DNA from: Eledone cirrhosa
Lineage: Eukaryota
DNA length: 64,000 bases
Reading direction: 5' to 3'
NCBI GenBank assembly: GCA_964016885.1
Contig: OZ024764.1
Span: forward strand, 24,614,001 to 24,678,000
Shown here: in pieces, positions 1 through 64,000 of the stretch
How positions within the stretch are numbered: position 1 is the stretch's first letter
How the letters are laid out: each line of letters starts with the position of its first letter
Made by a program: the position numbers and the translations under genes
The notes under the pieces: generated by a model
Told to the model about the DNA's origin: nothing
Database searches by the model: none
The model's input: only the letters and a program-made list of their open reading frames with translations

Positions 1-335
1 GTGGGGGTGTAGTGGTAGTGGTGTTGGGGCGGTTGGGCGAGTGGTGTCGGTGGGGGCTATGGTGGTGTTGGGGGTGGAGGCAGTGGTGGGGGTGTAGTGG
101 TAGTGGTGTTGGGGTGGTGATCCGGGGGGGTAGTGGTGTTGGGGCGGTTGGGGGAGTAGTGTTAGTGGTGGGGGTGATCCGGGCGGTAGCGGTGTTGGGG
201 TGGTTCGGGGAGTAGTGTTAGTGGTGTTGGTGGGGGTATGGTGGAGTTGGGGTGGTAGTGGTGGTGGTGGTGTTGGAGGGGGTGAAGGCAGTGGTGGGGG
301 TGTAGTGGTGTTGGTGGTGGTGTTGGTGGTGTTGT
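1..335. repeat. G/T-rich low-complexity (GGT/GTG) repeat
   Basis: Degenerate gtagtggtgttgggg units seen directly. Confidence 0.9.
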
Positions 336-621
336 CACCTCCCTGTCTGAACACCCCATATTTCACCCACATCCCTACCCCCACCCCTCACCAGATAAGT
401 TCCCCATGCACCTTCTCCACTCCAGTCCACACTGTAAATGAGGTTGGCGTTAGGAAGGGCATCCAGCCGTAGAAACTGAACCCAAATCACTTCTGTATGA
501 GCAACATACGGTCCCCGGATCTGGCTTGTCTGAGAATGGAACAACTTGTCTAACCCATGCCAGCATGGAAATATGGATGTTAAACAGTGATGATGATGAT
601 GATATATAACATATATATATA

Positions 622-960
622 TGGCTTAGTGGTTAGAGCATTGGCCTTGCAATCGAAAGGTTGTGAGTTCAATTCTCAGACCGGGTGATGTGTTGAGTCC
701 TTGAGCAAGACACTTTATTTCACGTTGCTCCAGTTTACTCAGCTGTAGAAATGAGATGATAGGGACTGGGGTCCCTATCATTCCACTGCAAAGTGGTCGT
801 GGAGGTGCCACGCAAAAAAAGCACCCAGCACCCACTGTAAATTAGGTTGGTGTTAGGAAGGGCATCCAGCTGTAGAAATCAAGCCAGAATCAGTTCCCGT
901 CCCACCCTTGCAAGCAGGGTAAAGCGGACGTAAAATGAAATGAAAAAAATGAAAAATGAT
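622..960 (+). mobile_element. tRNA-derived SINE family A (RTE-related tail)
   Basis: A-box TGGCTTAGTGG and B-box GAGTTCAATTC, body ccttgagcaagacacttta, RTE-like tail. Near-identical copies elsewhere in the window. Confidence 0.85.
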
Positions 961-1009
961 ATATATACAATATATTAATACATAGAAACTATATTTATAA
1001 AACCATAAT

Positions 1010-1073
1010 TATTTTATTATATATATTTCAAGGGCAACCAAGGCAACTTGGTGCGCTTTCATCAGATAAAATA
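1010..1073 (-). ncRNA. Type I hammerhead ribozyme motif
   Basis: Minus strand reads UAUUUUAU-CUGAUGA-stem II (AAG.GCACCAAG/CUUGGUUGC.CUU)-GAAA-UAUAUAUA-AUAAAAUA. Confidence 0.75.
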
Positions 1074-1153
1074 CAAAATTTGTTTTATAAATAGTGACAT
1101 AACCATGGAAAACCACCTTGACGGTTATGTCACTATTTATAAAACCGATTTTG

Positions 1154-1215
1154 TATTTTATCTGATGAAAGCGCACCAAGATTGCCTTGGTTGCCCTTGA
1201 AATATATATAAAATA
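1154..1215 (+). ncRNA. Type I hammerhead ribozyme motif
   Basis: CTGATGA at 1162-1168, stem II hairpin, GAAA at 1199-1202, palindromic AU stem III, stem I tattt/aaata. Confidence 0.75.
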
Positions 1216-1473
1216 ATTATGGTTTTATAAATATAGTTTCCATTTATTAATATATTGAATATTTACTCCACTATTCAGTTGAGTGCTCTATATCAGTTAT
1301 AAACTTTTAAGTTTGTTGGAATCCCAACAAATTAAATATAACTTCTGCATATATATATATATATATATATATATAGATACACACACACACATATATATAA
1401 ATATATATGCGTATATATATTTTCCAATCTAACCCCAGCCGTCCAACCGTCACTTTTTCTAATTTCTCGTTCA

Positions 1474-1511
1474 GTCTTCTGATGAAGGACTAGTGTCCGA
1501 AACGTTAAGAC
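1474..1511 (+). ncRNA. Minimal type I hammerhead ribozyme motif, in a ~180-bp repeat also present at 39285-39460
   Basis: gtct-t-CTGATGA-a-GGAC tagt GTCC-GAAAC-GTTA-agac, with the palindrome AACGTT typical of minimal Penelope hammerheads. Confidence 0.8.
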
Positions 1512-1599
1512 CCTCTTCCTGCTATTTTAAGCGTTAACCTAATATATCCCTTCCATATACTGTACTGATTGTGTTGCTATTTCTGTTTACCTTTTACAT

Positions 1600-2345
1600 A
1601 TCATCATCATCATCACCGTTTTACGTCCGTTCTTCCACGCTAGCATGGGTTAGACGGGTTGTCCTGCTGTGGGCAGTGTCTGGTCGGCTGACCATGCCTT
1701 GCTCATACAGGAACTGATTTGGCTTGATTTCTACAGCTAGATGCCCTTCCTAACACCAACCTCATTTACAGTGAGTGCTGGGTGCTTTTCCGTGGCGCCT
1801 ACACGTCCACTTTACAGTGTGGGCTGGGTGCTTTTTTTGCCGTGGCACCTCCACGACCACCTTGCGGTGGGGGGTGTGGGGGCATATTGTCTATATGCTT
1901 CAGCTTGTACCCATGGGAGGTCGGGTACTCTGTATTACTGCGTGACGCCAGAGGTCACGGTCGTGTGTCATTGCCTTTGAGAGGTGTAATTGGGTAAGAT
2001 CGGCTTTTATCACCTCATCCCAGGTCATCTTGGGTCTCCCCACTCCGCGGTTTCTATCGACTTCTAGTGCTCTGCACCTTTTTATGCAGCTGTCATCCTT
2101 CATACGCATCACATCTCCATACCAATGCAACCGCCTCTCCTGCACACAGCATTTGATTCCTCTTATGCTCAGTCTCTCTCTCAATTCATTTATGCTTTGT
2201 CGTTCGCGTATATTACTGTTACACATCCATCGGAGCATGCAGGCTTCGTTTCTCTCTAATCTACGTAAGTCTTCCACCTTCAGCGCCCAGGTCTCTCTAC
2301 CATGTAACATTGCTGTTCGGATACACGCATCATACAGTCTGCCTT
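1600..2345 (-). mobile_element. RTE LINE, 5'-truncated 3' end (subfamily shared with 54563-55120)
   Basis: ORF 1900-2310 (MLHGRETW...RLHWYGDVMRM...GRPKMTW), 3' UTR and (GAT)n tail. The truncated end abuts (TA)n. Confidence 0.9.
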
Positions 2346-2357
2346 ATATATATATAT

Positions 2358-4525
2358 AACGATGATGGCATACTTGCCATCACCGACACTGATAAGAAGG
2401 TAGCTTGGAAGTGTCACTATGAAAGGCTACTAAATGAGGAGAATAAATGGGAGAAAGACAGTCTCCCCCTTATCGACCCGATAGAGGGACCAGCAGTGTT
2501 AGTCGAGGGGAGTATAATAAGTAAGGCAATCAAGGATATGAAGACTGGTAAGGCGGCTGGGCCTTCGGAAATAGTTGCTGAGATGCTGAAGGCATCTGGC
2601 ACGGTGGGACACACCATGGTCACCCGCATAGTTAACCAAGTCGTACAGAATGGGGTTGTTCCGAAGGACTGGCATAGCAGCATCATCGTTAACTGTTATA
2701 AGGGTAAAGGAGACGCCCTAGATAGGAGTAACTATAGAGGCATTAAATTAATCGACCAGGTCATGAAGGTCACGGAAAAAGTAATAGCGCAACTAATCAG
2801 AGAGAGAATTGATCTAGATGAAATGCAGTTCGGGTTTGTGTCAGGCAAAAGCACCACAGACGCTCTTTTCATAGTACGACAACTACAGGAGAAGTACCTA
2901 GCTAAAGGTAAACCCCTCTACTTAGCTTTTGTCGACCTGGAGAAAGCCTTCGACAGAGTCCCCCGCTCCATTATCTGGTGGGCTCTTAGAAAACTAGGCG
3001 TTGACGAATGGCTTGTGAGGGCTATACAAGCCATGTATAAAGAAACAGTCAGCAAGGTTAGAATTAACAACGAATATAGTGAAGAGTTTAGCGTAAAAGT
3101 TGGCGTCCATCAGGGCTCTGTTCTCAGCCCCCTACTATTTATTATTGCCCTTCAGGCTATAACAGAGGAGTTCAAGACAGGCTGCCCATGGGAACTCCTA
3201 TACGCAGACGACCTGACACTCATAGCGGAATCAATGGCCGAGCTAGAGAAGAAATTCCAAACATGGAAGCACGGCCTAGAGTCAAAAGGACTTAAAATTA
3301 ACCTGGCTAAGACCAAAGTTCTAGTTTGTAGGAAAGAAAACAAGGCGGCGGTCCCTTCTGGGAAATGGTCGTGCTCGGTATGTAGGAAAGGCGTAGGTAG
3401 AAACTCCATCTTATGTCCTAAATGCAAAGTATGGGTGCATAAAAGATGTAGTGGGATCACAGGTAAGCTAACTAAGAACATAGACTTTACATGTGGCCGG
3501 TGTTCTGGTGCAATAAGTAGCAGCAAGTGCCCACAAAATACTAGCTCTTTCAATTGCGCAGAGGGTTCTATAGAAATAGTGGACAGCTTCCGTTACCTGG
3601 GCGATAAAATCAGCAGTGGGGGAGGGTGCTCTGAAAGTACTGTAGCTAGAGTCAGAACTGGTTGGAAAAAGTTCAGAGAGCTTATACCACTATTAGCTGC
3701 TAAAGGGTTCTCCCTAAAAATGAAAGGCAGGTTGTACGATGCCTGCATACGAACAGCAATGTTGCATGGTAGTGAGACCTGGGCATTGTGTGCAGAGGAT
3801 ATACGCAGACTAGAGAGGAACGAAGCTTGCATGCTCCGCTGGATGTGTAACAGTAATATACGTGAACGGCAAAGCATAAACGAACTAAGGAAAAAATTAG
3901 AGATAAGAGGGATCAGATGTTGTTTACTCGAGAGAAGGCTGCGTTGGTATGGACACGTGATGCGCATGAAAGTCGATAGCTGTATTACAAAGTGCAGGGC
4001 AATAAAGATAGACGGTAGCCACGGAATAGGCAGACCTAGAAAAACATGGGATGAGCTGATAAACTCCGACCTCACACACTTACACCTCTCCAAGACAATG
4101 TCACTGGACCGTGACCTTTGGCGGTACTCAGTAACAGAGAAGACCCGCCTTGCCAGTAGGCATATCTAACAAAATACACCCCTCCCGCCGCCACCCCCAC
4201 CCCATCCACACCACCCCGTTCTATGTAAAGTTATGTTGGTGCCGCGCCATCCAGGCCGAAACAAATGAGATCGTGTAGGTGTCACGACAAAAAAACACAC
4301 AGTCCACGCTGTAATGTGGCCGTGTAGGCAACACGGTAAAAACCTCCCAGACCCACACTGTAAATGTGGTTGGTGTTAGGAAGGGCATCCAACTGTAGAA
4401 AACCTGCCAGACAGTCCTATGCGAGCAAGACAATCACTCTTGCCTCAAGTGGGACTACCCCCGTCCAAACCCATGCAAGCGTGGAACACGGACGTTAAAC
4501 GTTGATGATGATGATGATGATGATA
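2358..4525 (+). mobile_element. RTE LINE, 5'-truncated, with intact RT, PHD-like finger and C-terminal domain
   Basis: NYRGIKL, QFGF, FVDLEKAFDRV, GVHQGSVLSP, LLYADD, RLRWYGHVMR, GRPRKTW motifs; (GAT)n tail; (TA)n on both sides. Confidence 0.95.
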
Positions 4526-4715
4526 TATATATATATATATATGTGTGCGAACCACCACTACCACCCCAACACCATATATATATATATATAAACAAGAGGT
4601 ATAAGTCAACATTTCATAATTTACTTCTTTCTTTACCGTTATATATATTTACTTTTCTCTGATATTATTTTTTCTCTAAGAAAAATTTTGTTTTTTTATG
4701 TTTTCTATGTGTTGC

Positions 4716-5933
4716 TTGTAACTGTCTGAAGAGGTCATAGCTGTTGAGTTGTGGCTATCACGTCTTGTAACTGTCTGAAGAGGTCATAGCTGTTATAGCT
4801 ATCACCTCTTGTAACTGTCTGAAGAGGTCATAGCTGTTGTGGCTATCACCTCTTGTAACTGTCTGAAGAGGTCATAGCTGTTGTGGCTATCACCTCTTGT
4901 ACCTGTCTGAAGAGGTCATAGCTGTTGTGGCTATCACCTCTTGTAACTGTCTGAGGTGGTCATAGCTGTTGAATTGTGGTTATCACCTCTTGTAACTGTC
5001 TGAGGAGGTCATAGCTGTTGTAACTGTCTGAAGAGGTCATAGCTGTTGTGGCTATCACCTCTTGTAACTGTCTGAAGAGGTCATAGCTGTTGTGGCTATC
5101 ATCTCTTGTAACTGTCTGAAGAGGTCATAGCTGTTGTGGCTATCACCTCTTGTAACTGTCTGAAGAGGTCATAGCTGTTGTGGCTATCACCTCTTGTACC
5201 TGTCTGAAGAGGTCATAGCTGTTGTGGCTATCACCTCTTGTAACTGTCTGAGGAGGTCATAGCTGTTGAATTGTGGCTATCACCTCTTGTAACTGTCTGA
5301 GGAGGTCATAGCTGTTGTAACTGTCTGAAGAGGTCATAGCTGTTGTGGCTATCACCTCTTGTAACTGTCTGAAGAGGTCATAGCTGTTGTGGCTATCACC
5401 TCTTGTACCTGTCTGAGGAGGTCATAGCTGTTGTGGCTATCACCTCTTGTAACTGTCTGAAGAGGTCATAGCTGTTGTGGCTATCACCTGTTGTAACTGT
5501 CTGAGGAGGTCATAGCTGTTGTGGCTATCACCTCTTGTACCTGTCTGATGAGGTCATAGCTGTTGTAGCTATCACCTCTTGTAACTGTCTGAAGAGGTCA
5601 TAGCTGTTGTGGCTATCACCTCTTGTAACTGTCTGAAGAGGTCATAGCTGTTGTGGCTATCACCTCTTATACCTGTCTGATGAGGTCATAGCTGTTGTGG
5701 CTTTCACCTGTTGTAACTGTCTGAGGAGGTCATAGCTGTTGTGGCTATCACCTCTTGTACCTGTCTGATGAGGTCATAGCTGTTGTAGCTATCACCTCTT
5801 GTAACTGTCTGAAGAGGTCATAGCTGTTGTGGCTATCACCTCTTGTAACTGTCTGAAGAGGTCATAGCTGTTGTGGCTATCACCTCTTATACCTGTCTGA
5901 TGAGGTCATAGCTGTTGAATTGTGGCTATCACT
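4716..5933 (+). repeat. 44-bp hairpin minisatellite, ~28 copies (5' half of a hammerhead)
   Basis: Unit ttgtaactgtCTGAAGAggtcatagctgttgtggctatcacctc; period 4811 to 4855. Confidence 0.95.
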
Positions 5934-5949
5934 GAAATATAGATAACAG
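5893..5949 (+). ncRNA. Type I hammerhead ribozyme motif completing the 44-bp array
   Basis: ctgt-CTGATGA-ggtcatagc...gctatcact-GAAA-tatagata-acag, with stem I ctgt/acag. Confidence 0.65.
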
Positions 5950-6008
5950 TAATGAAAGAAGTAAATTATGAAATGTTGACTTATATCTCTTGTTTATAAA
6001 TTTAGTCT

Positions 6009-7660
6009 GGAGTTAACAGACCCTCTTGAGGACTTCGTTGAGTGCTCTACCCAGCAACTGGAGTGTTGGTGTTAAACAGACCCTGTTGAGGACTTTGTTG
6101 AGTGCTCTACCAAGCAACTGGAGTGTTGGTGTTAAACAGACCCTCTTGAGGACTTTGTTGAGTGCTCTACCCAGCATACTGGAGTGTTGGTGTTAAACAG
6201 ACCCTCTTGAGGACTTTGTTGAGTGCTCTACCCAGCATACTGGAGTGTTGGTGTTAAACAGACCCTCTTGAGGACTTTGTTGAGTGCTCTACCCAGCATA
6301 CTGGAGTGTTGGTGTTAAACAGACCCTCTTGAGGACTTTGTTGAGTGCTCTACCCAGCATACTGGAGTGTTGGTGTTAAACAGACCCTCTTGAGGACTTC
6401 GTTGAGTGCTCTACCCAGCATACTGGAGTGTTGGTGTTAAACAGACCCTGTTGAGGACTTTGTTGAGTGCTCTACCCAGCATACTGGAGTGTTGGTGTTA
6501 AACAGACCCTGTTGAGGACTTCGTTGAGTGCTCTACCCAGCATACTGGAGTGTTGGTGTTAAACAGACCCTGTTGAGGACTTCGTTGAGTGCTCTACCCA
6601 GCATACTGGAGTGTTGGTGTTAAACAGACCCTCTTGAGGACTTTGTTGAGTGCTCTACCCAGCATACTGGAGTGTTGGTGTTAAACAGACCCTCTTGAGG
6701 ACTTTGTTGAGTGCTCTACCCAGCATACTGGAGTGTTGGTGTTAAACAGACCCTCTTGAGGACTTTGTTGAGTGCTCTACCCAGCATACTGGAGTGTTGG
6801 TGTTAAACAGACCCTGTTGAGGACTTTGTTGAGTGCTCTACCCAGCATACTGGAGTGTTGGTGTTAAACAGACCCTGTTGAGGACTTCGTTGAGTGCTCT
6901 ACCCAGCATACTGGAGTGTTGGTGTTAAACAGACCCTGTTGAGGACTTCGTTGAGTGCTCTACCCAGCATACTGGAGTGTTGGTGTTAAACAGACCCTGT
7001 TGAGGACTTCGTTGAGTGCTCTACCCAGCATACTGGAGTGTTGGTGTTAAACAGACCCTGTTGAGGACTTCGTTGAGTGCTCTACCCAGCGTACTGGAGT
7101 GTTGGTGTTAAACAGACCCTGTTGAGGACTTTGTTGAGTGCTCTACCCAGCATACTGGAGTGTTGGTGTTAAACAGACCCTGTTGAGGACTTCGTTGAGT
7201 GCTCTACCCAGCATACTGGAGTGTTGGTGTTAAACAGACCCTGTTGAGGACTTCGTTGAGTGCTCTACCCAGCATACTGGAGTGTTGGTGTTAAACAGAC
7301 CCTCTTGAGGACTTGGTTGAGTGCTCTACCCAGCATACTGGAGTGTTGGTGTTAAACAGACCCTCTTGAGGACTTCGTTGAGTGCTCTACCCAGCATACT
7401 GGAGTGTTGGTGTTAAACAGACCCTCTTGAGGACTTCGTTGAGTGCTCTACCCAGCGTACTGGAGTGTTGGTGTTAAACAGACCCTGTTGAGGACTTCGT
7501 TGAGTGCTCTACCCAGCATACTGGAGTGTTGGTGTTAAACAGACCCTCTTGAGGACTTCGTTGAGTGCTCTACCCAGCAACTGGAGTGTTGGTGTTAAAC
7601 AGACCCTCTTGAGGACTTCGTTGAGTGCTCTACCCAGCATACTGGAGTGTTGGTGTTAAA
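6009..7660 (+). repeat. 60/61-bp minisatellite, ~27 copies
   Basis: Unit ctggagtgttggtgttaaacagaccctcttgaggactttgttgagtgctctacccagcata. Confidence 0.95.
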
Positions 7661-7771
7661 CTAACACATAATCTTATTAATTAGATAGGTCAGCCAGTTT
7701 CAGATATACGAGCGATTAATGGCCGGCTTTGCCATAGTCAAATAACTAAATAGTTTTATCGCTCCACATAT

Positions 7772-7890
7772 ATATTATATTTTGTTTATTTCAGTGACTC
7801 CCATGTTGAAATGGAGGGCCCAGGTGTGGCACAGTGTTGTCTTGACTCCCATGTTGAAATGGAGGGCCCAGGTGTGGCACAGTGTTGTCT
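7772..7890 (+). pseudogene. Decayed duplicate of the exon A acceptor and 5' end, with a 48-bp tandem duplication
   Basis: atattatattttgtttatttcagtgactccc versus the real atattatattttgtctgtttcagtgactccc (9121-9151). The atgga.ggcc and tgtggcacagt blocks are also shared. Confidence 0.6.
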
Positions 7891-8453
7891 ATATATAATA
7901 TAAAAGAAAGGTGTTTATTGCTTGGTTGAATCCCATGAAAATAACACACATACATCTAAAGAGAGAGAGAGGCAGAAAGAGAGAGATAGGCAGTTATACA
8001 GAGAGAGATACTAAAGTGTTAGATATTCAGAGAGAGTAACGTCCCACAAAAGTCTAGAAACAGCTTAAACTATAGATCCTTTGATCTATGGGAAGGTTTA
8101 ACAATATTGTGTTAGCTTTTATAAAGTAGTTTTACAGTCTTTCATTTGACAGAACAAAGAAAAACTGATTCTATTTGAAATGAATCAACCCTCCAGCTTT
8201 TATCCACATATTACCAAAAACTAACCAAGGAACCAATATTTTGACACCTTTATCAATATATTTCTGTAATAATGATTTCTACTATAGATACAGGGCCAAC
8301 AATTTGAAGGGGAGGGGAAAGTTGATTAAATCGAGCCCACTGTATTTTTTTTTGTCTCTCTCTCACATTACGGTCTCACCTCATACCAGACAACACAAAT
8401 ACAGTCGTTTTTCTCTCAACTGTTCTCTGGGAGAAGCCGGGTACTTCAGCTAG
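7888..8453 (+). mobile_element. Non-autonomous Helitron-like element
   Basis: Starts TCTATATATAATATAAAAG and ends with a GC hairpin remnant + CTAG|T (8450-8453). The last ~60 nt match 9060-9115. Confidence 0.5.
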
Positions 8454-8455
8454 TA

Positions 8456-8930
8456 TAAATGTCACTGTGGATCCACCGTGGACTCTTTTGGCCTCCACCC
8501 GCTTTCCTGTCGCTACAGTGTCGGCCGCCTTCCATGCCATACTGCCCTCAACGAGGTCATAAAGCATGGCTTGGATGCTGCAGGCTTCCCCTCCCAGCTC
8601 GAGCCAGTGAGGCTGGACTGAGGGGACAGCAAAAGGCCAGATGGTATGACCATCTTCCCGTTCCGCGGTAACAAACCCCTTGTCCGGGATGCCACTAGGG
8701 CTACCTCCCTACTTACCACCATAGGCGCTGAGCTGGCTACCCTTGGCAGTGGAGACTTCTAGTGTCCTTGGCCCTAGGGCTACCTCCTTATTCACAACCA
8801 TAAGTGCTGAGCTGCCCAGCCACAGGTGTGAACCTTGCAAGATGGAATGGCTCTTCCAGCACATCTCCCTTACCATCTTCCGGGGAAACATCTTCTCCAT
8901 TCTGACCGCCGGGCTGTGGAGCAACCAGCA
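8456..8930 (+). mobile_element. CRE-clade non-LTR retrotransposon 3' fragment (CCHC finger + restriction-like endonuclease), degraded
   Basis: Translation CHCGSTVDSFGLHPLSC...GRLPCHTALNEVI...LEPVRLD*GDSKRPDGMT...LVRDAT, then PLAVETSSVLGP...LFQHISLTIFRGN. Confidence 0.7.
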
Positions 8931-9029
8931 CATGGGACCCCATTTGCTCACCATGCAGAGAGATGGAGAGGGCGAGAGAGATGGAGGCAATGCCACGTTC
9001 AGACCATATCCTTGTGGCTGTCTTTATTA

Positions 9030-9115
9030 TCTATATAGAAAATCTATCAGATATTTTCCAATACAGTTATTTTCTCTTAACTGTTCTCCTGGGCAAAGCC
9101 GGGTACCTCAGCTAG
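9030..9115 (+). mobile_element. 86-bp mini-Helitron (or the terminal part of a compound Helitron)
   Basis: A|TCTATATAGAAAA...cctgggcaaagccggg hairpin...CTAG|T. Confidence 0.55.
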
Positions 9116-9143
9116 TATATATATTATATTTTGTCTGTTTCAG

Positions 9144-9252
9144 TGACTCCCGTGCCGTGATGGATGGCCACAGATCCCGGGTGTTTGTGGCACAGTATCA
9201 TCCTTTCACAAAGAATATCTTTATATCAGGTGGATGGGATGACACTGTACAG
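9144..9252 (+). CDS. WD40-repeat protein, internal exon A (DSRAVMDGHRSRVFVAQYHPFTKNIFISGGWDDTVQ)
   Basis: Polypyrimidine tract + tttcag acceptor and cag|gtgagt donor. GH...SGGWD-TV is a WD40 motif. Ends in phase 0 and joins exon B in frame. Confidence 0.88.
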
Positions 9253-9259
9253 GTGAGTA

Positions 9260-9590
9260 TGTTGTTGTTGTTGTTGTTGTTGTTGTTGCTGTTGCTGTTG
9301 TTGTTGTTGTTGTTGGTGGTGCATTTCTTGTTGTTGTATACCACCACCACCACTACACTACCACCACTACACCACCACCACTACACCACCACTACCACTA
9401 CACCACCACCACCACCACTACACCACCACCACTACCACCACCACCACCACCACACCACCACCACCACCACCACCACCACCACCACCACCACTACACCACC
9501 ACCACCACTACACCACCACCACCACTACACCACCACCACACCACCACCACCACCACTACACCACCACCACACCACCACCACCACCACCAC
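9260..9590. repeat. (TTG)n followed by degenerate (CAC)n microsatellite
   Basis: Seen directly. Confidence 0.95.
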
Positions 9591-9915
9591 GGTTCATCCT
9601 TCCCTCTACTCCCCCCTCAATCTCCTCTGCAACTCCCTTTAAAAGGTTCATCCCTCCCTCTACTCCCCCCTCAATATCCTCTGCAACTCCCTTTAAAAGG
9701 TTCATCCCTCCCTCTCCTCCCCTCTCAATATCCTCTGCAACTCCCTTTAAAAGGTTCATCCCTCCCTCTACTCCCCCCTCAATATCCTCTGCAACTCCCT
9801 TTAAAAGGTTCATCCCTCCCTCTCCTCCCCTCTCAATATCCTCTGCAACTCCCTTTAAAAGGTTCATCCCCCCTCTACTCCCCCCCTCAATCTCCTCTGC
9901 CTCCCTCTACTCCCC
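9591..9915. repeat. 54-bp minisatellite, ~6 copies
   Basis: Unit starts at 9591, 9645, 9699, 9753, 9807 and 9861. Confidence 0.92.
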
Positions 9916-10082
9916 TTTACAGTTTAGAACGACACAAACTTAGAAACCTAAGCAACAAACAGTCCTAACGACCCTCGGACATCCAGTCCTAAGGACACTC
10001 GGACATCAAATATCAACATTTAAAAAGCCGATAGCACTAAATACATGCTGCTCTCTCAACGTTACATTTTACATCAAATAAC

Positions 10083-10258
10083 TGTTTCTACTTTAGGCAC
10101 AAGGCCAGCAATTACCCAGTACATTACTGGTACTTTATTTTATCGACCCCGTAAGAATGAAAGGCAAAGTTAACCTCGGCGGGATTTGAACTCAGATCAT
10201 AAAGGGAGGTAACTCTATGCTTCAAAGCAAGGCGTCCGGCCCTCTACCGATACTGCCA
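10083..10258 (-). mobile_element. tRNA-derived SINE family B with a 14-bp target-site duplication
   Basis: Reverse complement of the 34360-34547 element; TSD ttacatcaaataac at 10069-10082 and 10259-10272. Confidence 0.85.
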
Positions 10259-10313
10259 TTACATCAAATAACAAATATTCAAAAGCAACAGAGGAATTTA
10301 TAAAACAACAAAC

Positions 10314-10710
10314 ATAATTTAACTGCTTTACTCTCTCTGTCGCTCTTCAATCCCTATATGACAACACTGCAGAGAGAGAAACAATGTATAAGATCAAATG
10401 GAATGTTCCGTATATTCCCCCTCTCTATAATTTAACTGCTTTACTCTCTCTGTCGCTCTTCACTCCCTATATAACAACACTGCAGAGAGAGAAACAATGT
10501 ATATGATCAAATGGAGCGTTCCGTATATTCCCCCTCTCTATAATTTAACTGCTTTACTCTCTCTGTCGCTCTTCACTCCCTATATGACAACACTGCAGAG
10601 AGAGAAACAATGTATATGATCAAATGGAGCGTTCCGTATATTCCCTCTCTCTATAAATTACCTGCTTTACTCTCTCTGTCGCTCTTCACTCCCTATATGA
10701 CAACACTGCA
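10314..10710. repeat. 113-bp tandem repeat, ~3.5 copies
   Basis: Unit starts at 10314, 10427, 10540 and ~10653. Confidence 0.92.
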
Positions 10711-10818
10711 TTGGAGCGTTCCGTATTGACATACGGCTTATCTGGGGCATTTTCAATCGGCTTATTGCAAATAACCCCCAAAATAACACTTCATATAACA
10801 GATTAATGCTATACACAT

Positions 10819-11346
10819 ATGAATCAGAATGTAACCCGTGAACTTTTTCCTGGGCAAAATTATTCGAACAGACATGACCTCATTGCCAGAGTGTTCAGAC
10901 TGAAACTGGCTAATCTCCCATGGCCAACTTTATGTTGCCTGTTCCCGCGTAGGGAGCAGGAATGGACTTTTTGCTTACACTCCTCAAGGGATGACATGCA
11001 ATATCGTCTACAAAGAGGTGCTATAGATGTTGGTGAAGGTGTTGGAGGTGTTGGAGCTATGCCGTCTAGAAAACCGGTAGGTAGGGTCACCCATAGTGGA
11101 CAGATCTGACACCCAGCGGCATCAGGGCCACCATCTTGCAACTTTGGTCTACTAAATTTGCTATTGGAAGATTATTAACCCATCATTGATTGTCCAAAAT
11201 GCTAATTGGTTTGTAACTATTAATAACCGGTTCAACTGCTTTATGCACTTAATTGATAAGCTTATGCGCTTTCAAGCCACGTTTACCTGTATGTAACTTT
11301 TCATAGCAAATGAACAAACCCGAGCAACGCCGGGCTAAACTGCTAG
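10819..11346 (+). mobile_element. Helitron remnant: Rep-domain fragment and 3' terminus (5' boundary uncertain, may include the 113-bp array)
   Basis: RELFPGQNYSNRHDLIARVFRLKL resembles the Helitron Rep motif (L.PGQ...DR.D..ARVF..KL). Hairpin cccgagcaacgccggg + CTAG|T at 11343-11346. Confidence 0.7.
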
Positions 11347-11361
11347 TCTTCTATATTTCAG

Positions 11362-11393
11362 TACTGGGATGACAGAACTCCACATGCCTTCAG
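11362..11393 (+). CDS. WD40-repeat protein, 32-nt exon B (YWDDRTPHAFR)
   Basis: tatttcag|TACTGGGAT...TTCAG|gtaata. Supplies the WD of the repeat; its phase-2 end matches exon C. Not in the ORF track. Confidence 0.8.
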
Positions 11394-11684
11394 GTAATAT
11401 CACATTTATTTACTCTACTTTTTCCTCCCTCCCTTCAGGTGACACAGCAAAAAGCACCCAGCCCACACTGTCAATGTGTTTGGCATTAGGGAGCGCATCC
11501 AGTCATAGATAACCTACCAGAAACACCCGAATATGAGCGAGACACGGTCATTCGACACAACTTGCTAAATGGGACCCGTCTAAACCATGCTAGCGTGGTA
11601 GATGGATGTTAATCGATGATGATTATATATATATATATAGTTAAATAAGATAACAAGGAAGATTGGTTACTCCTTCATTACGTT

Positions 11685-11769
11685 GGAGACGCCCGTTTCG
11701 CTACTGACCAGCTCAAAGTTCGATCTGTATCGATCTGATCTGACTCTGTAATTCGCGGCTCGTCAGACT

Positions 11770-11771
<2 letters not shown>
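11685..11771 (-). ncRNA. Type I hammerhead ribozyme motif with an extended stem II
   Basis: Minus strand reads GGAGU-CUGACGA-GC...(~55 nt)...GC-GAAAC-GGGC-GUC-UCC, with a canonical GUC cleavage triplet. Confidence 0.75.
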
Positions 11772-11813
<42 letters not shown>

Positions 11814-11835
11814 CATCATCATCATCATTATCACC

Positions 11836-11874
<39 letters not shown>

Positions 11875-11875
<1 letters not shown>

Positions 11876-12210
11876 TCATTCATCATCATTTCATTTTACG
11901 TCCACTTTTTCCCTGCTTGCAAGGGTGGGACGGGAACTGATTTTGGCTTGATTTCTACAGCTGGATGCCCTTCCTAACACCAACCTCATTTACAGCGAGT
12001 GCTGGGTGCTTTTTTGCCATGGCACCTCCACGACCACTTTGCAGTGGAATGATAGGGACCCCAGTCCCTATCATCTCATTTCTACAGCTGAGTAAACTGG
12101 AGCAATGTGAAATAAAGTGTCTTGCTCAAGGAAACAACACATCACCCGGTCTGAGAATTGAACTCACAATCTTTCGATTGCAAGGCCAATGCTCTAACCA
12201 CTAAGCCATG
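11875..12210 (-). mobile_element. SINE family A
   Basis: Reverse complement of 622-960. Confidence 0.88.
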
Positions 12211-12238
12211 TTATCTATCTATATATATAAAACTGATG

Positions 12239-12306
<68 letters not shown>

Positions 12307-12429
12307 TCATTTTTGCAAAGTCTATACAAATCTACATTTCTACTCCGATTGACTTCAAACTTGCATTTATATATTCCTTGCGGTCTAAAGATACTAACTG
12401 CAGCTTTTATTTTTCAATTTTCTGTTGTT

Positions 12430-13665
12430 AAAGGGGTGTTAGGCGCCGGTTGTCAATCTTCGTTGCGCTCTTATAATATGTCTGTATGCCTGGCTGTCTG
12501 CATAGTGACATTCTGACGAACATTGATGACGTATTATGTTCGCTATTTTCCGTTCACAACAGTTGCATTTTCTGTGACGGTCGCTCCTAGTTCCTGAAGT
12601 AAAGCTATTACTATTGCTACCTATGTTGTTATCTACGCCTCTATCTCGGTCATTGGTACTGTTATATCTCGAGGTGTGCGGGGTAGTACCATTATACCCC
12701 CGCACACCGCAGCCCGTTCCGTTGGCGGTGGGTGACCCGTGCAGGTCACCAGCATATTCCCCAGTCTCGCCTTGGTTATGTCAGTTTCGTCTGCTGGGGC
12801 TGCCACCAACACTATTAGGTGCTGTTAGGGAGACGTTAAGGCTATTAGTGTTGTTGTCGGGTCTAGATGTATCTATGCTAAGGTGCCGTGTTTTGGTGAT
12901 CTTACTGTGATTAGTTGCTCCTATGATGTCTGTTAGATTGGGGGTGGTAGAGAAGCATATTTTAATATTGTTCTTAGAACAATATTAAAATATCCTTCAC
13001 GTCACTTGCCAATTACGTCACTACATTAAAAGACGCCAACATCAGCTCCTCCACACACTGGGATATTGTCAGCGGGGCTGCACCCTACAATTTCAAGAGG
13101 AAGTGTGAGCTTTGCCTCATGGAGCTTTACTACATCATAAGAACACCCCACGAACTCATAAACAGCAGAGCTGAATCAGTCATAAACTGCAGGCACTGTA
13201 TACAGGTGTCTTATTCCAGGTGGGAACCGACTGTGGCATGAAAACTATAAAATGGGTCCCCCTGCCCAAACTATAACACTGCGGTGGGCAGGTGGCGCAA
13301 ACAAACATCTGTGAACTAAATATGCATTCCAGACACGGCTCGAACCGGCATTAGTAAAGCAGCACCCACAAAATAATAACGCAAAACACCATCATGTGAA
13401 CGGGTAAAAAAGCACTGGGAAAAGATTATTCAAGCACCGACCGGAGTTACTCCCCTTGCTCTGTGGCAATAACAACATATGTACTTAAACGAAGTTGAAC
13501 TCTGATGTAAATTTAACCTTAAAACCCCTCCTGGGTCGCGTACTGATCATTTATTTTGTTTTCTATGCCCTTGAGAAGCCCTTTTTTGGTGAAACGTACG
13601 TAGGTGCATTGTTATATAAACATGTTTTAAAGGTTTATACTCCTTTGTATTCATTTCTTTTATCT
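12430..13665 (+). mobile_element. Penelope-like element fragment with an inverted 5' part
   Basis: Plus strand 13059-13241 reads WDIVSGAAPYNFKRKCELCLMELYYII...LINSRAESVINCRH (GIY-YIG C-terminus). Minus strand ~12880-12966 reads IKICFSTTPNLTDIIGATNH (linker). Variant hammerhead at the 3' end. Confidence 0.65.
13565..13609 (+). ncRNA. Variant/degenerate hammerhead motif
   Basis: atgc.cc-(C)TTGAGAA-gcc...ggt-GAAAC-GTAC-GTA-ggtgcat. The first core box is non-canonical. Confidence 0.45.
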
Positions 13666-13683
13666 ATACATATATATATTTGT

Positions 13684-13900
13684 GAAGGCGTGTGGCTGAG
13701 TGGTTAGAGAACTGGATTCACAATCGTGAGGTTGTGAGTTTGATTCCTTGACCGAGTGATGCGTTATGTCTTTGAGCAAGACACTTTATTTCAAGTTGCT
13801 CCTTCTACCTGGAGTTGCGATAGATAGAAAGTATTAGCAATTGGAAAGACCAATGGAAACATTGTTTCCTTGGTCCGATTTGACGAAAGTCGATCGACTG
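13684..13900 (+). mobile_element. tRNA-derived SINE family C
   Basis: ggcgtgtggctgagtggttaga A-box, B-box, ttgagcaagacacttta body. Second copy at 20893-21108. Confidence 0.8.
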
Positions 13901-14003
13901 TTGACATGTATATATAATAGAGAGAGAGATAAATTTGTATATACATGCACACATAACATACATGTTTAGCGATGCACACTGACATTTATTTTGTTCATTG
14001 TAG

Positions 14004-14103
14004 ACACTTTCTTGGGCCCCACATCTGCGGTGACTCCCTAGACATTGATGCTGCTACTAACCAGATAATCACTGGTTCCTGGAGAACCTCACAAGTCTTA
14101 CAG
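14004..14103 (+). CDS. WD40-repeat protein, exon C (HFLGPHICGDSLDIDAATNQIITGSWRTSQVLQ)
   Basis: ttgtag acceptor, cag|gtaacg donor, frame-compatible with exons B and D. Confidence 0.87.
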
Positions 14104-14294
14104 GTAACGATATGTCATCATTGTGCTGTCTTCAATTGGTTTGGAGTTTCTGTGTTTTGGGGTTTGGGGATTTTACTTGGCAAGTTTAATACATATGGCC
14201 AGAATGGAGTTCCTCTGAAGGGTTTTTGTAAAGTTACTTGATAGAAGGCAGAGCTCGAAGATCAGAGAGTTGCTTCAGGTAGAGCCATTACTTC

Positions 14295-14881
14295 TCTGAA
14301 TTGAGATCACAGCTCTAATATTATATTACAGACATGTGATTAGAATGTCTCAGGAAAGAATCTATGAATTGAGAGATCACAGCTCTGATACTACAGACAT
14401 GTGGGTAGAATGTCTGAGGAAAGAATCTCTGGATTGAGAGATCACAGCTCTGATACTACAGACATGTGGTTAGAATGTCTGAGGAAAGAATCTCTGGATT
14501 GAGAGATCACAGCTGTGATACTACAGACATGTGGTTAGAATGTCTCAGGAAAGAATCTCTGAATTGAGAGATCACAGCTCTGATACTACAGACATGTGAT
14601 TAGAATGTCTCAGGAAAGAATCTCTGAATTGAGAGATCACAGCTCTGATACTACAGACATGTGGTTAGAATGTCTGAGGAAAGAATCTCTGGATTGAGAG
14701 ATCACAGCTGTGATACTACAGACATGTGGTTAGAATGTCTGAGGAAAGAATCTCTGGATTGAGAGATCACAGCTCTGATACTACAGACATGTGGTTAGAA
14801 TGTCTGAGGAAAGAATCTCTGGATTGAGAGATCACAGCTCTGATACTACAGACATGTGGTTAGAATGTCTGAGGAAAGAAT
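14295..14881. repeat. 65-bp minisatellite, ~9 copies
   Basis: Unit starts at 14371, 14436 and 14501. Confidence 0.93.
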
Positions 14882-15426
14882 TGCTGCCGCAGACACCAAG
14901 CAAGATGGTTGAATAACCTCCAAGCTCACCTGCTCTTGATTTGGGATCTAGTGTGATTAATTGAAGTTGGTTGTTTCTGGAAGGCGTGCTTGAGGTCTCC
15001 GTCCCCGAGATCCTTCCAGGAATAAGTAGACAAAGAAAAAGAAGACTTTGGAGATTTGGATGAAAGGCAGAGCTGATGAGCTTTACAAGCCCTCTGAAAC
15101 GAGATGGGGGTCTACGTTATTAATGTTTTGATTAAACTGTTTCCCGTCCATTCCTTGGGGAAAAAATGAGCAGAAAGAGAATACTAGTTGACCGACATGT
15201 GAGGTGGGGAAGACTGCGTATAATACTTATTGAGGGCTATGGAGGGGATTGAATACAACATGATGATAAGAAGAGGTGAGACGTGTAAGTGATGAGTGTC
15301 TTAGTAACTGGGGCATAATCTGAGCAAGCTCTGAGGAACAGAGACTATTGTAGTGGTGGTAGAAGAGGCAGAGACACCAACATATCTGCAAGCCAGATTG
15401 ATATATATATATATATATCTGCAATC

Positions 15427-15502
15427 AACACCTAATGAAATCGCCTAAGTCTTGCATCATGATTAGATGATGAGATTGGACCATTGAAATACGTATAGTG
15501 TT
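15427..15502 (+). ncRNA. Degenerate hammerhead motif (CUAAUGA core)
   Basis: aacac-CTAATGA-aat...att-GAAA-TACGTA-TA-gtgtt. The core G>A change probably inactivates it. Confidence 0.5.
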
Positions 15503-15574
15503 TTTGCAAAATTAAAACTTTAAACAAAGTTTCTAGTCCAGCATACTGTTGTTTTTACTGAATATTTTACTCCG

Positions 15575-15890
15575 ACCCTGCACCAGCTAGGAGCGTAAGA
15601 TCATCCGCATACAAAAGTTCCCATGGGCATCCGGTCTTAAACTCCTCCGTTATTGCCTGCAATACTATAATAAACAGGAGAGGGCTAACAACAGAGCCCT
15701 GGTGGACACCGACCTGTATGCTAAATTCCTCGCTATAGTCATTGTTAACCCTAACTTTGCTGACTGCTCCCCTATACATGGCTTGTACAGCCTTCACAAG
15801 CCATTCATCTACTCCTAGTTTTCTAAGAGCCCACCAGATTGTGGCATGGGGCACTCTGTCGAAAACTTTCTCCAGATCAACAAATGCCAG
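15575..15890 (-). mobile_element. RTE RT fragment
   Basis: WWALRKLGVDEW...GVHQGSVVSP...LLYADD. Confidence 0.88.
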
Positions 15891-16115
15891 GTGGAGCAGC
15901 TTTGGGCAACAGACAAAGCTTTGTCTTCTATTTATTTACTACTAGCCAAATTACCCGCACCATGCTGCATTTCACACATTTTTTTTGTAAGAAAATGATG
16001 ATTGATTTTAAATCAGTGATATAATTTATGGAGAAAAACTCTGCATTTCAATATTACTCAATGTAAATTTGCTGAAATATATCTAGATTGTTTACTTTAA
16101 CCTTCCCCTCTCTAG

Positions 16116-16181
16116 ATCTGGGATTTCACAACAGGGACCAAACTCCAAGATGTTCCACAAAGGATAGACGAATCTTCTCAT
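16116..16181 (+). CDS. WD40-repeat protein, exon D (IWDFTTGTKLQDVPQRIDESSH)
   Basis: ccttcccctctctag acceptor, cat|gtaagt donor, 66 nt. LQ|IWDF-TG is a typical WD40 repeat end. Confidence 0.85.
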
Positions 16182-16201
16182 GTAAGTACATCCCTTCACC
16201 A

Positions 16202-16258
<57 letters not shown>

Positions 16259-16429
16259 TATCTATCAATCTATATTTATGGAGAGGTATGTAGCTATTAC
16301 TAGTTGCCATAGCCACACATCTTTCCATCTCTCTTAACTTTTGAAAATCTTGAAACTTGTGAAATCCCTAAAGTTATGAATTATTGCAAATAAACCTTCG
16401 CAAAGACCCCAATTGCATTTCAGCTTCTT

Positions 16430-16545
<116 letters not shown>

Positions 16546-16686
16546 CCAAAGATTAGTATGGTTCGTTGATTACTCAACGAATACAATATTACAATAGATT
16601 AGAAGCTCTCAACAAGTAATTTTCCTGGAGTTTTTAATATTATTCAAAATATTAACAAATGAAAAATATTTTCATAATCAAAATAT

Positions 16687-16752
16687 ATATTTTATTATAC
16701 ATATTTCAAAGGTACTATGGTGTTAAAGTACGTTTTCATCAGACAAAATATA
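16687..16752 (-). ncRNA. Type I hammerhead motif in a separate pLTR fragment (~16545-16810)
   Basis: Minus strand reads UAUUUUGU-CUGAUGA-AAA.GUAC...GUAC.UUU-GAAA-UAUGUAUA-AUAAAAUA, followed by an ACTCCA...TTGAGAGCTTCTA tail. Confidence 0.7.
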
Positions 16753-16822
16753 TGATTTGATATGTGACATACCGCTACGGTTCTGATTATTCAATTCCAG
16801 TATTGGCAGTTAAAAAAAAAAA

Positions 16823-16862
<40 letters not shown>

Positions 16863-16900
16863 ATTAAATAAATGGAAAACTATATTTATAAAACCATATT

Positions 16901-16966
16901 TATTTCATTATATATATTTCGGGGATATCATATTAACAATATGCTATGCCTTCATCAGACAAAATA
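16901..16966 (-). ncRNA. Type I hammerhead motif (left arm)
   Basis: Reverse complement of 20287-20352. Confidence 0.7.
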
Positions 16967-18039
16967 CAATATAAACAGTTTTATAGATAAATAGATTCGA
17001 CATACCGTAATAACACCGACTTCATTTGAAGAGGTTTACGCTGGCAGTGAAAAAATTTTATACAGAGAGAAAGAAAGAGAGAAAAAAAGAAAGAAAGACA
17101 AAACGAAGAAAAGGAAGAAAAAGAAGAAAAAGAAGAAAAAGAAAAAGAAGAAATGCATGGAACAAAATAGAGAGATGGAAAGATAGATAAAGCGAAGAAC
17201 TTCATGTAAAGAAACAGAAAGAGATATATATATATAGAGAGAGAGGAAATAGAGATAGATACATATATATATAGAAAATTAGGTAGTGGGAGGTCATTTT
17301 GAGTAAATGTATCAATGATACATTTATTTATTTATTTATTTATTTAGCTCAGGTATTAATGTAAGGGAGATATATATATAGAGAAAAAAATATAGAGAGA
17401 GGAAAAAAATAGCGAGAGAAAAAAATTTAAAAATAGCCAGACATATTCGAGGCGTAAAAACCCTATGTTTTAATGTATTAGTATTTATAAAACTTACACT
17501 ATATTGTAAATATCAGTATTCCTGAATGAGACAAGTATCCATAATGTGTGAAAATTAATTATCTTATGTTTAGTTTTAAAAAAATTCATATGTTTATGTG
17601 ACAGCTACAAACATCCATGCGAATCCAACTGATTCACTCTGCAAACTCTAAGTTCACGGAAAACATTCTCAATGTGGTATAAAAATTTGAGCGTATTATT
17701 ATTCCTGTCATTACTCTACAAGATTATCTATCAAGCAGAAATAGAGAGCAGATTTCAATATACTAATAAAAATATATATTATAAACAAAACTAAAAGTAA
17801 AAAGATAACAATAATAATAATAAGTAAAAATATAGAATAGAGAACTAAAAAAATATTACGAAAGAATATTACATAATAAAAATATTACATATTAAAAATA
17901 CTACGTATTAAAAAATATTACGTATTAAAAATTTACATATTAAAGATATTAAAAATAAAATAAAAAATAAAAAATATTATAGAATACTACAATAATAAAA
18001 AATAAAAAATAAAAAATAAAAAATAAAAATAAAAATAAA

Positions 18040-18858
18040 GGGGCAGGATATGCTGATAAGATTGTGTACATAGATAATGATAGACAAACTAAACAAAGTA
18101 ACAACTTTTTTAATTACGGCAACAACATTAACAACTATAATAGAAAGCATTACAATAATTCCAAAGGACAAAAAAGAAATAGAACTAGGAACATAATTTG
18201 GTTTGCCCCCCCTTTCTCACTAAACATTAAAACCCACATCGCTAAATTATTTTTCAAAGCTCTTGATAATCGCTTCCCTAGAACACATAGGTATCACTCA
18301 ATTTTCAATAGGCATACAATTAAATTAACCTACTCATCCACCAAAAATTTTGCACAAAATATTAATAGAATAAATAATAGGAACTTAAAACCTACTGATA
18401 ATAGCATAAATAATATACAAGTTAACAAATGTAACTGTAGAGATAGATCTAAATGTCCGTTAAATAACAACTGCTTAGTTAAAAATATAGTATACAATTG
18501 TAATGTTAATACTGACTCTAATTCTTTTAACTACGTCGGTTCCACATCGACGGAATTTAAACTTCGCTATAATAACCACAAGAATTCTTTCACAGATCCA
18601 AGTAAAAAATCTTCAACGGCACTATCAGGCGTACTCTGGCAACTTAAGCTAGATAACGTTAGATATTCGACGGCTTGGAATATAGTCTCAAGAGGGATTC
18701 CTTTTAATTCATCCTCTGAGACATGTGACCTCTGCGCAGAGGAGATATTCTTTATACTAAAATCTAAAAATTCCCTTAACCTACGGACAAATTTATTCAG
18801 TTGTTGCAAACATAGATTAAACTCAACGTTTAAATATAAATTTAAATTTAAAATGTAG
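18040..18858 (+). CDS. Penelope-like linker + GIY-YIG endonuclease (RT lost by truncation)
   Basis: RNIIWFAPPFS, IFNRHTIKLTYS, CNCRDRSKCPLNNNCL, NIVY...YVGST, RYNNH, CDLCAEE, LNLR, CKH. Confidence 0.85.
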   Translation, partial: GAGYADKIVYIDNDRQTKQSNNFFNYGNNINNYNRKHYNNSKGQKRNRTRNIIWFAPPFSLNIKTHIAKLFFKALDNRFPRTHRYHSIFNRHTIKLTYSSTKNFAQNINRINNRNLKPTDNSINNIQVNKCNCRDRSKCPLNNNCLVKNIVYNCNVNTDSNSFNYVGSTSTEFKLRYNNHKNSFTDPSKKSSTALSGVLWQLKLDNVRYSTAWNIVSRGIPFNSSSETCDLCAEEIFFILKSKNSLNLRTNLFSCCKHRLNSTFKYKFKFKM

Positions 18859-20286
18859 TATATTTAGTTTGATTTATATTTATATGGGAAACTAGCCGAT
18901 AAATTTTTTGATTCCTAAATCTTTGATTCCCTCTTTTTACTCTTTTTTTATTGTTTATTTTTATTTTATTTTTATCTAAGCATTCCTCATGAAAAATTAA
19001 GCTACCCTAAAAGCTGATGCTCCAAATTTTTTGAATTAACCTTACACTAGATAAACTTCTATATTAAATATAAGAACATATGTAGACCTAATTGGACATC
19101 ATAATCTTTTTGAAATGATCTTTGCTAGATGTGATTTGATAGATAATTTTTTGGCTTTGTCTTGTAATGAACTTGGCAATATATTGTCAATTAACTTTGA
19201 AGGGTTGTTCTTTGTGGTTTATTTTTATTTTTATTTTTATTTTTATTTTTATTTTTATTTTTTATTATTGTAGTATTCTATAATATTTTTTTATTTTTAA
19301 TTTTATTTTTAATATCTTTAATATGTAAATTTTTAATACGTAATATTTTTTAATACGTAGTATTTTTAATATGTAATATTTTTATTATGTAATATTCTTT
19401 CGTAATATTTTTTTAGTTCTCTATTCTATATTTTTACTTATTATTATTATTGTTATCTTTTTACTTTTAGTTTTGTTTATAATATATATTTTTATTAGTA
19501 TATTGAAATCTGCTCTCTATTTCTGCTTGATAGATAATCTTGTAGAGTAATGACAGGAATAATAATACGCTCAAATTTTTATACCACATTGAGAATGTTT
19601 TCCGTGAACTTAGAGTTTGCAGAGTGAATCAGTTGGATTCGCATGGATGTTTGTAGCTGTCACATAAACATATGAATTTTTTTAAAACTAAACATAAGAT
19701 AATTAATTTTCACACATTATGGATACTTGTCTCATTCAGGAATACTGATATTTACAATATAGTGTAAGTTTTATAAATACTAATACATTAAAACATAGGG
19801 TTTTTACGCCTCGAATATGTCTGGCTATTTTTAAATTTTTTTCTCTCGCTATTTTTTTCCTCTCTCTATATTTTTTTCTCTCTCTATATATCTCCCTTAC
19901 ATTAATACCTGAGCTAAATAAATAAATAAATAAATAAATGTATCATTGATACATTTACTCAAAATGACCTCCCACTACCTAATTTTCTATATATATATGT
20001 ATCTATCTCTATTTCCTCTCTCTCTATATATATATATCTCTTTCTGTTTCTTTACATGAAGTTCTTCGCTTTATCTATCTTTCCATCTCTCTATTTTGTT
20101 CCATGCATTTCTTCTTTTTCTTTTTCTTCTTTTTCTTCCTTTTCTTCGTTTTGTCTTTCTTTCTTTTTTTTCTCTCTTTCTTTCTCTCTGTATAAAATTT
20201 TTTCACTGCTAGCGTAAACCTCTTCAAATGAAGTCGGTGTTATTACGGTATGTCGAATCTATTTATCTATAAAACTGTTTATATTG

Positions 20287-20352
20287 TATTTTGTCTGATG
20301 AAGGCATAGCATATTGTTAATATGATATCCCCGAAATATATATAATGAAATA
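20287..20352 (+). ncRNA. Type I hammerhead motif (right arm)
   Basis: CTGATGA at 20295-20301, stem II (ata.catatt/aatatg.tat), GAAA at 20333-20336, TATATATA, stem I tattttgt/atgaaata. Confidence 0.7.
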
Positions 20353-20480
20353 AATATGGTTTTATAAATATAGTTTTCCATTTATTTAATATTGTAAATA
20401 TACTCCAAATATTTGTCGAGTGCTTTTATATCAGTTATAAATATTTACTAGTTGTAACCCAACAATTTTAAATATAACTT

Positions 20481-20532
<52 letters not shown>

Positions 20533-20649
20533 GAGGTTATATTTAATTTGTTGGGATTCAACAAGCTTAAAACCATATTTATGGAAGCTCCAAGCGTTAA
20601 GGTTGTCTTTTTACCGGATATGTCAATATTTAGTTATAAAACAAATCTG

Positions 20650-20716
20650 TATTTTATCTGATGAAAGCGCACCATAATTTGCTTTGGTTGCCCTTGAAAT
20701 ATATATAATAAAATAA
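20650..20716 (+). ncRNA. Type I hammerhead motif in a solo pLTR fragment (20530-20750)
   Basis: tattttat-CTGATGA-aagcgcacca...tggttgccctt-GAAA-tatatata-ataaaata. Confidence 0.75.
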
Positions 20717-20746
20717 ATATGGTTTTATAAATATAGTTTCCATTTA

Positions 20747-20872
<126 letters not shown>

Positions 20873-20892
20873 GTATATATATATATATAGAG

Positions 20893-21108
20893 TGGAGGCG
20901 TGTGGCTGAGTGGTTAGAGAATTGGATTCGCAATCGTAAAGTTGTGAGTTCGATTCCCGGACCAGGCGTGCGTTATGTCCTTGAGCAAGACACTTTATTT
21001 CACGTTGCTCCTTCTACCTGGAGTTGCGACCGATAGATAGTATTAGCAATTGGAAAGACCAACGGAAACATTGTTCCCTCGGTCCCATTTGACAAAAGTC
21101 GATCGTTC
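20893..21108 (+). mobile_element. SINE family C
   Basis: A-box, GAGTTCGATTCC B-box; matches 13684-13900. Confidence 0.82.
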
Positions 21109-21111
21109 CTT

Positions 21112-21224
21112 AATATATATATATGTATATATATATATATATGTATATATATGTATATATGTATATATAATGTATATATATATATATATATTTATGTATA
21201 TATGTATATATATATGTATATATG

Positions 21225-21257
<33 letters not shown>

Positions 21258-21345
21258 GTATATATAATGTATATATGTATATATATATATGTATATATGT
21301 ATATATATATATATGTATATATATATATAGGTATATATGTATATG

Positions 21346-21394
<49 letters not shown>

Positions 21395-21517
21395 GTGTGT
21401 ATATGTATATATATATGTGTATATGTATATATATATATGTGTATATGTATATATATATATGTGTATATGTATATATATATGTGTGTATATGTATATATAT
21501 ATATGTATATATATATG

Positions 21518-21554
<37 letters not shown>

Positions 21555-21887
21555 GTGTGTATATGTATATATATATATGTGTATATGTATATATATATGT
21601 GTATATGTATATATATATGTGTATATGTATATATATATATGTGTATATGTATATATATATGTGTATATGTATATATATATATGTGTATATGTATATATAT
21701 ATATGTGTATATGTATATATATATATGTGTATATGTATATATATATGTGTGTATATGTATATATATATATGTATATATATATATGTGTGTGTATATGTAT
21801 ATATATATGTGTATATATGTATATATATATGTGTATATATGTATATATATATGTGTATATGTATATATGTATATATATATATATATA

Positions 21888-21918
<31 letters not shown>

Positions 21919-22031
21919 GTGTATATATATATATGTGTATATATATGTGTATATATATATATGTGTGTATATATATATATATATATGTGTGTGTGTCTAT
22001 ATATATATGTATATATATATATATATGTATA
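21112..22031. repeat. Degenerate (TA)n/(TG) microsatellite
   Basis: Seen directly; it is the source of the spurious IY/VY ORFs. Confidence 0.97.
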
Positions 22032-22365
22032 TTGGCGCAAAACTTATAGTACTTATTCACGTGACATTCAACAACCAACCAAATCTTAATACCTCTGGAG
22101 CCACTTTTTTCACATAAAATAGGTAGAATTTCCAAAACTGATCAGATTAGAGCAAACATCACGTGCGCTCTATCTCAAAATTATTTTTGAAAAGCATTAG
22201 AAATGCGCAACCGGTAAAAGCTTAAAACTAAAACTGAATACTAACCAATACTTATTACTAATTTATACTTATTCCTAATTAAACTATTTTTCACTGGGAA
22301 AAATTTGTCAGCATTTTCTTTTCCTTTTACTAATATATGTATATATATATATATGTATGTATATG

Positions 22366-22397
<32 letters not shown>

Positions 22398-22403
22398 TAT
22401 ATG

Positions 22404-22739
22404 TCATCATCATCATCATCATTTCATTTTACGTCCGCTTTTCCCTGCTTGCAAGGGCGGGACAGGAACTGATTCTGGCTACATTTCTACAGTTGGATGC
22501 CCTTCCTAACACCAACCTCATTTACAGTGAGTGCTGAGTGCTTTTTTGCCGTGGTATCTCCACAACCACTTTGCAGTGGAATGATAGGAACCGCAGTCCC
22601 TATCTCATTTCTACAGCTGAGTAAACTGGAGCAATGTGAAATAAAGTGTCTTGCTCAAGGAAACAACACATCACCCGGTCTGAGAATTGAACTCACAACC
22701 TTTCGATTGCAAGGCCAATGCTCTAACCACTAAGCCATG
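22404..22739 (-). mobile_element. SINE family A
   Basis: Reverse complement of the consensus, with (CAT)n tail. Confidence 0.88.
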
Positions 22740-22775
22740 TATGTATATATATGTATATATATGTATATATATATA

Positions 22776-25700
22776 TCATCATCATCATCATCATTTTACA
22801 TCGGCTTTTTCCTACTTGCAAGGGTGGGACTGGTCCTATTCAGCACAGCATCTCTCCATTTGTCATGGTCCTTCGTCGTCTCCACCGTGAGCTTCAGTGA
22901 TCTGAAGTCTGCTCTCACCACTTCCGTCCATGCTTTTCGTGGTCTTCCTCTACTGCGTCTTCCTTCCACTGGGATTTCTTGGCACTTCTTTACTCAGCGG
23001 TAATCCTCCATGCACATCACATGTCCATACCATCGCAGTCTCCTCTCCCACACACCACAGCCTATCCCTCTTATACACAGTTTCTCTCTCAACACATCCA
23101 TGCTCAGTTGTTCATGCACATTGACATTGCACATCCATCGGAGCATGCTTGCCTCATTTCTTTCCAGCCGTCGCATATCCTCTGCAGTTGCTGCCCATGT
23201 CTCACTACCAAGCAACATTGCGCACTTCACACAGGCATCATATAACCCTCCTTTCGTACGCAGGGAGAAACCCTTCTTCGTCAGCAGAGGAAGCAGCTCC
23301 CTAAACTTCTTCCAACCCGTCCTTATTCTAGATACTATGGCCTCGGAACACCACCCTCCCATGCTAATCTGATCTCCTAGGTACCGGAAGCTATCCACCA
23401 CTTCTATAGTACCCGCCTGCATTTGAAAAATGTGACTATCAATGCGACTTCTACTGTCTAATTTCCCTGTACATCTACTGCATACGTATTTCTCCCTACC
23501 TGTTAGTTTGCCTGCCATCCCACTACATCTCTTGTGTATCCAGGATCTGCATTGTGTGCATTTTATAGAATTTATGCCAGTTCCTTTTCTGTATATCGAA
23601 CATGGCCATTTCCCTGATGGAATCAGAGTTTTGTCCTCTTTTCTACTCATCAACACTTTTGTCTTAGCTAAGTTCACTCTCAGTCTTCTTGATTCCAACT
23701 GCTGTTTCCATAGCCAGAATTTATTCTCTAGCTCCTCTACTGATTCTGCTATAAGAACCAGATCATCAGCATAGAGAAGTTCCCATGGGCAGCTAGTCTT
23801 AAACTCTTCTGTTATGGCTTGGAGGACTATAATGAACAAGAGCGGGCTGAGGACCGAACCTTGATGTACTCCTACTTGTATCTGGAATTCCTCACTAAAC
23901 TCCATTCCTACCCTGACTTTAGTGACAGCACCTCTGTACAAAGTTTGCACTGTCCTCACAAGCCATTCCTCAACACCTAGCTTCCTTAGGGACCACCAGA
24001 TGACAGATCAAGGTACCCTATCAAAGGCCTTCTCTAGGTCAACACAGTCTAAGTATAGTGGCTTATTTTTCTCTAAGAACCTCTCTTATAATTGTCTCAC
24101 CAAGAAGAGGGCATCTGTTGTACTCTTCCCAGGCACAAAACCAAACTGCATCTCATCTAGTTTGACCCTTTCTCTAATTAGTTGCGCCAATATCCTTTCT
24201 GCCACTTTCATAACCTGATCTATCAGTTTTATACCCCTATAATTGCTTGTCTAGAGCATCCCCTTTACCTTTGTAGCAATTTATGAGAATACTGTTGCAC
24301 CAGTCTTTGGGTATGACACCACCATATATAGTCTGATTGATGATGCGTGCAACTAGTTTATTTCCTACGTCCCCTGATACCTTCAGCATCTCAGCAACTA
24401 TCCCCGACGGTCCAGCGGCCTTACCATTTTTCCTTTCCTTAATCACCTCTTGGACCCTATATTTGTCAGTCTCAATAGCTGGTCCCTCTGTTGGATCTAC
24501 TGGTGGTAATTCCTCTTTGTCCCATTCGTTCTCTACATTCATCAGTCTCTCATAATGACATTTCCAGGCCTCCTTTTTCTGATCATTCGTGACACTAAGT
24601 ACACTGGTATCATTCCAGACACATTTATCTCCAACAACATCCTGATTTGCATTGACACACTGCCTTGCAATGTGGAACACCGCACGCCTCTGATCTTCCC
24701 GTCGCAGAACATTGGTAAACCTCCTACTCTCAGCCTCCCTGCATGCTAAGTAGACCTGACGTCTAGCTTCTCTCTTAGCGGCTGTATATCCTTCTCTACT
24801 CCCACCATTTTTTCAAACGTTCCATGCTAGTCTTTTGTCTCTAATGGCCCTATCTACCGTGCTGTTCCACCACTAGGTCACTCTCTGTCTGGTTGAAGCT
24901 CTGCCCCAACCACAAGTTTTTTCAGTAGCCTGCAGCAAGTTGTCACGTAAGAAATTCCAGTTATCATGTATGTCATACGACTCTAAATCGTCTTCTTTTT
25001 CGTCATACACATCTTGAAGGGCTTTCCTAAATTTATATTTTAGTGAAAGGTCTTTTAGCTTCCAGACGTTTCTTCTCCACACCTTCCTATATGTCTCATT
25101 CCATCTCTTGCTTACTGAGATATCATTAACGACTAACCTATGCTGTGGGGTACATTCTTCCCCAGGGTATGCCTTAGTATTTGACACCATCTGCCTCTCC
25201 CGCTGCCTAACTAGTAAGAAGTCAATCTGGCTTATGTGCTCACCAGATTTGTAGGTTATTAGGTGATTGGCAGGTTTCTGGAAGTTAGTGTTGCAAATGA
25301 TTAGTGCACTTGCATCACAAAATTCAAGAAGTCTCACTCCTTCTTCATTTCTTGAACCGTAACTGTGCCCACCATGTACCCCAGTGTAACCATCCTGGAG
25401 CTGTCCAACATGACCATTGAAGTCTCCTGCTAGCATAACAATGTCTCCGTCCTCTATCATTGTGGCAGTTTGTAAAAGTTGCTCGTAAAAGCTGTCTTTC
25501 TCATCTTTGCCTAGGCCTGCCTGGGGAGCATAGGCAGAGATGATTGTCAGTAGTCTCCTGCCTACAACTAATCTAAGCTTAATTATTCTATTACTAACTC
25601 TAACTACCTCTATTGTCTTATTGATCCATCTCTCAGCCAGTAATATGTTCACCCCCCCCTAACCCATCATCCTTACCTACCCAGAAAAGCTTATAACTAA

Positions 25701-25960
25701 GATGTTTGCCTGTGATGAGTCTCACAGAGGCACCTCCCCTCCTCACCTCTTGCACGCAGCACACATCCATAGCATCTCTGCTATTTCACCATATCTACCT
25801 GTTAGAGTGCCAACATTAAGTGTTGCAACTCTGAGATTCGACGTCTTCTTACTCTTGTTCTTGTTCCTGTTGTGTGATTGCTTGATGATGGTCGGGGGTG
25901 TTCTCACACATGCCCCCCAACCCCCCAGCCACCCTACTACCGTACGCAGCCCTAACATGG
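22776..25960 (-). mobile_element. RTE LINE, near full length but frameshifted (APE endonuclease + RT + PHD-like finger)
   Basis: LRVATLNVGTLTGR, SAYAPQ, AGDFNGHVG, SQIDFLL, QHRLV, LLYADD motifs; short 3' UTR and (GAT)n tail. Confidence 0.92.
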
Positions 25961-26332
25961 TTAGTGTTATTGCTGTTTACGCAGTTGTTTTCAATATATA
26001 CATAGGAAAGTGTGTGAGGTCCTTGGTACAGTTGGGTATATTTGGAAAAAAGGAAAAGAATGACTTCACTTGTAATTCTAAATAATTTGATTTAATTTTA
26101 TAATATTATTAATATTATAATGAGTTGGTAGATCTGGTAAGTTCTTTGTTAACTTCGGTGGGAAGAATTTCTAGTTAACTTTATTGGAGAACTTTCTCGC
26201 ATTCATCGGTGGCGATTGTCAAACTGAGATCAACCTGATTTCAGTATTATGTATATGAATATATGTATGTATATATATATATATGGATGTATATATGGAT
26301 GTATATATATATATATGTATGTATATATATAT

Positions 26333-26680
26333 GGAGGCACATGGCTTAGTGGTTAGAGCATTGGCCTTGCAATCGAAAGGTTGTGAGTTCAATTCTCAGA
26401 CCGGGTGATGTGTTGTTTCTTTGAGCAAGACACTTTATTTCACATTGCTCCAGTTTACTCAGCTGTAGAAATGAGATGATAGGGACTGAGGTCCCTATCA
26501 TTCCACTGCAAAGTGGTCGTGGAGGTGCCACGGCAAAAAAGCACCCAGCACTCACTGTAAATGAGGTTGGTGTTAGGCAGGGCATCCAGCTGTAGAAATC
26601 AAGCCAGCATCAGTTCCCGTCCCACCCTTGCAAGCAGGGAAAAAGCAGACGTAAAATGAAATGATGATGATGATGATGAT
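26333..26680 (+). mobile_element. SINE family A
   Basis: Full copy GGAGGCACATGGCTTAGTGG...(GAT)n. Confidence 0.9.
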
Positions 26681-29572
26681 ATATGTATATATATATATAT
26701 ATATATACTTCATCATCATCATCATCATCGTTTAATGTCCATTTTCCACGCTAGTATGTGTTTAGACGGGAATTGTCCCACGTGAGGCAAGATTGGTCGT
26801 CTCGCTCATATAGGACTGTCTGGCAGGTTTTCTACGGCTGGATGCCCTTCCTAACAACAACCACGTTTTCAGTGTGGACTGGGAGGTTTTTACCGTGTTA
26901 CCTACATGGCCACATTACAGCGTGGACTGTGTGTTTTTTTGTCATGACACCTACACGACCTCATTTATTTAGGACTGGATGATGTGTCACCAACATAACT
27001 TTAAATCGAAAGGGGTGGTGTGGATGGGGTGGGGGTTGTGGGACGGGGTGTATATTTGATTAAGAGGTGCCTTCTGACTGTAGGTTTCGCTTTGTACTTA
27101 GGCAAGGCGGGTCTTCTATATTACTGCGTAGTGCCAAAGATCTCGGTCCAGTGACATTGTCTTGGAGAGGTGTAAGTGTGTGAGGTCGGAATTTATCAAG
27201 TCGTCCCAGGTTTTTCTGAGTCTGCCTACTCTGTGGCTACCGTCTATTTTGATCGCCCTGCACTTTTTTATACAGCTGTCGTCTTTCATGCGTATCACGT
27301 AACCATACCAACGTAGTCTTCTCTCAAGTAAACAACATCTGATCCCTCTTATTCCTAATTTCTCACTTAATTCATTTATGCTTTGCCGTTCACGTATATT
27401 ACTATTACACATCCAGCGGAGCATGCAAGCTTCGTTCCTCTCCAGTCTGCGTATATCCTCTGCACACAATGCCCAGGTCTCACTGCCATGTAACATTGCT
27501 GTTCGTATGCAAGCATCATACAGCCTGCCTTTCATTTTTAAGGAGAACCCTTTAGCAGCCAATAGTGGTATAAGCTCTCTGAACCTTTTTCCATCCCGTT
27601 CTGACACTAGCTACTGTACTTTCAGAGCACCCTCCACTACTGCTGATTTTGTCACCCAGGTAACGGAAGGTGTCCACTATTTCTATAGAACCATCTGGGC
27701 AATGGAATGTGCTAGTATTCTGTGGGCACTTGCTGCTACTTATTGTACCAGCGCACCGGCCACATATAAAATCTATATTCTTAGTTAGCTTACCTGTGAT
27801 CACACTACATCTTTTATGCACCCATACTTTGCATTTGGGACATAAGATGGAGTTTCTACCTACTCCTTTCCTACACACTGAGCATGGCCATTTCCCAGAT
27901 GGGACCGGTGCCCTATTTTCATTCTTACATACTAGAACTTTAGTCTTAGACAAGTTAACTTTAAGGCCTTTTGATTCTAGGCCATGCTTCCAAGTTCAGC
28001 CATTGATTCAGCTATAAGCGTTATATCATCTGCGTATAGAAGTTCCCATGGGCAGCCGGTCTTGAACTCCTCTGTTATAGCCTGAAGGGCAATAATAAAT
28101 ACGAGGGGCTAAGGGCAGAGCCCTGATGTACATACTTTTACGCTAAATTCTTCACTATATTCGTTGTTAATTCTAACGTTGCTGACTGTTTCTTTATACA
28201 TGGCTTGTATAGCTCTCACAAGCCATTCATCTACACCTAGTTTTCTAAGCGACCACCAGATAATGGAGCGGGAGACTCTGTCAAAGGCTTTCTCCAAGTC
28301 GACAAAAGCTAAGTATAGGGGTTTACTTTTATCTAGGTACTTCTACTGTAGTTGTCATACAAGGAAAAAAGCGTCTGTGGTACTTTTACCTGACACAACC
28401 CAAACTGCATTTCATCCAGATCAATTCGCTCTCTGATTAGTTGTGCTATAACTTTTTCTGTGACCTTCATGACCTGGTCAATTAATTTAATGTCTCTATA
28501 GTTTCCTCTATCAAGAGCATGTCCTTTACCCTTGTAGCAGTTAATGATGATGCTGCTATGCCAGTCATTTGGCATGACCCCATTCTGTTTGACTTGGTTT
28601 ACTATCTGGGTGACCATAGTGTGTCCCACCGATCCAGATGCTTTCAGCATTTCAGCAACTATCCCCAAAGTCCCAGCTGCTTTGCCTGTCTTCATATCTT
28701 TGATTGCCTTACTTATTATACTAGCTTCAACTTGCACTGCTGGTCCCTCTATTGGATCGATTTGGGGCAGACTATCTTTTCCCCACTTATTCTCCTCATT
28801 TAGTAGCCTCTCGTAGTGACACTTCCAAGCTACCTTCTTATCAGCATCAGTGATGGCAAGTACAACATCATCATTATGGACACACTTCTCCCCGACAATA
28901 TCACGGTTTTCCTTGACACATTGTCTAGCAATCCTGAACACCTCACGTTTTTGGTCCTCACGTTGTAGAACATGCTTGAACTTTCTTTCCTCTGCTTCCC
29001 TTCTTGCAAAGTACACTTTTCTCCTAGCTTCCCTCCTGGCCACTTAATAGTCTTTTCTACTTCCCTCATCCCGCCATACTTTCCAAGCTTGCTTTTTGGC
29101 CTTGATTGACTCCTCCACTTTACTGTTCCACCACCACGTTACTCTCCTCCTGCCTATAGGTCTGCTCCAGCCACAGATTTCATATGTCGCCTTCAGCAGG
29201 TTAGCTTTCAGGAAATCCCCACTGTTCCTCTATATTGTACAACTCTAATTGCTCTTCCTTACTGTCAAAAGCATCAAGTAATATGCTTTTAAATTTGTTA
29301 CTGGCAGTGGGGTCCTTTAACTTCTATATTCTTTTCCTCAGGGTTGTCTTCCTCTGTTGTCGAGTATGTCTACTCCTGACTATGAGGTCACTAACTATGA
29401 GGCTATGTTGGGAGGTGCATTCTTCATGGGGGAGGGATTTAGAGTTTACAACAGACACTCTGGCACGTCTTCTGGTAAGGATATAATCTATCTGACTGGC
29501 GTGTTCCCCTGACCTATAGGTGATCAAGTGATTGTCTCATTTTTTGAAGTCTGTGTTACAGATAGTTAGGTT

Positions 29573-29971
29573 TATAACAAAATACTGGTGTGTATGAATA
29601 TAACAAAGATGCTCAGTTGTGTATATAACGTTTAATTAACAATTTGCAGTTATGTAGAATAGTATAGTTGACAAGTCAATGAATGTAGATGAAAGAATGA
29701 AGTAAAGTTATTTGTTACTGTTTTGAAGTTAGCTCGCAAAAGACCATGTTAGGGTTGCCAGCCGAAGGGCCAGGCAGGCTAGAAGGCCAGGAGCCGAAAG
29801 GCAAATGAGAGAGAGATCGCTCTGAGTATCCCTTTTATAGGGTCTCAAGCCGGAAGTGACAAAAAAGGGTTCTGCCACCCCAACGGGAGTAACTCCAGCT
29901 ACTTCCTGTCTAGAGAGCGTTAATCTATTGGTGATGTGATCGTCACAACAAGGGAGGCAACTCTTGCTACA
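29573..29971 (-). mobile_element. Solo LTR (399 bp) with a 4-bp TSD, Ty3/Gypsy-like
   Basis: Minus strand TGTAGCAA...TTGTTATA; TSD ggtt at 29569-29572 and 29972-29975; TATAAAA and ATTAAA inside. Removing it restores RTE CDANNL-TICNTDF. Confidence 0.75.
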
Positions 29972-30171
29972 GGTTATTTGCGTCACAGAATTCCAGGATT
30001 TTGAAGCCTTCCTCATTTCTGGTACCAAACCCGTAGCCTCCATGGACTCCGTCATAGCCACCACAATGTTGTCCAACGTGACCATTTAGGTCACCAGCAA
30101 TACTTATGTAGTCACTGTCGGTTATTTGGGAGGTAGTGAGCATTAGCAACTCATAGAACCTGTCTTTTATA

Positions 30172-30360
30172 AATGTTTCTACGTTAGGCACAAGGCCAGC
30201 AATTACCCAGTGCATTACTGGTACTTTATTTTATCGACCCCGTAAGGATGAAAGGCAAAGTCAACCTCGACGGGATTTGAACTCAGATCGTAAAGGGACG
30301 TAACTATGCTGGAAAGCATGGCGTCCGACCCTCTACCGATACTGCCAATCCACCACACTA
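30172..30360 (-). mobile_element. SINE family B inserted in the RTE
   Basis: Reverse complement of 34360-34547. Confidence 0.88.
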
Positions 30361-30934
30361 GCATGGCGTCCGACCCTCTACCGATACTGCCAATCCACCA
30401 CCCTAACATGGCGTCCGACCCTCTACTGATACTGCCAATCCACCACCCTAGCATGGCGTCCGACCCTCTACCGATACTGCCAATCCACCACCCTAGCATG
30501 GCGTCCGACCCTCTACTGATACTGCCAATCCACCACACTAGCATGGCGTCCGACCCTCTACTGATACTGCCAATCCACCACCCTAACATGGTGTCCGACC
30601 CTCTACTGATACTGCCAATCCACCGCCCTAACATGGTGTCCGACCCTCTACCGATACTGCCAATCCACCACACTAGCATGGCGTCCGACCCTCTACTGAT
30701 ACTGCCAATCCACCGCCCTAGCATGGCGTCTGACCCTCCACCGATACTGCCAATCTACCACCCTAGCATAGTGTCTGACCCTCTACTGATACTGCCAATC
30801 CACCACCCTAACATGGCGTCCGACCCTCTACCGATACTGCCAATCCACCACCCTAACATGGTGTCCGACCCTCTACCTATACTGCCAATCCACCACCCTA
30901 ACATGGTGTCCGACCCTCTACTGATACTGCCAAT
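30317..30934 (-). repeat. 45-bp array (~14 copies) of the SINE B head
   Basis: Unit catggcgtccgaccctctaccgatactgccaatccaccaccctag; starts at 30317, 30362 and 30407. Confidence 0.93.
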
Positions 30935-31197
30935 AATGCCAGGCAGTCCAGACCCCGGGTGCATAAGCGATATTGTTGTCACAGTAGTTCTATTTAGGAC
31001 AAGTCTTATTTTAATTATTCTGTCGTTCACTCTATTTACGTCTATTACCTTATCTCCCCATTTTTCTGCTAACATGATTCCTACCCCACCCAACCATTGT
31101 CATTTCCCACCCAGAGAGGTTAATAGCATCGTTTTTTACTCACAATATATATATGTATATGTATATATATTTGTATGTATATATATATGTATGTATG

Positions 31198-31258
<61 letters not shown>

Positions 31259-31398
31259 ATGTATGTATATATATATGTATATATATTTGTATGTATGTAT
31301 ATATATATGTATATATATATATTTGTATGTATGTATATATATGTATATATATATTATGTATATATATTTATATATATATATTTGTATGTATGTATATA

Positions 31399-33851
31399 TC
31401 ATCATCATCATCATCATCATCAACGTTTAACGTCCGTGTTCCACGCTTGCATGGGTTTGGACGGGGGTAGTCCCACTTGAGGCAAGAGTGATTGTCTTGC
31501 TCGCATAGGACTGTCTGGCAGGTTTTCTACAGTTGGATGCCCTTCCTAACACCAACCACATTTACAGTGTGGGGCTGGGAGGTTTTTACCGTGTTGCCTA
31601 CACGGCCACATTACAGCGTGGACTGTCTGGCGGGTTTTCTACAGTTGGATGCCCTTCCTAACACCAACCACATTTACAGTGTGGGGCTGGGAGGTTTTTA
31701 CCGTGTTGCCTACACGGCCACATTACAGCGTGGACTGTGTGTTTTTTTGTTGTGACACCTACACGATCTCATTTGTTTCGGCCTCGATGGCGCGGCACCA
31801 ACATAACTTTACATAGAACGGGGTGGTGTGGATGGGGTGGGGGGTGGTCGTGGTGGGACGGGGTGTATTTTGTTAGAGATGCCTACTGGCTGGAGTAGGT
31901 TTTACTATATATTTAGGTAAGGCGGGTCTTCTCTGTTACTGAGTACCGCCAAAGGTCTCGGTCCAGTGACATTGTCTTGGAGAGGTGTAAGTGTGTGATG
32001 TCGGAGTTTATCAGCTCGTCCCAGGTTTTTCTAGGTCTGCCTATTCCGTGACTACCGTCTATCTTTATTGCCCTGCACTTTGTTATACAGCTATCGACTT
32101 TCATGCGCATCACGTGTCCATACCAACGTAGCCTTCTCTCGAGTAAACAACATCTGATCCCTCTTATCTCTAATTTTTTCCTTAGTTCGTTTATGCTTTG
32201 CCGTTCACGTATATTACTGTTACACATCCAGCGGAGCATGCAAGCTTCGTTCCTCTCTAGTCTGCGTATATCCTCTGCACACAATGCCCAGGTCTCACTG
32301 CCATGCAGCATTGCTGTTCGTATGCAGGCATCATACAACCTGCCTTTCATTTTTAGGGAGAACCCTTTAGCAGCTAATAGTGGTATAAGCTCTCTGAACT
32401 TTTTCCAACCAGTTCTGACTCTAGCTACAGTACTTTCAGAGCACCCTCCCCCACTGCTGATTTTATCGCCCAGGTAACGGAAGCTGTCCACTATTTCTAT
32501 AGAACCCTCTGCGCAATTGAAAGAGCTAGTATTTTGTGGGCACTTGCTGCTACTTATTGCACCAGAACACCGGCCACATGTAAAATCTATGTTCTTAGTT
32601 AGCTTACCTGTGATCCCACTACATCTTTTATGCACCCATACTTTGCATTTAGGACATAAAATGGAGTTTCTACCTACGCCTTTCCTACACACCGAGCACG
32701 ACCATTTCCCAGAAGGGACCGCCGCCTTGTTTTCTTTCCTACAAACTAGTACTTTGGTCTTAGCCAGGTTAATTTTAAGTCCCTTTGACTCTAGGCCGTG
32801 CTTCCATGTTTGGAATTTCTTCTCTAGCTCGGCCATTGATTCCGCTATGAGTGTCAGGTCGTCTGCGTATAGGAGTTCCCATGGGCAGCCTGTCTTGAAC
32901 TCCTCTATTATAGCCTGAAGGGCAATAATAAATAGTAGTGGGCTGAGAACAGAGCCCTGATGGACGCCAACTTTTACGCTAAACTCTTCACTATATTCGT
33001 TGTTAATTCTAACCTTGCTGACTGTTTCTTTATACATGGCTTGTATAGCTCTCACAAGCCATTCATCAACGCCTAGTTTTCTAAGAGCCCACCAGATAAT
33101 GGAGCGGGGGACTCTGTCGAAGGCTTTCTCCAAGTCGACAAAAGCTAAGTAGAGGGGTTTACCTTTAGCTAGGTACTTCTCCTGTAGTTGTCGTACTATG
33201 AAAAGAGCGTCTGTGGTACTTTTGCCTGACACAAACCCGAACTGCATTTCATCTAGGTCAATTCTCTCTCTGATTAGTTGCACTATTACTTTTTCCGTGA
33301 CCTTCATGACCTGGTCGATTAATTTAATGCCTCTATAGTTACTCCTATCTAGGGCGTCTCCTTTACCCTTATAACAGTTAACGATGATGCTGCTATGCCA
33401 GTCCTTCGGAACAACCCCATTCTGTACGACTTGGTTAACTATGCGGGTGACCATGGTGTGTCCCACCGTGCCAGATGCCTTCAGCATCTCAGCAACTATT
33501 TCCGAAGGCCCAGCCGCCTTACCTGTCTTCATATCCTTGATTGCCTTACTTATTATACTCTCCTCGACTAACACTGCTGGTCCCTCTATTGGGTCGATGT
33601 GGGGGAGACTGTCTTTCTCCCATTTATTCTCCTCATTTAGTAGCCTTTCGTAGTGACACTTCCAAGCTACCTTCTTATCAGCGTCGGTGATGGCAAGTGT
33701 GCCATCATCGTTAAGTACACACTTCTCCCCGACAATATCACGGTTTTCCTTGACACATTGCCTGGCAATCCTGAACACCTCACGTTTTTGGTCATCGCGT
33801 TGTAGAACATGCTTGAACTTTCTTTCCTCAGCTTCCCTTCTTGCTAAGTAC
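31399..33851 (-). mobile_element. RTE LINE, 5'-truncated, intact 646-aa RT ORF; near-identical to 2358-4525
   Basis: ORF 31913-33853, (GAT)n tail, ~116-bp duplication in the 3' UTR, TA-rich flanks. Confidence 0.95.
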
Positions 33852-34010
33852 ATATATATGTATATATATGTATATATATATATATATGTATATATATGTA
33901 TATATATGTATATATATATGTATATATATATATTTGTATGTATGTATATATATATTATGTATATATATTTATATATATATATATATATCTATATATATAT
34001 ATATATATAT

Positions 34011-34055
<45 letters not shown>

Positions 34056-34080
34056 CTAGGATTTAGCTTCAGGCCTAGCC

Positions 34081-34191
34081 ATATATATATGTTATGTATA
34101 GAAATTTCGTATTTCTAAAGAGACATGTTATGTTTACAGGTACTGTAAACATAACATGTCTCTATAGAAATATGAAATTTCTATACATAAC

Positions 34192-34201
<10 letters not shown>
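34081..34201. repeat. ~120-bp palindrome (hairpin)
   Basis: 34081-34139 pairs with 34143-34201 around a gta loop, with two mismatches. Confidence 0.9.
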
Positions 34202-34252
<51 letters not shown>

Positions 34253-34359
34253 AACTCTTTCATTGAATCAATCTCGGTATAAGTTGGACACTGTTTGTAT
34301 GTATCTATATTTGTATTTAGAGATATGCATTCTTCTCCATTATATATATACATATATAA

Positions 34360-34547
34360 TGGCGGTGGATTGGCAGTATCGGTAGAGGGTCGGACGCCAT
34401 GCTTTCCAGCATAGTTACGTCCCTTTACGATCTGAGTTCAAATCCCGCCGAGGTTGACTTTGCCTTTCATCCTTACGGGGTCGATAAAATAAAGTACCAG
34501 TAATGCACTGGGTAATTGCTGGCCTTGTGCCTAAAGTAGAAACAATT
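34360..34547 (+). mobile_element. tRNA-derived SINE family B
   Basis: TGGCAGTATCGGTAGAG A-box-like, GAGTTCAAATCC B-box, body gcctttcatccttacggggtcgataaaataaagtaccag. Confidence 0.88.
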
Positions 34548-34567
34548 ATATATATACATATATATAT

Positions 34568-35498
34568 ATCATCATCATCATCATTCGTCGACTACTGTCG
34601 AGATGATGGATCTCACTCTCATGCCCCAGAATTCCCTGTCCCCCATTGCTGCCCCCAGGTCCTGTCTACTGATTCCCGTATCCCTAGAGATAACGTCAGG
34701 GAATGACAGCTTCCTACTCCTAGTCAGGCTGGAGTCAGGGTTCCAGAGCAAGAGAGCGGATATGATTTCATTGCTGGCACGGTGACAGTGGCCAGCAAAT
34801 TGAGCTCTCCGGGATTTTAGAAGGGCAGAGGCCCGAGGGAGTTTGCCATAGATTTTAGGTGGGATGTGGTTTCCAGGATAGGTTTTGCACTCTCATTAAG
34901 AGGCGGGTATATGTGCCATCCAATCTCCTCTCAAGTTGTGATGTTAGTGTCCAAGTTTCGGATCCATAAAGTAATATGGGCTTAATGGTTGCTTGGAATA
35001 TTTCCAGTTTTAGCTTGTTGGTAAGTTGAGATGTCCATATGGCGTGCATGTCATTGCACGCTGACCATGCCATACCCTTCCTGGTTAGAAAATCTTTTTG
35101 GAGGAGGAGATATATGAGCCAAGATACTTGTAATCTTCCATCTGCTTAAGGGTGGTACCATTAAGGGTTCTGATGGGGTAGTTTGGGCTGTTTGCGCATC
35201 TGTTCACATACTCAGTCTTGGATTCGTTGAGGTACAGTCCAGCACAGTTGGACGCTTGCTCTAATGACTTCAAAAGACTCTCAGCATTTTCCAGTGACCG
35301 ACTGATCAATGCGATGTCGAAGTCGAAGTCGGTGTCGGTCAAGTATTTTGCTGGGTAACGTGAGCTTCTCCTAGGCTGTAGTTGGTATCCCCTATCCTGA
35401 ATCCTATCCACAGACATGCGCAAAACATAATCCACAACAATGATAAATAGATACGGAGCAAGCGTATCACCCTGTCAAATTCCAGCGAGGATTGAGAA
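34568..35498 (-). mobile_element. RTE-clade LINE of a different family (no PHD insert), truncated and degraded
   Basis: YLTDTDFDFDIALIS, YKYLGS, ILLYGSETWTL; (GAT)n tail. Confidence 0.85.
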
Positions 35499-35509
35499 TA
35501 TATATATAT

Positions 35510-35745
35510 ATCATCATCATCGTTAAACGTCTATCTTCCACGCTAGCATGTGTTTAGACGGGAATTGTCCCACTTGAGGCAAGATTGGTCGTCTCGCTCG
35601 TATAGGACCTTCTGGCAGGTTTTCTACGGCTGGATGCCCTTCCTAACACCAACCACATTTACAGTGTGGACTGGGAGGTTTTTACCGTGTTACCTACACG
35701 GCCACATTACAGCGTGGACTGTGTATTCTTTTTGTCGTGACACCT
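35510..35745 (-). mobile_element. RTE 3' UTR fragment
   Basis: Matches 26710-26950. Confidence 0.8.
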
Positions 35746-36009
35746 AGTCAATATGTTGTCTGACATGTTTCAACAGCTAAAGATCCGTCCCGAGGATAGG
35801 AGACTCTAAAATCAGGAATCTTAGAATTTTCAGAAAAAGAAAGAATTTTTATCTTAAGTTCCATTATGATTTCATATTTCAATCATCAAAAATAGGTTCA
35901 AAATCGATATCATCAGAGTAACTTAGGATATTAGCTTATATACCGATCAATGTATCAATGATGGAATTGATGACAATATCAATATACATATATATGCACT
36001 ACAATCAGG

Positions 36010-36820
36010 TTGATCCAGCTCCAGTTCTTGCAAAGGACGGTACAACAACCAAAACAGTTGAGAACTGTAAGTATCTTGTTGCATGGATGCACAGCTGATG
36101 CAAGGACTTTGAAGTTAGAAAAGCATTAGCATGGTCGGCATGCCACAAGCTTTTGAATGTGTGGAAGACCAACCTAAACTGTAAAATCAAGGAGCGCCTC
36201 TTCCTAGCAACTGTTGAGTCTATCCTACTTTACGGTAGAGAAACGTCGACCATTGACAAAGTGCTATACAAGAGACTTGACGGATGTTGCACGAGGATGT
36301 TGAGAATGGCTCTCAACATTTCTTGGAAACAGAAGCTGACAAATAAGGAACTATACAGATCACTACCACCAGTCTCAGACGAATGAAACTGGCTGGGCAC
36401 TGCATCCGTCACCCAGAAGAGACAGCATCACAACTTGTGCTCTGGAAACTGATGGTTAGATGAAGATGCGTGGGAAGACAGGTCGTCTCATTCATTGATA
36501 CCCTGCTGAGAGGTGTCAACATTGATAACATCGATGAACTGAGAGCTGACTTCCCAAGAACAAAATCTGAAGCATATATACAGTATGCCCCACCCCCCAG
36601 CCCACACTGTAAACTGGACAGTGTAAAAGACACGGCAAAAAGCACCCAGCACACACTGTAAATGTGGTTGGCATTAGGGAGCACATCCAGCCATAGAAAA
36701 CCAGCCAGAAACATCCCTATTTGAGCGAGACATGGTCACCCGACACACCTTGCCTTAAAATAGGACCTGTCTAACCCATGCTAGCGTGGAAGATGGACGT
36801 TAATCAATGATGATGCTGAT
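36010..36820 (+). mobile_element. Degraded RTE-clade C-terminal fragment followed by an RTE-type tail
   Basis: LFLATVESILLYGRET...LDGCCTRMLRMALNISW, LAGHCIRH; the tail at 36585-36820 ends in (GAT)n. Confidence 0.75.
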
Positions 36821-36827
36821 ATATATA

Positions 36828-36858
<31 letters not shown>

Positions 36859-37041
36859 GTGAAGGTAGATAAGGTTTTGTTTATGTATATCAGGAATGAA
36901 TGCTTAAACAAGAAAACTGCTTGCCAGAGAGTTTAACTTGGTGGTATCCTTTGAATTGAGTAGCATAAATATCCAGGTAGGGGAACATGGTGTATAGGTC
37001 CGGAAGTAGATGTAGACAAATATAAGAGACACAGAAACATA

Positions 37042-37389
37042 TCATCATCATCATCATCATTTCATTTTACATCCGCTTTTTTCCCTGCTTGCAAGGGTGG
37101 GACGGGAACTGATTCTGGCTAGATTTCTACAGCTGGATGCCCTTCCTAACACCAACCTCATTTACAGTGAGTGCTGGGTGCTTTTTTGCCGTGGCACCTC
37201 CACGACCACTTTGCAGTGGAATGATAGGGACCCCAGTCCTATCATCTCATTTCTACAGCTGAGTAAACTGGAGCAATGTGAAATAAAGTGTCTTGCTCAA
37301 GGAAACAACACATCACCCGGTCTGAGAATTGAACTCACAACCTTTCGATTGCAAGCCCAATGCTCTAACCACTAAGCCATGTGCCTCCA
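37042..37389 (-). mobile_element. SINE family A
   Basis: Reverse complement of the consensus. Confidence 0.9.
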
Positions 37390-37612
37390 TATGTTAAAGC
37401 AAATAAATTCCTGATATCCAATCACACTGATGTTTACATTTTTTTGGTGCAAAAACTTGATTATATTTATATATGTGTGTGTATGTATGTATATGTATAA
37501 TATATATATGTATGTATGTATTTATGAATGTTTATGTATAATATATATATATATGTATGTTTGTGTATATGTATAATAATATATTATGTATATATATATG
37601 TATGTATATATA

Positions 37613-38248
37613 TGAGAAATTAGGAATAAGAGGGATCAGATGCTGTTTACTCGAGAGAAGACTATGTTGGTATGGTTACGTGATGCGCATGAAAGACGAC
37701 AGCTGTATAACAAAGTGCAGGGCTATCAAAATAGATGGTAGCCACGGAGTAGGCAGACCCAGAAAAACCTGGGATGACTTGATAAATTCCGACCTTACAC
37801 ACTTACACCTCTCCAAGACAATGTCACTGGACCGAGATCTTTGGTGCTACGCAGTAATACAGAAGACCCGCCTTGCAAAAGCTACAGTCAGTAGGCACCT
37901 CTTACCAAAAATACACCCTCGTCCCACCACCCCAACCCCATCTACCCTTTCGATGTAAAGTTATGTTGGTGACACATCATCCAGTCCTAAACAAATGAGA
38001 TCGTGTAGGTGTCACGAGAAAAAAACACACAGTCCACGCTGTAATGTGGCCGTGTAGGCAACACGGTAAAAACCTCCCAGTCCCACACTGTAAATGTGGT
38101 TGGTGTTAGGAAGGGCATCCAGCTGTAGAAAACCCGCCAGACAGTCCTATGCGAGCAAGACAACCACTCTTGCCTCAAGTGGGAAAATTCACATCCAAAC
38201 CCATGCAAGCGTGGAATATGGACGTTAAACGATGATGCTGATGATGAT
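37613..38248 (+). mobile_element. RTE LINE 3' end
   Basis: KLGIRGIRCCLLERRLCWYG...GRPRKTW, 3' UTR, (GAT)n tail; starts at a TA-rich tract. Confidence 0.9.
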
Positions 38249-38322
38249 ATATATGTTTGTATATATATATATATGTATGTATGTAATATATAAGATCAAA
38301 AGATGGTTAAAAGAGTTCCATG

Positions 38323-38393
38323 TATTTTATTATGCGCATTTCAAAAACAAATATCATCATGCAATAACATTTGTGTTTTCATCAGATAAAATA
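38323..38393 (-). ncRNA. Type I hammerhead ribozyme motif
   Basis: Minus strand reads UAUUUUAU-CUGAUGA-AAACACAAAUGUUAUU...GAUGAUAUUUGUUUUU-GAAA-UGCGCA-UA-AUAAAAUA, with a perfect 8-bp stem I and palindromic stem III. Confidence 0.8.
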
Positions 38394-38822
38394 GGAAGAC
38401 ATGATATGAAGGTTAAAAAACACTTGTGGATAGTGCAGTTTTAAATCAACATATGTATGTATGTATATATATCTATGTTTATGTCGGGTTGCTCTCAACT
38501 GCTACTGGTAACATGTAACCCAGTATATCCTGTGTCATGGTTGGGCCGTCGGCGACTAACCAAGCTTGCTTGGTGAGGAGGGTGATATTTGGACACCCGG
38601 CAAAGGGTGAGGGAATTCAGCAGAGTCAACGGCCATCCAAATAGTACTTTCTGGGGGGTGGGTCATATTGTTATAATATTGCCAGAAATAATAATAAAAC
38701 TCACTGTTTGGTTTGGATTGGTTTTCATAGTCACTACTTTAAAACCGATAGCGTAAGGTTTTCAAAATGTTTTTAATTAAACATACAGTATATTGCCAAA
38801 TATACTATACATACATTCATAT

Positions 38823-39170
38823 ATCATCATCATCTTCATCATCATCATTTTACATCCGCTTTTCCCTGCTTGCAAGGGTGGGACGGGAACTGATTCTGGC
38901 TTGATTTCTACAGCTGGATGCCCTTCCTAACACCAACCTCATTTACAGTGAGTGCTGGGTGCTTTTTTGCCGTGGCACCTCCACGACCACTTTACAGTGG
39001 AATGATATGGACCCCAGTCCCTATCATCTCATTTCTACAGCTGAGTAAACTGGAGCAATGTGAAATAAAGTGTCTTGCTCAAGGAAACAACACATCACCC
39101 GGTCTGAGAATTGAACTCACAACCTTTCGATTGCAAGGCCAATGCTCTAACCACTAAGCCATGTGCTTCC
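38823..39170 (-). mobile_element. SINE family A
   Basis: Reverse complement of the consensus. Confidence 0.9.
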
Positions 39171-39333
39171 ATAATATATATATATATTCTAAAAAAATTT
39201 ATCATGCGCAAAATGTCAGCATCAACAGTTTTCCAAGAGATGTCAACATGAAAGGACCTGTTATTTTTATCTAAAGACATTTTTTCTAATTCCACCCCAC
39301 CCGTCCCCTCAATCTATCTTATTTCTCATTCTT

Positions 39334-39370
39334 TCTTCTGATGAAGGACTAGCGTCCGAAACGTTAAGAC
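39334..39370 (+). ncRNA. Minimal type I hammerhead motif
   Basis: tct-t-CTGATGA-a-GGAC tagc GTCC-GAAAC-GTTA-aga; second copy of 1474-1511. Confidence 0.75.
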
Positions 39371-39611
39371 CCTCTTCCTGCTATATCAAGCGTTAACCTA
39401 ATATATCCCTTCCATATACTGTACCGATTGTGTTGTTATTTCTGTTTACCTTTTACACACATATATAATATATATATATATATATATAGTATATATATAT
39501 ATATATAACACTGGTCTTTATTATCCATTTCATAAAATAAATGAGAATCTAAACTATGTTAACTTTAATTCCAATCACCCCAGATCCGTTAAAAACACTA
39601 TAGTAAATTCT

Positions 39612-40520
39612 GTGCAGCAACGTATTTCTAGAATTTCAGCTAATAAAAATATATTTGAAGATAAGGCACAATATTATAACGAAGCGTTAAGTAGAGCAGG
39701 CTATAGTAATAAAATTATATACATTGATAATAAGGATGTGCCAACTAACCATAACTATACATATTTTGATAGAAAACCTTACACTAACTCGAAAACCAAA
39801 AGAAAAAATAGAACTAGAAATATATTATGGTTTGCTCCCCCTTTCTCATTAAGTATTAAAACTCCTATTGCGAAATTATTCTTTAAAGCTCTAGATAAAT
39901 GCTTTCCTAGAACACACAGCTATTACTCAATATTTAATAGACATACTATTAAACTATCATATTCCACCACTATGAATTTAGTGCAGAATATTAATAGAAT
40001 TAATAATAGAAACTTAAAACCTAACCAGAATAGCATTAATACCCCTAGCAATATCCAATATAATGTTACGGCTCCCAGTAATTTAAATTTAGATAAATGT
40101 AATTGTAGAAATAAATCTAACTGTCCTCTAAATAATAATTGTTTAGTTAAAAATATAGTATACAATTGTAATGTTAAAACAAATGTAAACTCTTTTAATT
40201 ATGTAGGCTCTACCTCCACAGACTTCAAGTCCCGTTTTAATAACCACAAATGTTCTTTTACGAATATTGGTAAAACATCTTCAACTTCTCTATCTAACTT
40301 ACTATGGGACCTGAAATCAAAGAACATTAACTATTCTTTACTTTGGAATATTATCTCCAAAGCTCCTTCATACACTGCTTTATCTAAAAATTGTTCCCTT
40401 TGTGTCGAAGAAATATTCTTTATACTAAAAAGTAAGAACTCTATTAATTTGAGGAATAATTTATTCAGTTCTTGCAAACATCGTTTAAATTCAACTTTTA
40501 AATATATATATAAAATGTAA
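39612..40520 (+). CDS. Penelope-like C-terminal thumb/linker/GIY-YIG endonuclease
   Basis: ALSRAGY, RNILWFAPPFS, CNCRNKSNCPLNNNCL, YVGST, CSLCVEE, CKH; paralog of 18040-18858. Confidence 0.87.
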   Translation: MQQRISRISANKNIFEDKAQYYNEALSRAGYSNKIIYIDNKDVPTNHNYTYFDRKPYTNSKTKRKNRTRNILWFAPPFSLSIKTPIAKLFFKALDKCFPRTHSYYSIFNRHTIKLSYSTTMNLVQNINRINNRNLKPNQNSINTPSNIQYNVTAPSNLNLDKCNCRNKSNCPLNNNCLVKNIVYNCNVKTNVNSFNYVGSTSTDFKSRFNNHKCSFTNIGKTSSTSLSNLLWDLKSKNINYSLLWNIISKAPSYTALSKNCSLCVEEIFFILKSKNSINLRNNLFSSCKHRLNSTFKYIYKM

Positions 40521-41749
40521 TATACGACTTATCTCTTTTACATAATGTCTTCTATATCCATATATGATTCATATACTTAATTTATTTTCTATTATCTCTA
40601 CTTCACATATATATTATTACACCTATCGATAGATTATTAAATTCCTTTATATGACTGCTTGAAACTCCTTTAATAAAAATTTTTTCTTGAAAAACTTACT
40701 GAAGGGTCTAAGAAAATCTTTTGAAAATTCCTTTGAAAGATATAGAAAAACTATATTTTTATATTCTTATATTTTCAAAGTTTTTAATATATATATCTAA
40801 ATGTTTATATATATGTGGAAAAACATGTTTTTTTTGTATATATGTGGAGTAACCTATGGTTTATGCTTTAAATATATTCTTAAGGAAATTTTTTTAAATG
40901 TTCTAACTTTATAGCAAGTAAATTTATGACTTCATATAAAATAACATAAGGTTCATGTTCTAATTACATTCTTAAGATAGTAAATTTAACTTCTTAACTT
41001 TATAGCATTTAATCCTTAGAGTCATCTGAGTTCTTAAAAAATCACTTATAACTTCCTTTACGCTCCTTTACTGTTTTTATAATATAACTAAGTGGGTATT
41101 CTTTTGTCAACTCTCAAAAATTTTCCATAAATTTAGAATTATTTGGATATTTTAAATTTTTGACTTTCAACTTTTAATAAAATAAACTATACTAGATTTG
41201 CTCTAATGTAAAATAATAATATATATTTTTTAATAATTTATAATCCTTAACATACACATTTAAACTAATTATTAAATTATTAAATTAAACCTTTAATCTA
41301 ATTTTTTCTACCTATCATTATAAATATTATAATCAAAACATAACGAATTCCTCCACGCTATTCTCATTTTTTCTTCATTTTTTCTTTTTTCCTCTCACGC
41401 TGTATTTGTCCTTTGTAAGTAATATTTTCTCTCACTTAAAAATATAATTACGCTCTTCTCTTCACACTATTTTCACTGTCAAAAATATATATAATCGCTC
41501 CTTTTTTTCTTTCTTTCTTTTTTTCTCTTTATTTTTCTCTCTCCCTCACATATCACCTTCTTCCAACAGTTTAATTTAAATAAACCGTTATCTTTTCAAC
41601 CTTTCGGACACTCATTTGCATACTCAATCATAATTTTCTATCACCCTCAATAAATGTAATATCTCCACTATCCAGGAAGCTCCAACCGTTAAGGTTGTCT
41701 TTTTTCAGGGTATGTCAATATTTATTTATAAAACAAATCTGTATTGTAT

Positions 41750-41776
<27 letters not shown>

Positions 41777-41780
<4 letters not shown>

Positions 41781-41840
41781 ATCTGATGAAAGCGCACCAT
41801 AATTTGCCTTGGTGGCCCTTGAAATATGTATAATAAAATA
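41777..41840 (+). ncRNA. Type I hammerhead motif at the PLE 3' end
   Basis: CTGATGA at 41783-41789 and GAAA at 41821-41824; same family as 1154 and 20650. A (GAT)n tract sits just upstream. Confidence 0.75.
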
Positions 41841-41878
41841 AATATGATTTTATAAATATAGTTTCTATTTGTTAATAT

Positions 41879-41920
<42 letters not shown>

Positions 41921-42130
41921 CTTAAGGGTATTTTGTAATATTTATTTTGTTTCTCTTTCGCTACTTCTGAAAATGGTATGTTATGATTTTTTTCTCTTTT
42001 TTCTCTGTTTTTTCTATATTTCTGTACTTGCACAAGTTACTTCTAAAATTATATTCTTACCTAACTGCATGGTCTATAGCACACCTGAATTTTAATACCA
42101 TCTTTCTAATTGCTTATATATCTATATCTG

Positions 42131-42161
<31 letters not shown>

Positions 42162-42164
<3 letters not shown>

Positions 42165-44460
42165 GGACACTGGGCCGCTGCGGGAAACGCAAGTCACCCG
42201 GTCTAGATGGTCTACCCTATGAGTTTTACATAGGCATGCCGGACTTGTTCTCTGGCGTCCTCGAAGCCGTCTACTGCAATTGGCAGCAGAACGGGAGAAT
42301 TCCCAGTTCTGCAGGCAGGGGCGTAGTAACGCTGATCAGGAAAGACGAGAACAAGGGGGACGAAATTAACAACTTCAGGCCCATAACTCTGCTCAACGCA
42401 GAGTTAAAGATTTTGGCCAAGGTGCTAGCGACGAGGTTGGCGCTTGTCGTCGAGAAGCTGGTAGGGAAAGCGCAAACGTGTGCAATCCTGACCAGGTCCA
42501 TACACGACAACCTCCACCTCATGTGATACATCATAGAGAGGGTGGGTAGTAAACCCGGCTTCGGTGGGGTTCTGATCAACTTGGATCAGTCTAAGACATT
42601 CGATAGGGTCGACCATCGATACTTGGAAGCGGTTCTCAAGGCGGCCGGTTTCGGTCCCATTTTCAGAGGCTGGATCGAGGCGATGCACACCCGCATCTGC
42701 TCGAGGGTCAAGGTGAACGGCTACCTATCAGAGTCGTTCGCAATCATGCGTTCCATTCGACGAGGATGCCCTCTCTCCTCCATTCTGTATGTATTGACTC
42801 TAGAGCCACTACTGCGGAAATTGGAGCTGTTGCAGGGCATCCCTCTAGAACCGGGACTGCGCAAAGCAGTAATGGTAATGGTGTCGAGCACCTCGGTAAT
42901 TGGGGTGATCAGCAACTTACTGAAAGAATACGAAACGCTGGCGGGAGCAAAACTAAACCCGGACAAGTCTGTCGGTTTACAACTCGAGACGTGGAGAGGC
43001 AAACCGATGACGTCCGACAGCGTCGTTGGACGCTGGACGGATGGACCGGTGAAATTGCTCGGGGTCTGGTTCGGTCCAGACCCCCAGGTGGTGAAAAACT
43101 GAAATGAGGTCATGGCCAAGGTGTTTGCGCTCACCCAGAAGTGGGCAAAATGCAAACTGTCCTTGAAAGGTCGAGTGGAGGTGGCGAACACTTTCATAGC
43201 GTCCGTCATCTACTACCGCTTGACTGTCGTGCCTTGTCCCCGTGAACACCTCACCAAGATGGAACGCATGCTCTTCCAGTTTCTGTGGAAGAAGCAGGCT
43301 CCGCTGGTGAGGAGATCCGTCTGCTGTCAGCACCCTTCCAACGGAGGGCTAGGAATGCCGTGGCTGATGATGCGCAAACATGCGCTGAGGCTGCGACACC
43401 TCCAGGTATTCCTCACCGACCCCCAACCGGTGGGGGCACCGTTTGTGAGACAGGCTTTCCCACAGCTCGTCTCGCTGATGGAGCTGCAGTCCTGGGTCAA
43501 GAAAAGACCGAAAATGATGGGCGCCTGGCACATTGAATGCGCTCAGGCGCTCACAGTCCTCTGGCAAGCAGGCGCAGCAATCAGTGGAGACTCCACTTCG
43601 ACATTCTATAGAGGGATTGTATGTTACAAGGGCGACGACGTGCTCGGAGAGACTCTGGGCGTCGAAGACGATGAGCTCACCAGTCTGTTTGGTAGGACTT
43701 TCCGCTTGGGACCTATGGACAACTTCCAGAGGTCTCTGGTCTGGCAGTGCTACCGAGGAGCTCTACCGGCTCACGACAAGATCTACAGGCACGAACGCCC
43801 CGGCAGGGATCCTTCCAAGAGGACGTGTCCAAGATGCGCGCAGGACATTGAAACAGTCCTGCACGCAATTGTAAACTGCCCGGGCGTAACCGACCTGTGG
43901 AGCTATGGAGAACAATTGCTGTCGCGTATGGAACAAATCCAGTTAACTGCCGAGTCCATACTAAGGATCAAACCGCCAGCCTCTTTCAAAAACGAAAAAG
44001 AGGCGTTTTCCTCTCTACAGTGGCTATGGTGAAAGAGGTTATATGGTGGACGAGATTGAGAGGACTGAGGACAGATGCCTTTCTCTCCGGACAACAATTG
44101 ATTCCCTTCTTTAAGTATCACTTTAGAAGGAGAATCAGAGAGGAGAGAGAGGCACTGCACCCCAGTAAAGTTACTGAAAGGTGGGTGAATGAAGCGAAAA
44201 TGGCCCGAGTGATTGGGCCTTCTCTGTTTATAAGCCTGTAGGTTAAAGAAGAAAGGAACACTTGCACAACATGCTCCTGAAGTTGAGGGTTGTTCTATCT
44301 ACGGGGTATTAAACAACCCATTTGTGGCACCTCCCCCCTATTGGGGATTTCGATTGTTATAATTGTTTGTTTTATATTTTTTACACGACTGTATGTAAAA
44401 TCCCCGGCATGTCTTTGTATTGGCCCCTTTTCTTGTGCGCCCTTGTGGCTAATAAAGAAA
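42162..44460 (+). mobile_element. L1/Tx1-clade LINE, 5'-truncated, degraded ORF2
   Basis: KSPGLDGLP, NFRPITLLN, LDQSKTFDRV, GGLGMP, CPRC...H...C. Ends AATAAAGAAA; flanked by (TCTA)n. Confidence 0.92.
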
Positions 44461-44481
44461 TCTATCTGTCTATCTACACAG

Positions 44482-44574
44482 CTGTACAGTGCCCGGTGGT
44501 TAGGGGCTGACAGTATCATCAGTGGAGGGTCCAATATGAACATGGCTCAGATTCACAACCGTACCACACTCAAA
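44482..44574 (+). CDS. WD40-repeat protein, exon E (LYSARWLGADSIISGGSNMNMAQIHNRTTLK)
   Basis: acacag acceptor, aaa|gtaagt donor, 93 nt, phase 0/0, beta-propeller-like sequence. Confidence 0.78.
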
Positions 44575-44851
44575 GTAAGTATACACTCTCACTCATACTT
44601 GCTTTCACTCTGTCACTCTCACTCATTATCTCCCCTTCTCTCTTTCTCTCTCACCCTCTCACTCACATTATCTCCCACTCTCTCTCTCCTCCTATCACTC
44701 CCCCCTCTTATATCCAATCGAGGACCATCTTCCCCCTACTGGGGTCACCCCTCTCTGGTTGACCCCCCACTGTCGTGTGTTGCTGTACCCACCCCAATTG
44801 TGAGGTTATTTAACCCATAGCTGGGGTGGACGTCATCTACCCTTTTTGTGT

Positions 44852-45238
44852 AGCGCTGGTTTGGCAGTATTGTTAGAGCGTCAGACACCGTGCTTTGCAG
44901 CATAGAGTTACGCCCCTTTACGGTCTGAGTTCAAATCCTGCCGAGGTCAACCTTGGCATTCATCCTTACGGGCTCGATAAAATAAAGTACCAGTAATACA
45001 CTGGGTAATTGCTGGCCTTGTGCCAAAAGCAGAGACATTATATATACTGGCCAAGTGTTTTTGCAGTATCGGTAGAGGGTCAGACACCAAGCTTTGCAGC
45101 ATAGAGTTGCGGCCCTTTACAGCCAGAGTTCAAATCCTGCTGAGGTGAGCTTTGCCTTTCATCCTTACGGGGGTCGATAAAATAAAGTACCAGTAATGTA
45201 TTGGGGTCGATTTAATCGACTTTGCCCCTCCCCCAACA
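44852..45238 (+). mobile_element. Two tandem SINE family B copies
   Basis: Two GAGTTCAAATCC B-boxes, each followed by the catccttacgggg..gataaaataaagtaccag body. Confidence 0.8.
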
Positions 45239-45239
45239 T

Positions 45240-47602
45240 TGCAGTGTCTCGACAGCTAACAACTGATGCAGGTAGTTTGTTCCATGGAGGTTTTAAAGGA
45301 TGCAGTGTCTCGACAGCTAACAACTGATGCAGGTAGTTTGTTCCATGGAGGTTTTAAAGGATGCAGTGTCTCGACAGCTAACAACTGATGCAGGTAGTTT
45401 GTTCCATGGAGGTTTTAAAGGATGCAGTGTCTCGACAGCTAACAACTGATGCAGGTAGTTTGTTCCATGGATGTTTTAAAGGATGCAGTGTCTCGACAGC
45501 TAACAACTGATGCAGGTAGTTTGTTCCATGGAGGTTTTAAAGGATGCAGTGTCTCGACAGCTAACAACTGATGCAGGTAGTTTGTTCCATGGAGGTTTTA
45601 AAGGATGCAGTGTCTCGACAGCTAACAACTGATGCAGGTAGTTTGTTCCATGGAGGTTTTAAAGGATGCAGTGTCTCGACAGCTAACAACTGATGCAGGT
45701 AGTTTGTTCCATGGAGGTTTTAAAGGATGCAGTGTCTCGACAGCTAACGACTGATGCAGGTAGTTTGTTCCATGGAGGTTTTAAAGGATACAGTGTCTCG
45801 ACAGCTAACAACTGATGCAGGTAGTTTGTTCCATGGAGGTTTTAAAGGAAGCAGTGTCTCGACAGCTAACAACTGATGCAGGTAGTTTGTTCCATGGAGG
45901 TTTTAAAGGATGCAGTGTCTCGACAGCTAACAACTGATGAAGGTAGTTTGTTCCATGGAGGTTTTAAAGGATGCAGTGTCTCGACAGCTAACAACTGATG
46001 CAGGTAGTTTGTTCCATGGAGGTTTTAAAGGATGCAGTGTCTCGACAGCTAACAACTGATAAAGAGAGTTTGTTCCATGGAGGTTTTAAAGGATGCAGTG
46101 TCTTGACAGCTAACAACTGATGCTGGTAGTTTGTTCCATGGAGGTTTTAAAGGATGCAGTGTCTCGACAGCTAACAACTGATGCAGGTAGTTTGTTCCAT
46201 GGAGGTTTTAAAGGATGCAGTGTCTCGACAGCTAACAACTGATGCAGGTAGTTTGTTCCATGGAGGTTTTAAAGGATGCAGTGTCTCGACAGCTAACAAC
46301 TGATGCAGGTAGTTTGTTCCATGGAGGTTTTAAAGGATGCAGTGTCTCGACAGCTAACGACTGATGCAGGTAGTTTGTTCCATGGAGGTTTTAAAGGATG
46401 CAGTGTCTCGACAGCTAACGACTGATGCAGGTAGTTTGTTCCATGGAGGTTTTAAAGGATGCAGTGTCTCGACAGCTAACAACTGATAAAGAGAGTTTGT
46501 TCCATGGAGGTTTTAAAGGATGCAGTGTCTCGACAGCTAACAACTGATGCAGGTAGTTTGTTCCATGGAGGTTTTAAAGGATGCAGTGTCTCGACAGCTA
46601 ACAACTGATAAAGAGAGTTTGTTCCATGGAGGTTTTAAAGGATGCAGTGTCTTGACAGCTAACAACTGATGCTGGTAGTTTGTTCCATGGAGGTTTTAAA
46701 GGATGCAGTGTCTCGACAGCTAACAACTGATGCAGGTAGTTTGTTCCATGGAGGTTTTAAAGGATGCAGTGTCTCGACAGCTAACAACTGATGCAGGTAG
46801 TTTGTTCCATGGAGGTTTTAAAGGATGCAGTGTCTCGACAGCTAACAACTGATGCAGGGAGTTTGTTCCATGGAGGTTTTAAAGGATGCAGTGTCTCGAC
46901 AGCTAACAACTGATGCAGGTAGTTTGTTCCATGGAGGTTTTAAAGGATGCAGTGTCTCGACAGCTAACAACTGATGCAGGTAGTTTGTTCCATGGAGGTT
47001 TTAAAGGATGCAGTGTCTCGACAGCTAACAACTGATGCAGGTAGTTTGTTCCATGGAGGTTTTAAAGGATGCAGTGTCTCGACAGCTAACAACTGATAAA
47101 GAGAGTTTGTTCCATGGAGGTTTTAAAGGATGCAGTGTCTTGACAGCTAACAACTGATGCTGGTAGTTTGTTCCATGGAGGTTTTAAAGGATGCAGTGTC
47201 TCGACAGCTAACAACTGATGCAGGTAGTTTGTTCCATGGAGGTTTTAAAGGATGCAGTGTCTCGACAGCTAACAACTGATGCAGGTAGTTTGTTCCATGG
47301 AGGTTTTAAAGGATGCAGTGTCTCGACAGCTAACAACTGATGCAGGTAGTTTGTTCCATGGAGGTTTTAAAGGATGCAGTGTCTCGACAGCTAACGACTG
47401 ATGCAGGTAGTTTGTTCCATGGAGGTTTTAAAGGATGCAGTGTCTCGACAGCTAACGACTGATGCAGGTAGTTTGTTCCATGGAGGTTTTAAAGGATGCA
47501 GTGTCTCGACAGCTAATGACTGATGCAGGGAGTTTGTTCCATGGAGGTTTTAAAGGATGCAGTGTCTCGACAGCTAACAACTGATGCAGGTAATTTGTTC
47601 CA
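45240..47602 (-). repeat. 61-bp minisatellite, ~39 copies, derived from a CR1 3' coding end
   Basis: Period 45241 to 45302; the minus strand encodes WNKLPASVVSCRDTASFKTSM. Confidence 0.95.
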
Positions 47603-47700
47603 TGCTTCAGCAACTCTGAGCGTGAAAAAATATTTCCGAAAGTCATGGGAGATGTGCTGTTTTCTGACTTTGTAGGCATGGCCATGGGCAAGGAGGTGTT
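47540..47700 (-). mobile_element. CR1-clade LINE C-terminal fragment
   Basis: HGHAYKVRKQH...FRKYFFTLRVAEAWNKLPASVV...SFK fits the CR1 RGH..K...R..FF..RV...WN.LP motif. Confidence 0.75.
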
Positions 47701-47957
47701 TTTGTGAAAGGCCAGCAGTTGCCACTACTTACCAATCTCCACCCACCAATGTTGTCCAAGGCAAAGGCTAAGGTCAATACTGCTTGGCACCAGTGACATG
47801 ACAACATATATACTTTACATACTATATATACACTTTATACACCATATATATGTATCTGTCTAGGGCGGGTAAAATTCCCGAGATTACCATATATATACTA
47901 TTTTATAGATTATATATACTAGCAGAAAAACCACCGTTCAGGTGGTTTTTCTGCTAG

Positions 47958-64000: not shown

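Follow-up and report, generated by a model that had tools for sequence, protein, structure and literature searches.

Half-hammerhead tandem arrays in a Penelope-like element and a size series from single copies to a 477-kb satellite

Positions 4587-7680 of the analysed window, a stretch of 64,000 nucleotides (G000:C25:24,614,001-24,678,000) from a 3.0-Gb animal assembly, are, as judged from sequence, the decayed two-armed end of a truncated Penelope-like element (PLE), in which 27 half-hammerhead units precede one complete type I hammerhead and a tail segment of 61 bp is present 27 times (Table 1). What is new is a traceable series of such loci, which leads from the single copy to an array of 477 kb and has a structure-defined junction. 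We regard it as reasonably probable that a hairpin-guided event produced the seed, that a source copy with few units was retrotransposed, and that DNA slippage and unequal exchange subsequently acted at each locus.

Table 1. Features of the PLE insertion and of the adjacent host gene (positions in the window)
Feature	Position	Strand	Evidence or remark
Second PLE arm, inverted and 5'-truncated	4587..4650	-	60/64 identical to 5935-5998
pLTR stretch 5' of the hammerhead	4651..4721	+	78-93% matches directly 5' of the hammerhead in family copies
27 half-hammerhead units (22 x 44, 3 x 49, 2 x 28 bp)	4722..5892	+	no GAAA, no cleavage site
Complete, decayed type I PLE hammerhead	5893..5949	+	descriptor scan, covariation (11 motifs), model R1 (44.5 bits)
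pLTR from the hammerhead to end site 1	5950..5998	+	many family copies stop here in (AT)n
Optional PLE tail, inflated here by the 61-bp array	5999..7680	+	tailed family copies end at the equivalent of ~7680
27 x 61-bp local minisatellite	6008..7661	+	GTTAA(A)C microhomology at the borders; three private alleles fixed
Downstream exon of the host WD40-repeat gene	9144..9252	+	WD40 E 0.004, below the curated cut-off

The element, its family and its host gene

The inverted arm spans the segment from GAAA-stem III to end site 1, adjoins an (AT)n run and gives the insertion a head-to-head shape that is also seen in many family copies. The pLTR stretch next to it terminates in GCTT(G)TAA, the 5' arm of a hairpin designated H1. 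Each half unit is made up of the 5' strand of stem I, CUGANGA, stem II and the junction, and the optional tail measures ~95 bp in single copies. The first-pass annotation had described the array as bracketed by 64-bp inverted repeats; the similarity is real, but the repeat is the inverted second arm of the PLE, overlaps the last hammerhead and is not a terminal repeat of the array. Terminal inverted repeats of a DNA transposon were rejected as an explanation. An assembly artefact was likewise rejected, given the patterned differences among the units and the high read depth.

WD40 exons on the + strand flank the insertion (C25:24,587,1xx and the downstream exon in Table 1), as deduced from translation, which supports the earlier placement of the element in sense orientation within a host intron; a PDB search with the host exon gave no match. 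Just past the array, the host 3' splice site together with the beginning of the exon (9117-9195) is duplicated in degenerate form at 7767-7890, a segment that holds a 48-bp unit twice and might act as a decoy acceptor.

A DNA search in which 40 of 2,056 candidates were scored yielded 30 loci, which show collinearity with the window after collapse of the arrays. Many of these loci are two-armed and lie in (AT)n, and they end at the equivalent of 5998 or ~95 bp beyond. Both the inverted 5' arm and the optional tail are therefore present in the family, and both are PLE traits described in the literature (PMC8557442, PMC3846280). Longer family copies carry a Cys-rich linker and an endonuclease upstream of the pLTR, and the existence of single-unit progenitors with this PLE endonuclease upstream bears out the proposed origin of the arrays from a PLE pLTR. 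In tblastn searches, the window's other PLE fragment matched L003, L132 and L133 with 41% identity (E 7e-29), and endonuclease matches were also obtained in L126, L128, L130, L134 and L136. From sequence motifs, we take the upstream protein to be a GIY-YIG-type endonuclease and the family to belong to the Neptune group of PLEs; Pfam gave no family for the endonuclease or for its RT-bearing relative P0001. Only one longer relative, P0001, was obtained from the database, and it matches the family endonuclease at E 1.8e-11; it presumably carries PLE RT motifs and in 8 of 25 related loci matches RT sequence located 5' of the endonuclease (E < 1e-25); its RT match in L168, a copy of the subfamily termed A below, is weak (E 5e-6). 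Among the loci examined, no intact subfamily-A or source element was found.

Further PLE hammerhead ends lie in the window at 960-1345, 16530-20490, 20540-20750, 38325-38391, 41777-41838, 1479 and 39338, and one two-armed copy among them contains an endonuclease reading frame at ~18,020-18,858. Decayed LINE-type copies occupy 2400-3980 (RVT_1 with a PHD finger), 22997-25658, 27119-30230, 42110-44029 and 58100-61500.

The two arrays of the window and the last hammerhead

The half-hammerhead array comprises 28 unit starts between 4722 and 5893, namely the units of the three lengths given in Table 1 and the complete last unit; the two 28-bp units are devoid of the 3' hairpin arm. The description as a half-ribozyme repeated 28 times is correct for the number of unit starts, but 27 are half units and the 28th is complete. 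Similarly, the cores had all been said to fit CUGANGA, which holds for 27 of 28 (17 CTGAAGA, 6 CTGAGGA and 4 CTGATGA) but not for one CTGAGGT. Unit 6 is broken. Two further claims were confirmed: GAAA is reached by the last unit alone, none being present in 4722-5930, and the 3' CCUCUU can pair back on AAGAGG, the predicted fold of an internal unit having a z of -3.1 with 1 of 200 shuffles as good. Units 18-22 recur as units 23-27, and a pair of one 49-bp and one 28-bp unit recurs 7 units further on. Divergence amounts to 2.1% among the units of the 61-bp array and 4.4% among those of the 44-bp array, to 6% between the arms (4/64) and to 12.5% among family copies. At least nine further arrays with units of 45-113 bp are present in the window. 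A 72-bp minisatellite unit is found at three places, two of them in the window (55326-55969 and 61603-62374) and one 9 Mb away (L242:830-1090), indicating that same-boundary recurrence also happens outside PLEs.

The 61-bp array (27.2 copies, 98% matches) is built on the tail motif TTGAGTGCTCTA, as had been recognized before; the motif occurs 27 times in the array and once at 1279. Sites with a motif of this kind lie in the window at 1279, 6038, ~20415 and ~16605, the last two being the previously reported variants, which are indeed similar motifs in the respective tails. Several PLE families that otherwise differ have retained a TTGAGTGCTCTA-like motif in their optional tails; the motif is a candidate recognition site for the PLE protein. 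The 61-bp unit was found repeated in 0 of 29 other loci. Its three private alleles are fixed in 26 of 26 internal units, and among 25 tails of the family they were seen 0, 0 and 1 times, respectively, indicating that the array arose after the copy had aged in place, and the microhomology at its junction comprises 5-7 bases. We conclude that the 61-bp array is the product of a separate, later and local slippage at this microhomology. The idea that one pLTR was expanded at two adjacent segments thus remains valid in that both arrays are real, but they originated in separate events.

The last unit runs on into GAAA-TATAGA-TA-ACAG, and its identity as a hammerhead is upheld by the presence of CUGANGA, GAAA, UH and stems I-III with covariation. 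With a custom covariance model (R1) built from 7 other hammerheads of the window, 5891-5951 scored 44.5 bits (E 3.5e-8) and internal units at most 13.6 bits. The Rfam scan, which had been proposed as a check, did not recognize the last unit; since it also failed to match the intact relative L179, the model is insensitive here and its negative result uninformative. When 11 motifs drawn from several families were compared, both partners varied in 10 of 14 named pairs and 94% were paired, and 0 of 500 shuffles matched the pairing or covariation score; within the window element's own family covariation is seen in 2 pairs only. A C-C mismatch in stem II is nearly invariant across the 11 motifs, and the further PLE hammerhead ends of the window listed above share a C-C or C-U mismatch at the 4th position of stem II, except for the short motifs at 1479 and 39338. 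A simple descriptor scan detected 8 hammerhead motifs in the window, compared with 0 when the window was reversed.

Cleavage of the last hammerhead is predicted after A5945. Its decay is visible as a G10.1-U11.1 wobble at the base of stem II and a broken loop-3 palindrome. The minimum-energy fold of the last unit is not the hammerhead, and the probability of its stem I was at most 0.13 alone and 0.00 with upstream units; the progenitor L179 forms stems I and II. On these folding models, self-cleavage of the last unit is predicted to be poor. PLE-type hammerheads in general are described as requiring dimers or protein and as cleaving poorly in vitro (PMC4209133; PMC11167929). With half units that lack GAAA and have a buried core, and with a decayed last unit, the RNA of the window is probably inert, and the array is probably neutral.

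Recurrence of the junction and the C28 satellite

Amplification of independent loci at the same 44/49-bp boundary, as envisaged in the first-pass annotation, was indeed found: the 73 loci examined have 84 subfamily-A arms, of which 9, distributed over 8 loci, contain the half unit in tandem with the same junction. The two arms at C23 hold 2 and 3 units, and the other loci 3 (C22), 4 (C6), 5 (C2), 11 (C15), 17 (C13), 28 (the window, C25) and ~11,000 units (C28). Three of the loci came from junction searches, and the fair array rate is 4 of 26 loci chosen by plain similarity. A wider junction pattern produced 5,917 matches vs 6 in the control; the first 100 matches listed, which cover contigs up to C28, comprise these loci and 6 singletons. 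Matches at C4:124.87 Mb and C9:25.73 Mb were attributed to chance and dropped.

The C28 satellite extends over 476.7 kb (21,471,677-21,948,354) with ~11,100 units of the 44-bp half hammerhead; 7 of 7 internal 10-kb stretches hold 232-236 units, and 18 of 18 short internal probes consist of array. It is followed at its 3' end by a complete hammerhead (29.7 bits) and the following pLTR, and begins at its 5' end with an inverted pLTR arm lying in (AT)n. Kilobase blocks within the array are duplicated at 100% identity, and 876 of 1,276 scored contexts carry the commonest core-bearing 8-mer. As in TE-derived minisatellites and satellites, the unit matches a segment of a dispersed element, the flanks are collinear around the array, and the fixed private alleles of the window's 61-bp array and the block duplications in the window and at C28 reveal local expansion after insertion. 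In contigs of a public sample, none of which spans the arrays, the junction words had a summed depth > 100,000 vs ~5-13 for the lowest-depth contigs nearby, which shows only that the unit is very abundant, as summed depth is not copy number and the sample may be the source of the assembly. Next to it, repeats with units of 310 bp (21.470 Mb), 23/45 bp (21.30-21.34 Mb) and 34/68 bp (all probes from 20.3-21.25 Mb) are found, the last two being satellites. The surroundings are a satellite-rich domain, possibly a pericentromeric one.

Single copies read ...GTTG CTTC TAACTGTCT GAAG A GGTCATAGC-loop-GCTATCACC GAAA. In subfamily A, which has the core CUGAAGA, the upstream CTTC is predicted to pair with the core GAAG to form hairpin H1, which ends one base before stem II (H2), so that the two hairpins abut. 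The progenitors L179, L002 and L224 (3 of 3) are predicted to fold as H1+H2 as RNA and as DNA, on either strand. The 49-bp unit covers H1 and H2 exactly (H1, A and stem II) and contains one extra T, and TCTTC at the junction is the complement of the core GAAGA.

The H1+H2 fold is absent from 3 of 3 copies of a sister subfamily with the core CUGAUGA and another flank. Although this subfamily is ~10-fold commoner (546 exact core matches, i.e. 632 minus 86), no such junction was found in it, and an exact tandem search gave two arrays only, with other boundaries (one with 19-bp units, the other with 58-bp units that are whole hammerheads). The latter array (L248:1380-1730, G000:C773) has six 58-bp units, each a complete sister-subfamily hammerhead, and amounts to a very short retrozyme-like array inside one PLE end. 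The 19-bp unit (L242, G000:C25:15.427 Mb) comprises the 5' strand of stem I, CUGAUGA and the 5' strand of stem II, which is the make-up of a trans 'enzyme strand' without the self-sequestering arm. Matches to a loose sister-subfamily junction pattern were rejected as chance (107 vs 313 in the control; core in 0 of 12 loci). A third family has two short duplications with other borders. If there was a single founder event, the contrast between subfamily A and its sister represents one observation.

Origin of the arrays and relation to known systems

A template switch guided by a hairpin was likely the event that first duplicated the half-hammerhead unit. A nascent strand ending in ...ATCACC would fold back on stem II and copy its own GAAGA as TCTTC, and the new CTTC would re-anneal to the upstream CTTC site; a mirror path would work on the other strand. 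Such fold-back and realignment at CTTC would explain both unit borders and the extra T, and the junction differs from plain slippage by one base only. A source copy with a few units in place would then likely have been retrotransposed to several loci, each of which would have expanded by DNA slippage and unequal exchange; with two units present, a perfected 16-bp hairpin and the direct repeats may feed ordinary minisatellite turnover. The fixed alleles, the block repeats and the many other arrays of the window argue that bulk growth was indeed ordinary tandem turnover. Telomerase-like copying, which had been put forward as a source of the arrays, is not supported, given the private alleles of the 61-bp array, the block duplications of the 44-bp array and the restriction of the repeated 61-bp unit to the window among the loci compared. 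Instead of source alleles and independent divergence of the units, we found locus-private alleles fixed and variants arranged in blocks, which excludes telomerase-like reiteration as the source of the 61-bp array and of bulk growth.

The loci with the common junction could go back to few duplications or to many. Recurrent seeding at the DNA level, with H1 and H2 present in every subfamily-A copy and the same switch occurring independently after insertion, is in our view unlikely, although several observations suit it. At the window (C46G) and at C2 (a 4-base deletion), all junctions share a private variant with their own 5' flank, which fits a local origin, and C46G is also found in the single-unit copies L176, L206 and L220. 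Unit number differs between the arms of one insertion (1 vs 5 at C2, 3 vs 2 at C23), and both units of the C23 plus arm share the private variant G19C. Arrays are not grouped in a tree of 70 arms (8 changes; 151 of 500 shuffles as low), and the sharing of derived alleles per array pair is not significant (p 0.11), in a tree and allele test that left out 3 sister-lineage arms and 14 single arms > 15% diverged. Against independent seeding stands G33A, which at five loci is restricted to the last unit (once including the one before it) and would hardly have arisen there independently; 5 of 9 array arms have it in the terminal unit, against 3 of 75 single arms (or 2 of 25 scored when singles selected on that site are removed, p 0.007), but it is one of ~58 alleles tested and absent from 4 of 9 arms including that of the window. 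Equally hard to obtain independently is the 5-base loop deletion shared by 5 of 9 arrays, which is combined with A36G in both C6 and C28. The single-unit insertion L016 combines an arm with the loop deletion and an arm with G33A, a pattern that contraction would leave and that fits common descent. Moreover, the junctions at C15 and C22 keep the TAAC that their flanks have lost; apart from this weak TAAC loss (3/6 vs 5/47, p 0.04), alignments of flanks and tails contained no array-specific allele. From these variants we favour, without certainty, one or a few founder duplications that would have been carried by retrotransposition, ahead of a recurrent origin. Given the shared unit variants, recurrence at the same boundary alone does not point to RT.

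Seeds of 2-5 units, later overwritten, might alternatively stem from a PLE RT that stutters on folded RNA at insertion, the cDNA end GAAG folding on CTTC, adding AGGT, re-annealing to the 3' arm of stem II and recopying; this would restrict the telomerase-like mechanism of the first-pass annotation to the seed. We consider this quite improbable: the unit borders do coincide with predicted RNA hairpins, but the same hairpins form in single-stranded DNA and structure therefore does not single out RT, and the 61-bp array, the block structure and the terminal-unit variant common to several loci would all remain unexplained. In its favour are the high rate among loci chosen regardless of arrays (4/26), the different unit numbers in two arms of one insertion and the self-priming and template jumping of PLEs reported in PMC3846280. 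It is similarly doubtful that a U7-to-A change of the core made the second hairpin and thereby causes PLE RT to recopy half of its ribozyme at insertion; if this were true, seeds for short tandem repeats would arise de novo, and at a high rate, through a relative of telomerase, and one of them would have grown into a 477-kb chromosomal satellite. Very improbable is retention of the arrays for a function, be it as decoy or trans enzyme strand against PLE hammerhead RNA, as splicing brake or, at C28, as centromere-associated satellite. Such roles are suggested by the sense orientation of the window array in an intron, by the position of the C28 array beside ~1 Mb of other satellites and by the half unit, which has what we take to be the make-up of the enzyme strand of a split hammerhead in I/II format. 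However, core changes accumulate freely, as in the C28 contexts that differ from the commonest 8-mer and in unit 6 of the window, the half units are predicted to bury their own core, and the stem I probabilities of the last unit are as low as given above.

The element resembles Neptune-like EN+ PLEs in its type I hammerhead, in which stem II is long and loop 3 palindromic (PMC4209133; PMC11167929), in its head-to-head 5' arm, tail with two end sites and insertion into AT-rich microsatellites (PMC8557442; PMC3846280), and in the Cys-rich linker and GIY-YIG-like endonuclease upstream. In these sources, the tail of EN+ PLEs is 30-40 bp long, whereas here it is ~95 bp long, the core has A at position 7, and the half-hammerhead and part of the tail are tandemly amplified. 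A PLE-related type I hammerhead in tandem repeats is also the hallmark of non-LTR retrozymes such as newt satellite 2 and those of Schistosoma (bioRxiv 10.64898/2026.07.22.740005; PMC7229834). Retrozymes are defined by at least two consecutive complete hammerheads (bioRxiv 10.64898/2026.07.22.740005) and have a complete hammerhead per unit, whereas here the last unit alone is complete, and neither monomer release nor an RNA circle is predicted. Classification of the window array as a retrozyme was rejected on the absence of GAAA from 4722-5930 and the low scores of the internal units.

Further parallels come from TE-derived minisatellites and satellites, for which PMC3389668 describes local expansion of a TE segment after insertion, hotspots within the element and seeds bounded by microhomology, as in our 61-bp array, and also the occasional spread of arrays by transposition of an array-bearing element, e.g. 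LTR12. According to the same paper, the start of TE-derived tandem repeats is mostly unexplained, 6% being accounted for. Unlike the explained seeds, the 44/49-bp seed has a fold-back signature and no flanking direct repeat, and a fold-back start is among the initiation routes left unexplained there. Also unlike the arrays covered in that text, one copy here reaches 477 kb with both element ends readable. Among the titles and abstract openings listed by our literature searches, none describes a satellite of half-hammerheads on such a scale.

Together, the single copies, the seeds of 2-5 units, the minisatellites of 11-28 units and the array of ~11,000 units constitute a size series of satellite birth, which keeps the ends of the parent element, has a sister subfamily as control and would have started with an accident in the ribozyme of a retrotransposon. 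The fold-back junction makes one seeding route testable in vitro, and a PLE assay exists for this purpose, as described in PMC11167929.
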